Source: Escherichia coli
Lineage (GTDB): Bacteria > Pseudomonadota > Gammaproteobacteria > Enterobacterales > Enterobacteriaceae
Direction: 5' to 3' (one strand)
Assembly: GCF_003790525.1 (NCBI RefSeq)
Contig: NZ_CP033635.1
Length of the DNA stretch: 64,000 bases
Shown here: one piece after another, positions 1-64,000 of the stretch
Layout of the letters: the number at the start of each line of letters is the position of its first letter
Position numbering within the stretch: the first letter of the stretch is position 1
Notes under the pieces: model-generated
What the model was told of the DNA's origin: nothing
What the model saw: the letters and a program-made list of their open reading frames with translations, nothing else
Database searches by the model: none
Translations under genes and position numbers: made by a program

Positions 1-22550: not shown

Positions 22551-23426
22551 ATGGCAGATTTAGACGATATTAAAGATGGTAAGGATTTTCGTACCGATCA
22601 ACCGCAACAAAATATCCCTTTTACCCTGAAAGGTTGCGGTGCACTGGATTGGGGAATGCAGTCACGCTTATCGCGGATATTTAATTCGAAAACGGGTAAA
22701 ACCGTGATGCTGGCTTTTGATCATGGTTATTTTCAGGGGCCGACTACCGGACTTGAACGCATTGATATAAGTATCGCCCCGCTGTTTGAACATGCCGATG
22801 TATTAATGTGTACGCGCGGCATTTTGCGCAGCGTAGTCCCCCCTGCGACCAATAAGCCGGTGGTACTGCGGGCGTCTGGTGCGAACTCTATTCTGGCGGA
22901 ATTAAGTAATGAAGCCGTGGCGTTATCGATGGATGACGCCGTGCGCCTGAACAGTTGCGCGGTGGCGGCGCAGGTTTATATCGGCAGCGAATATGAACAT
23001 CAGTCGATCAAAAATATTATTCAGCTGGTCGATGCCGGAATGAAAGTGGGAATGCCGACCATGGCCGTGACAGGCGTGGGCAAAGATATGGTGCGCGATC
23101 AGCGTTATTTCTCGCTCGCGACTCGAATCGCCGCTGAAATGGGGGCGCAAATTATCAAAACCTATTATGTCGATAAAGGTTTTGAACGGATTGTTGCCGG
23201 ATGTCCGGTACCCATTGTTATTGCTGGCGGTAAAAAATTACCGGAGCGCGAGGCGCTGGAAATGTGCTGGCAGGCTATCGATCAGGGCGCTTCTGGTGTG
23301 GATATGGGGCGTAATATTTTCCAGTCTGACCATCCGGTGGCGATGATGAAAGCCGTACAGGCGGTGGTTCACCATAACGAAACGGCTGATCGGGCATATG
23401 AACTCTATCTGAGTGAAAAACAGTAA
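22551..23426 (+). CDS. lsrF: Aldolase-family enzyme acting on phospho-AI-2 derivative
   Basis: 291-aa ORF, DeoC/FbaB-like aldolase family, operon position. Confidence 0.85.
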
Positions 23427-23449
23427 CTGCGGATTTAAGGAGAAGAATT

Positions 23450-23740
23450 ATGCACGTCACACTGGTTGAAATTAACGTTCATGAAGACAAGGTTGACGAG
23501 TTTATCGAAGTTTTTCGCCAGAACCACCTGGGCTCGGTACAGGAAGAAGGCAATTTGCGCTTCGATGTCTTACAGGACCCGGAAGTGAATTCGCGCTTTT
23601 ATATCTACGAAGCTTATAAAGATGAAGACGCAGTGGCGTTCCATAAAACCACGCCCCACTACAAAACCTGTGTCGCGAAACTGGAATCTTTAATGACCGG
23701 GCCGCGTAAAAAACGTCTGTTCAATGGGTTGATGCCGTGA
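23450..23740 (+). CDS. lsrG: Phospho-AI-2 isomerase (antibiotic biosynthesis monooxygenase fold)
   Basis: 96-aa ORF, last gene of lsr operon. Confidence 0.85.
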
Positions 23741-23796
23741 GGCGAATTTATCAATTTTATCTACAATTGGGGTAACGCGCTGACGGGAGTAAAAAA

Positions 23797-24555
23797 ATGT
23801 CTGACTGGAACCCCTCTTTATATCTGCACTTTGCCGCTGAACGATCGCGTCCGGCGGTGGAGCTGCTTGCCAGAGTGCCGCTGGAGAATATCAAATACGT
23901 TGCCGATCTTGGCTGTGGCCCAGGTAACAGCACCGCCCTGCTGCATCAACGTTGGCCTGCGGCCAGGATAACAGGCGTCGACTCATCTCCGGCGATGATT
24001 GCTGAAGCGCGCAGTGCTTTGCCAGACTGCCAGTTCGTGGAAGCAGACATCCGCAACTGGCAACCGGAACAGGCACTCGATCTGATTTTTGCTAATGCCT
24101 CACTGCAATGGCTGCCCGACCACTACGAATTGTTCCCTCATCTGGTTTCTTTACTTAATTCGCATGGTGTGTTGGCAGTACAGATGCCAGATAACTGGCT
24201 AGAGCCAACCCATGTGCTCATGCGCGAAGTCGCCTGGGAACAAAATTATCCGGATCGCGGGCGTGAGCCGCTGGCTGGCGTTCATGCTTACTACGATATT
24301 TTGAGCGAAGCCGGATGTGAGGTCGATATCTGGCGAACCACTTACTATCACCAGATGCCGTCGCACCAGGCGATTATCGATTGGGTGACCGCCACTGGAT
24401 TACGTCCGTGGTTACAGGATCTGACCGAGAGCGAACAGCAGCATTTTCTTACGCGCTACCATCAGATGCTGGAAGAGCAGTATCCACTGCAAGAGAACGG
24501 AGAGATACTGCTGGCATTTCCGCGTCTGTTTATTGTTGCCCGCCGTACGGAGTAA
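23797..24555 (+). CDS. tam: Trans-aconitate 2-methyltransferase
   Basis: 252-aa ORF with SAM-binding motif ([10 protein letters not shown]). Confidence 0.85.
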
Positions 24556-24558
24556 TTA

Positions 24559-25473
24559 TCACGTCAGCTGGTAATGGCGATCGGGAAGAATTTTCGCTGG
24601 AATTTCTGCTTCATCGTTCATCTGTAACAGGTCAATTTCAATAGCGTTGCAGATGGCATCCAGCGGTAAATCATTGTTTTCAGTACCGAAGGGATCTTCC
24701 AGTTCTTCCGCCAGACAATCCAGCGAAATAAAAGTGTAGGAAATCAGCACAGAGATAAAAGGCGTCATGTAATGCAGGTCCACGACCAGCGCAAACGGCA
24801 GCATGATACAAAACAGATACACGGTGCGATGCAAAATCAGGGTGTAGGCAAAGGGAATTGGCGTATAGGCAATGCGCTCGCATCCTGCCAGGACCGCTGA
24901 AATATCATTAAGCCGATCGTTGAGGCTAATAAACAGGATATCTGAAAGTTGTCCATTGCGTCGCTGAACCGCCAACCACTCCCCCATTATTAACAAGATG
25001 CGGTTAGCTGGAGAGTTCGAAGCCAGTACACGCTGAAGATCTTCAGTCTTGAGATAATGAGCCAGCACTTCCGCCTGTGGCTGTTTGCGTAATGTCATGC
25101 GTAAACAGTGGGCGAAGGCGATTTGCAGCCGGGCAAACTCCCTTACACTTGCCGAATCCGGTAATGTCGTTTTTACCTCGCGCAGTAACGACCGCGAGGC
25201 AATCATCAACTGCCCCCAAAGTTTTCGCGCTTCAACGTAACGCGCGTACCCGGCATTATTACGAAAACCAAGAAAAATGGCGATGGCGACACCGAGAATG
25301 CTGAACGGTGCGAGGGTGAATTTAATGCCCAAATGCGTGTACCTGGGCAGCATGAAAATAACAGCGATCGAAAAGAGAAAATTGAGTAGTAAGCGCGAGG
25401 ATATCTTGGATAATACTGAACCGTGCCAGACAAAAATACGGCGCAGCCAGTGTTGTTGTGGACGAACAATCAT
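24559..25473 (-). CDS. yneE: Bestrophin-family membrane protein
   Basis: ORF with multiple TM segments; start placed at internal ATG giving 304 aa (MIVRPQQHWLRR...). Confidence 0.75.
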   Translation of the reverse strand: MIVRPQQHWLRRIFVWHGSVLSKISSRLLLNFLFSIAVIFMLPRYTHLGIKFTLAPFSILGVAIAIFLGFRNNAGYARYVEARKLWGQLMIASRSLLREVKTTLPDSASVREFARLQIAFAHCLRMTLRKQPQAEVLAHYLKTEDLQRVLASNSPANRILLIMGEWLAVQRRNGQLSDILFISLNDRLNDISAVLAGCERIAYTPIPFAYTLILHRTVYLFCIMLPFALVVDLHYMTPFISVLISYTFISLDCLAEELEDPFGTENNDLPLDAICNAIEIDLLQMNDEAEIPAKILPDRHYQLT

Positions 25474-25631
25474 GGTTATCTTCAGGCGTGGAAAAGTCGC
25501 CCTATTAAACGTGATTACGATCACATTCTCAAGACACTACTTACAAATTACCTACAAGCTTACAACATTTACAGGTGTGGCATATGGCACCCGTTAATGA
25601 TAAAGGCACATAGGATGTTGTAACTAATATA

Positions 25632-25662
25632 GTGAAATAAGAAACCCGGTCGAAACCGGGTT
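25632..25662 (-). terminator. Stem-loop downstream of uxaB
   Basis: AACCCGGT-cgaa-ACCGGGTT hairpin followed on minus strand by T-rich tract, directly after uxaB stop. Confidence 0.5.
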
Positions 25663-25669
25663 CAGAGTA

Positions 25670-27121
25670 TTAGCACAACGGACGTACAGCTTCGCGCATT
25701 CCTTTTTCGAGAATCGCATCCAGGTCATTAGCCACCTGCTCGACCAGACCAGGCACTTGCGTCAGGTCCTGCTCCCAGTGGTCTTTTTCAGCCAACACAA
25801 TAGCAACCAGTTCCTGGGTGCCGATAACACGGTCACGATGCTGGCTCCAGAGTTGCTGATAACGTTCCAGCCAGTGGGCATCGTCCTGTACCGGATATGT
25901 TTCTCCATTACGCTCACCGCGATAGAACGCAATCAATGCTGCTAATGCGAAAGTAAGGCGCGCCGGAAGTGTGCCGTTTGCCTTCTGCCCTGCCAGCAGC
26001 TGCGGCAGGATACGGGTGCGGAACTTGGTCATACCGTTAAGCGCGATAGACAGCAGCTGATGCTTAATGTACGGATTACGGAAACGTCCGGTGACTGCAC
26101 TGGCGAAAGATTCCAGTTCATCACGAGGCAAATCCAGTACCGGAATAATCTCTTCGTAGATGGCTTTTTCAACGAATGCACAAATTTCAGCATCGTTCAT
26201 CGCTTCACCTACGGTATCCAGCCCTGCCTGGAACGCCACCGGCACCAGCGCGGTGTGCGCACCGTTGAGTATTGCCACTTTGCGTTCTTTATACGGTTTA
26301 ATATCGTCAACAATCAGCACGTTGAGCGGATATTTGTCCAGACGCAGTTCAGTCGCTAAGGATTTCGGCCCCTGAATCACAAACAGGTAAAAGTGTTCAG
26401 CGGTGTCGAGGAAACCATCGTGATAACCCAGTTCTTCTTCCAGTTTAGCCACTTCATCACGCGGATAGCCGGTAACGATACGGTCCACCAGCGTAGAACA
26501 GAAGCTGTTAGCCTGATCCAGCCATTGAATAAATGCTTCTGGCAGTGCCCACTCTTGCGCATAGCGCAGCACCAGTTCACGCAACGCGTCGCCATTGTAG
26601 TCGATCAACTCACACGGGATGATGATCCAACCTTTATCCAGCGCACCGTTGAAATGGCTAAAACGTTCGAACAGCAGACGGGTCAGTTTTGCCGGATAAC
26701 TTACCGCTGGCGCGTCATCGAATTTATCGCCCGCATGGTAGCTGATACCCGCTTCGGTGGTGTTAGAGAAAACAAAGCGCATTTCCGGGTTGTGCGCCAG
26801 TTTCAGGAATTCATCGTATTCACTGTAGACGCTGATTTCACGATTAACAGAGCGAATCAGACGCGCGTCGCTGACCGCTTCCCCCTTCTCGTTCAGACCA
26901 CGGATAATGGTGGTGTACAGACCGTCCTGCGTGCTCAGTGACGGCGGGAATGAAGTTTCAATCGGACGAACAACGACCACGCCAGAATTCAGATCGGTGT
27001 GCTCATTCAGGAGATCGATTTGCCAGTCAACAAAGGCGCGCAGGAAGTTACCTTCACCAAACTGAATGATACGTTCTGGATACTGTGCACCGGGAAAATC
27101 GCGACGATTTAGTGTTTTCAC
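25670..27121 (-). CDS. uxaB: Altronate oxidoreductase (mannitol dehydrogenase family)
   Basis: 483-aa ORF, long-chain mannitol dehydrogenase family. Confidence 0.9.
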
Positions 27122-27348
27122 AATGGGTTCCCTTCTGATTAGTCATACAACCTGTTTGAATTGGTACGACAGGTTAGCAAACTTTAATACGCCGAACCCC
27201 TGTTTTGATCAACTCCTGATGATTAATGAGCAGTTTTATGAGAAAAGTGTGGCGCGGATCATGGTTTAATCGAGGAACTACGCCTTTTATTCGCTCAATA
27301 AAGTGGTAGAACACATTCCATTTAAATCGCTGTGAATGAATAAAGATG

Positions 27349-28767
27349 TCAGACAACTTCCTCACCGTAACGCATAGTGCTGGTACGGTTGCGCCCATCT
27401 TTCTTCGAGCGATACAGACATGTATCGGCTTCGACCATCAATTTATTAAAGTCATCGGTCAGCGTTCGGTACGATGCGCAACCACTACCGACGCCAATAC
27501 TTACCGTGAGATAAAGCGTTTTTTGTTGCCAGGTGAACGGTTGCAGTTCAACGCCTTTACGGATTTTTTCCGCCATTAGCAGACCATCTACAGGATTCAC
27601 CGATGGCACTGCAACAGCAAATTCCTCGCCGCCCATTCGCGCCACCAGCCCCTTATCACCGACAATCTTCTGAATATGCTGGGCAAACACGCTTAACACT
27701 TTATCGCCACATTCATGTCCATAGTTATCGTTAATGCTTTTGAAATAGTCGATATCAAGCAGCATGACAGTCAGATGTTGTGTCTGTTTCAGCGATGGAC
27801 TTTTCAGCGCCTCATAAAGACCGGACCGTGAGTAAACCTGAGTCAGAAAATCAAAGTCGGCTCGCAGCGCAACTTGCTTCATTAGCGAATTGATCGCTGC
27901 CACGCTAAAAGAAACCATAATTGGGCATATCGCCATCGTGGCAATACCGAGACGTGCGGAGAACATTTCTGGAATGGAGAATGGCGAACCGACCGAGATA
28001 TCAATCACCGAATTTGCCACCAGTACGATTTCCACCGCACCGGTGACAAAGGTCAACAGACATGTTACCTGCGGCGTATAGCGCACTGCACACCAGATTA
28101 ATGCAGGGAGCGGAAACGCCAGACTCCCCGCTCCGCCAATGACTACCGAGGCAATAACCGACACAATAAGCGCGATAGCAGGCATCATCTGCTCTGCTTT
28201 AAAGCGCGGCAGTACTCCAGGAATTGCCAACGTCAGCATACAAGGCACGATCAACACGCCCGTTGAGAATTGCTCACTGAACCAGTCGGCAAGCAAAGGC
28301 CAGAAATCCAGACTATCAATACTGACCGAACCAATCGCCCCGACAATAGCGCATAATAATGCGGCAATCAGACAGTAATTAAATAGCCGTAAGGCACTTA
28401 CTGGCTCATACTTATTTTTCCCCAGACGCTTATCCCGCGCGACCAGTAAGGCGACGGTAACAATAAACATCATATTGGAGAAATTGATAGCCAGTGAAAC
28501 CAGCCCCCATTCGGTGGTTATGGCATCATAAACCAGCATCGCCACATAACTGATCGCATAGTAATGCAGTCGATTAAGCCAGACATAGCGGGCAAACACC
28601 CCCGCCATTACGCCATTCAGCGGCCAGAAAAGAGAAAGTTCGTGAACCAGCCGTAACTCTGCACCAATAAAATAGAACAGCGTGGTTAGCACAAAAATAG
28701 CGATGCTATTACGTAGCAGATGACCTTCCTGGAACAAACGGAAAGTTGAAATGGGCTGTACATGCAT
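27349..28767 (-). CDS. dgcF: Membrane-anchored diguanylate cyclase (GGDEF domain)
   Basis: 472-aa ORF: N-terminal polytopic membrane domain plus GGDEF domain with RMGGEEF active-site motif. Confidence 0.8.
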   Translation of the reverse strand: MHVQPISTFRLFQEGHLLRNSIAIFVLTTLFYFIGAELRLVHELSLFWPLNGVMAGVFARYVWLNRLHYYAISYVAMLVYDAITTEWGLVSLAINFSNMMFIVTVALLVARDKRLGKNKYEPVSALRLFNYCLIAALLCAIVGAIGSVSIDSLDFWPLLADWFSEQFSTGVLIVPCMLTLAIPGVLPRFKAEQMMPAIALIVSVIASVVIGGAGSLAFPLPALIWCAVRYTPQVTCLLTFVTGAVEIVLVANSVIDISVGSPFSIPEMFSARLGIATMAICPIMVSFSVAAINSLMKQVALRADFDFLTQVYSRSGLYEALKSPSLKQTQHLTVMLLDIDYFKSINDNYGHECGDKVLSVFAQHIQKIVGDKGLVARMGGEEFAVAVPSVNPVDGLLMAEKIRKGVELQPFTWQQKTLYLTVSIGVGSGCASYRTLTDDFNKLMVEADTCLYRSKKDGRNRTSTMRYGEEVV

Positions 28768-28905
28768 TAATTATCTGTCCATACAATTGCGGGTGGCAAT
28801 TATCTCAACGCAATAAGTAAATTCTTAGAAAGGATAGCATGTTCGCTGACAACGGCGGCAACTAAAGATACCTAATGAATGCCATTTTATCGATTTCCGT
28901 AATTA

Positions 28906-29265
28906 TCATGGCTGATTCATCTGTATAACCAACCAGTGATAGATTACCGCCACGATATAACGTTGTTGTTCTTCGCTTAACGAAACACCCTGCGGAATGT
29001 TATGCCACTTAGCCAGACAACCGCGACAACAGGTTGCAGTGGCGTGCTGAGCGATAAACACCGGATGCCCGCGCATGGGGGTTTGCTTACCGTCATTAGC
29101 CGGTAATGCCGGAGCAAGACGTTTAGCGACAAAATCTGCCGCATGTTGTTCAATGACTGGCGCGCCTTTCTCCAGACAATACTGACGCTCTTTCACACCC
29201 AAACGAAAGCGAGAGCGAAATTTTGAACGGGATAAACGCGCGAAGAGTGGATCGAGAGACTGCAT
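28906..29265 (-). CDS. yneG: Small conserved protein of unknown function
   Basis: 119-aa ORF; stop/start junction with glsB at 29265. Confidence 0.7.
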   Translation of the reverse strand: MQSLDPLFARLSRSKFRSRFRLGVKERQYCLEKGAPVIEQHAADFVAKRLAPALPANDGKQTPMRGHPVFIAQHATATCCRGCLAKWHNIPQGVSLSEEQQRYIVAVIYHWLVIQMNQP

Positions 29266-30191
29266 TAATAAACTGAACGCCCTAATTGTTTCGTCAATTG
29301 TTCAAGGACAGCAATGCCCGCAAGCGAGTTACCGGCATCATCCAGTTCCGGGCTCCAGACTGCGATGGCCATTTCATGCGGAACAATCGCCACAATACCG
29401 CCACCAACGCCAGATTTTGCCGGTAGTCCCACCCGCCAGGCAAACTCCCCCGCGTTCTGGTACATACCACTGGTCGCCATCAGCGCGTTAATTTGCCGCG
29501 CCTGCATTGGCGTCACCACAGGTTCATCAATATGAATAGCTTTCCCCTGATTAGCCAGAAAGACAAATGTCCGGGCCAGCTCTACGCAGCTCATTTTCAA
29601 GGCGCAATAGTGGAAATAGTTTTGCAGAACGGTTGTCACATCATGATGGAAATTGCCAAACGACTTCATCAGCCAGGCGATAGCCGCATTTCGCGCGGAA
29701 TGTTCAAATTCGGAACGCGCTACCACCGTATCGTAGGAAATATCAGACACACCACTTAAGCCGCGCACGACTTCCAGCATACGTTGCCGAGGTGCGCTTA
29801 ATCGCCCTTGCAACATATCGCAGACCACCAGCGCACCGGCATTAATAAACGGATTACGCGGAATACCCTGCTCCATTTCCAGTTGCACTAAAGAATTGAA
29901 CGGTGATCCAGACGGATCTTTGCCGACGCGTTGCCAGATTTCCTCTTCGGAGTAATGACGCATGGCGACAACGAGACTCAGCACTTTGGAAATAGACTGA
30001 ATGGAAAAACGTTCTTGCGCGTCTCCGGCCTGAAAAAGCTGTCCGTCAACGGTACAGATAGCAATCCCCAATCGGGAACCGTCTACCGTAGCCAGCGCCG
30101 GAATATAATCCGCGACTTTACCCTGACCAATGAGCGGCCGCACTTGCCGCAAGATGTTTTCTAAAATTGCATTATCCATGGCGACTGCCAC
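29265..30191 (-). CDS. glsB: Glutaminase 2
   Basis: 308-aa ORF, serine-dependent glutaminase family. Confidence 0.85.
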
Positions 30192-30254
30192 TTTCTACTC
30201 CTGGACCGCAGGTCTGAAAAGACCTGCGAGTATATCAGAGCTGAATATATAGCG

Positions 30255-31643
30255 TCAGACCCGGTCTTTCCACACCGTCTGGATATTACAGAATTCGTGT
30301 AAGCCAAAATGGGAAAGCTCACGACCAAAGCCACTCTTCTTCACACCACCAAAGGCGACTCGCGCGTCGCTGGCACAGTAACCATTGATAAACACCCCAC
30401 CGCATTCCAGACGTGCCGCCATCTGTCTGGCCCGGGTTTCGTCGGTGGTGAAAATGGTCGCTGAAAGGCCGAACTCGCTATTATTAGCCAGTTCCAGTGC
30501 ATGTTCTGCATCTTTCGCAATGGTGATTGCCGCAACGGGGCCAAACATTTCTTCCCGAAACGCGGTCATTTCTGGGGTAACATTCGCCAGAACCGTTGGC
30601 GGATAGTAGTTACCTGCCCCAGCCATCTTTTCCCCGCCCAGTAACAAACGCGCACCCTGCGCCAGGGTTTTCTCCACCTGATGATGCAGCTCATCACGTA
30701 AATCAAAACGAGCCATTGGTCCGAGAGTGTTCTCTTCGTCACGGGGATCGCCCATTTTCAAGGCTGCCGCAGCTGCCACAAAACGTTCGGTAAATGCCGA
30801 AGCAATTCCCTCTTCGATGATAAAGCGTTTTGCCGCTGCACAAACCTGTCCGGTATTCTGATAACGTCCGGCTACCGCCGCTTTAACCGCCAGTTCCAGA
30901 TCGGCATCGTTAAGCACAATAAATGGATCCGAACCGCCCAGTTCCAGTACGCATTTTTTCAGTGCCGCTCCAGCCTGTGCGCCAATAGCCGCTCCCGCAC
31001 GAACACTTCCGGTCACCGTGACAGCAGCAATGCGCGAGTCTTTAATCATCTGACTGACGCCGTCGTTGTCGGCATTCAGCCAGCCATATACGCCTTGTGG
31101 GATACCCGCATCTTTAAACACCTGGGCAATGAGCTGTGCACAGCCCATCACATTCGGCGCATGTTTAAGTAAGTAGCCGTTACCTGCAAGAATGATGGGA
31201 ACCGCGCCACGCATCACCTGCCATAACGGAAAATTCCACGGCATAATCGCCAGAATTGTCCCCAACGGTCGATACTCAATAACTGCCTGCTGATTTTCCA
31301 CCAGCGTAGGTTCCGCCTTCAGCATTGCCGGACCATGTTCTGCATACCAGTCACACAAATTCGCCGATTTCGCCACTTCAGCGCGCGCCTGGTTGATTGG
31401 TTTGCCCATTTCACGGGTGATCATTTGCGCCATTTCTTCGCTACGGACACGCAGAGCCTTACCGATATCACGCAGTTTTTCAGCACGATAATCTATATTT
31501 GTCTCGCGCCAGTCGCGAAAGCCTGCTGCCGCCAGCTGAAGTGCGTTTTCGATATCATCAGCGCCAGCCCACGGCAGCACAGAAAGTTGTTCACCGGTGG
31601 CAGGATTTATCGAAATTGCATGAGTTGCCGGAGTAATGGTCAT
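30255..31643 (-). CDS. sad: NAD-dependent succinate-semialdehyde dehydrogenase
   Basis: 462-aa ORF, aldehyde dehydrogenase family with catalytic Cys/Glu motifs. Confidence 0.85.
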
Positions 31644-31743
31644 CGGGGTATCTCCTTTATGGGTTATGGTAAAAAGATACGCAGATTTACTCTTGCTTGA
31701 AAATGAATAATATTAAGTCACTTATTCACGAATTGAGAATGCC

Positions 31744-32625
31744 ATGGATCTGACCCAACTGGAGATGTTCAACGCGGTTGCCGAAGCTGGCAGCATTACC
31801 CAGGCTGCAGCAAAAGTGCATCGCGTGCCGTCGAATCTCACTACCCGTCTACGCCAGCTGGAAACAGAACTGGGGATTGATCTGTTTATTCGCGAGAATC
31901 AGCGTTTACGTCTCTCACCTGCCGGGCATAACTTTTTACGCTATAGCCAACAAATTCTCGCGTTAGTGGATGAAGCGCGGAGCGTTGTCGCTGGCGATGA
32001 GCCGCAAGGTTTATTTTCTCTTGGTTCGCTGGAAAGCACCGCTGCGGTGCGCATTCCGGTCACGCTGGCGGAATTTAACCGTCGTTATCCCAAAATTCAG
32101 TTTTCACTTTCCACCGGCCCTTCCGGCACTATGCTGGAAGGGGTGCTGGAGGGAAAACTGAATGCAGCGTTTATTGATGGGCCCATTAACCATACTGCCA
32201 TTGACGGGATACCGGTGTACCGCGAGGAGCTGATGATCGTCACGCCACAAGGACATGCGCCAGTAACCCGCGCCAGTCAGGTAAATGGCAGTAACATTTA
32301 TGCCTTCCGCGCCAATTGTTCGTATCGTCGCCACTTCGAGAGCTGGTTTCATGCTGATGGTGCCGCTCCGGGAACTATTCACGAGATGGAGTCGTATCAC
32401 GGGATGTTGGCCTGTGTGGTCGCAGGAGCAGGTATTGCGCTTATTCCGCGCTCTATGCTGGAAAGTATGCCGGGGCATCACCAGGTTGAAGCGTGGCCGT
32501 TAGCTGAGCAATGGCGTTGGTTAACAACCTGGCTGGTCTGGCGTCGCGGTGCGAAAACGCGTCCGCTCGAGGCATTTATTCAACTGCTGGATGTGCCTGA
32601 CTCGGCAAAACAGGGTTACCAATGA
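31744..32625 (+). CDS. yneJ: LysR-family transcriptional regulator
   Basis: 293-aa ORF with N-terminal LysR HTH, divergent from sad. Confidence 0.85.
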
Positions 32626-32702
32626 GCTATTTTTGATAGTTCTTGCGGCTAATATGCTCTATATAGTGATGTTCCGATGACTTATGACTATATGGAGCAA
32701 AT

Positions 32703-33819
32703 ATGGTTACGCCAGTAAGCATCAGCAATTACATATCTCTTCCTGATGATTTTCCCGTACGTAATATTGCACCGCAGGTAAAAGAAGTTTTAAAGGATTT
32801 CATTGATGCACTTAGTACAATAATATGTGATGAAGAATGGCGCACGTCTTTAAACATCAACTCAGCCACAAAAAAGATATTTAATAACCTTGACAACTTA
32901 TCATATATTCAGAGGACTTCTTTTCGGGGGTAACGACACGCTATACAATGAAAAGGTTCAGTTTAAACTCACTTATCCCGTCAAGAATGGAAGACACAAA
33001 GAAAATATTGAATTTCAGGTAGTAATAAATTTAAGCCCTATTTATTTAGATAATTTCCGCCATGATGGGGAAATTAATATTTTTTGCGCTCCCAACCCAA
33101 AGCCTGTCACTATGGGGCGCGTATTTCAGACCGGCGTCGAGCGTGTGCTCTTTCTTTTTCTGAATGACTTTATAGAACAATTTCCAATAATCAACCCTGG
33201 CGTTCCTATCAAAAGAGCGCATACGCCACATATTGAACCCCTGCATCCGGATCACCATACCGCTGCAGATTACATACGCCAGTTTGATTTGCTTGTCCTG
33301 AATTTTATCTCTCGCGGTAATTTTGTCATACTCCCCCGATTATGGAATAACTCTGAGGTTCACAGATGGTTCGGGAATAAAGAACCTAACTTGCTCACCG
33401 CTATTCTCGACATAACGGACAGCGAATTAAAAGAGGATTTATTGCAAAGTCTGATGGATTCACTAGGTTCTAACAAACATGTACTACCCGAAGTCTGCAT
33501 CTGCTTTTTATCCCTTTTAGCAGAACAAGATTTTCCACATTTTCAGGAGTTGTTTTTATTTTTCGCCAATATGTTATTGCACTATCACCAATTTATGAAT
33601 CCCAATGAAAGTGATTTGATTGACGTGTTGATGCCAGCATCATTAAGTGATGATAAAATTATCAAACATATGGCGCGCAAGACCCTCAAACTTTTTGTAA
33701 AAAATGAAACGCCGCCAAAAGTTACTCATGAAGACCTGGTGAAAAACAGGCCTCGCTCCCCTGTCAGACCACCTATACCCGCAACTGCCAAAACGCCAGA
33801 CCTCCCTGAACGTCATTAA
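32703..33819 (+). pseudogene. yneK: yneK interrupted by a +1 frameshift in a G5 run (32926-32930)
   Basis: Two overlapping track ORFs (32703-32933 and 32890-33819); removing one G joins them into a single 371-codon frame; AT-rich gene. Confidence 0.6.
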
Positions 33820-33968
33820 ACCGTGATGTGAACGACTCTCTGACGCGTGAAAGAATCAGCGTCAGAGAAACGGAAAACGCGATCCAGATCACAAATGCAT
33901 TGTATTCACATCATTAACCGTTTTAAGATCATTTCATCACTTTTTCGCAACTCACCCGATAATCTGTT

Positions 33969-35159
33969 ATGACAACAAACACTGTTTCCCGCAAAGTGGC
34001 GTGGCTACGGGTCGTTACGCTGGCAGTCGCCGCCTTCATCTTCAACACCACCGAATTTGTCCCAGTTGGCCTGCTCTCTGACATTGCGCAAAGTTTTCAC
34101 ATGCAAACCGCTCAGGTCGGCATTATGTTGACCATTTACGCATGGGTAGTAGCGCTAATGTCATTGCCTTTTATGTTAATGACCAGCCAGGTTGAACGGC
34201 GCAAATTACTGATCTGCCTGTTTGTGGTGTTTATTGCCAGCCACGTACTGTCGTTTTTATCGTGGAGTTTTACCGTTCTGGTGATCAGTCGCATTGGTGT
34301 GGCTTTTGCACATGCGATTTTCTGGTCGATTACGGCGTCTCTGGCGATCCGTATGGCTCCGGCCGGGAAGCGAGCACAGGCATTGAGTTTAATTGCCACC
34401 GGTACTGCACTGGCGATGGTCTTAGGTTTACCTCTCGGGCGCATTGTGGGGCAGTATTTCGGTTGGCGAATGACCTTCTTCGCGATTGGTATCGGGGCGC
34501 TTATCACCCTTTTGTGCCTGATTAAGTTACTTCCCTTACTGCCCAGTGAGCATTCCGGTTCGCTGAAAAGCCTCCCGCTATTATTCCGCCGCCCGGCATT
34601 GATGAGCATTTATTTGTTAACTGTGGTAGTTGTCACCGCCCATTACACGGCATACAGCTATATCGAGCCTTTTGTGCAAAACATTGCGGGATTCAGCGCC
34701 AACTTTGCCACGGCATTACTGTTATTACTCGGTGGTGCGGGCATTATTGGCAGCGTGATTTTCGGTAAACTGGGTAATCAGTATGCGTCTACGCTGGTAA
34801 GTACGGCGATTGCGCTGTTGCTGGTGTGCCTGGCACTGCTGCTACCTGCGGCGAACAGTGAAATACACCTCGGGGTGCTGAGTATTTTCTGGGGGATCGC
34901 GATGATGATCATCGGGCTTGGTATGCAGGTTAAAGTGCTGGCGCTGGCACCAGATGCTACCGACGTCGCGATGGCGCTATTCTCCGGGATATTTAATATT
35001 GGAATCGGCGCGGGTGCGTTGGTAGGTAATCAGGTCAGTCTGCACTGGTCAATGTCGATGATTGGTTATGTGGGCGCGGTGCCTGCTTTTGCCGCGTTAA
35101 TATGGTCAATCATCATTTTCCGCCGCTGGCCAGTGACACTCGAAGAACAGACGCAATAG
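33969..35159 (+). CDS. ydeA: MFS sugar (arabinose) efflux transporter
   Basis: 396-aa ORF with 12 predicted TM segments. Confidence 0.85.
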
Positions 35160-35183
35160 TTGAAAGGCCCATTCGGGCCTTTT

Positions 35184-35849
35184 TTAGTGGTACGTTTTAA
35201 TGATTTCCAGGATGCCGTTAATAATAAACTGCACCCCCATACATACCAGCAGGAATCCCATCAGACGGGAGATCGCTTCAATGCCCCCCTTACCCACCAG
35301 CCGCATAATTGCGCCAGAGCTGCGTAGACTTCCCCACAAAATAACCGCCACCAGGAAAAAGATCAGCGGCGGCGCAACCATCAGTACCCAATCAGCAAAG
35401 GTTGAACTCTGACGCACTGTGGAGGCCGAGCTAATAATCATCGCTATGGTTCCCGGACCCGCGGTACTTGGCATTGCCAGTGGTACAAAAGCAATATTGG
35501 CGCTGGGTTCATCTTCCAGCTCTTTCGACTTGCTTTTCGCTTCCGGTGAATCAATCGCTTTCTGTTGCGGAAAGAGCATCCGAAAACCGATAAACGCGAC
35601 GATTAAGCCGCCTGCAATTCGCAGACCGGGAATCGAAATGCCAAATGTATCCATCACCAGTTGCCCGGCGTAATACGCCACCATCATGATGGCAAATACG
35701 TACACCGAGGCCATCAACGACTGACGATTACGTTCAGCACTGTTCATGTTGCCTGCCAGGCCAAGAAATAACGCGACAGTTGTTAATGGGTTAGCTAACG
35801 GTAGTAACACCACCAGCCCCAGGCCTATTGCTTTAAACAAATCTAACAT
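35184..35849 (-). CDS. marC: MarC-family inner membrane protein
   Basis: 221-aa ORF divergent from marRAB. Confidence 0.9.
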
Positions 35850-35961
35850 TGGTGGTTGTTATCCTGTGTATCTGGTTTATCAGCGAAAAGTATAAGGGGT
35901 AAACAACGATAAAGTGTCACTCTTTAGCTAACCTTGCATCGCATTGACCAAAACTTGAACC

Positions 35962-35986
35962 GATTTAGCAAAACGTGGCATCGGTC
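35962..35986. promoter_or_regulatory. marbox (MarA/SoxS/Rob site) in marO
   Basis: GATTTAGCAAAACGTGGCATCGGTC upstream of the -35 hexamer TTGACT (35998-36003). Confidence 0.6.
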
Positions 35987-36008
35987 AATTCATTCATTTG
36001 ACTTATAC

Positions 36009-36055
36009 TTGCCTGGGCAATATTATCCCCTGCAACTAATTACTTGCCAGGGCAA
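36009..36055 (+). promoter_or_regulatory. MarR operator sites I and II (TTGCC-N2-GGCAA palindromes)
   Basis: TTGCCTGGGCAA at 36009-36020 and TTGCCAGGGCAA at 36044-36055, flanking -10 region and overlapping the marR RBS. Confidence 0.75.
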
Positions 36056-36060
36056 CTAAT

Positions 36061-36495
36061 GTGAAAAGTACCAGCGATCTGTTCAATGAAATTATTCCAT
36101 TGGGTCGCTTAATCCATATGGTTAATCAGAAGAAAGATCGCCTGCTTAACGAGTATCTGTCTCCGCTGGATATTACCGCGGCACAGTTTAAGGTGCTCTG
36201 CTCTATCCGCTGCGCGGCGTGTATTACTCCGGTTGAACTGAAAAAGGTATTGTCGGTCGACCTGGGGGCGCTGACCCGTATGCTGGATCGCCTGGTCTGT
36301 AAAGGCTGGGTGGAAAGGTTGCCGAACCCGAATGACAAGCGCGGCGTACTGGTAAAACTTACCACCAGCGGCGCGGCAATATGTGAACAATGCCATCAAT
36401 TAGTTGGCCAGGACCTGCATCAAGAATTAACAAAAAACCTGACGGCGGACGAAGTGGCAACACTTGAGCATTTGCTTAAGAAAGTCCTGCCGTAA
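36061..36495 (+). CDS. marR: Multiple antibiotic resistance repressor
   Basis: 144-codon ORF starting at GTG; MarR winged-helix family. Confidence 0.9.
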
Positions 36496-36515
36496 ACAAA
36501 AAAAGAGGTATGACG

Positions 36516-36899
36516 ATGTCCAGACGCAATACTGACGCTATTACCATTCATAGCATTTTGGACTGGATCGAGGACAACCTGGAATCGCCACTGTCACTGG
36601 AGAAAGTGTCAGAGCGTTCGGGTTACTCCAAATGGCACCTGCAACGGATGTTTAAAAAAGAAACCGGTCATTCATTAGGCCAATACATCCGCAGCCGTAA
36701 GATGACGGAAATCGCGCAAAAGCTGAAGGAAAGTAACGAGCCGATACTCTATCTGGCAGAACGATATGGCTTCGAGTCGCAACAAACTCTGACCCGAACC
36801 TTCAAAAATTACTTTGATGTTCCGCCACATAAATACCGGATGACCAATATGCAGGGCGAATCGCGCTTTTTACATCCATTAAATCATTACAACAGCTAG
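36516..36899 (+). CDS. marA: AraC/XylS-family activator MarA
   Basis: 127 aa from second ATG ([21 protein letters not shown]...); an in-frame ATG two codons upstream (36510) is an alternative start. Confidence 0.9.
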
Positions 36900-36930
36900 T
36901 TGATAACGTGACAACGTCACTGAGGCAATC

Positions 36931-37149
36931 ATGAAACCACTTTTATCCGCAATTGCAGCTGCGCTTATTCTCTTTTCCACGCAGGGCATTGCGGAACAAA
37001 CCACGCAGCCGGTTGTTACTTCCTGTGCCAATGTCGTGGTTGTTCCCCCATCGCAGGAACAACCACCGTTTGATTTAAATCACATGGGTACTGGCAGTGA
37101 TAAGTCGGATGCGCTCGGCGTGCCCTATTATAATCAACACGCTATGTAG
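36931..37149 (+). CDS. marB: MarB periplasmic protein
   Basis: 72-aa ORF with signal peptide, last gene of marRAB. Confidence 0.85.
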   Translation: MKPLLSAIAAALILFSTQGIAEQTTQPVVTSCANVVVVPPSQEQPPFDLNHMGTGSDKSDALGVPYYNQHAM

Positions 37150-37205
37150 TTATTGTCAGGCTCTGATCACAGAGCCTGACATCTCCGTAATATCTTTTTG
37201 AAGTC

Positions 37206-40346
<3,141 letters not shown>

Positions 40347-40398
40347 TTATCCTTAAGAGTGTAATAATTTCCTCCAGCTATCGCACTGGAGGAAAAAA

Positions 40399-40716
40399 TC
40401 AGGCATGGAGCTCTTTTCTTAATGAAATGATTTCCCTGGCTAAATCCTGGCATAATATTGCATTCATCAAATGATCCTGTGCATGTACCAGAATGAGATT
40501 AACTTTTATTTTGCCACAGCCTTCATCCTGACTAATTAACGCGGTCTGAATCTTATGCGCCTGAAGACAGGCGGATTCAGAACTGGCCATTAGCTGAGTT
40601 GCGCCCTGCCAGTCTTTTTGCCCGGCACAACGTATGGCTTCCATCGCATCAGAACGGGCCTGTCCTGCGTTGACCAGTAACTCCATAACAAGTTCTTCAT
40701 CTGCAAACATCAACAT
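40399..40716 (-). CDS. PTS lactose/cellobiose-family EIIA component
   Basis: 105-aa ORF with conserved His motif (LVHAQDHLM) typical of ChbA-type EIIA. Confidence 0.8.
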   Translation of the reverse strand: MLMFADEELVMELLVNAGQARSDAMEAIRCAGQKDWQGATQLMASSESACLQAHKIQTALISQDEGCGKIKVNLILVHAQDHLMNAILCQDLAREIISLRKELHA

Positions 40717-40737
40717 CTCCTTCCTGTGTAAATGGCA

Positions 40738-42060
40738 TTATCCGTTAGTTGTTAAGTTATTGACCTTGTTGGCGGCAATAACAAAAGGTAAATAGATCAT
40801 TGTCGCCACACCTAAACATAAAAAACCCACCAGTAACGCCAGCCAGTTTCCCCCGGTTCCGAGGAAAGCAATTAAAGGTCCGGGCGTAGTCCAGGGCACG
40901 GCATAAGCAACCGGTGGAATAATTTCCATCGAAACAAAGAAGTAACCAATGGCACAGTTAACAATAGGAACCATAATAAACGGCACCATCATGATGGGGT
41001 TAAGTACAATAGGAAGGCCGAACATTATCGGTTCATTGATATTGAAAATACCGGGGATAAATGACATTTTTGCCAGATCACGGTATTCCGCACGCTTAGA
41101 AGCGATAAAAATAGCCAACAATAACCCCAACGTCATACCTGAACCGCCGCAGTTGGCGAATGCATCATTAATAGAAGTCCAGGTAATCGGATATGGCGCG
41201 CCCCAGGTAGTGCCGTGTTGAGCGGCCCAGGAGAGATTCTCCAGATTAGCCTCAGAAAAAACAGTTTCTCGAATTGCCGAGGTGGTATTAGGTCCGTGGA
41301 TCCCCAGCACCCACAGGAAATTACCCACAGCCCCCAGGATAATTACCGCAAAGATATTCGTTCCCATATGTTTGAGCGGCGTCTGGATTAATGTGTAAAT
41401 GAGGTCGTTTAATCCTGCCGGGGATATCAGTGTCAGGCAATAATTAAGTGCGGAAAAGAACACCATGACAAAAAATATTGGCAATAAAACTTTAAATGAA
41501 CGCGCTACCGCAGGAGGTACAGCTGCCGGCATCGTGATGGTGATTTTGGGGTTTCGAGCTAAGCGACAAAATATTTCACTGGTGATCAGTGCAACGATAA
41601 CAGCAACAAATAACCCCTGCGCGCCGAGATATTTGGTCGTCAGGAATGCTTGCCCATCTATCATCTGATATGGCGTATATACAATAAAAAATGCTCCTAT
41701 TGCCGTTAATCCGCATAAAAGATCATCTTGCTCATAGCTAATCGCCATATTCCTGGCGACCAGGAAAGCAATCATAATTGACATGATATTTACAGAACCA
41801 TTCATTACCGGAGTAAAAATAGCTTGTGCTTTTTCAAGGTTGGGGAAAACGCTGTTCAGATGCAGCAGCCCGGCAATAAAGCCGTCGGGCGATAATATGG
41901 CAAAGTTAATTAATATAATTAATGAGCTTGCCATGATAATTGGAAACGTAAAAACGAATCCATCTCTCACCGCTGCAACATGTTTTTGTGAGTTTAACTT
42001 GATAGCAACTGGAACAAGAAAACGTTCCATTCCACGTTCGAATGAGGCCATTAATCCCAT
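40738..42060 (-). CDS. PTS lactose/cellobiose-family EIIC permease
   Basis: 440-aa polytopic membrane ORF, ChbC/CelB-like. Confidence 0.8.
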   Translation of the reverse strand: MGLMASFERGMERFLVPVAIKLNSQKHVAAVRDGFVFTFPIIMASSLIILINFAILSPDGFIAGLLHLNSVFPNLEKAQAIFTPVMNGSVNIMSIMIAFLVARNMAISYEQDDLLCGLTAIGAFFIVYTPYQMIDGQAFLTTKYLGAQGLFVAVIVALITSEIFCRLARNPKITITMPAAVPPAVARSFKVLLPIFFVMVFFSALNYCLTLISPAGLNDLIYTLIQTPLKHMGTNIFAVIILGAVGNFLWVLGIHGPNTTSAIRETVFSEANLENLSWAAQHGTTWGAPYPITWTSINDAFANCGGSGMTLGLLLAIFIASKRAEYRDLAKMSFIPGIFNINEPIMFGLPIVLNPIMMVPFIMVPIVNCAIGYFFVSMEIIPPVAYAVPWTTPGPLIAFLGTGGNWLALLVGFLCLGVATMIYLPFVIAANKVNNLTTNG

Positions 42061-42173
42061 TTTTTATACCTGTTGTTTTGGATATTTATACATCCCAATA
42101 AAGCATGTATGCCATATCCATTTTATGATGTGTGAAAAGTTAGTTCAGGTAATAGTTTAATAAAATTAGATTC

Positions 42174-42485
42174 TTACTGTTGCAGTAGTTTCATCGCAAA
42201 TTCAAGAACTGCCTGTCCGTTCATGGTGCCATAGTCTTTCATCTCGATAACAGCTACAGGCATTTTCCCCTGTGCAACAGCTTCAATCTCTGGTTTCTGA
42301 AAGCGAACTTGCGGGCCAAGTAAAACAACGTCAACTTCGTTATTTTTAATTTTCCCTTTAGCCTCTGCAATCGCCAATGCGGAAATATTAACTTCAAGTG
42401 AAATAGCGTTAGCATGATCAATCATACGTTTAACCAGCATACTGGTTGACATGCCCGCAGCGCAAACTAACAATATCTTTTTCAT
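42174..42485 (-). CDS. PTS lactose/cellobiose-family EIIB component
   Basis: 103-aa ORF with N-terminal active-site Cys motif (LLVCAAGMSTS). Confidence 0.8.
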   Translation of the reverse strand: MKKILLVCAAGMSTSMLVKRMIDHANAISLEVNISALAIAEAKGKIKNNEVDVVLLGPQVRFQKPEIEAVAQGKMPVAVIEMKDYGTMNGQAVLEFAMKLLQQ

Positions 42486-42683
42486 ATTTTCCCTTACTGG
42501 TATATAACAGATTACATTGTGTAAATATCATATCCCGCAGTAGCTATACGTCCTGGTACATTGATCACAGTAATACAGCACTAAAGTTGTTCAACATCAG
42601 GGTGATAATTAAACGACTCGGCCATAGGATAAACCAATCAGGACTCAACTCCTTGTTTTCAATGGCTCTTAAAAGGTGCAAAA

Positions 42684-43382
42684 GTGATTTTTCAAAAGAT
42701 TGCCCGCTTACTTAAATCCGAGATCAATGGCTATTCATGGCATGTTGGTGATTTGTTGCCGTCAGAAGCTGAACTCGCTGTTCGTTATAATGTTTCGCGT
42801 AATACCCTGCGTAAGGCATTATCCTTGCTGGAAGGCGAAGGAATTATTCATAGAAAGCATGGTTCAGGAACATACATTCAAAAAAAGAATTTTGTTGCAC
42901 ACATTGATCACATGAACAGTTTCAGTGAAATTGCGCATAAAAGCGGCAAAGAGGCAGGGAGTCAGATTATGAAATTTGAAGTGCAGGATGCTTCTCCCCC
43001 TATTGCGACTGAGCTGAATTTAGTGACTGGTGAGCAGGTTTATTACATAAAGAGACTGCGATTCATTGAGGATAATGCAGCACAATTAGAAGAAACGTGG
43101 ATGTCAGTGGCACGTTTTCCTGATTTAACCGTAGCACATATGCAAAAATCCAAATTTTCGTATATTGAGAACGAATGCGGGATCAAAATCATTGGCACCT
43201 TTGAAACTTTCTCCCCGACTTTTCCTACCCCAGAAATCGCCAGTATTTTACGGATCAGCCCACGGGATCCCATACTTAAAATTCAGACCCAGGCTGTGGA
43301 CAGTAACTCTATTCCGCTGGATTATTCGTTACTTTACAGCAATATTTTCGAGTTCCAGGTAAAGTACTTTTTCCCGCGATAA
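42684..43382 (+). CDS. GntR/HutC-family transcriptional regulator (UTRA effector domain)
   Basis: 232-codon ORF from GTG with N-terminal GntR HTH (ELAVRYNVSRNTLRKAL); divergent from the PTS genes. Confidence 0.75.
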   Translation: MIFQKIARLLKSEINGYSWHVGDLLPSEAELAVRYNVSRNTLRKALSLLEGEGIIHRKHGSGTYIQKKNFVAHIDHMNSFSEIAHKSGKEAGSQIMKFEVQDASPPIATELNLVTGEQVYYIKRLRFIEDNAAQLEETWMSVARFPDLTVAHMQKSKFSYIENECGIKIIGTFETFSPTFPTPEIASILRISPRDPILKIQTQAVDSNSIPLDYSLLYSNIFEFQVKYFFPR

Positions 43383-43426
43383 AAGCAGACGCACAGAGTG
43401 CTGGCATCACATTCTGTGCGTATGGT

Positions 43427-44326
43427 TTAGCCTCTAACCTTTACCGCTTTACGCCACCGCAAGCCAAATACATTGATATACAGCCCGGTCATAATGAGCA
43501 CCGCACCGAAAAATTGCAGGCCCGTTAAGCGTTCATCCAGCAATAGTGCCGCACTTGCCAGTCCAACTACAGGCACCAGTAACGATAACGGTGCAACCCG
43601 CCAGGTTTCATAGCGTCCCAGTAACGTCCCCCAGATCCCATAACCAACAATTGTCGCCACAAACGCCAGATACATCAGAGACAAGATGGTGGTCATATCG
43701 ATAGTAACCAGACTGTGAATCATGGTTGCGGAACCATCGAGAATCAGCGAGGCAACAAAGAAGGGAATGATTGGGATTAATGCGCTCCAGATTACCAGCG
43801 ACATCACCGCCGGACGCGTTGCGTGCGACATGATCTTTTTATTGAAGATGTTGCCACACGCCCAACTAAATGCTGCCGCCAGGGTCAACATAAAGCCGAG
43901 CATCGCCACATGCTGACCGTTCAGACTATCTTCGATTAACACCAGTACGCCAAAAATCGCTAAGGCGATCCCCGCCAATTGTTTGCCATGCAGTCGCTCC
44001 CCGAAAGTAAACGCGCCAAGCACGATAGTAAAAAACGCCTGTGCCTGTAACACCAGCGAAGCCAGTCCAGCAGGCATACCAAAGTTAATGGCGCAGAACA
44101 GAAAGGCAAACTGCGCAAAACTGATGGTTAATCCATACCCCAGCAGCAAATTCAGTGGTACTTTCGGTCGTGCGACAAAAAAGATAGCCGGAAAAGCAAC
44201 CAGCATAAAGCGCAAACCGGCCAACATCAGCGGTGGCATGTTATGAAGCCCCACTTTGATGACCACAAAATTTAGCCCCCATACGACCACTACCAGTAGC
44301 GCCAACACCCCATCTTTTCGCGACAT
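43427..44326 (-). CDS. eamA: Cysteine/O-acetylserine exporter (DMT family)
   Basis: 299 aa from internal ATG (MSRKDGVLALLVVVVWGLNF...); 10 TM DMT transporter. Confidence 0.85.
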   Translation of the reverse strand: MSRKDGVLALLVVVVWGLNFVVIKVGLHNMPPLMLAGLRFMLVAFPAIFFVARPKVPLNLLLGYGLTISFAQFAFLFCAINFGMPAGLASLVLQAQAFFTIVLGAFTFGERLHGKQLAGIALAIFGVLVLIEDSLNGQHVAMLGFMLTLAAAFSWACGNIFNKKIMSHATRPAVMSLVIWSALIPIIPFFVASLILDGSATMIHSLVTIDMTTILSLMYLAFVATIVGYGIWGTLLGRYETWRVAPLSLLVPVVGLASAALLLDERLTGLQFFGAVLIMTGLYINVFGLRWRKAVKVRG

Positions 44327-44520
44327 TCTACCGCCTCTGAATTTCATCTTTTGTAAGCAATCAACTTAGCTGAATTTACTTTTCTTTAACAGTTGATTCG
44401 TTAGTCGCCGATTACGACGGCATTAATGCGCAAATAAGTCGCTATACTTCGGATTTTTGCCATGCTATTCCTTTACATCTCTAAAACAAAACATAACGAA
44501 ACGCACTGCCGGACAGACAA

Positions 44521-45708
44521 ATGAACTTATCCCTACGACGCTCTACCAGCGCCCTTCTTGCCTCGTCGTTGTTATTAACCATCGGACGCGGCGCTACGCT
44601 GCCGTTTATGACCATTTACTTGAGTCGCCAGTACAGCCTGAGTGTCGATCTAATCGGTTATGCGATGACAATTGCGCTCACTATTGGCGTCGTTTTTAGC
44701 CTCGGTTTTGGTATCCTGGCGGATAAGTTCGACAAGAAACGCTATATGTTACTGGCAATTACCGCCTTCGCCAGCGGTTTTATTGCCATTCCTTTAGTGA
44801 ATAACGTGACGCTGGTGGTGCTCTTTTTTGCCCTTATTAACTGCGCCTATTCCGTTTTTGCTACCGTGTTGAAAGCCTGGTTTGCCGACAATCTTTCGTC
44901 CACCAGCAAAACGAAAATCTTCTCAATCAACTACACCATGCTCAACATTGGCTGGACCATCGGTCCGCCGCTCGGCACGTTGTTGGTGATGCAGAGCATC
45001 AATCTGCCCTTTTGGCTGGCAGCTATCTGTTCCGCGTTTCCCATGCTTTTCATTCAAATTTGGGTAAAGCGCAGCGAGAAAATCATCGCCACGGAAACAG
45101 GCAGAGCCTGGTCGCCGAAAGTTTTATTACAAGATAAAGCACTGTTGTGGTTTACCTGCTCTGGTTTTCTGGCTTCCTTTGTTAGCGGCGCATTTGCCTC
45201 GTGCATTTCACAATATGTGATGGTGATTGCTGATGGGGATTTTGCCGAAAAGGTGGTCGCGGTTGTTCTTCCGGTGAATGCTGCCATGGTAGTTACGTTG
45301 CAATATTCCGTGGGCCGCCGCCTTAACCCGGCTAACATCCGCGCGCTGATGACAGCAGGCACCCTCTGTTTCGTCATCGGGCTGGTCGGTTTTATTTTTT
45401 CCGGCAACAGCCTGCTAATGTGGGGTATGTCAGCTGCGGTATTTACTGTCGGTGAAATCATTTATGCGCCGGGCGAGTATATGTTGATTGACCATATTGC
45501 GCCGCCAGGAATGAAAGCCAGCTATTTTTCCGCCCAGTCTTTAGGCTGGCTTGGTGCTGCGATTAACCCATTAGTGAGTGGCATAGTACTTACCAGTCTG
45601 CCGCCTTTCTCGCTGTTTATCATCTTAGCGTTGGTGATCGTTGCTGCGTGGGTGCTGATGTTAAAAGGAATTCGTGCAAGACCGTGGGGGCAGCCCGCGC
45701 TTTGTTGA
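44521..45708 (+). CDS. ydeE: MFS transporter
   Basis: 395-aa ORF with 12 predicted TM segments. Confidence 0.85.
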   Translation: MNLSLRRSTSALLASSLLLTIGRGATLPFMTIYLSRQYSLSVDLIGYAMTIALTIGVVFSLGFGILADKFDKKRYMLLAITAFASGFIAIPLVNNVTLVVLFFALINCAYSVFATVLKAWFADNLSSTSKTKIFSINYTMLNIGWTIGPPLGTLLVMQSINLPFWLAAICSAFPMLFIQIWVKRSEKIIATETGRAWSPKVLLQDKALLWFTCSGFLASFVSGAFASCISQYVMVIADGDFAEKVVAVVLPVNAAMVVTLQYSVGRRLNPANIRALMTAGTLCFVIGLVGFIFSGNSLLMWGMSAAVFTVGEIIYAPGEYMLIDHIAPPGMKASYFSAQSLGWLGAAINPLVSGIVLTSLPPFSLFIILALVIVAAWVLMLKGIRARPWGQPALC

Positions 45709-45834
45709 TTTAAGTCGAACACAATAAAAATTTAATTCAGCCTTCGTTTAGGTTACCTCTGCTAATATCTTTCTCATTGAGATGAAAATTAAGGTAAGCG
45801 AGGAAACACACCACACCATAAACGGAGGCAAATA

Positions 45835-45930
45835 ATGCTGGGTAATATGAATGTTTTTATGGCCGTACTGGGAATAATTTTATTTTCTGGTTTTCTGGCC
45901 GCGTATTTCAGCCACAAATGGGATGACTAA
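45835..45930 (+). CDS. mgtS: 31-aa small membrane protein MgtS (YneM)
   Basis: ATG at 45835 preceded by GGAGG; translates to MLGNMNVFMAVLGIILFSGFLAAYFSHKWDD; below the ORF-track size cutoff. Confidence 0.8.
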   Translation: MLGNMNVFMAVLGIILFSGFLAAYFSHKWDD

Positions 45931-45956
45931 TGAACGGAGATAATCCCTCACCTAAC

Positions 45957-45997
45957 CGGCCCCTTGTTACAACTGTGTACAAGGGGCCTGATTTTTA
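45957..45997 (+). terminator. Rho-independent terminator after mgtS
   Basis: GGCCCCTTGT...ACAAGGGGCC stem followed by TGATTTTTAT. Confidence 0.7.
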
Positions 45998-46003
45998 TGA
46001 CGG

Positions 46004-46101
46004 CGAAAAAAAACCGCCAGTAAACCGGCGGTGAATGCTTGCATGGATAGATTTGTGTTTTGCTTTTACGCTAACAGGCATTTTCCTGCACTGATAACGG
46101 A
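46004..46101 (-). ncRNA. mgrR: PhoP-dependent small RNA MgrR (approximate ends)
   Basis: Minus-strand terminator CCGCCGGTTTACTGGCGG plus U8 ending near 46004; PhoP-box-like direct repeat upstream; expected position between mgtS and dgcZ; 5' end inferred from box spacing. Confidence 0.5.
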
Positions 46102-46136
46102 TCGTTGACACAGTAGCATCAGTTTTCTCAATGAAT

Positions 46137-46154
46137 GTTAAACGGAGCTTAAAC
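46137..46154 (-). promoter_or_regulatory. PhoP box (GTTTAA-N5-GTTTAA direct repeat) for mgrR
   Basis: Minus strand reads GTTTAAGCTCCGTTTAAC, matching (T/G)GTTTA-N5-(T/G)GTTTA. Confidence 0.55.
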
Positions 46155-47039
46155 TCGGTGAATCACGTTTTGTTCGTCAATAAACATACAGCGATTTCTT
46201 CCGGTTTGCTTACCCTCATACATTGCCCGGTCCGCTCTTCCAATGACCACATCCAGAGGCTCTTCAGGAAATGCGCGACTCACACCTGCTGTCACGGTAA
46301 TGTTGATATGCCCTTCAGAATGTGTGATGGCATGGTTATCGACTAACTGGCAAATTCTGATACCTGCACGACATGCTTCTTCATCATTATCCGCTTTGAC
46401 AATAATGATAAATTCTTCGCCCCCGTAGCGATAAACCGTTTCGTAATCACGCGTCCAACTGGCTAAGTAAGTTGCCAGGGTGCGTAATACTACATCGCCG
46501 ATTAAATGCCCGTAGGTATCATTAACCAATTTAAATCGGTCAATATCCAACAACATTAAATAAAGATTCAGAGGCTCAGCGTTGCGTAACTGATGATCGA
46601 AGGATTCATCAAGAACCCGACGACCCGGCAATCCCGTCAAAACATCCATATTGCTACGGATCGTCAGTAAATAAATTTTGTAATCGGTTAATGCCGCAGT
46701 AAAAGAAAGCAACCCTTCCTGAAAAGCGTCGAAATGCGCGTCCTGCCAGTGATTTTCAACAATAGCCAACATTAATTCCCGACCACAGTTATGCATATGT
46801 TGATGGGCAGAATCCATTAGCCGAACGTAAGGTAATTCATCGTTATCGAGTGGCCCCAGATGATCAATCCACCGACCAAACTGGCACAGTCCATAAGAAT
46901 GGTTATCCGTTATTTCTGGCTTACTGGCATCTATCGCGACCACGCTGTGAAACATACTTACCAGCCACTGGTAGTGGGCATCGATAGCCTTATTGAGATT
47001 TAACAAGATGGCATCAATTTCCGTTGTCTTCTTGATCAT
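46149..47039 (-). CDS. dgcZ: Zinc-regulated diguanylate cyclase (CZB plus GGDEF)
   Basis: 296 aa from internal ATG (MIKKTTEIDAILLNL...); GGDEF motif RYGGEEF. Confidence 0.85.
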   Translation of the reverse strand: MIKKTTEIDAILLNLNKAIDAHYQWLVSMFHSVVAIDASKPEITDNHSYGLCQFGRWIDHLGPLDNDELPYVRLMDSAHQHMHNCGRELMLAIVENHWQDAHFDAFQEGLLSFTAALTDYKIYLLTIRSNMDVLTGLPGRRVLDESFDHQLRNAEPLNLYLMLLDIDRFKLVNDTYGHLIGDVVLRTLATYLASWTRDYETVYRYGGEEFIIIVKADNDEEACRAGIRICQLVDNHAITHSEGHINITVTAGVSRAFPEEPLDVVIGRADRAMYEGKQTGRNRCMFIDEQNVIHRV

Positions 47040-47293
47040 TGCCACTCCTTTTTCACAGTTCCTTGTGCGCGCTATTCTAACGGGAGAAAAGCAAAATTAC
47101 GTCAATATTTTCATAGAAATCCGAAGTTATGAGTCATCTCTGAGATAACATTGTGATTTGAAACAAAATCAGCAGATAAAAAAGTGTTTAATTCTGTAAA
47201 TTAACTCTGCATTATCGCAATTAAAAGGATGACAAATAGCATAACCCAATACCCTAATGGCCCAGTAGTTCAGGCCATCAGGCTAATTTATTT

Positions 47294-47686
47294 TTATTTC
47301 TGCAAATGAGTGACCCGAACGACGGCCGGAGCGCTTTTCTTATCCAGACTTCCGCTAATGTTGATCATCTGGTCCGGCTGAACTTCTCGTCCATCAAAGA
47401 CTGCCGCAGGAATAACAACATTAATTTCACCGCTCTTATCGCGAAAAACGTAACGGTCTTCTCCTTTGTGAGAAATCAAATTACCGCGCAGTGAAACCGA
47501 AGCGCCATCATGCATGGTTTTTGCGAAATCAACGGTCATTTTTTTTGCATCATCGGTTCCGCGATAGCCATCTTCTATTGCATGAGGCGGCGGTGGCGCT
47601 GCATCCTGTTTTAATCCGCCCTGGTCATCTGCCAACGCATAAGGCATGACAAGAAAACTTGCTAATACAATGGCCTGAAATTTCAT
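47294..47686 (-). CDS. ydeI: Periplasmic OB-fold (YgiW/BOF family) stress protein
   Basis: 130-aa ORF with signal peptide. Confidence 0.8.
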
Positions 47687-47901
47687 ACTGACTCCTTAAT
47701 TGCGTTTGGTTTGACTTATTAAGTCTGGTTGCTATTTTTATAATTGCCAAATAAGAATACTGCCAATTGTTATAAGGCATTTAAAATCAGGCTACTAGAT
47801 GTCAAATATTCAGAGAATTTAACTCACTAAAGTTAAGAAGATTGAAGAGTCTTAAACATATTTCAGAACAATCAGATTTATAAATTTGAAAATTATTATA
47901 A

Positions 47902-48003
47902 CGGAAGAGTATACAAAAAAGTAATTTTGCTGGCGACTGCGAAACGGCATTCGCATTAGCGGTGAAGTTTGCCCTCGCCCAGCTGCTGCAATTACTGCTA
48001 TAA
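47902..48003 (+). pseudogene. ydeJ: Possible 3' remnant of ydeJ (CinA C-terminal-domain family)
   Basis: Short open frame ...AGDCETAFALAVKFALAQLLQLLL* ending convergent to dcp, where K-12 has a full ydeJ; preceded by an in-frame stop and AT-rich sequence. Confidence 0.35.
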
Positions 48004-48047
48004 CGAGGCTGGTCTGGCGATAAATCCAGGCCAGCCATTGGTGGTGT

Positions 48048-50093
48048 TTATACGTTCAAGCCACGATGTTGCAGCATCGGCATAATCTGAGGTGCCTTAC
48101 CGCGCCATTGTCGATACAGGCGTTCCAGATCCTCGCTGTTACCTCTGGAAAGGATCGCCTCGCGAAAACGCAGCCCATTTTCACGCGTTAATCCGCCCTG
48201 CTCAACAAACCACTGATAACCATCATCGGCCAACATTTGCGTCCACAGATAAGCGTAATAACCCGCGGCATATCCGCCACCAAAAATATGGGCGAAATAA
48301 CTGCTGCGATAGCGTGGCGGTATAGCGGGAAGATCCATATTTTCCGCCACCAGCGCCCGCAATTCAAAATCATCGACATCCTGCATTGCTTCGTTTTCTT
48401 CCAGGCAATGCCAGCGCATATCGAGAAGTGCGGCGCTAAGCAGTTCGCTCATCTCATACCCTTTGTTGAACAGGCTGGCATTACGCATTTTCTGTTGCAG
48501 TTCGTCAGGCATTGCTGCCCCGCTCTGATAATGCCGGGCGTAGCGAGCGAATACCTGCGGATGTGTTGCCCAGTGTTCGTTGATTTGCGACGGAAATTCG
48601 ACAAAATCACGCGGCGTGTTGGTGCCGGAAAGCGTGGCATAACGCTGGCGGGCAAAAAGGCCGTGCAGCGTATGACCAAATTCATGGAATAAGGTTATTA
48701 CATCATCCCAGAGTAACAACGCAGGCTCACCGGCAGCGGGTTTCTGATAATTGCAGACGTTATAAATTACCGGATGCGTTTCATTAAGCGTTGATTGCTC
48801 AACAAAATTGCCCATCCATGCACCGCCGCTTTTTGAATCACGGGCGAAGAAATCACCGTAAAATAACGCCAGCCCCACGCCATTATGATCAAAAATTTCC
48901 CACACCCGAACGTCAGGATGGTAGACAGGAATATCAAAACGTTCGACAAACTTAATACCGAAGAGCTGATTCGCGGTCCAGAATACACCTTCATTCAACA
49001 CCGTGTTTAATTCAAAATATGGCTTGAGCTGCGATTCATCGAGATCGAATTTCTCACGTCTTACCTGCTCGGCATAAAATGCCCAGTCCCACGGCTGCGC
49101 GCTAAACCCGCCCTGCTGCTTATCAATAATCGCCTGTATGGAGGCTAACTCATCGCTCGCACGTTGACGCGCCGCTGGAACAATTTCCCGCATAAAGTTG
49201 AGCGCTGCTTCTGGCGTTTTTGCCATCTGATCGGCGATTTTCCATGCGGCATAATGAGGAAAACCAAGCAGTTTCGCCTGCTGCGCGCGGATCTCCACCA
49301 GACGTTGAATGATAGCGCGGGTGTCATTGGCATCATTTTTTTCCGCTCGCATCCAGCCCGCAGTAAACAGTTTTTCACGCGTCGCGCGATCGCACAGTTC
49401 AGCAAGCGCTGGTTGTTGGGTGGTATTCAGCAGCGGAATCAGCCATTTGTTATACAGACCTTTCTCGCGAGCCGCCTCTGCCGCCAGCACAATCTCTTGC
49501 TCACTCATTCCTGCCAGCTGCGCGATATCGTTCACAACCAGACCGCCGGATTTATTTGCTGCCAGTAACCGCTGGTTAAACTGGCTGGTCAGGGTCGCAG
49601 CTTCTGTATTCAGTACTTTTAATTTTGCTTTATCAGCTTGCTTAAGTTTGGCTCCGGCAAGGACAAAACGTTGATGAATCACCTCCACCAGGCGGATGGA
49701 TTCACTATCAAGCCCCAGGGATTCACGGCGCTGCCAGACAGCATCTACCCGCGCGAATAATTCCCCGTTCAGATAGATATCATTCGCAAGTTCCGCCAGT
49801 TCAGCGGAAAACTGTTCATCAAGACGCTGTAATTCATCATTGGTATGCGCCGCAGTCATCGCAAAAAAGACGCTGGTAACGCGGGTAAGTAATTCTCCGC
49901 TTTGTTCCAGTGCCAGAATAGTATTGTTGAAATCAGGTGTTTGCGGGTTAAGCGCGATGGCAGCAATTTCTGCCCGCTTTTGCTGCATTCCCTCATCGAA
50001 TGCCGGGCGATAGTGATGATTGGCAATTTGATCAAAATGGGGAGCCAGATACGGCAGTGTGCTTTGCACAAGGAAAGGATTCATTGTTGTCAT
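48048..50093 (-). CDS. dcp: Dipeptidyl carboxypeptidase II (M3 metallopeptidase)
   Basis: 681 aa from internal ATG (MTTMNPFLVQ...); HEFGH zinc motif present. Confidence 0.9.
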   Translation of the reverse strand: MTTMNPFLVQSTLPYLAPHFDQIANHHYRPAFDEGMQQKRAEIAAIALNPQTPDFNNTILALEQSGELLTRVTSVFFAMTAAHTNDELQRLDEQFSAELAELANDIYLNGELFARVDAVWQRRESLGLDSESIRLVEVIHQRFVLAGAKLKQADKAKLKVLNTEAATLTSQFNQRLLAANKSGGLVVNDIAQLAGMSEQEIVLAAEAAREKGLYNKWLIPLLNTTQQPALAELCDRATREKLFTAGWMRAEKNDANDTRAIIQRLVEIRAQQAKLLGFPHYAAWKIADQMAKTPEAALNFMREIVPAARQRASDELASIQAIIDKQQGGFSAQPWDWAFYAEQVRREKFDLDESQLKPYFELNTVLNEGVFWTANQLFGIKFVERFDIPVYHPDVRVWEIFDHNGVGLALFYGDFFARDSKSGGAWMGNFVEQSTLNETHPVIYNVCNYQKPAAGEPALLLWDDVITLFHEFGHTLHGLFARQRYATLSGTNTPRDFVEFPSQINEHWATHPQVFARYARHYQSGAAMPDELQQKMRNASLFNKGYEMSELLSAALLDMRWHCLEENEAMQDVDDFELRALVAENMDLPAIPPRYRSSYFAHIFGGGYAAGYYAYLWTQMLADDGYQWFVEQGGLTRENGLRFREAILSRGNSEDLERLYRQWRGKAPQIMPMLQHRGLNV

Positions 50094-50229
50094 TTTCTTC
50101 TCCTGAACGCGAGGTGTTCCATAGCGTAGGCTTACTGATAACGGAGTGCAATCTTGCAAACCAGTATTACCCGCTCTTAAGCATCACGTGCTATGTTATT
50201 GACACACAAAAGCGTTGAGGAACAGTGAG

Positions 50230-50976
50230 ATGATCGTTTTAGTAACTGGAGCAACGGCAGGTTTTGGTGAATGCATTACTCGTCGTTTTATTCAACAAGG
50301 GCATAAAGTTATCGCCACTGGCCGTCGCCAGGAGCGGTTGCAGGAGTTAAAAGACGAACTGGGAGATAATCTGTATATCGCCCAACTGGACGTTCGCAAC
50401 CGCGCCGCTATTGAAGAGATGCTGGCATCGCTTCCTGCCGAGTGGTGCAATATTGATATCCTGGTAAATAATGCCGGTCTGGCGTTGGGCATGGAGCCTG
50501 CGCATAAAGCCAGCGTTGAAGACTGGGAAACGATGATTGATACCAACAACAAAGGCCTGGTATATATGACGCGCGCCGTCTTACCGGGTATGGTTGAACG
50601 TAATTATGGTCATATTATTAACATTGGCTCAACGGCAGGCAGCTGGCCGTATGCCGGTGGTAACGTTTACGGTGCGACGAAAGCGTTTGTTCGTCAGTTT
50701 AGCCTGAATCTGCGTACGGACCTGCATGGTACGGCGGTGCGCGTCACCGACATCGAACCGGGTCTGGTGGGTGGCACCGAGTTTTCCAATGTCCGCTTTA
50801 AAGGCGATGACGGTAAAGCGGAAAAAACCTATCAAAATACCGTTGCATTGACGCCAGAAGATGTCAGCGAAGCCGTCTGGTGGGTGTCAACGCTGCCTGC
50901 TCACGTCAATATCAATACCCTGGAAATGATGCCGGTTACCCAAAGCTATGCCGGACTGAATGTCCACCGTCAGTAA
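50230..50976 (+). CDS. ydfG: NADP-dependent 3-hydroxy acid / serine dehydrogenase (SDR)
   Basis: 248 aa from ATG at 50230 (MIVLVTGATAGFGE...), SDR cofactor motif. Confidence 0.85.
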   Translation: MIVLVTGATAGFGECITRRFIQQGHKVIATGRRQERLQELKDELGDNLYIAQLDVRNRAAIEEMLASLPAEWCNIDILVNNAGLALGMEPAHKASVEDWETMIDTNNKGLVYMTRAVLPGMVERNYGHIINIGSTAGSWPYAGGNVYGATKAFVRQFSLNLRTDLHGTAVRVTDIEPGLVGGTEFSNVRFKGDDGKAEKTYQNTVALTPEDVSEAVWWVSTLPAHVNINTLEMMPVTQSYAGLNVHRQ

Positions 50977-51064
50977 TTTTTATACCCGGCGTAACTGCCG
51001 GGTTATTGCTTGTCACAAAAAAGTGGTAGACTCATGCAGTTAACTCACTCACAAGCAAGAACGA

Positions 51065-51751
51065 ATGACCGTCGAAACGCAACTTAATCCCACACAGCCT
51101 GTCAATCAGCAGATTTATCGTATTCTTCGTCGCGACATTGTCCATTGCCTGATTGCTCCAGGCACACCGTTGTCGGAAAAAGAAGTTTCTGTTCGTTTCA
51201 ATGTGTCACGCCAGCCGGTTCGTGAAGCCTTTATTAAACTGGCGGAAAACGGCCTGATTCAAATTCGTCCGCAGCGTGGCAGCTACGTCAACAAAATTTC
51301 CATGGCCCAGGTGCGCAACGGCAGTTTTATCCGTCAGGCCATTGAGTGCGCGGTGGCGCGTCGGGCGGCGAGCATGATTACCGAAAGCCAGTGCTACCAA
51401 CTGGAACAAAATCTTCACCAGCAACGCATTGCCATTGAGCGCAAGCAACTGGATGATTTTTTTGAACTTGATGACAACTTCCATCAACTCCTGACCCAGA
51501 TTGCCGACTGTCAACTGGCGTGGGATACCATTGAGAACCTGAAAGCGACCGTTGATCGCGTGCGCTATATGAGTTTCGACCACGTTTCTCCACCAGAAAT
51601 GCTGTTACGCCAGCATCTTGAGATTTTCTCTGCCCTGCAAAAACGTGATGGCGATGCGGTAGAACGTGCAATGACGCAACATTTGCAGGAAATCAGCGAA
51701 TCCGTGCGCCAGATCCGTCAGGAAAACAGCGACTGGTTTAGCGAAGAGTAA
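51065..51751 (+). CDS. rspR: GntR/FadR-family regulator
   Basis: 228-aa ORF with N-terminal GntR HTH and FCD domain. Confidence 0.8.
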
Positions 51752-51832
51752 TTCATTTCCTCTCATCCCATCCGGGGTGAGAGTTTTTCCCTCCGTCATA
51801 TGGCTCATGCATGCATCAAAAAAGATGTGAGC

Positions 51833-51846
51833 TTGATCAAAAACAA
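51833..51846. promoter_or_regulatory. Candidate FNR site TTGAT-CAAA-AACAA upstream of ydfZ
   Basis: 9/10 match to TTGAT-N4-ATCAA about 90 bp upstream of ydfZ. Confidence 0.35.
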
Positions 51847-51927
51847 AAAATATTTCACTCGACAGGAGTATTTATATTGCGCCCGTTACGTGGGCTTCGA
51901 CTGTAAATCAGAAAGGAGAAAACACCT

Positions 51928-52131
51928 ATGACGACCTACGATCGTAACCGTAACGCAATCACCACTGGCAGCCGTGTTATGGTTAGCGGCACCGGTCACA
52001 CTGGCAAGATCCTGTCGATTGATACTGAAGGTCTGACCGCTGAGCAAATCCGTCGCGGAAAAACCGTAGTTGTTGAAGGTTGTGAAGAGAAACTGGCACC
52101 TCTGGACCTGATTCGTCTCGGCATGAACTAA
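51928..52131 (+). CDS. ydfZ: Small selenium-binding protein YdfZ
   Basis: 67-aa ORF with strong RBS (GGAG). Confidence 0.8.
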
Positions 52132-52139
52132 GCGTGTGA

Positions 52140-52168
52140 ATGCCGCCGATGGCGGCATTGCTTTTTTT
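52140..52168 (+). terminator. Rho-independent terminator after ydfZ
   Basis: ATGCCGCC-gat-GGCGGCAT stem followed by TGCTTTTTTT. Confidence 0.75.
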
Positions 52169-53627
52169 ACTTCACGGAATATTTCGCCACGGTCGCTTTC
52201 GCACCATGCGCTAATAAAGACAAGTACGCTTCCGTCACTTTTGCAGTAAACAAGCTATTGTCTGGCAAATCATCACCAAAGATCGCCTTAATCGCCAGCA
52301 ATGACTGGACGCGCGCTTTCCCTTCGGCACTACTTTGTACAGCCTTCTGAATAACAGGTAACAGTGGATCACTGATTTCAATCGGATTTCCCTGTTCATC
52401 AACACCACCGACATAGCGCATCCAACCCGCGACGCCCAGCGCCAGCAGATCGAACTTGCTGTCATGCGCCAGATGCCAGCGAACAGAATCCAACATCCGC
52501 TGTGGCAATTTCTGGCTGCCATCCATCGCAATCTGCCAGGTTCGGTGACGTAGCGCCGGGTTGCTATAGCGTTCAATTAATCGGTTAGCGTAATCTTGCA
52601 AATCAACGCCCTGCACTTTCAACGTCGGCGCTTGTTCCTGCAACATCAAGGCATACGCTGCATGACGATAATGTTCATCTTCCATGCAGTCATTAATGTG
52701 CTGATATCCGGCAAGATAACCCAGATACGCCAGGAATGAATGACTGCCGTTGAGCATGCGCAACTTCATCTCTTCATAAGGCAGCACATCACTAACCAGT
52801 TCGGCTCCCGCTTTTTCCCATTCCGGACGTCCGGCAACAAAGTTATCTTCTATTACCCACTGGCGGAAAGGTTCACAGGCAACGCCAGCAGGATCGCGCA
52901 CACCGGTAAGTTGTTCGATTTTCGCCAGCGTATCCTCTGTCACTGCGGGCACAATACGGTCCACCATTGTTGATGGGAAAGTCACGTTTTCTTCGATCCA
53001 TTGTGCCAGTTTTACATCAACAGCTTGCGCGTAGGAAGTGACAACGTCACGCATAACATGACCGTTTTCTGGCATGTTGTCACATGACATGACGGTAAAT
53101 GCGGGAAGTCCTGCCGCTTTACGGCGAGCCAGCGCCTCGACAATCACCCCTGTTGCAGTTTTCGGCTGGTGGGGATTTTGTACGTCGGCAACGACCATCG
53201 GGTGATCGAGCATTAACTGTCCGGTCGCCGGAGAGTGGAAATACCCTTTTTCGGTGATTGTCAGAGAGACAATCGCGATTTGCGGTTCACACATCGCAGC
53301 CAACACGGTTTCTAAGCCATCAATCTGTACGTGCAAGGCTTTTTTAACGACGCCAACGACGCGAGCCGTCCACGCATCGGCCGACATTTCCGCAACGGTA
53401 TAAAGATTATCTTGCTGTTGTAAATCGGCAATTTGCTGTTCGCCGCCGATTAAATTGACCTCATAATATCCCCAGTCACTGAAATGTTCCGTAGCAAGAA
53501 TATCGGCATACACACCCTGATGCGCACGGTGAAATGCACCAAAGCCTAAATGAACAATTCTTGGGGCCAGGTTATTACGATCATAAACAGGGAGCGTCGC
53601 TTTTGCTGATAACAAATTATTTCCCAT
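52167..53627 (-). CDS. ydfI: Mannitol dehydrogenase-family oxidoreductase
   Basis: 486-aa ORF, long-chain polyol dehydrogenase family. Confidence 0.85.
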
Positions 53628-53715
53628 AACAATTCCTTAAATATAAATATGGCAAGCTACATGTTTTGTTATATGAATAAAAATCCCCTCTCCGGTAAGA
53701 GAAGGGATGGAGGAT

Positions 53716-55083
53716 TTAAAGACTTCTGGAAGGTTGCGCAGCTCTGACAACATGCGGTTGATCTTCCGCAGCGTCTTCCAGCGCACTTAAATCACGGTCT
53801 TTCACTTCTGGCATTTTCAGCGCAGAAATTAAACCAATCACTGAATATGCCATGATCATAATTGCGATCGGATACCAGGATTCCGTCATGGTGCAGAAAA
53901 TACCCGCCAGGATAGGACCAAAACCGGAAGCGATAAGACCACCAATTTCTTTAGAAATGGCCATCCGGGTAAAGCGGTTTTTACAGCCGAACATTTCTGC
54001 CATGGTAATGTTTTCCAGAGCAAATAATCCCAGCACCGCACAGTTATGAATCACAATCAGTGCAACCATAATGGTGCTCGGGGCATAGCTTTTATCTACG
54101 ATGATAGAAAGCATTGGCCATGCCAGCACAATCGCAGAGGTATTCATAATAATATACGGGATCCGGCGACCAATTTTATCGGATAACCAACCAAGGAACG
54201 GAATGGTCATAAAGCCGAGAATCGAACTGATCATCAATGCATCTGTTGGAATTGCTTTGTTAAACAATAACGTCTGCACTAAATAGCCTGCAAGGAAAGT
54301 CTGAATTAAACCTGAGTTACCAGCCTGACCAAAACGCAGCCCTGTTGCCAGCCAGAAGGATTTGCTCTGGAACATGCTACCAGCAGGTGCAGGTTTTGCT
54401 GTAGGTTGGTTGCTGTCGTTAACCTTCTCAAAGACCGGGCTTTCTTTCAGATTCATACGCAACCAGATAGCAAAGACCATCACGACAACGCTCGCCAGGA
54501 ACGGTATACGCCATCCCCACGCCAACAGTTCCTCTTTACTGAGAATGAAGAACATAAAGGCCCAGATTGCCGTTGCGCTCAAGGTTCCGCAGTTAGTCCC
54601 CATAGCAACAAATGAGGAGATAATTCCGCGCTTACCTTTTGGCGCATATTCCGCCAGCATCGTACCGGCACCGGAAATTTCCGCGCCTGCCCCCAGCCCC
54701 TGAATAATACGCAGCGTCACCAGCAAAATTGGCGCAAACACACCAATTTGTGCATAGGTCGGCAGCACACCAATTAAGGTGGTACAGATCCCCATCATAG
54801 TTATGGTAATAAAGAGCACTTTTTTACGCCCGATTCTGTCGCCCATTTTGCCGAAAATAAATGCTCCGACAATACGCGCCACATAACCTGCACCGTAGGT
54901 TCCCATTGCCAGAATTAACGCCATTGCCGTTGATGATTCAGGAAAAAATATTTCATGAAACACTAACGCTGCGCCGAGCGAATATAACTGGAAATCCATA
55001 AATTCAAGCGCAGTGCCCAGCCATCCCGATACTGCTGCTTTCACCAAATCCTTAGTGCTTCTTTCGTGTTTTTCTATTGTCAT
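53716..55083 (-). CDS. ydfJ: MFS metabolite:H+ symporter, apparently intact
   Basis: 455-aa uninterrupted ORF with 12 TM segments; rspB follows 57 bp upstream. Confidence 0.8.
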   Translation of the reverse strand: MTIEKHERSTKDLVKAAVSGWLGTALEFMDFQLYSLGAALVFHEIFFPESSTAMALILAMGTYGAGYVARIVGAFIFGKMGDRIGRKKVLFITITMMGICTTLIGVLPTYAQIGVFAPILLVTLRIIQGLGAGAEISGAGTMLAEYAPKGKRGIISSFVAMGTNCGTLSATAIWAFMFFILSKEELLAWGWRIPFLASVVVMVFAIWLRMNLKESPVFEKVNDSNQPTAKPAPAGSMFQSKSFWLATGLRFGQAGNSGLIQTFLAGYLVQTLLFNKAIPTDALMISSILGFMTIPFLGWLSDKIGRRIPYIIMNTSAIVLAWPMLSIIVDKSYAPSTIMVALIVIHNCAVLGLFALENITMAEMFGCKNRFTRMAISKEIGGLIASGFGPILAGIFCTMTESWYPIAIMIMAYSVIGLISALKMPEVKDRDLSALEDAAEDQPHVVRAAQPSRSL

Positions 55084-55140
55084 AATGGTTATCTCTAAAA
55101 AAGAGGTAAGATGCGTACTACTTACTCGCCGTTATTGGTA

Positions 55141-56160
55141 TTATTCAGAAAAAGTGAGTAAGACTTTGCAGCAATGCTTTTGATCCTGTTCAAATAAACT
55201 AATGGCATCAGCAACATGCTGGAAATCAAACGTATGGGTAATTAGTTTTTCTGGTTTAATTAACCCTTTACTTAACCAGTCGATAACGACCGGGAATTTA
55301 TTTGCATTTAAGCGTGAAGAGAAAATAGAGAGTTCTTTTCCGGTAATTCCTTGCTGAATCACTTCAGACGGTTCACTGGAGAAGCCCATCAATACAATAC
55401 GTGCCGCTGGAGAAGCCAGCGTTACGGCTTCTTTCAGGATTGAAGGATGACAAGCCGCATCGATAATTAATGTCGGCTTGATGCCTTTTTCAGCGAAACT
55501 CTCGCTAAGCGGTGTCTGGCTGTTATTAATCGCCCAGTCTGCCCCGCTCTCTTTCGCTTTTTCCAGTCGTTCATCAATGCGATCGGCAACAATCACATTC
55601 TTAACGTTATAGACGCCTTTTAATACCTGAACGATCGTCAGGCCGATTGGACCTGCACCGTAAACCAGAACGGTATCATTTTCAGTCGGTTGACCATGAC
55701 CGGTAACGTTAGCCGCAATGGTAAAAGGTTCAATCATCACCGCATATTGATCGGCCACTGCTTCAGGAATTTTCCACGCATTTTTTGCCGGCACCACGGC
55801 ATATTCACTGAAACCACCGTCAGCGTGCACACCTAATACAGCCAGTGTCGTACAAACGTTCGGCTTACCTATAGAGCACGGATAGCAATGCCCACAGCTG
55901 ACCACCGGATCGACAGCAACGCGTTCACCGACTCTGTCGCTTTCCACGCCTTCACCCACTGCATCAATGACGCCAAAGAATTCATGTCCAATGACGCGCG
56001 GATATTTCGCAAAAGGATTATGCCCACGATAAATATGGCTATCTGAACCACAAATTCCGGCAAGTTTCACTTTTACTCGTACTTCACCCGCTGACGGGGT
56101 GGGTATTTCGCGTTCGATAATTGCCAGTTGATTCGGTTTTTCAATTAAAATGCTTTTCAT
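55141..56160 (-). CDS. rspB: Zn-dependent alcohol dehydrogenase-family starvation-sensing protein
   Basis: 339 aa from internal ATG (MKSILIEKPNQ...); GHE and Cys-ligand motifs. Confidence 0.85.
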   Translation of the reverse strand: MKSILIEKPNQLAIIEREIPTPSAGEVRVKVKLAGICGSDSHIYRGHNPFAKYPRVIGHEFFGVIDAVGEGVESDRVGERVAVDPVVSCGHCYPCSIGKPNVCTTLAVLGVHADGGFSEYAVVPAKNAWKIPEAVADQYAVMIEPFTIAANVTGHGQPTENDTVLVYGAGPIGLTIVQVLKGVYNVKNVIVADRIDERLEKAKESGADWAINNSQTPLSESFAEKGIKPTLIIDAACHPSILKEAVTLASPAARIVLMGFSSEPSEVIQQGITGKELSIFSSRLNANKFPVVIDWLSKGLIKPEKLITHTFDFQHVADAISLFEQDQKHCCKVLLTFSE

Positions 56161-56171
56161 TATCTTACTCC

Positions 56172-57386
56172 TTACCAGTTCCACAGCGTGCCATCTTCCA
56201 GACGTGCGACTGGCAGATAAGCAGGTTCATAGGGATATTTCGCCGCCAGCTTTTCATCGAATTCGATGCCAAGACCCGGTTTGTCTCCCGGATGCATATA
56301 GCCGTTATCGAAAGTCCAGTTGTGCGGGAAGACTTCAAGCATTTGTTCGGAATAACCCATGTATTCCTGGACACCGAAATTGGGGACCCACAGATCAAAG
56401 TGCAGCGCCGCAGCCATGCAGACTGGCGACAAATCGGAAGGACCGTGTGAGCCAGTACGTACCTGATACAGCGAAGCAAAATCGGCAATCCGGCGCATAC
56501 CGGTAATCCCCCCCGCGTGAGTCAGCGTGGTGCGGATATAGTCGATGAGTTGTTCTTCAATCAGCTGTTTGCAGTCCCAGATGCTGTTGAAGACTTCACC
56601 CACTGCAATTGGCGTGACGGTGTGTTGGCGAATCAGGCGGAAACACTCCTGGTTTTCCGCAGGCGTCGGGTCTTCCATCCAGAACATGCGATAATCTTCA
56701 ATGCTTTTACCAAAGCGCGCCGCTTCAATAGGCGTTAAGCGATGGTGCATGTCATGAAGCAAATGTTCATTAAAACCAAACTTGTTACGTACCGCGTCAA
56801 ACAATTTCGGCATGAAATCGAGGTATTTCTCCGTCGACCACAGCTGCTCTTCCGGCCACTGTCCTTTGGTTGCGGGTTCATAAGCCAGACCTTTACCTTT
56901 CGACATGCCATAGGTGGTTTTCATACCAGGGATTCCGCACTGCACGCGGATGGCTTTGAATCCCAGCTCCTGATGACGGGCATAATCATCCAGAGCTTCA
57001 TCAATACTGTGACCGGTGGTATGGCAATAAACCATCACCCCTTCACGAGACGCGCCGCCGAGTAACTGGTAAAGCGGCATGTCGGCAGCTTTGGCTTTAA
57101 TATCCCACAGCGCCATATCAACCGCTGAAATGGCCGACATCGTAACCGGACCGCGACGCCAGTAAGCACCTTTATAGAAAAACTGCCAGATATCTTCGAT
57201 ACGGTGTGCATCGCGACCAATAAGCTGCGGACAAAGGTGATCCTGCAAATAAGAGGCCACGGAAAGCTCACGTCCATTTAGGGTGGCATCCCCAAGGCCC
57301 GTAATACCGTCCTCAGTGGTGATTTTTAATGTGACGAAATTACGCCCCGGACAGGTAACAAAAACTTCAGCCTTTACGATCTTCAT
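56172..57386 (-). CDS. rspA: Enolase-superfamily mannonate dehydratase-like starvation-sensing protein
   Basis: 404 aa from internal ATG ([10 protein letters not shown]...); 11 bp upstream of rspB. Confidence 0.85.
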
Positions 57387-57483
57387 GTTCGATTCCTTGC
57401 ATCGCTTGTCGTGATGCATGAAATTTACGCAACTGAGCTACTACCATACAAGTATGAAGATCAAAAAAAGCCGGAGTGATCAC

Positions 57484-57506
57484 AAAAAAAGGCGTATATT
57501 TGCGCC
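57484..57506 (-). terminator. Rho-independent terminator downstream of ynfA
   Basis: Minus strand GGCGCAAATATACGCC followed by T7. Confidence 0.5.
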
Positions 57507-57591
57507 GTGAATGGTTGACAAAAGATGAAATAGAATACCTTTTGTCAGCTGACACTTCCTCGTATCTTATTGATAAAATGAATTTATGTTC

Positions 57592-57918
57592 CTACGTGCG
57601 CCCCCAGCCCGCTACAATGATCAACATGCCGCAAAGCGCAATCAACGCCCCCGTCCAGTCATAAAGACTCAGTTTCACGCCATCCACAACGCGTAGCCAA
57701 ATCAACGCCGTGCAGACATAAACGCCACCATAAGCCGCGTAAACACGCCCACTCGCCGCAGGATGCAACGTTAACAACCAGACAAACAGCGCCAGTGAAA
57801 TCCCTGCCGGAAGCAACAGCCAGATACTGGCGTTTCGCTTCAACCACAGCCAGGGCAAAAAGCACCCAATAATTTCACACAGCGCAGTAGCAAAAAATAG
57901 TAACGTTGTTTTAATCAT
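57592..57918 (-). CDS. ynfA: UPF0060 small membrane protein
   Basis: 108 aa from internal ATG ([13 protein letters not shown]...), 4 TM segments. Confidence 0.8.
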
Positions 57919-58052
57919 CTTTGTCACTTATTGACATCATGTATAGTTATAGGACGACATAATATCAGCAATATAAACACCCTCCTTGAACGTTTTGCGT
58001 TCGCAGTGGATGGTGTAGAATCAGCTTTAATCATTCATACAGGGAATGAATT

Positions 58053-58394
58053 ATGAAAATCACTCTCAGCAAACGAATCGGCCTGCTCGCTTTTCTGCTG
58101 CCTTGCGCACTGGCATTGAGCACAACTGTTCATGCCGAAACTAACAAACTGGTGATTGAGTCTGGCGACAGTGCACAAAGCCGCCAGCACGCCGCTATGG
58201 AAAAAGAGCAATGGAATGACACGCGCAATCTGCGCCAGAAAGTGAATAAACGCACTGAAAAAGAGTGGGATAAAGCCGACGCCGCTTTTGATAACCGCGA
58301 TAAATGTGAGCAAAGCGCCAACATCAATGCCTACTGGGAGCCAAATACTTTGCGCTGCCTGGACCGTCGAACTGGTCGCGTTATTACCCCCTAA
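58053..58394 (+). CDS. ynfB: Secreted protein of unknown function
   Basis: 113-aa ORF with signal peptide. Confidence 0.8.
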
Positions 58395-58428
58395 CCTGTT
58401 ATTGATTTAAGGAATGTAAGGACACGTT

Positions 58429-58989
58429 ATGCCAAGCGCCCACAGTGTTAAGCTACGCCCGCTGGAGCGTGAAGATTTACGCTATGTACATCAACTCGAC
58501 AATAACGCCAGTGTGATGCGTTACTGGTTTGAGGAACCCTACGAAGCCTTTGTTGAACTCTCTGATCTGTACGATAAGCATATTCACGATCAGAGCGAAC
58601 GGCGCTTTGTGGTGGAATGTGACGGCGAAAAAGCCGGTCTGGTGGAGCTGGTGGAAATTAACCATGTTCATCGCCGCGCAGAATTTCAGATAATTATCTC
58701 CCCGGAATATCAGGGGAAAGGTCTGGCAACGCGTGCCGCAAAATTAGCAATGGACTATGGCTTCACCGTTCTCAATCTCTATAAGCTGTATCTGATCGTC
58801 GATAAAGAGAATGAAAAAGCGATTCACATTTACCGCAAGCTTGGCTTTACGGTTGAAGGTGAATTGATGCATGAGTTCTTTATTAATGGTCAATATCGGA
58901 ATGCCATTCGTATGTGCATATTCCAGCATCAGTATCTGGCAGAGCACAAAACACCGGGTCAGACTCTCCTGAAGCCGACCGCACAATAG
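58429..58989 (+). CDS. speG: Spermidine N1-acetyltransferase
   Basis: 186-aa GNAT-family ORF. Confidence 0.9.
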
Positions 58990-58991
58990 CA

Positions 58992-59702
58992 TTAATAATA
59001 ATCGATAGTATTTTTGATGGTGTAAACCCGTTCGACGGCGGGTTTTACTCCTTCATCAACAATGATTAGCTGACAGTCTACCGGATTGGCGTGACTGTCA
59101 TATTCACAGCTCTGTTTTACATTACCAACCCGTTGATTATTCAGTAAAGTAACCGCGGTGTAATCTAATTTTTTGATCGGATCCGTTGATGGCGTGGCGC
59201 TGACAGATAATGTTTTGTCGTTACTTTTCGTAGTTTTACCCAGCGGATACCCCTGATCATCATAGCGATATTCCATCTGCATCTGTTTGCTGCTGGCTTT
59301 AATCACAAAGCCATTATCATCGGTTTCCCAACTCACCCCGGCAGAAGGTAATTCTGCTAGCTGGCATTTTCCCTGCAAACGAACTCTTTTCTCCAGTGTC
59401 TGGGCATCACGGTAATAATTGGCGTCCAGTACCAGGGCAACCACGGTATTATTTTCCAGATCCAGTAATTCGAGAGAATCAAAACAGCCTTCTTCCGACA
59501 AAGTCCCCGAAACACGTTTCGTCACTTCACCTTGCTCATCCATTAATGTCTGAGTGAAATCTTTTACGGGACCACGCAGCGGATCAAAATCGAATTCATT
59601 AGAGAAACTGGCCATCTCCGGGGTAAATGAAAGTGTTACCTCTGTGCGGTCACATCCTGTGAGGAATATCGCGAGTAAGCATGGCAGTAATTTGTATTTC
59701 AC
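58992..59702 (-). CDS. ynfC: Lipoprotein YnfC
   Basis: 236 codons from GTG (VKYKLLPCLLAIFLTGC lipobox). Confidence 0.75.
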   Translation of the reverse strand: MKYKLLPCLLAIFLTGCDRTEVTLSFTPEMASFSNEFDFDPLRGPVKDFTQTLMDEQGEVTKRVSGTLSEEGCFDSLELLDLENNTVVALVLDANYYRDAQTLEKRVRLQGKCQLAELPSAGVSWETDDNGFVIKASSKQMQMEYRYDDQGYPLGKTTKSNDKTLSVSATPSTDPIKKLDYTAVTLLNNQRVGNVKQSCEYDSHANPVDCQLIIVDEGVKPAVERVYTIKNTIDYY

Positions 59703-59809
59703 AACAGTCACCTGAGAGTAGAGATGATTCTCAATCATAGTAGCAAATACAGTACTTTACACGTTAAATGCTATGCTTAAAGAAGTTATCTTCGCGTAAG
59801 GAGCTTATG

Positions 59810-64000: not shown

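Follow-up and report, generated by a model that had tools for sequence, protein, structure and literature searches.

A single extra G splits yneK in an Escherichia coli assembly: a probable homopolymer miscall or a very recent mutation

In the 64,000-nucleotide stretch of Escherichia coli DNA analyzed here (contig NZ_CP033635.1; hereafter, the window), the gene yneK appears as two overlapping open reading frames (ORFs) that part at a run of five Gs. Does this configuration reflect a genuine inactivation of the gene by strand slippage or a homopolymer sequencing error? Both causes had been put forward in a first-pass annotation made from the sequence alone, and both hold up in the analysis described below, in which the tract was compared with its counterparts across E. 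coli and with the other differences that separate the window from its closest relatives.

Direct reading of the sequence gives TCT TTT CGG GGG TAA at positions 32919–32933, and the gene name as well as the location of the GGGGG run at 32926–32930 were correctly assigned in the first-pass annotation: the run does split yneK. The upstream ORF (32703–32933) starts with ATG and encodes 76 residues; the downstream one, as delimited mechanically, encodes 309 amino acids from a TTG codon, upstream of which no Shine-Dalgarno sequence is visible, and an exact product look-up found no record anywhere of a protein with this start. The earliest canonical in-frame start past the premature stop is the ATG at 33112 (codon 137), for which, likewise, no obvious Shine-Dalgarno sequence was found by inspection. 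Removal of one G joins the two ORFs into a frame of 1116 nt and 371 codons, as the first-pass annotation had anticipated. The repaired gene is identical to yneK of strain SMS-3-5 (WP_000258568.1) at 1116 of the 1116 bases, the protein being identical as well, and it matches the NCBIfam model NF033404 “YneK” (371 positions) from position 1 to position 371 (E=2e-245, 813 bits). NF033404 is an equivalog model, membership in which is defined by a full-length match above a cut-off of 40 bits, and the repaired protein shows both. Because the two pieces match consecutive parts of this model (Table 1), they are one split gene and not a chance pair of ORFs. Adjacent ORFs that correspond to consecutive parts of one protein and are rejoined by the repair of a single indel make a frameshifted pseudogene in the annotation sense of the term; the gene is otherwise intact, with no secondary decay.

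Table 1 Coordinates of the yneK pieces and of the frameshift site in the window
Feature	Position	Strand	Basis
yneK 5' fragment, 76 codons (M1–G76) followed by a premature TAA	32703..32933	+	NF033404 positions 1–76, E=1e-45
G5 homopolymer, frameshift site (G4 in relatives)	32926..32930	+	single-G gap in the alignment to SMS-3-5
TAA stop in the original frame, abutting the G run	32931..32933	+	frame reading
yneK 3' part in the +1 frame: GGT = G76, AAC = N77, through H371 and stop	32929..33819	+	NF033404 positions 73–371, E=1e-194
Out-of-frame leader of the 309-aa mechanical ORF, TTG start at 32890, outside YneK	32890..32928	+	ORF list

The window belongs to the SMS-3-5 clade and is near-identical to SMS-3-5 itself (NC_010498.1) and to about 22 other complete genomes. 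All these ~23 nearest complete genomes carry four Gs at the tract, such that the best complete-genome matches comprise 1200 record bases against a 1201-base query and 24,999 bases against a 25,000-base query. The comparison with other E. coli yneK alleles proposed in the first-pass annotation was performed as a census of 5,426 complete E. coli genomes, using the run with 36 nt of flanking sequence on either side. The G4 version (76-mer) was found exactly in 2,080 of the 4,288 matching complete genomes and the G5 version (77-mer) in one of 4,231, with no exact occurrence of a G3 version (75-mer) among the 4,080 matching genomes; G5 is thus essentially absent from the species. Outside the complete genomes, a search for the exact G5 35-mer produced no metagenome contigs, against 32 contigs, all of them G4, for the G4 control, and the G5 35-mer was not found among the GTDB species representatives either. 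G5 is private to the window's sequence within its clade, and a pseudogene in the biological sense, with a lesion shared by descent, was not detected among the clade mates, the metagenome contigs, or the GTDB representatives. Two near-chromosome-length assemblies from another lineage (GCA_020556355.1 and GCA_020556385.1) also have G4 at the tract. These are textbook indel-ridden long-read assemblies, with 21–28 gap openings per 21 kb of alignment to the window, with sad, a GGDEF gene, uxaB, and lsr genes each broken into two or three ORFs, and with yneK in three.

The sole complete genome with G5 is that of NCTC11121 (NZ_LR134220.1), where yneK (EL088_RS11570) is already annotated as “frameshifted” by RefSeq. 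The likeness to the window is close at the tract, with an identical 77-bp context, five Gs and two ORFs, again in a singleton assembly. The two genomes differ, however, at 38 other positions in yneK, in the allele of ptrR, and in the surroundings of the locus, which in NCTC11121 are riddled with IS3. Because of these 38 other differences in yneK, the NCTC11121 tract is best regarded as an independent event or an independent error. No other assembly has G5 by descent, the only other case being a single assembly from an unrelated lineage. Within 50 kb, NCTC11121 has two features annotated as “frameshifted,” one of which is a commonly decayed autotransporter.

The first-pass annotation would have been contradicted by homologs that naturally end at the tract. 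The exact 76-aa product is indeed recorded on at least 24 short-read draft contigs, from lineages that share about 97% identity with the window, but in all nine of the nine places shown, the contig itself stops there, at ...CGGGG, ...CGGGGTA, or ...CGGGGTAA, with four Gs (window ~32929–32933). These short products are gene calls clipped by contig ends and carry G4 rather than G5, and were accordingly rejected as natural ends of homologs; no other homologs that end here were found. Breaks of draft assemblies exactly at the tract suggest a repeat or an insertion sequence inserted there. An IS1 in the GGTAATGAC orientation was considered as the cause of the breaks but was not confirmed, a query with the chimeric yneK/IS1 junction having produced no matches in complete genomes. 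In strain EC529, a 768-bp IS1A (2233–3000 of the stretch compared) does reside in yneK, just upstream of the tract and in the orientation opposite to the GGTAATGAC one, flanked by a 9-bp target duplication, GGACTTCTT, which corresponds to window positions 32914–32922 and ends 3 nt before the G run.

Inactivation of yneK by other means is common. In the clade mate 2D, ISKpn26 (an IS5-like element; 6072–7052 of the stretch compared) interrupts the gene at about nucleotide 111, an independent inactivation, and in other lineages a deletion allele lacks 1,013 bp (window 32788–33800) and retains a remnant ORF of 39 amino acids. The tract segment is absent from about 1,140 of the 5,426 complete genomes (~21%), nearly all of which keep some sequence of the yneK region. 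The lineages with the deletion allele have hipBA and a filamentous-phage-like cluster beyond tam, in place of the lsr operon. These natural null alleles (deletion, ISKpn26, IS1) resemble the window in that yneK is inactive; they differ from it in being structural events, with the deletion common to many genomes, whereas G5 is a point indel encountered only in singletons. YneK itself is an uncharacterized protein without Pfam or KEGG annotation that is prevalent only in E. coli and Shigella, and its association with adherence in a pangenome analysis has been ascribed to possible linkage with marB (PMC11540155, PMC12757027). In our searches, YneK produced no match to a Pfam family and none in PADLOC, and only insignificant matches to PHROGs and to the sequences in the PDB.

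What else sets the window apart from its clade bears directly on the choice between error and mutation. The alignment to SMS-3-5 covers window positions 809–3102 and 3098–64000 and contains five differences, namely, three substitutions (25344, 46933, and 59368) and two indels. Both indels are single-base changes in homopolymers: the additional G at 32926 (G4 to G5) and the shortening of a run of seven As to six at 47915–47920. Like G5, the six-A run is peculiar to the window: it was found in none of the 1,800 complete genomes with this segment, the best matches having 77 record bases (seven As) against a 76-base query and, over a longer segment, 25,001 bases against 25,000. This run is intergenic, adjoins a remnant of the 2-oxo-tetronate isomerase gene (ydeJ), and lies 15 kb from the G5 tract. 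Runs of four or more identical bases cover 6.5% of the window, and the probability that two randomly placed indels both fall in such runs is ~0.004, so both private indels are slippage-type or length-calling events. At the junction of the two aligned segments, ydeR of SMS-3-5 contains an IS3-family element of ~1.3 kb that is absent from the window (~3098–3102), the alignments overlapping by 5 bp. At the far end of the alignment, ynfF (window ~62802–64000) is annotated as “frameshifted” in SMS-3-5 and in KFu014, with no sequence difference in the window; this shift is clade-wide, unlike the private one in yneK.

Only part of the substitutions are private to the window. The one at 59368, in ynfC, is specific to the SMS-3-5 subclade, with KFu014 and eight other genomes of the clade matching the window. 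In codon 44 of yneE (minus strand; position 25344), AGG (Arg) in the window contrasts with TGG (Trp) in the ~23 nearest genomes; the exact YneE protein of the window, with the AGG codon, was found in several other lineages, and Trp-44 YneE also occurs outside the clade, NCTC11121 sharing the YneE protein accession of SMS-3-5. The Arg/Trp difference is, then, an old, species-wide natural polymorphism, and because R44 exists as an allele in nature, the window demonstrably comes from a real, distinct strain on its own branch. Position 25344 falls on the central W in a Dcm-type motif (CCWGG) that both alleles preserve. The substitution at 46933 (dgcZ, minus strand, codon 36) is private, AGA to ATA, which replaces Arg with Ile (R36I) and is a G-to-T transversion in the orientation of the gene; the exact DgcZ product with this replacement has no record in a collection of 15 billion proteins. 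In total, over ~63 kb, two homopolymer indels of a single base each and one or two substitutions make up the private branch of the window. Because the SMS-3-5 gene and the repaired yneK do not differ at any base, the frameshift itself is either extremely recent or non-biological.

The most likely cause, in our assessment, is a homopolymer-length miscall in the source assembly, an assignment we make with modest confidence, from a likelihood argument with very small counts. In that case, yneK in the strain would probably be intact, with the four Gs typical of the clade, and its division into two ORFs would be an artefact. G5 looks like an error in that it is a single-base length change in a homopolymer, is private to one assembly, and is accompanied by an excess of private homopolymer indels (two against one or two substitutions, small counts to be sure). 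We lean towards error because the private homopolymer indels are in excess relative to the substitutions: in the wild-type E. coli mutation-accumulation lines of Lee et al. 2012, small indels reportedly amount to about one-tenth of the substitutions. In mismatch-repair-defective lines, 5,324 indels were observed against 30,061 substitutions, a ratio of 0.18 (PMC8510543). We take this excess to be a signature of consensus error in flow-based or long-read data, as opposed to natural divergence. Most of the errors that persist in long-read assemblies are homopolymer indels, and these give rise to false “frameshifted” pseudogenes (PMC12007338). The window resembles such false pseudogenes in that a private single-base homopolymer indel splits a gene with no other defect, another indel of this kind being not far away; it differs from them in the shortness of the run (4 to 5 bases) and in a modest density of errors, at 2 per 63 kb. 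Several observations, indeed, argue against a miscall. The window is otherwise clean, so the assembly cannot be called grossly error-ridden; on most platforms, four bases make a short run for length miscalling, and in an Illumina-based assembly, an error of this kind would be very unlikely. In addition, yneK is demonstrably dispensable and often inactivated in nature, so a real null allele faces no barrier.

The principal alternative, which we consider a serious possibility although on balance we doubt it, is a real insertion of one G by replication strand slippage in the G4 run, which would have created a null allele very recently and in this strain alone. Indel rates are higher in longer runs, and indels have been documented at short G:C runs in E. 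coli (PMC8510543). The source strain is real and distinct, yneK has been lost repeatedly (by the deletion, by ISKpn26 in 2D, and by IS1 in EC529), and its product is uncharacterized and confined to E. coli and Shigella. Furthermore, the identical G5, annotated as “frameshifted,” is present in NCTC11121 in an allele with 38 other differences. Slippage has to contend, however, with the ratio of two private indels to one or two substitutions, which is several-fold to tens-fold above the natural ratios, and with the observation that G5 is never common to two genomes by descent. A mismatch-repair mutator would elevate the indels, but predicts transitions, which make up most of the substitutions in mismatch-repair-defective lines (PMC10710837), and the private substitution being a G-to-T transversion, this explanation is unlikely.

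If real, the insertion would stop translation at the TAA right after the run and leave a 76-aa N-terminal peptide, with residues 77–371 not made in quantity; because the ATG at 33112 has no evident Shine-Dalgarno sequence, the C-terminal 295 residues would be effectively lost. Since yneK is an orphan gene that E. coli can dispense with, its loss would be expected to have no phenotype. One could go further and suppose that yneK is inactivated recurrently in E. coli, possibly under selection, with a real G5 as one example, citing the additional G in two unrelated lineages, the IS1 near the tract, the breaks of at least 24 draft contigs, ISKpn26, and the approximately one-fifth of the genomes with the deletion; we consider this extension improbable.

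A functional role of the tract, be it +1 ribosomal frameshifting or phase variation at a poly-G run, we regard as very unlikely indeed. The idea of recoding comes from the reading past the run, where inspection of the +1 frame gives NDTLYNEKV..., the native continuation of YneK, and from the layout of UCU UUU CGG GGG UAA, in which the P-site codon can re-pair after a +1 shift and is followed by a rare codon and then a stop. Such a combination of a re-pairing codon with a rare codon or a stop is the general logic of the CUU-UGA site of prfB and of “shifty stop” sites. The slip might occur from UUU to UUC while the rare CGG codon occupies the A site, or else from GGG to GGU while the stop occupies it; the predicted product of the latter, S-F-R-G-N-D-T, would be exactly the wild type, and the former would give the near-native S-F-G-G-N-D-T. 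As in prfB, then, a shift beside an in-frame stop would restore the native protein. The site in yneK, by contrast, is unconserved, the wild-type gene being in frame (G4 in 2,080 genomes, G5 in one, and G3 in none), including all ~23 clade mates, and it has no separate Shine-Dalgarno stimulator upstream at a prfB-like spacing. A programmed frameshift is conserved among homologs, and the homologs of yneK are in frame; because the site is not conserved, a programmed event can be dismissed, and any read-through would be an accidental leak rather than an evolved mechanism. As a minor variant of the real insertion, the allele may be leaky through +1 slippage at UUU-CGG-GGG-UAA.

With the poly-G contingency loci of Neisseria, Haemophilus, and Campylobacter, the yneK tract shares only the property that slippage in the G run would toggle the frame. 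It spans 4–5 nt, compared with at least 7–8 nt at the known contingency loci, and shows no length polymorphism in more than 4,000 genomes, no heterogeneity among close relatives, and G4 in all 32 metagenome copies; besides, yneK has no known surface or restriction function. The long tract with several lengths in relatives that marks a phase-variable locus was not found here. The tract is stable, not phase-variable, and programmed frameshifting is set aside.

Whether a miscall or a recent mutation, the feature is ordinary, the same variant being already annotated as a frameshifted pseudogene in the public record. Its biological weight is small: at most, this would be another private null allele of an uncharacterized, frequently lost orphan gene. 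The practical implication is a quality flag. Taken together, G5 and the six-A run at 47915–47920 indicate that the source assembly may hold residual homopolymer indels, and read support should be sought before other “frameshifted” genes of this genome are taken for pseudogenes.

A few observations concern the immediate surroundings of yneK in the window, where the gene order is sad, ptrR (yneJ), yneK, ydeA, and the mar genes. A scan for promoters and terminators around yneK produced nothing above the shuffled expectation, and no intrinsic terminator was detected between yneK and ydeA (33969–35159), which begins 150 bp downstream. In the region between these two genes, 18 nt past the yneK stop, there is a perfect 10-bp inverted repeat (33837–33868; TCTCTGACGC...GCGTCAGAGA, with a 12-nt loop) that is not followed by a T-run and was not called a terminator by the scan. 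The gene yneK is AT-rich, its GC content being 39.7%, compared with 47.6% for the window and 52–54% for the neighboring genes.

Follow-up and report, generated by a model that had tools for sequence, protein, structure and literature searches.

The bgc island and its divergent spacer

The window, by which we mean the whole 64,000-nucleotide stretch of Escherichia coli DNA that was analyzed, contains a sugar-PTS operon and a regulator gene that diverge from a short spacer (Table 1). This spacer is bounded by the ATG of the IIB open reading frame (42485, minus strand) and the GTG of the GntR-type open reading frame (42684). The IIB gene, bgcE, is the first gene of the operon bgcE-F-I-H-A (37206-42485, minus strand). 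According to Pfam, NCBIfam and the RefSeq annotation of strain SMS-3-5, the encoded products follow the order IIB-IIC-IIA-porin-phospho-beta-glucosidase, and the gene of the GntR-type regulator, bgcR, is divergent. A sequence-only reading of this DNA had taken the spacer for the control region of a PTS IIB gene and a divergent GntR regulator gene, and this was borne out by the open reading frames, the Pfam domains and the RefSeq annotation. When ~1.3 kb around the spacer was compared, the locus was 100% identical to that of E. coli SMS-3-5, and 2551 out of 5426 complete E. coli genomes carried the 1.3-kb sequence.

The bgc island is located between marB and eamA. K-12 is without the island and has just 30 bp at the marB-eamA position; the extent of the island is therefore ~37150-43426 (6.3 kb). 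Its G+C content is 42.8%, compared with 47-49% in the flanks. The island replaces the 30-bp spacer of K-12, including the shared terminator hairpin, and is bordered by new hairpins at 37153-37185 and ~43388-43422. The 3' end of eamA in the window is not as in K-12. The island is accessory, being present in only a part of the E. coli population, and E. albertii has an orthologous locus (L002). It is common in extraintestinal pathogenic E. coli.

The locus is the already described E. coli bgc beta-glucoside (cellobiose) operon with bgcR, in another strain. Neelakanta, Sankar and Schnetz (2009) reportedly described bgcEFIHA and bgcR in septicemic and uropathogenic E. coli. Species, gene set and gene order are the same, and no difference from the locus in the window is known. 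Their study is reported to have shown that bgc expression is CRP-dependent and that a single promoter-up point mutation, bgc*, leads to BgcR-independent expression. In PMC3585215, BgcR is cited as the positive regulator of the bgc operon, and PMC4488073 counts bgc as one of the cryptic E. coli operons for beta-glucosides.

The spacer was compared across genera in a scan of one genome per species. BgcR homologues were 86% identical in E. albertii, 72% in Citrobacter, 69% in Salmonella diarizonae, 56-60% in Kluyvera, Raoultella, Cedecea and Buttiauxella, and 40-44% in Erwinia; the solved structures nearest to BgcR are NagR/YvoA, YydK and DasR. The residues SRNTLRKA of the recognition helix are near-invariant across orthologues, and a conserved operator is therefore expected. 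The scan yielded 21 orthologous loci in which the IIB and regulator genes diverge in the same way from a spacer 186-200 bp long, and eight further loci with the regulator gene beside bgcF or bgcA. In an alignment of 22 orthologous spacers, information content was calculated with sequence weighting; the spacer mean was 0.82 bits per position.

Table 1. Genes, predicted sites and named motifs at the bgc locus (positions in the window)
Feature	Position	Strand	Remarks
bgcE-bgcR divergent intergenic control region	42486-42683		198 bp, 37% G+C
bgcE, PTS lactose/cellobiose-family IIB	42174-42485	minus	Pfam PF02302; RefSeq annotation of SMS-3-5
IIC	40738-42060	minus	same operon as bgcE; Pfam/NCBIfam
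IIA	40399-40716	minus	same operon as bgcE; Pfam/NCBIfam
LamB-type porin	38670-40343	minus	same operon as bgcE; Pfam/NCBIfam
GH1 6-phospho-beta-glucosidase	37206-38651	minus	same operon as bgcE; Pfam/NCBIfam
bgcR, GntR/HutC-subfamily regulator	42684-43382	plus	GTG start; GntR wHTH PF00392 and UTRA PF07702
Predicted bgcE promoter -10, TATGAT	42527-42532 (42532 to 42527)	minus	conserved columns
CRP-like site	42551-42572		core TGGTA-CATTGA-TCACA 42554-42569, centre 42561.5; conservation
Candidate BgcR half-site 1, AGTTGTTCAACAT	42585-42597	plus	core GTTCA 42589-42593, ~-71; conservation, matrix
Candidate BgcR half-site 2, AGTCGTTTAATTA	42606-42618	minus	plus-strand core TAAAC 42610-42614, ~-92; conservation, matrix
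Conserved block E, TTGTTTTCAA	42653-42662		T42654, T42657 and A42662 invariant; 1.45 bits per position
Candidate half-site 3, AAAGGTGCAAAAG	42672-42684	plus	overlaps bgcR Shine-Dalgarno and GTG start
Near-palindrome TTACA-TTG-TGTAA, TTACATTGTGTAA	42512-42524		sequence-only reading; spans predicted transcription start
TGGTATATA	42498-42506		sequence-only reading
TGGTACA	42554-42560		sequence-only reading
CTGGTATATAACAG, includes TGGTATATA	42497-42510		14-bp near-palindrome, 6/7 pairs; in predicted 5' UTR

Predicted bgcE promoter and CRP-like site

The 22-spacer alignment showed A42527 and T42531 to be invariant and A42532 to be at least 90% conserved. On the minus strand, these columns correspond to T6, A2 and T1, respectively, of the hexamer TATGAT. 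Across loci, a TCACA sequence was anywhere from 77 to 220 nt away from the gene start, yet 27 of 29 loci had a minus-strand TAnnnT 33-38 nt to its left. Therefore, the hexamer is tied to TCACA and not to the gene start. From the conserved -10, we infer that bgcE transcription starts near 42520 on the minus strand, which would give a 5' UTR of ~35 nt. The -35 position reads CAGGAC and is not usable as a -35.

The TCACA sequence (42565-42569) and G42563 were invariant in 22 of 22 sequences, and the surrounding block GATCACAGT had a mean of 1.73 bits per position. The stretch GATCACA agrees with the CRP 22-mer consensus at positions 13-19. TGGTA-N6-TCACA matches 8 of the 10 core consensus positions for CRP, with one perfect half; by chance, a match of this quality would occur 0.07 times per 198 bp. 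The partner half TGGTA is weak (3/5) and loosely conserved as TGnnA in most loci; it reads TGTTA in seven loci from five lineages, and Rouxiella also has TGTTA. Exactly 18 bp separate the -10 from the 22-mer's end. Relative to the start predicted from this -10, the centre of the CRP-like site would be at -41.5, which fits class II geometry.

This arrangement is reminiscent of class II CRP promoters with an upstream activator, such as galP1 in its geometry and melAB with MelR plus CRP. Like these, the bgc spacer would have a CRP-like site centred at -41.5; this site has one perfect TGTGA half, there is no usable -35, and candidate sites of a second regulator are immediately upstream. Unlike in these promoters, the second half of the site is weak (3/5), and the start and the binding of CRP are predictions here.

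The sequence TATCATA (42526-42532) fits the symmetric motif TAnnnTA, with overlapping -10 hexamers on both strands. Symmetric bidirectional promoters with TAnnnTA were reportedly described by Warman et al. (2021). Since the plus-strand -10 TATCAT (42526-42531) is as good as the minus-strand hexamer, the promoter could fire both ways. It could thereby supply the bgcR transcript, with starts 18 bp apart at ~42520 (minus) and ~42538 (plus). The bgc sequence resembles the symmetric promoters in the overlap of its -10 hexamers but differs in that only the minus-strand hexamer is widely conserved: it is present in 27 of 29 loci, whereas T1 of the plus-strand hexamer is kept in only approximately half of the loci. 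By itself, TAnnnTA has a chance expectation of 0.43 occurrences per 198 bp. A consensus promoter scan of the spacer was uninformative, giving two plus-strand matches versus 1.7 expected. The scan match ATAACA-16-TATCAT, which overlaps TGGTATATAACAG and the minus-strand -10, was kept only as a possible promoter in the opposite direction.

Candidate BgcR half-sites

Two further blocks of the alignment, C and D, carry invariant positions that mirror each other, GT..A (42589-42593) and T..AC (42610-42614), and reach 1.31 and 1.50 bits per position, respectively. The invariant columns are G42589, T42590 and A42593 in half-site 1 and T42610, A42613 and C42614 in half-site 2. A 13-nt half-site matrix was trained without Escherichia; the pattern used to gather the training half-sites fixed some core positions by construction. 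With this matrix, half-site 1 scored 12.6 bits and half-site 2 scored 10.9 bits (0.02 and 0.03 such matches expected per 198 bp, respectively). The core spacing of GTTCA-N16-TAAAC (42589-42614) was N16 in 41 of 41 related regions. Exactly one instance of GTKYA-N15-17-TRNAC was present in 40 of the 41 regions, always with N16; the remaining region, that of Superficieibacter, keeps this spacing but has GGAAC. TCACA and the core of half-site 1 were 23-24 nt apart. In Yersinia, Rouxiella and Pseudocitrobacter, GTTCn-N16-(T/A)GAAC was also found upstream of paralogous regulators with 47-50% identity whose genes neighbour different sugar genes.

GTTCA-N16-TAAAC is an inverted pair of half-sites that adjoins the regulator gene and is conserved across orthologues, and we consider it the best candidate for the BgcR operator. 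It adjoins the CRP-like site on the upstream side, a position in keeping with the role of BgcR as a reported activator. The half-site A-(G/C)-(A/T)-(G/T)-G-T-(T/G)-C-A resembles the dre half-site ACTGGTCTA of NagR and DasR. BgcR shares its domain architecture with NagR/YvoA, DasR (dre box ACTGGTCTAGACCACT) and GmuR/BguR (AAATGTATAGACATTT), among which are its closest solved relatives. As in operators of the dre/GmuR type, the bgc half-site has GGT/GT followed by a pyrimidine-rich pair and A, and the operator of a sugar-PTS operon adjoins the regulator gene. In contrast, the known HutC sites are contiguous palindromes of 16-19 bp bound by repressors. The bgc repeat is not a contiguous 16-19 bp palindrome as in dre/NagR sites: its cores are 16 nt apart, its half-sites are separated by 21 bp from centre to centre, and the protein is a reported activator. 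Also unlike dre/GmuR sites, the bgc module has further half-sites in direct repeat, 86 and 97 bp away.

The right half-site is degenerate in Escherichia, which has TAAAC (window 42611) versus TGAAC in most other loci. In E. coli 82.0311, a urinary isolate (L084), 1 bp is deleted right after the TAAAC core (TTAAAC-ACTC; equivalent to window position 42615). Several other interpretations of these blocks were rejected. Blocks C and D cannot serve as -35 and -10 on either strand, as 11-nt spacers or the partner hexamers do not fit. A local palindrome at half-site 1, GTTGTTCAACATC, was not conserved outside Escherichia and K. ascorbata, and a GGTATA repeat of the NanR type was present in a single copy only.

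Half-site 3 scored 6.9 bits, with 0.20 such matches expected per 198 bp. It is located at the conserved offset of +86/87, at which the non-coding second copies of the module (see below) carry an invariant AGGTTCAAAAG. An autoregulatory operator had been proposed from the sequence alone; this idea did not hold for the motifs named at that time, and it may apply to half-site 3, which covers the bgcR ribosome-binding site and is a possible autoregulatory site. Since the ribosome-binding site occupies the same position, half-site 3 could be conserved in first copies without any protein binding to the DNA there. In first copies, the half-sites at +86/87 and +97/98 fall on the Shine-Dalgarno sequence and the first codons of bgcR (GTG GTT TAY CAG), and the Shine-Dalgarno block reached 1.75 bits per position in the 22-spacer alignment. 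E. coli reads GTG ATT TTT CAA and has no half-site 4 (window 42683-42695); Escherichia is without this fourth half-site because its BgcR starts with MIFQ and not MVYQ.

Block E, which reads TTGTTTTnAAA in other genera, was conserved as well as the operator half-sites. When compared with a canonical -10, the half-site matrix and a conserved hairpin, it fitted none of them. We rejected block E as an extended -10 of bgcR (TGn-TTTCAA), as it has T and not A at the conserved second position, and also rejected a hairpin around it that would sequester the Shine-Dalgarno sequence, as this hairpin was not conserved. An Rfam search of 42300-42900 for structured RNA gave no match.

In Cedecea, Buttiauxella, Ewingella and one Klebsiella species, bgcA lies downstream of bgcR, often with a ROK kinase gene before it. 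There, the bgcR-bgcA spacer repeats the entire module, oriented as in the first copy. Second copies were seen in L013, L021, L025 and L029 (each at 4697-5000), in L020 (4697-4972) and in seven more loci. They consist of TCACA and GTTCA-type half-sites at offsets 0 (plus), 21 (minus), 86 (plus) and 97 (plus), and a conserved -35 TTGCCT and -10 TAAGAT begin 19 nt after the last half-site. With a promoter at this distance, the tandem pair would therefore be centred at ~-69 and ~-58, a classical activator position. A duplication that took in the bgcR ribosome-binding site and first codons seems to have given rise to the second copy. A conserved leader peptide was not found in second copies, where the small open reading frame has 27 codons in Cedecea and two in Buttiauxella.

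The geometry of the module is fixed. From TCACA to the bgcR start, the distance was 117-119 bp in the enterobacterial loci, with Erwinia (109-110 bp) as the exception, and ~40 bp in the middle of this segment are without sequence conservation. A segment that is fixed in length, with ~40 bp that are not fixed in sequence, argues for helical-phase or looping constraints. The half-site offsets of 21, 86-87 and 97-98 bp are all on one helical face.

An orphan bgcR-like gene was detected in Kluyvera cryocrescens (L007:330-662). There, the bgcE side, the -10 and TCACA are lost, and half-sites 1-4 and block E are kept. This suggests that TCACA goes with the leftward promoter and the half-sites go with the regulator.

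The second copies bear on the assignment of the TCACA block. They retain TCACA ~180 bp upstream of their promoter, too distant for classical CRP action, and TCACA could therefore belong to a BgcR array. According to this alternative, GATCACAGT would not be a CRP site but part of an array for BgcR (or another local factor), and CRP would act elsewhere or indirectly. In 12 second copies, GATCACAGT is indeed kept 23-24 nt from half-site 1 without a promoter at class I or class II distance, and the partner half, weakly conserved in first copies, is not conserved in second copies. We nevertheless regard this alternative as unlikely. GATCACA fits the CRP consensus, a TGnnA partner is found in most first copies (TGTTA in seven loci), and the -10 is exactly 18 bp away from where the 22-mer ends. 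K. cryocrescens has lost TCACA together with the bgcE side yet retains half-sites 1-4. The reported CRP dependence of bgc also counts against it.

Less likely still is an alternative for the split repeat, namely, that GTTCA-N16-TGAAC is bound by another factor or is structural (phased A-tracts, bent DNA) and that the BgcR operator is elsewhere. Its arrangement is unlike that of known HutC operators, and A-tracts are present beside both cores in many genera. Moreover, second copies carry a tandem GGTTCA-N5-TGTTCA similar to the direct-repeat boxes of response regulators, such as the PhoP box TGTTTA-N5-TGTTTA. However, bgcR-like genes are accompanied by the repeat in different genera, genomic contexts and target operons, and this holds for the paralogues of 47-50% identity as well. 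Its half-site, written as A-n-(T/A)-(G/T)-G-T-(T/G)-C-A, resembles the dre half-site, and no other strong match was found within the island. BgcR remains the favored candidate for binding to the split repeat.

Named motifs and proposed model

The sequence-only reading had named the near-palindrome TTACA-TTG-TGTAA, TGGTATATA and TGGTACA as candidate GntR/HutC-type operators. All three strings are present in the spacer, but they were at chance level in comparison with dinucleotide-preserving shuffles of the 198-bp spacer, of which 2000 were made (500 in the case of the direct repeat). Of perfect 5+5 inverted repeats whose arms are 0-10 nt apart, one was observed versus 2.43 expected, and at least one was present in 86% of the shuffles; with the spacer fixed at 3 nt, such a repeat was present in 20%. 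The 14-bp near-palindrome CTGGTATATAACAG (6/7 pairs) was equalled or bettered in 28% of the shuffles. For the direct repeat CTGGTATAT/CTGGTACAT (8/9), one pair was observed versus 2.25 expected. Matches to the HutC core GTnTAnAC with at least 5/6 positions occurred three times in the spacer versus 1.4 times expected, and at least three were present in 15% of the shuffles.

Conservation across orthologous islands had been proposed as a check in the same reading. We performed it, and the named motifs failed. In the 22-spacer alignment, TTACATTGTGTAA had 0.61 bits per position and ranked 126th of 186 among 13-nt windows. The TGGTATATAACAG window ranked 138th of 186, and CTGGTATATAACAG/TGGTATATAACAG, with 0.55 bits per position, were below the spacer mean. 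The palindrome TTACATTGTGTAA is broken in E. albertii, which has TTAAATTTCATAA. Within E. coli, both of its arms are polymorphic (CTACA..., T42512C; ...TTTAA, G42521T), with no compensating change. E. coli and E. albertii do not differ in TGGTATATAACAG (42498-42510), and the outer base of the 14-mer, C42497, is replaced by A in E. albertii. CTGGTATATAACAG is conserved in Escherichia only; Salmonella and Citrobacter retain part of it, and other genera lack it. With the half-site matrix trained without Escherichia, TGGTATATA scored 2.3 bits and TGGTACA scored -0.1 bits, values for which ~1.3 and ~2.9 matches, respectively, are expected per 198 bp.

The palindrome at 42512-42524 is best read as a chance feature that, on this reading, would simply span the predicted transcription start. 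TGGTATATAACAG would be an AU-rich 5' UTR stretch specific to Escherichia, just ahead of the bgcE Shine-Dalgarno sequence AAGGGA, and TGGTACA would be the weak half of the CRP-like site. The palindrome and the TGGTA elements are outside the conserved design. Operator-like sites for the regulator, which had been anticipated in the spacer, are indicated by the comparative data at positions other than these motifs.

It is very improbable that BgcR binds the palindrome TTACA-N3-TGTAA and/or TGGTATATA and TGGTACA as HutC-type operators and autoregulates the divergent pair from there. In favor of such binding, the strings do exist, and TGGTATA and TGGTACA are each one core position off the conserved half-site TGGT(T/G)(C/T)A. 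TGGTATA also resembles HutC half-sites, for example TGGTCT of the dre box; TGGTATATAACAG is the same in E. coli and E. albertii; and the palindrome overlaps the predicted start at a position suited to repression. These points are outweighed by the chance-level occurrence, the conservation ranks, the broken and polymorphic palindrome and the poor matrix scores described above. In addition, the DNA-binding helix is near-invariant, yet the named motifs are missing from other genera. Finally, BgcR is reported as an activator in PMC3585215, and a site at +1 to +22 is at odds with that role.

On balance, we favor a model in which the bgc regulatory spacer combines a -10, a class II CRP-like site and a split BgcR operator upstream of it; judged from sequence comparison, this model is rather probable as a whole. 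The operon bgcEFIHA would be read leftwards from the -10 TATGAT, with no usable -35 and a start near 42520. The CRP-like site (TGTGATCAATGTACCA on the minus strand) at -41.5 would supply the missing -35 function in a class II manner. BgcR would bind immediately upstream of CRP at AGTTGTTCA-N16-TAAACGACT, with the cores at 42589-42593 (~-71) and 42610-42614 (~-92), and would act as an activator there. A further candidate half-site is located 86-87 bp away (42672-42684), over the bgcR ribosome-binding site. The helical face shared by all these sites suggests a complex that is looped or of higher order, and autoregulation of bgcR would be possible. More tentatively, and with somewhat less than even confidence, we propose that BgcR-type HutC regulators use an operator design that is undescribed for the subfamily. 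It would comprise four phased half-sites and a CRP site that support a looped or higher-order activating complex at the promoter of a leftward operon, with a duplicated copy serving a second operon in other genera.

The locus is the published bgc island and is not new in itself. What the analysis contributes is a correction: motifs picked from a single sequence were chance features, and comparative footprinting yielded a concrete promoter map. If the operator assignment holds, an activating regulator of the HutC family would have an atypical binding-site geometry. In that case, the degenerate TAAAC and the missing half-site 4 may be part of the reason why E. coli expresses bgc poorly ("cryptic" expression).

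Follow-up and report, generated by a model that had tools for sequence, protein, structure and literature searches.

The stretch between ydeE and dgcZ raises the question of whether its short elements are genes and, if they are, which genes and under what control. The window analyzed here is 64,000 nucleotides of DNA from E. coli, the strain having 99.99% identity with SMS-3-5, and the span of interest (45709-46160) comprises the ydeE–dgcZ intergenic region and the last 12 nt of dgcZ. The initial annotation, made from the letters alone, had described a 31-codon ORF with a strong ribosome-binding site and its own terminator, back to back with a minus-strand terminator and a GTTTAA-N5-GTTTAA PhoP box, as the expected mgtS/mgrR arrangement. 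Every one of these elements was found. The ORF (MLGNMNVFMAVLGIILFSGFLAAYFSHKWDD) starts with ATG and occupies 45835-45930 on the plus strand. Its Shine–Dalgarno sequence, GGAGG (45824-45828, plus strand), lies 6 nt 5' of the ATG and has a conservation of 0.5-0.8 across genera. An intrinsic terminator follows (45958-45996, plus strand), composed of a hairpin at 45958-45988, the trinucleotide UGA and a run of five U residues at 45992-45996. On the minus strand, a hairpin at 46032..46013 is followed by a U8 run, and the PhoP-type repeat is present at 46154..46138. This repeat is the only match to GTTTAA-N5-GTTTAA on either strand of the 64 kb, with 0.02 expected from shuffled sequences.

The initial annotation had made the assignment depend on alignment, and both mgtS and MgrR match K-12: mgtS (formerly yneM) is identical to b4599 at 96/96 nt and MgrR to b4698 at 97/98 nt. 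Compared with K-12 MG1655 (1620500-1624500), the window is collinear and free of indels. The genes mgtS (b4599), mgtT (b4775), mgrR (b4698) and dgcZ retain their order, strands, spacing and overlaps, with mgtS in its syntenic place between ydeE and mgrR/dgcZ. The seed, terminator and promoter of MgrR and all three PhoP half-sites are identical as well. The loci differ by five substitutions within the 452-bp span, located at 45729 in the ydeE–mgtS spacer, at 45972-45973 in the loop of the mgtS terminator (where they produce V15T in MgtT), at 46100 in MgrR (U4C) and at 46160 in dgcZ. RefSeq labels under 100%-identical matches read ydeE, mgtS, mgtT and dgcZ, and the region is carried by 5416 of 5426 complete E. 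coli genomes.

The gene mgtS encodes a 31-aa inner-membrane protein. Its translation matches the NCBIfam equivalog NF033842 with 80.6 bits (cutoff 35) and Pfam PF22865 with 88.2 bits (cutoff 27), in both cases over positions 1-31 of 31, and in identical strains RefSeq names it 'protein MgtS'. A hydrophobic stretch at residues 6-24 (NVFMAVLGIILFSGFLAAY) corresponds to one helix, which is followed by the charged C-terminus HKWDD; membrane localization of MgtS has been reported (PMC11429745). According to PMC10710835 (citing Wang 2017 and Yin 2019), MgtS binds MgtA, an importer of Mg2+, which is thereby stabilized against FtsH, and also restrains the phosphate/cation symporter PitA. Both yneM and mgrR are listed among the genes directly activated by PhoP (PMC3536696), and mgtS-mgtT is a PhoQP-dependent operon induced at low Mg2+ (PMC11429745).

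A covariance-model search, proposed earlier as a check on MgrR, returned Rfam RF01407 (STnc560) with 280.2 bits (cutoff 55, E = 4.9e-64) over model positions 1-214 of 214. The 214-nt model takes in MgrR and the two terminators and reaches the bases that immediately follow the mgtS stop codon, and its match (46137..45924) is wider than the 98-nt Hfq-dependent sRNA itself (46103..46006, minus strand). The same model matches at full length in Salmonella arizonae (208 bits, with 280 bits in the window). The one substitution in MgrR relative to K-12, U4C, agrees with the Rfam consensus. MgrR folds with -25.9 kcal/mol (z = -2.9). Its terminator (46032..46013, minus strand) is a hairpin with an 8-pair stem, six of the pairs being GC, and a U8 tail; it is kept in 34 homologs with compensatory changes at 2/7 pairs. 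The single-stranded core AUCCAUGCAAGC (46048..46037, minus strand) is invariant in 34/34 homologs from about 10 genera and, in light of the literature, probably represents the seed for eptB and pitA pairing. In published work MgrR pairs with mRNAs such as eptB, pitA, ygdQ and soxS (PMC10710835, PMC8313858), and it is described as binding Hfq and repressing eptB, pitA and further targets. When RNAalifold was applied to the 34 homologs, the terminator was the only structure retrieved, because the stem-loops at the 5' end are too divergent for a single MAFFT alignment.

Orthologs of mgtS were sought in species-representative genomes with one degenerate DNA pattern covering the F-S-H-K-W-D-D-stop tail. 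The gene was found in 43 loci, although the flanking genes differ, and in 37 of them MgrR is convergent to mgtS, 62-98 nt downstream. In Salmonella, STnc560 (~90 nt, enriched 29-fold with Hfq) and STnc570 (~190 nt), which is the transcript of yneM, are encoded on opposite strands of the ydeI/ydeE intergenic region (Sittka 2008). The convergent pairing of an sRNA with a small protein and the association with Hfq are the same as here. Salmonella differs in that dgcZ does not adjoin mgrR, the flanks being ydeI and ydeE, and in that the third half-site is only partial. STnc560 is equated with MgrR because of its position; a limited literature search found no paper linking the two by name.

The region is almost certainly the E. 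coli PhoQ/PhoP-controlled Mg2+-stress module, with two convergent transcription units whose terminators stand back to back. The contrary reading, that the ORF, the hairpins and the repeat arose by chance in AT-rich intergenic DNA, could appeal only to the short length of each element. It has practically no chance of being correct: the HMM and covariance-model scores lie far above the curated cutoffs, the alignment reveals a sequence identical to K-12 genes characterized by experiment, and the module is kept across about 10 genera. The module is already known, with mgtS, mgtT and mgrR annotated in K-12 and experimentally characterized, and its identification adds nothing new. What the present analysis documents is the identity and anatomy of the genes and the conservation both of the module and of the architecture of its two promoters. 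The initial annotation had left out mgtT, the upstream frame CDS58, the mgtS promoter, the third mgrR half-site and the overlap of the PhoP repeat with the dgcZ stop codon.

Upstream of mgtS, the sequence AATTCA-GCCTT-CGTTTA (45734-45750, plus strand) ends 12 bp before the -10 element TGcTAATAT (45760-45768, hexamer 45763-45768, plus strand). Both of its half-sites coincide with conserved blocks in a 41-sequence cross-genus alignment. With loci anchored on the TAnnnT -10 element, the half-site-N5-half-site arrangement was found at exactly 12 bp in 40/42 loci, and the proximal half-site was 5/5 in 29. The -10 element shows T-A-n-n-n-T conservation (0.9, 1.0, ..., 1.0) with the G at -14 at 0.9. 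Judged by this conservation, 45734-45750 is probably the PhoP box of mgtS; it is a candidate with a degenerate upstream half-site (ATTCA, 3/5) and a perfect downstream GTTTA. Transcription is predicted to start near 45775. A sigma-70 promoter scan found no promoter for mgtS or mgrR, as expected for activator-dependent promoters that have no -35 element, so the case for both promoters comes from conservation and from published work.

The hairpin of the mgtS terminator has a folding energy of -21.9 kcal/mol (z = -4.7), and none of 200 shuffled sequences was as good. A simple terminator scan missed it because the stem is bulged, and folding was used instead. A hairpin with a T-run lies 3' of mgtS in 43/43 loci, and several lineages show compensatory changes in its stem. 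Taken as a whole, the predicted mgtS mRNA folds no better than shuffled sequence (z = -0.9). Long-range pairings were observed in this fold, between GAGG (45800-45803) and CCUC (45946-45949) and between a 5' A-rich stretch and the U-run; they carry no covariation signal because both partners are invariant.

The -10 hexamer of mgrR, TACTGT (46115..46110, minus strand), precedes the 5' end annotated at 46103 by 7 nt. Its T-A-n-n-n-T conservation is 0.8, 0.9, ..., 0.9, and TAnnnT was seen in 34/34 anchored loci. In E. coli, three phased half-sites lie upstream of it (46154..46128, minus strand). The outer and middle ones form the published repeat GTTTAAGCTCCGTTTAA (GTTTAA-GCTCC-GTTTAA, 46154..46138, at -52..-36 as published and at -51..-35 as counted here), while the middle and proximal ones form the conserved box CGTTTA-ACATT-CATTGA (46144..46128, -41..-25), which ends 12 bp before the -10. 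The repeat agrees with the consensus at 10/10 core positions; its flanking T/G positions are A and C, giving two mismatches to the 12-position consensus. As in canonical PhoP promoters such as mgtA and phoP, where (T/G)GTTTA-N5-(T/G)GTTTA stands in place of the -35, the sites are direct repeats with an 11-bp period, and the boxes of both mgtS and mgrR end 12 bp before a TAnnnT -10 with no recognizable -35. Unlike the canonical promoters, each conserved box here contains one degenerate half-site (ATTCA at mgtS, ATTGA at mgrR), and the third phased half-site of E. coli mgrR creates two overlapping registers. A further near-consensus match with one mismatch, inside the MgrR terminator (46026..46010, minus strand), was treated as chance because matches with at most two mismatches to the consensus numbered 17, compared with 19.5 expected in shuffled sequences. 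Elsewhere in the window, a minus-strand segment at 8892..8460 carries a perfect PhoP box upstream of a fimA-like gene.

Two points of interpretation have to be weighed, the first being which pair of half-sites PhoP would use at mgrR. The perfect repeat is the published site, and PMC8313858 (citing Moon & Gottesman 2009) assigns PhoP to -52..-36. Comparison across loci points instead to CGTTTA-N5-CATTGA at -41..-25. All 34 anchored loci, drawn from about 10 enterobacterial genera, have GTTTA as the middle half-site, a proximal half-site that fits (A/G)TT(G/T/A)A and a spacer of 12 bp. The pattern used for anchoring partly forces this result; it allowed GTTTA or GTTCA and spacers of 11-13, and only GTTTA with 12 was seen. 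Conservation in the alignment is 0.6-0.9 for the middle and proximal half-sites versus 0.1-0.4 for the outer one. E. coli alone has an outer half-site that scores 5/5; the score drops to 3-4/5 in Salmonella and in another Escherichia, and in the remaining genera it is mostly 0-2/5. The outer GTTTAA (46154..46149) consists of the Val and stop codons that end dgcZ, and dgcZ adjoins the mgrR promoter only in Escherichia. The 12-bp architecture is also that of the mgtS promoter. Nevertheless, the proximal half-site matches at only 3/5 positions. Since PhoP also activates promoters whose box sits an additional helical turn away from the gene, either register could function in E. coli, and binding of PhoP to the three phased half-sites might be cooperative. 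On balance, the chances are about even that the site that matters is the one at -41..-25, the outer half-site being an Escherichia-specific addition or an accident of the dgcZ codons. The comparison across genera suggests that the perfect mgrR repeat is partly specific to Escherichia and built from the dgcZ stop codon, which bears on the annotation of PhoP sites.

The second point concerns mgtT (45930-46034, plus strand), a frame of 34 codons whose ATG overlaps the mgtS stop codon as TAATG. It is annotated at the same place in K-12 (b4775) and by RefSeq in identical strains, and the product is identical to that of K-12 at 33/34 residues (V15T). The frame includes the mgtS terminator and, on the strand opposite mgrR, covers the final 29 nt of that gene. 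Full-length MgtT would require read-through of the terminator, since the mgtT stop codon (46032-46034) is 36 nt past the U-run. In favor of a functional, selected 34-aa protein that would be a third component of the module, translation has been documented by Ribo-RET with SPA tagging and by PIRT-Seq, with low-Mg2+ induction through PhoQP, and the overlapping ATG is present in 43/43 loci. An in-frame tandem stop (TAA-TGA or TGA-TGA, 42/43 loci) would also explain the ATG, however, and conservation of the first six codons extends to every codon position, which indicates constraint on the nucleotide sequence. The C-terminal half (GEKKPPVNRR) is nothing more than what the complement of the MgrR terminator encodes. 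As a protein, mgtT is not conserved beyond Escherichia: the frame ranges from 7 to 83 codons among the 43 loci, and only Escherichia-type loci retain 34 codons with the present sequence. A comparison of two Escherichia species gave five non-synonymous changes and one synonymous change, a pN/pS of ~1.5 that is indistinguishable from two control frames. Moreover, neither deletion nor overexpression gave a phenotype (PMC11429745). A functional MgtT is thus considered unlikely. Because of its varying length and its pN/pS, mgtT is best treated as an Escherichia-specific translated frame rather than a conserved family. MgtT is translated and yet does not show the evolutionary signature expected of a functional protein, a warning to those who compile small-protein catalogues from ribosome profiling.

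The start of the mgtT frame falls in the conserved block AUGAACGGAGAUAAUCCCUCACCU (45930-45953, plus strand), which lies directly 3' of the mgtS stop codon and just 5' of the terminator and is single-stranded. In the cross-genus alignment, the block is conserved at all three mgtT codon positions, and the form ...GAUAAUCCC(C/U)CACC is seen in most genera. It is conceivable, and very unlikely, that the stop junction UAAUG/UGAUG together with AACGGAGAUAAUCCC(C/U)CACC, conserved in 43/43 loci, constitutes a functional RNA element rather than a protein start. Such an element might work through ribosomes that end mgtS translation, re-initiate and move into the terminator's 5' arm; re-initiation would then adjust termination and the read-through that continues antisense to mgrR. 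Alternatively, the mgtS 3' end might give rise to an Hfq-bound, 3'UTR-derived regulatory RNA with the conserved block, GAUAAUCCCUCACC, as its seed. CpxQ is an example of a 3'UTR-derived Hfq sRNA, and the mgtS 3' end resembles such RNAs, by likeness only, in having a conserved single-stranded block upstream of a conserved terminator. The Salmonella yneM transcript showed a 10.5-fold Hfq enrichment (Sittka 2008). A limited search of the RIL-seq literature found no description of a processed 3' fragment, a target or a seed pairing for the mgtS 3' end. Either version, if true, would add a layer of cross-talk to a module thought to be fully described.

The proposed working of the module combines these features with the literature. 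At low Mg2+, PhoQ would activate PhoP, which would switch on mgtS and mgrR. On the plus strand, a PhoP-type promoter (box 45734-45750, -10 45763-45768) is predicted to drive a short MgtS mRNA ending at 45958-45996, which CDS58 and mgtT would share. On the minus strand, a PhoP-type promoter (half-sites 46154..46128, -10 46115..46110) is predicted to drive the 98-nt MgrR. As described in the literature, MgtS would insert into the inner membrane, stabilize MgtA and restrain PitA, and MgtS and MgrR together would raise cytoplasmic Mg2+ and alter LPS modification.

The frame CDS58 (MKIKVSEETHHTINGGK, 45782-45835, plus strand) has 17 codons and ends in a TAA that overlaps the mgtS ATG as TAATG. It is identical to CDS58 of PIRT-Seq (PMC12350097, supplementary file 5), in which the tagged protein gave only a faint western-blot signal. 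The frame was found in the window and in a K-12-identical locus and in no other locus tested, including that of another Escherichia species; it was rejected as a conserved upstream ORF owing to its absence outside E. coli-type loci.

The initial annotation had also remarked that functional genes of this window fall below the normal ORF cutoff, and with three small frames rather than one the point is stronger than claimed. With its 31 codons, the mgtS ORF is too short for the ORF lister at its default of 60 aa and surfaced only at min_aa = 20. Such a length cutoff hides real genes: 450 bp hold an sRNA and three translated frames, which have 17, 31 and 34 codons.

The region 45709-46160 corresponds exactly to the ydeE-dgcZ intergenic spacer plus 12 nt of dgcZ (47039..46149, minus strand; coordinates transferred from K-12), and both neighbours were identified by profile matches (YdeE, 799 bits; DgcZ, 515 bits). 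Direct reading of 45300-46600, with ORFs listed at ≥20 aa, located the 31-codon mgtS ORF, MLGNMNVFMAVLGIILFSGFLAAYFSHKWDD, at 45835-45930 on the plus strand, with the Shine-Dalgarno sequence GGAGG (45824-45828) 6 nt before its ATG. The initial annotation had described this ORF and its ribosome-binding site, a terminator of its own, a minus-strand terminator and a GTTTAA-N5-GTTTAA repeat, and had read them as the PhoP-controlled mgtS/mgrR module. All of these elements were confirmed in place. The mgtS terminator is a hairpin at 45958-45988 (+; -21.9 kcal/mol, z = -4.7; 0 of 200 shuffles folded equally well), followed by UGA and U5 at 45992-45996. The minus-strand terminator is the 8-pair hairpin of mgrR at 46032..46013, located by a consensus scan and followed by a run of U.

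The mgtS/mgrR interpretation is supported by profile matches and by alignment with K-12. Two profiles matched MgtS end to end, NF033842 (NCBIfam equivalog; 80.6 bits against a cutoff of 35) and PF22865 (Pfam; 88.2 bits against a cutoff of 27). Compared base by base with K-12, the window showed 0 indels and 74 mismatches over 4 kb. mgtS was identical at 96/96 nt and MgrR at 97/98, the single change, U4C, being the Rfam consensus base, while the stretch between mgrR and dgcZ was unchanged. The module is, as had been said, a known one: K-12 MG1655 has the same layout, annotated as mgtS (b4599), mgtT (b4775), mgrR (b4698; ncRNA, 98 nt) and dgcZ. Among 5426 complete E. coli genomes, 5416 carried a match to a 651-bp query of the region; identity was 100% in SMS-3-5 and further strains, in which RefSeq annotates ydeE, mgtS, mgtT and dgcZ. 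What is added here is at the level of annotation only, namely mgtT and its lack of protein-level constraint, the CDS58 frame, the mgtS promoter and a three-half-site mgrR promoter.

A search of the window with all Rfam covariance models gave one above-threshold match, RF01407 (STnc560), at 46137..45924 on the minus strand (280.2 bits; gathering score 55; full model covered). STnc560 is equated with MgrR because of its position: K-12 mgrR, transferred to 46103..46006 (minus strand), lies inside the match, and STnc560 is listed opposite the transcript of yneM, the former name of mgtS. In the Salmonella ydeI/ydeE spacer, STnc560 is ~90 nt long with 29-fold Hfq enrichment, and the opposing yneM transcript STnc570 is ~190 nt long with 10.5-fold enrichment (Sittka et al. 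2008). The 98 nt of MgrR fold into a 5' stem-loop and the terminator (-25.9 kcal/mol, z = -2.9). Across 34 homologs of 89-106 nt, AUCCAUGCAAGC (46048..46037) is invariant and compensatory changes occur in 2/7 terminator pairs; the 5' stem-loops diverge too far for a single alignment. The MgrR terminator at 46010-46026 on the minus strand also reads GGTTTACTGGCGGTTTT, with 1 mismatch to the PhoP-box consensus. As the window shows no excess of matches to the consensus at ≤2 mismatches (17 vs 19.5 expected), this likeness was attributed to chance.

At low Mg2+, PhoQ acts through PhoP to activate both promoters (PMC3536696; PMC11429745). MgtS is described in PMC10710835 as stabilising MgtA against FtsH and restraining PitA. 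MgrR with Hfq represses eptB, pitA, ygdQ and soxS, according to PMC8313858. MgrR targets common to TRIC-seq and RIL-seq include eptB, slyB and lpp, among others.

Homologs were sought in one genome per species using a pattern back-translated from F-S-H-K-W-D-D-stop. The scan returned 46 loci, and a true 31-aa-type mgtS was present in 43, from Escherichia, Salmonella, Citrobacter, Enterobacter, Kosakonia, Cedecea, Atlantibacter, Pluralibacter, Phytobacter and Yokenella. A convergent MgrR ending 62-98 nt past the mgtS stop was found in 37 of the 43. Neither nhmmer nor the Rfam model, which scored 208 bits in Salmonella and 88 bits in Yokenella as controls, found MgrR in loci L004, L013, L020, L026, L027 and L016 (Cedecea-type loci and one Pluralibacter MAG). 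These six keep mgtS, its promoter and its terminator, so the small protein can occur without the sRNA partner. The flanks vary widely: ydeE is a direct neighbour in Escherichia, Salmonella and some Citrobacter but nowhere else, and dgcZ abuts mgrR in Escherichia only. mgtS and mgrR thus travel with their promoters as a unit.

Enterobacterial mgtS-mgrR loci were also seen in records labelled 'Proteobacteria bacterium MAG', 'Caldithrix sp. MAG' and 'Chryseobacterium sp. 18061' (L005, L007 and L047). In L007, the MgtS and MgtT proteins match those of E. coli K-12 exactly, and YdeE shares 98% identity with that of the window. These three are probably contaminated bins or mislabelled public records.

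Promoters were analysed by aligning 41 sequences and mapping the alignment to window coordinates. That of mgtS has a -10 of the pattern T-A-n-n-n-T at 45763-45768 (+), with a conserved G at -14, and two conserved PhoP-type half-sites, AATTCA/CGTTTA, at 45734-45750 (+). For mgrR, the -10 TACTGT (46115..46110, minus strand) follows the same pattern, and the annotated 5' end lies 7 nt downstream. With half-site and spacer counts partly forced by the anchoring pattern and the compared sequences related to each other, half-site-N5-half-site was found exactly 12 bp upstream in 40/42 mgtS loci anchored on the -10, and GTTTA, N6, (A/G)TT(G/T/A)A, exactly 12 bp and TAnnnT in 34/34 anchorable mgrR loci, where a spacer of 11-13 bp was permitted and 12 alone observed.

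The conserved mgrR pair reads CGTTTA-ACATT-CATTGA (46144..46128, minus strand; -41..-25). The repeat singled out in the initial annotation, GTTTAAGCTCCGTTTAA, lies at 46154..46138 (minus strand), is unique in 64 kb (0.02 expected) and coincides with the published PhoP site at -52..-36, as given in PMC8313858, citing Moon & Gottesman 2009. It is composed of the middle half-site, shared with the conserved pair, and an outer GTTTA (46154..46150). Addition of this outer unit to the conserved pair therefore gives E. coli mgrR three phased half-sites and allows two registers, one with its end 12 bp from the -10 and the other 23 bp from it. Only in E. coli does the outer half-site, which provides the Val-stop codons (GTT TAA) of dgcZ, score 5/5; the score is 4/5 in S. 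diarizonae and in another Escherichia, drops to 3/5 in S. arizonae, and is mostly 0-2/5 in the other loci. The chances that the conserved register would be the essential one for PhoP are about even.

The 34-codon mgtT frame (45930-46034, +) begins on the final base of the mgtS stop codon (TAATG), crosses the mgtS terminator and overlaps, in antisense, the final 29 nt of mgrR; MgtT differs from that of K-12 by V15T. Its translation was reported from Ribo-RET and SPA tagging (bioRxiv 10.1101/511675) and from PIRT-Seq (PMC12350097). It is co-regulated with mgtS in one PhoQP-dependent operon, and its deletion or overexpression gave no phenotype (PMC11429745). The mgtT stop is 36 nt past the U-run of the mgtS terminator, and full-length MgtT would therefore require read-through. 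The length of the Salmonella yneM transcript agrees with most transcription stopping at the hairpin.

The overlapping ATG is present in 43/43 loci; in 42 of them the junction, TAATGA or TGATGA, doubles as an in-frame tandem stop. Frame length ranges from 7 to 83 codons across the 43 loci, and the 34-codon E. coli-like sequence is confined to Escherichia-type loci. Compared with another Escherichia species (91.6% identity, 2.7 kb), mgtT has 6 differences, 5 of them non-synonymous, vs 0/96 in mgtS; its pN/pS of ~1.5, based on small counts, does not set it apart from the other two frames of that DNA. The stretch GEKKPPVNRR at the C-terminus corresponds to the complement of the MgrR terminator. 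Codons 1-6 fall inside a block (45930-45953) that is conserved at all three codon positions and recurs as GAUAAUCCC(C/U)CACC immediately 5' of the terminator in most genera. From these comparisons we conclude that MgtT is a translated frame restricted to Escherichia, with no visible selection on the protein, and that the conservation is that of an RNA or DNA element.

In mgtS itself, the absence of differences from that species (L009) extends to synonymous sites, although the surrounding 2.7 kb differs by 8.4% and ~8 changes were expected. This may be due to constraint at the nucleotide level or to the locus having been exchanged recently.

Upstream of mgtS, a 17-codon frame, MKIKVSEETHHTINGGK, at 45782-45835 (+) is exactly CDS58 of PIRT-Seq, whose tagged protein gave only a faint western blot signal (PMC12350097). 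Its TAA overlaps the mgtS ATG as TAATG, and the region is thus three chained small frames (CDS58, mgtS and mgtT). The CDS58 frame was missing in every other locus tested, another Escherichia species included, and for this reason is probably not a selected gene. A conserved 5'UTR block, AAUUAAGGUAAGCGAGG (45787-45803, +), carries a nearly invariant GAGG ~32 nt 5' of the mgtS start, distinct from the real Shine-Dalgarno sequence.

Elsewhere in the window, the PhoP consensus TGTTTAGTCACGGTTTA occurs with 0 mismatches at 8750..8734 on the minus strand (naive expectation ~0.03 per window), and a -10-like CATAAT (8722..8717) lies 11 bp downstream. The box is in a 433-bp unannotated spacer 5' of a fimA-like gene, whose ATG is at about 8459 and which opens a ydeQRST-type chaperone-usher fimbrial operon. 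The five titles found in a literature search did not appear to deal with PhoP control of this operon. Divergent E. coli keep both the box and the -10, and the two substitutions of APEC O18 leave the consensus intact; the box would predict PhoP/low-Mg2+ control of an unannotated transcript or of the fimbriae. Over 60.9 kb, the window shares 99.99% identity with E. coli SMS-3-5 (NC_010498.1). A 1.3-kb IS3-family insertion interrupting ydeR of SMS-3-5 is missing in the window at about 3098-3102, so the source of the window is a close relative and not SMS-3-5 itself.

Follow-up and report, generated by a model that had tools for sequence, protein, structure and literature searches.

Introduction

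YdeJ from E. coli K-12 (b1537, UniProt P31131) is known as RdsA in Salmonella. It belongs to the same single-domain CinA fold family (PF02464, TIGR00199) as the PncC (YgaD)/CinA nicotinamide-mononucleotide (NMN) deamidases. In the intact protein, Pfam family PF02464 covers residues 19-171 (E = 9e-48), which agrees with the original prediction that ydeJ is CinA/PncC-like. Intact YdeJ scores below the cut-off for the PncC equivalog, however (145.6 vs. 212 bits). YdeJ has been described as a decaying and catalytically inactive paralogue of PncC/YgaD that has no NMN deamidase activity and carries Y58F/N60D-type changes in the phosphate-binding and catalytic blocks (PMC3855486). Its relatives in the PDB include 5KOL, 5V01, and 2A9S. 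(5KOL is essentially YdeJ, and is still labelled "Uncharacterized protein".)

In Salmonella, the ydeJ promoter is repressed by negative supercoiling, and the DNA of a ydeJ deletion mutant is more negatively supercoiled, hence the name RdsA (PMC7387798). According to the literature, the gene is present in both Salmonella and Shigella, which indicates that its presence is the ancestral state. RcdA has been reported to bind the spacer between ydeI and ydeJ. We take the gene order ydeI-ydeJ-dcp to be shared by Salmonella, Citrobacter, E. albertii, and E. fergusonii. In the literature on ydeJ/rdsA, we found no paper that reports the loss of ydeJ in E. coli lineages.

YdeJ also has a naming problem. 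PGAP and the protein family NF002972 name it "2-oxo-tetronate isomerase" (for instance in the K-12-like strain 2FA, L002 2263-2781), and PGAP's product names for the remnant that we describe below are either "2-oxo-tetronate isomerase" or "hypothetical protein". In the literature, this activity (EC 5.3.1.35, OtnI) is assigned to b2739 in E. coli, and we found no publication that links EC 5.3.1.35 to YdeJ or to CinA. OtnI is hydroxypyruvate-isomerase-like, while YdeJ is a CinA-domain protein. The name appears to be a mislabel that is spreading over thousands of genomes, or else it is based on other evidence.

Results

The interval between ydeI and dcp

We analyzed a 64,000-nucleotide stretch of E. 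coli DNA (the window; contig NZ_CP033635.1). Both ydeI and dcp are intact in its list of open reading frames. The left-hand neighbour of the interval, ydeI (47294-47686, - strand), encodes a 130-amino-acid OB-fold stress protein of the YdeI family. It differs from the K-12-like allele at 9 synonymous and 0 nonsynonymous positions, and one protein accession (WP_000671737.1) is common to SMS-3-5 and the K-12-like strain. The right-hand neighbour, dcp (48048-50093, - strand), encodes peptidyl-dipeptidase Dcp (2046 nt according to PGAP), and its reading frame ends at 48048.

The interval between the two genes (47687-48047) is 361 bp long. In the K-12-like strain 2FA (L002), the corresponding interval is 837 bp, and it holds ydeJ (519 bp, 172 codons, + strand, convergent with dcp). 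The measured lengths match those given in the original prediction, namely a K-12 ydeJ of ~170 codons between ydeI and dcp, and only ~360 bp between those genes here.

A three-way alignment of the window, 2FA, and ATCC 25922 contains one clean 475-bp gap with colinear flanks. Breakpoint mapping places the junction at 47923/47924, and the missing segment is 2228-2702 in L002 (2FA). What was lost is 35 bp upstream of the GTG start codon of ydeJ, codons 1-146, and 2 nt of codon 147. (Those 35 bp are the end of the ydeI-ydeJ spacer, with the ribosome-binding region included.) The deletion leaves ydeI untouched.

The microhomology at the junction is a single nucleotide (A), flanked by an imperfect match (GCAAAT/GCAT). 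This points to illegitimate recombination. We rejected a deletion mediated by repeats or insertion sequences, since the microhomology is just 1 nt and there is no mobile-element sequence at the junction.

The window is 99.9% identical to SMS-3-5 over the 1.3 kb tested, and across 4.3 kb just two positions differ. An assembly artefact can be dismissed, since about 1800 independent complete genomes have the same junction (see below). One of the two differences from SMS-3-5 lies just upstream of the junction, in a run of A at 47915-47920: the window has A6, while SMS-3-5 and all of the ~1800 genomes with the junction have A7. Among the complete E. coli genomes, no genome (0) matched the 53-nt junction query at 100%. 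The A6 could be a private homopolymer change, or it could be a sequencing or assembly difference. The other difference is at 46933 in dgcZ (- strand), where the window has A and SMS-3-5 has C. Reading from SMS-3-5 to the window, codon 36 of DgcZ changes from AGA (Arg) to ATA (Ile).

The remnant of ydeJ

The remnant of ydeJ lies at 47924-48003 (+ strand). It holds codons 148-172, which encode FAGDCETAFALAVKFALAQLLQLLL, and the stop codon. Its DNA agrees with the 3' end of the K-12-like ydeJ, at the same genomic position, in 75 of 79 nt. The open frame that contains it runs from stop to stop at 47902-48003 and encodes RKSIQKSNFAGDCETAFALAVKFALAQLLQLLL, with TAA codons at 47899-47901 and 48001-48003. 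As the original prediction would have it, this whole frame encodes a C-terminus convergent on dcp. The homology is real, and it covers 25 codons (47926-48003), not 33: the match to ydeJ starts at 47924/47926, and the frame's first seven codons come from the spacer.

The prediction could have failed here if this frame had shown no similarity to YdeJ. Instead, BLASTP aligned it to YdeJ residues 147-162 (E = 2e-7), and it matched positions 143-172 of the 175 in the YdeJ equivalog model NF002972 (E = 2.6e-7, 30.5 bits). The curated cut-off of NF002972 is 201 bits over ~175 positions, far above the remnant's score, while the intact K-12-like YdeJ reaches 329 bits. A Pfam search of the remnant gave no match at E ≤ 1, hence no recognizable CinA domain (~155 residues). 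Nevertheless, the retained 25 codons correspond to the end of the conserved CinA domain, so they are a leftover of the gene and not pre-existing noncoding DNA. In the colinear alignment, the remnant occupies the orthologous position between ydeI and dcp and is convergent with dcp. The remnant derives from the YdeJ family and is not a functional member of it. Together, the colinear gap and the match to YdeJ residues 148-172 confirm that ydeJ has been cut down by a deletion to a short 3' remnant, as had been proposed from the sequence of the window (the comparison with the K-12 interval being made with the K-12-like strain 2FA).

The remnant lacks both a usable start codon and a ribosome-binding site, and a stop codon lies in frame shortly before it (the TAA at 47899-47901), so it cannot be translated. 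(No ATG, GTG, or TTG is in frame ahead of the homologous part.) Partial homology at the syntenic site, together with the loss of the start codon and ribosome-binding site, is what is expected for a pseudogene formed by internal deletion.

Relative to intact alleles, the remnant has 3 nonsynonymous changes and 1 synonymous change in 25 codons, or only four changes in all. At the changed positions, two divergent intact alleles agree with one another. For comparison, ydeI has 0 nonsynonymous and 9 synonymous changes. The DNA identity of the remnant is 94.9%, vs. 97-99% for the neighbouring genes. The numbers are small, and the pattern is suggestive of drift.

We also considered whether the deletion had made a new gene. 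A 78-amino-acid antisense reading frame (47802-48038) crosses the junction, and we rejected it as a mechanical reading frame: it has no Pfam match and PGAP has never annotated it.

The spacer and the hairpin

Most of the native spacer between ydeI and ydeJ is retained (47687-47923; 237 of about 275 bp). It aligns colinearly with the K-12-like sequence at an identity of 93.2%, and its GC content is 22-33%. It had been called AT-rich filler in the original prediction. It is AT-rich, but it is the native spacer and not filler. This spacer includes the upstream region of ydeI, and possibly the ydeJ promoter. The exact RcdA box (TTGTNNACA) is absent from the spacer, both in the window and in the K-12-like sequence.

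Promoter-like hexamers are present on the + strand at 47711-47738 and 47760-47787, upstream of the junction and facing the remnant. Promoter-like sites are no commoner in the spacer than in shuffled sequences, however (3 found vs. 2.2 ± 1.5 in consensus scans). A short transcript from the surviving hexamers across the remnant is conceivable, and nothing here supports it.

Between the stop codons of ydeJ and dcp is a GC-rich inverted repeat (48008-48037), which is retained intact. It is predicted to fold with -25.7 kcal/mol on the + strand (z = -4.9) and with -18.2 kcal/mol on the - strand (z = -3.3). The hairpin is conserved in all the alleles that we examined, which are from the K-12-like strain, ATCC 25922, and Escherichia sp. 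MOD1-EC7003 (see below). A canonical T-tract is missing. The repeat probably serves both convergent genes, ydeJ and dcp, as a structure at the end of transcription, so we view it as a putative terminator. Presumably the hairpin and the control region of ydeI were spared since only those deletions that spare dcp and ydeI persist.

An Rfam scan of 45500-50500 (E ≤ 1) found nothing in 47687-48047. Its sole match was elsewhere: a full-length STnc560 (an Hfq-binding sRNA; 280 bits) at 45924-46137 on the - strand. This match is flanked by mgtS/mgtT and by the 3' end of dgcZ, and it overlaps the small mgtT reading frame on the opposite strand. Presumably it is MgrR.

Distribution of the deletion in E. 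coli

We counted alleles in 5426 complete genomes of E. coli. With the 475-bp deleted segment as the query, the body of ydeJ was present in 3618 genomes. A 53-nt query that can match only across the junction of the 475-bp deletion found 1781 genomes, and a 91-nt query over both junction sites found 1800. Adding these 1800 genomes to the 3618 with ydeJ gives 5418, the full number of genomes in which the locus occurs. At a coverage of at least 80%, the 91-nt query identified 758 genomes with the window's allele, in which ydeI is intact. The deletion is thus not strain-specific, contrary to the original prediction: about 1800 of the 5426 complete genomes have the identical junction, and 758 of them have the window's exact allele.

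Another 53-nt query, across a second junction, found a nested 502-bp deletion in 1038 genomes. This deletion corresponds to 47381-47882 in the window, and it removed codons 1-102 of ydeI along with 196 bp of the spacer. Its carriers include ATCC 25922 (L003 1595-1803), UTI89, strains of ST131, APEC O1, and NRG 857C. In these genomes, both ydeI and ydeJ are pseudogenes. Since they keep the identical ydeJ junction, ydeJ was lost first, and ydeI was lost later, in phylogroup B2. (We assume that UTI89, ST131, and ATCC 25922 belong to phylogroup B2, and that SMS-3-5 and ST648 belong to phylogroup F.) Overall, ~33% of E. coli genomes lack ydeJ, and ~19% also lack ydeI.

A few genomes show other arrangements. 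Strain 2009C_3689 (L007 1-100) has an IS1 inside ydeI and an intact ydeJ. In EC26, the annotated features of ydeI-ydeJ-dcp include an IS5 transposase. The ydeJ body is incomplete in eleven genomes, and dcp alone is matched in a few (such as EC1). A few matches to the locus (2-5 places) also come from plasmid-labelled records, and up to 3 copies occur in some genomes. Mislabelled replicons or duplications may explain these cases.

Another loss of ydeJ

We scanned genome contigs with the codon pattern of the C-terminus of Dcp, and the sole match was Escherichia sp. MOD1-EC7003. In this outgroup-like genome (L004 10540-10690), the 3' end of dgcZ is fused to the last ~14 codons of ydeJ via a CGGT microhomology. 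The deletion is ~2.2 kb: ydeI is gone entirely, as are the greater parts of dgcZ and ydeJ. None of the 5426 complete E. coli genomes has this junction. Because MOD1-EC7003 keeps the tail of ydeJ with a different junction, its ancestor also had ydeJ. Judging from the two junction sequences, this loss is independent of the 475-bp deletion. The same contig also seems to lack ydeE and mgtS, in the stretch from eamA to a sequence that resembles mgrR.

Discussion

Very probably, the remnant is a non-functional pseudogene that was left by a single ancient 475-bp deletion, and this deletion was inherited or recombined through much of the species. Illegitimate recombination, with almost no microhomology, would have removed the end of the spacer, the ribosome-binding site, the GTG, and codons 1-146 in one event. 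The remaining 25 codons of ydeJ would be untranslated and drifting. The deletion allele would then have passed, by inheritance or by recombination, through a large part of E. coli, and the SMS-3-5-like strain that we analyzed would carry the allele of its lineage. In B2, the same allele would later have lost ydeI by the nested 502-bp deletion. From these sequence comparisons, we infer both that there was a single event and that the remnant has no function.

Could the short form be ancestral instead, so that strains of the K-12 type gained ydeJ by an insertion? Short alleles are common (about 33% of genomes), and early-branching lineages of E. coli carry them. But the inserted DNA would have needed to join, exactly in frame, a matching CinA tail that was already there, and ydeJ in K-12 has no flanking mobile-element features or target duplications. 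Also, homologues of ydeJ exist in Salmonella and Shigella, and the differently joined ydeJ tail of MOD1-EC7003 implies an ancestor with the gene. We therefore give an insertion almost no weight. It is somewhat easier to imagine that the remnant has been exapted, with the supercoiling-sensitive promoter of ydeJ surviving and driving a short non-coding RNA through the 80-nt remnant to the hairpin. Such an RNA would lie near the 3' end of dcp. The 237 bp of spacer survive with their + strand hexamers, a strong hairpin follows the remnant, and two independent deletions (in the window and in MOD1-EC7003) keep at least the last 14 codons and the hairpin. Nevertheless, this 3' tail would be retained by chance in any deletion that spares dcp, the promoter-like sites are as common in shuffled sequences, and nothing in the interval matches Rfam. 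The remnant changes at about the noncoding rate, and the B2 strains have lost most of the spacer as well, with the hexamers. Exaptation thus seems quite improbable.

A third alternative, which we consider unlikely though less so than exaptation, is that the loss was adaptive: the removal of RdsA would have shifted supercoiling homeostasis in the ancestor of extraintestinal-pathogenic lineages, and selection would have spread the allele. The more negatively supercoiled DNA of the Salmonella ydeJ/rdsA mutant (PMC7387798) could be read this way. So could the fixation of the allele across about 1800 genomes, the further erosion of the locus (the loss of ydeI in B2), and the independent loss in another Escherichia lineage (MOD1-EC7003). 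However, clonal inheritance alone accounts for the frequency of the allele, and the literature that we found reports no phenotype in E. coli. Intact alleles of ydeJ are only mildly constrained (6 synonymous and 3 nonsynonymous differences), and YdeJ has been described as a decaying paralogue without catalytic activity (PMC3855486). The sporadic insertion sequences and partial copies in other genomes also fit a dispensable gene. On balance, we prefer a single ancient deletion that left a non-functional pseudogene. This is ordinary gene decay, and RefSeq/PGAP already catalogues the remnant as a pseudogene.

On its own, the remnant is minor, being yet another accessory gene that has decayed. Nevertheless, two features make clean phylogenetic markers of a large block of E. 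coli diversity: the junction that these genomes share, and the nested loss of ydeI in B2. They also call for caution in carrying results on RdsA from Salmonella, or on stress resistance by ydeI/OmdA, over to pathogenic E. coli, since about a third of genomes lack ydeJ and about a fifth lack ydeI as well. The remnant also exposes the questionable product name that PGAP gives to YdeJ. A bolder view is that the absence of RdsA/YdeJ, fixed in ~1/3 of E. coli (all the B2 genomes tested and the relatives of the window's type), defines these lineages, that it may alter the setting or buffering of supercoiling, and that the spacer and the remnant might still be transcribed from an orphaned, supercoiling-sensitive promoter. 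We think that this is unlikely.

Comparison with known systems

Compared to K-12 YdeJ, the remnant matches residues 148-172, with 22 of 25 residues identical. It lacks residues 1-147, and with them all of the blocks that are equivalent to the active site of CinA/PncC, as well as the start codon and the ribosome-binding site. The closest annotated counterpart is a PGAP pseudogene in SMS-3-5, ECSMS35_RS29765 (NC_010498.1; L001 2225-2305), which has equivalents in hundreds of genomes. PGAP describes it as [quoted passage not shown], and the record gives no account of the deletion, the junction, or the distribution. It is the same 81 nt in the same position.

Follow-up and report, generated by a model that had tools for sequence, protein, structure and literature searches.

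The uninterrupted ydfJ-rspB region of a non-K-12 Escherichia coli strain and its predicted attB for Qin-type lambdoid prophages

Genes of the ydfJ-rspAB neighbourhood

The DNA analysed here, referred to as the window, is a 64,000-nucleotide stretch of E. coli sequence. The list of open reading frames of the window includes a 455-amino-acid (aa), ATG-started ydfJ (53716 to 55083, minus strand) and, on the same strand, an rspB ORF that ends, stop codon included, at 55141. The start codon of ydfJ and the stop codon of rspB are separated by a 57-bp spacer (55084 to 55140). These coordinates bear out the original prediction that ydfJ is a full 455-codon ORF located 57 bp from rspB. This is a statement of gene adjacency, and therefore no chance statistic applies to it. 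The names ydfI, ydfJ (MHS family MFS transporter), rspB, and rspA were taken from the RefSeq annotation of 100%-identical genomes.

RspB (55141 to 56160, minus strand; 339 aa) is a Zn-dependent oxidoreductase that scored 694 bits against the NF007489 equivalog model (cut-off, 376); its nearest named relatives include L-idonate 5-dehydrogenase, which it matched below the cut-off of that model. The adjacent rspA (56172 to 57386, minus strand; 404 aa) encodes an enolase-superfamily homologue of D-mannonate dehydratase (ManD), with a score of 743.6 against 550 for the NF043051 ManD equivalog. On the other side of ydfJ, ydfI (52167 to 53627, minus strand; 486 aa) encodes a protein of the mannitol dehydrogenase/fructuronate reductase family (NF011611; 652 bits against 603), and rspR, also known as ydfH (51065 to 51751, plus strand), is annotated as the GntR-family repressor of rspAB (PMC8249747). 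All parts of a mannonate-type cluster are thus present, i.e., a ManD-type dehydratase, a Zn-dependent dehydrogenase, a fructuronate-reductase-type enzyme, and a nearby GntR repressor. The rspR/ydfI/ydfJ/rspB/rspA sugar-acid cluster is contiguous and uninterrupted in the window, where rspR is located 4.4 kb from rspAB, compared to about 26 kb in K-12. Judging from these protein families, the substrate of the cluster would be a sugar acid. Work by Wichelecki and colleagues in 2014 is said to have linked ManD-type dehydratases to L-gulonate catabolism. A paper that cites this work (PMC5507952) places the L-gulonate pathway in Chromohalobacter salexigens, and we make no claim for L-gulonate as the substrate in E. 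coli.

A consensus scan of the spacer (55084 to 55140) revealed no promoter-like or terminator-like site, and the predicted RNA fold of the 57 bp was no better than that of shuffled sequences (z = -0.10). No Rfam family was detected within 53000 to 58000, and the repeats found around the integration site described below were short and at chance level. Directly after the ydfJ stop codon, a terminator-like hairpin followed by a T-run (53683 to 53708, minus strand) was recognized by pattern match only, as an 11-pair stem and the sequence TTTTATT. In K-12, RspR represses rspAB, which gives a 2.3-kb transcript (PMC8249747). Because the spacer has no promoter or terminator consensus matches and a terminator-like hairpin follows ydfJ, this gene is probably co-transcribed with rspA and rspB as the third gene under RspR in strains in which the site is unoccupied.

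The att site in ydfJ and the absence of Qin genes

In the MG1655 record, the "cryptic prophage Qin" covers 1632277 to 1652745 (20.5 kb) and lies inside ydfJ. It is flanked by ydfJ (b1543, 427 aa) on one side and by ynfP (b4534, 36 aa), followed by rspB and rspA, on the other. This annotation agrees with the original prediction that in K-12 the Qin prophage, with dicB/dicF, relBE, hokD, and other genes, separates ydfJ from rspB and disrupts ydfJ.

When the 35-kb K-12 locus was compared with the window by BLAST, exactly two alignments were obtained, both of them to chromosomal flanks. The left K-12 flank aligned to 47924 to 55006 and the right flank to 54988 to 62245, so that the two meet in the window with a 19-bp overlap, CTGGAAATCCATAAATTCA (54988 to 55006). 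With the junctions placed side by side, an exact 11-bp core, GAAATCCATAA, was seen at both ends of Qin in K-12 and once in the window (54991 to 55001). In the phage-derived arms, the sequence is CTTGAAATCCATAA-TTCA, 18 bp in length compared to the 19 bp of attB. In the ydfJ frame, the 19-bp block corresponds to nucleotides 78 to 96 and the core to nucleotides 83 to 93, in codons 28 to 31. The K-12 annotation fits this position: ynfP consists of YdfJ residues 1 to 31 followed by KSHAC, and the annotated K-12 YdfJ begins at Met29, the ATG of which is within the att core. The 19-mer is unique in the window even when up to three mismatches are allowed, and the flanks of the lysogen are contiguous in the window and overlap by the att sequence alone, as is characteristic of an attB. 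Taken together, the overlap of the K-12 flanks, the duplicated core, and the breakpoint shared with other lysogens (see below) make it almost certain that the attB used by Qin and its lambdoid relatives lies empty in the window, within the 5' part of ydfJ.

The same alignments bear on the possibility that the prophage integrates into the 57-bp spacer, which would place the K-12 Qin between two complete genes. On the K-12 map, Qin does separate most of ydfJ from rspB. However, the spacer is 100% identical (0 differences) to the ynfP-rspB gap of K-12 and still adjoins rspB there, the flanks meet 78 to 96 nucleotides inside ydfJ, and K-12 retains the 36-codon ydfJ stub ynfP beside rspB. This placement is therefore highly improbable and was rejected on the basis of the flank alignments and the spacer identity. 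Since the 55084 to 55140 sequence is identical in K-12, the gap does not tell the two strains apart, and we regard it as an rspB-ydfJ intergenic spacer rather than a prophage junction.

The original prediction had placed an unoccupied site at the ydfJ/rspB junction. The site is indeed empty and ydfJ is whole, but the location has to be corrected, as the core lies 83 to 93 nucleotides inside ydfJ and the gap is unchanged in K-12. Read literally, the prediction fails at this point, since alignment with the K-12 prophage showed that Qin is not inserted in 55084 to 55140; its biological conclusion stands. It was right in substance and mislocated the site by about 80 to 150 bp. For PCR or occupancy assays, the right target is the attB sequence and not the intergenic gap.

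In occupied strains, a tyrosine integrase of the IntQ type recombines the near-identical phage site (CTTGAAATCCATAA-TTCA) with the attB sequence. Integration splits ydfJ after codon 31; the other 427 codons are parted from rspAB, and the 36-codon stub ynfP stays beside rspB.

Two further lysogens have the same breakpoint. Beyond the breakpoint on the rspB side, strain MB06101 carries genes for an intact 426-aa integrase, an excisionase, and an exonuclease, as well as ydfD and dicB. Pfam assigned Arm-DNA-bind_2 and Phage_integrase domains to this integrase, and its residues 31 to 426 share 97% identity with the intQ remnant of K-12. In the O157:H7 strain 7636, the ydfJ side of the breakpoint is followed by the end of a lambdoid prophage encoding a DinI-like protein, three DUF1076-domain proteins, a tail-fibre protein, Lom, and J. 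The junctions of K-12, MB06101, and O157:H7 7636 are in register and share the breakpoint. The site in ydfJ thus acts as a true integrase target in lysogens, and the attB of the window is predicted to be competent for recombination. The three DUF1076-domain genes of the 7636 prophage (L005, 6286 to 12160) are located at its ydfJ-proximal end. In two O157:H7 genomes, a 301-bp query centred on attB matched one place only, which suggests that the rspB-side junction in these genomes is rearranged or displaced, in line with the ompW-ydfJ prophage inversions described in PMC8112680.

No Qin DNA was detected anywhere in the 64-kb window by blastn with the K-12 locus as the query. Similarly, tblastn searches gave no match in the window at an E value of 1e-3 or below for any of 34 Qin proteins of K-12 (RelB, RelE, HokD, DicA, DicB, and DicC among them) or for the integrase of MB06101. 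By these two methods, integrase, dicA/C/B/F, relBE, hokD, lysis, and tail-fibre genes were not found between ydfJ and rspB, and we conclude that there is no Qin prophage at the locus. The searches confirm the earlier proposal that prophage-borne toxin and division-inhibitor genes are missing here. Thus, this locus does not encode the Qin-borne functions studied in K-12, such as DicB/DicF division inhibition, RelBE, HokD, and the cold-shock paralogues.

As a proxy for Qin genes located elsewhere, a chimeric query composed of a 4-kb anchor from the window, K-12 hokD-relEB, and dicA-ydfD was searched against near-identical genomes. GN03551, GN03139, and e1-39 matched the anchor only, while SMS-3-5 had two extra places and TUM1586 had four. 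Carriage of Qin-type genes elsewhere in the genome thus varies within the lineage.

Site occupancy, near relatives, and other differences from K-12

The occupancy of the site was surveyed with the 301-bp query in 5,426 complete E. coli genomes, a site being counted as uninterrupted when one place covered at least 80% of the query. Matches were obtained in 5,373 of the 5,426 genomes. The site was uninterrupted, as in the window, in 2,008 genomes (37%) and interrupted in about 62%, where the median number of matching places per genome was two. The window therefore represents a minority state, yet a very common one. Among the interrupted genomes of a spread sample, the match broke off at query position 161 (window 55006) in 23 and started at position 146 (window 54991) in one, which means that all 24 readable breakpoints fell at 54991/55006; one genome in the sample kept the rspB end only.

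Among the matches listed for a 2.7-kb query across the region, about twenty complete E. coli genomes, including SMS-3-5, were 100% identical. Aligned along all 64 kb, the window and the bloodstream isolate GN03551 (NZ_CP147535.1) share 99.992% identity and differ by three substitutions and two single-base indels. SMS-3-5 has an insertion of roughly 1.3 kb within the region corresponding to window positions 1 to 25000. The window thus belongs to a non-K-12 lineage and is closest to GN03551 and SMS-3-5.

These numbers also speak to the suggestion that a prophage was collapsed in, or dropped from, the assembly of the source genome. Prophage regions contain many repeats, and misassembly can occur in them, but nothing more specific favours this explanation here. 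Against it, the same contiguous arrangement was found in the 2,008 complete genomes, GN03551 matches across the whole window, and the junction is exactly the expected attB, with ydfJ in frame. An assembly artefact is therefore hardly conceivable.

It is more plausible, although still unlikely, that the site was once occupied and that a Qin-like prophage was lost by precise excision mediated by integrase and excisionase. Prophages with intact int and xis genes exist at the site, as in MB06101, the majority of E. coli genomes are occupied, and a crossover within the exact 11-bp core would regenerate attB and leave no scar. However, no positive sign of such an event was seen, and the site is clean and uninterrupted in all of the listed near-identical relatives (among them SMS-3-5 and GN03551), in keeping with a lineage that is just devoid of the prophage. 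Because excision within the core leaves no scar, a site that was never lysogenized and one restored by precise excision look the same. No observation spoke against the reading of the site as an empty attB.

Several other segments of the window differ from K-12. The K-12 hipBA toxin-antitoxin module (1590914 to 1592522) is absent, and the K-12 flanks meet at about 9471 to 9474, between a fragment of an HTH regulator (8893 to 9159) and an autotransporter pseudogene (9694 to 14538); a second K-12 toxin system, besides those carried by Qin, is therefore missing from the window. The large autotransporter gene, a yneO homologue of the ECSE_1600 family, is annotated as a pseudogene without its C terminus in the nearest genome. 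In K-12, too, yneO is a pseudogene, and it contains another 481 bp that are absent from the window. Upstream, a 3.3-kb segment (5357 to 8637) that is deleted in K-12 contains the rest of a full-length fimbrial usher gene (4130 to 6781) and the genes for a chaperone (6823 to 7533) and a FimA-like major subunit (7896 to 8459). The ydeQRST fimbrial operon looks complete here, while K-12 ydeT is a truncated usher gene. The dgcF homologue (27349 to 28767) encodes a 472-aa diguanylate cyclase with a sensor domain, compared to the 315-aa product of K-12 dgcF, which lacks a 498-bp segment corresponding to window positions 28335 to 28832.

In yneK (32703 to 33819), the window has an extra G in the G-run at 32925 to 32930 compared with GN03551, and this splits the gene into ORFs of 76 and 309 aa. 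For a 4,000-nucleotide segment covering yneK, all of the 40 closest genomes listed either matched over 3,999 nucleotides or fewer or carried an IS insertion there. The extra G reflects either a genuine frameshift or a sequencing error in the homopolymer. Between marB and eamA, a 6.3-kb island (37152 to 43436) that is absent from K-12 encodes a 6-phospho-beta-glucosidase, a carbohydrate porin, PTS IIA/IIC/IIB components of the lactose/cellobiose family, and a GntR regulator. The ydeJ gene (K-12 1624734 to 1625212) has been deleted except for the last 80 nucleotides or so (47921 to 48003), a remnant that is oddly annotated as a "2-oxo-tetronate isomerase" fragment in the nearest genome. At 47921, the window also has a 1-nucleotide deletion compared with GN03551.

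Consequences for ydfJ and comparison with other integration sites

Because there is no integration here, ydfJ is predicted to encode a full 455-aa transporter of the MHS family. YdfJ scored 462.9 bits against TIGR00883 (cut-off, 443.45), with profile positions 1 to 400 aligned to residues 23 to 418, and was also matched by the Pfam families MFS_1 and Sugar_tr. Residues 29 to 455 differ from K-12 b1543 at a single position (H444R). A sequence search revealed no PDB chain matching YdfJ at an E value of 1e-10 or below, and YdfJ was instead aligned with its K-12 paralogues ProP, KgtP, and ShiA. In this alignment, G23, D30, F31, and Y34 are invariant, and the N-terminal MHS motif common to the three paralogues, G-x3-[ED]-[WF]-x-D-F-x2-Y, is present in YdfJ. 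The att core encodes F28-M29-D30-F31 and is thus located within the N-terminal signature of the MHS family. A protein starting at Met29 lacks G23, E27, and all preceding residues and, to judge from the position of the motif, would also lose the beginning of its first membrane helix. We infer that the function of YdfJ would be lost in occupied strains.

Literature searches on the substrate gave no data for YdfJ and nothing relevant to the E. coli gene. For the function of this gene, K-12 is the minority-informative state, and studies of YdfJ or of the structure of the rspAB operon would therefore be better conducted in a strain like the one described here.

A more speculative notion, to which we give little credence, is that prophage occupancy of ydfJ serves as a population-level on/off switch for sugar-acid uptake and catabolism by rspA-rspB-ydfJ and ydfI under RspR. 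If so, a working transporter would still be transcribed together with rspAB in unoccupied strains (37% of E. coli), whereas lysogens would lose the YdfJ transporter and could regain it through excision of those prophages that have intact int and xis genes. Such an arrangement would resemble the phage regulatory switch of comK in Listeria.

Much of what is described above has precedents. Insertion of Qin at the 5' end of ydfJ has been reported to cause promoter loss and a truncation of 28 codons, and among 638 strains, 48% had Qin at the ydfJ locus, its size varying between 11 and 97 kb (PMC6379469). Shimada et al. (2021) noted that rspR and rspAB of K-12 are parted by a 26-kb insertion that includes Qin and that some E. 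coli strains do not have the insertion (PMC8249747). For ydfJ prophages, Nakamura et al. (2021) described an "18- or 19-bp att sequence," with uninterrupted ydfJ as attB (PMC8112680). Every element of the empty-site finding is thus already in the literature; the finding is an ordinary strain difference and matters little beyond strain bookkeeping.

The e14 prophage, which integrates into icd, restores the coding end of its target. By contrast, the ydfJ prophages do not rebuild their target, which is cut off from its first 28 codons and from the transcription signals upstream (PMC6379469). Other intragenic sites of E. coli likewise combine a short target in a host gene with a tyrosine integrase, as do those of Stx and lambdoid phages in wrbA, yehV/mlrA, sbcB, and yecE, of e14 in icd, and of Rac in ttcA, and the occupancy of such sites varies between strains (PMC8309913, PMC6379469).

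The closest comparison is with the Qin (Kim) locus of K-12 MG1655 (b1543 to b1579; ynfP, b4534), which shares with the window its flanks (97.6% to 97.8% identical), the att core, and the 57-bp spacer. However, the prophage is absent from the window, together with dicB/dicF, relBE, hokD, cspB/F/I, and the other Qin genes, and a single 455-codon ydfJ takes the place of the 427-codon remainder and 36-codon ynfP of K-12. The attB of PPydfJ, located in the uninterrupted ydfJ of O104:H4 strain C227-11 (PMC8112680, S7 Fig), agrees with that of the window in length and position, the features compared. The identity block found in this study, 19 bp in attB and 18 bp in the phage-type sequence, likewise matches the published length of 18 or 19 bp.
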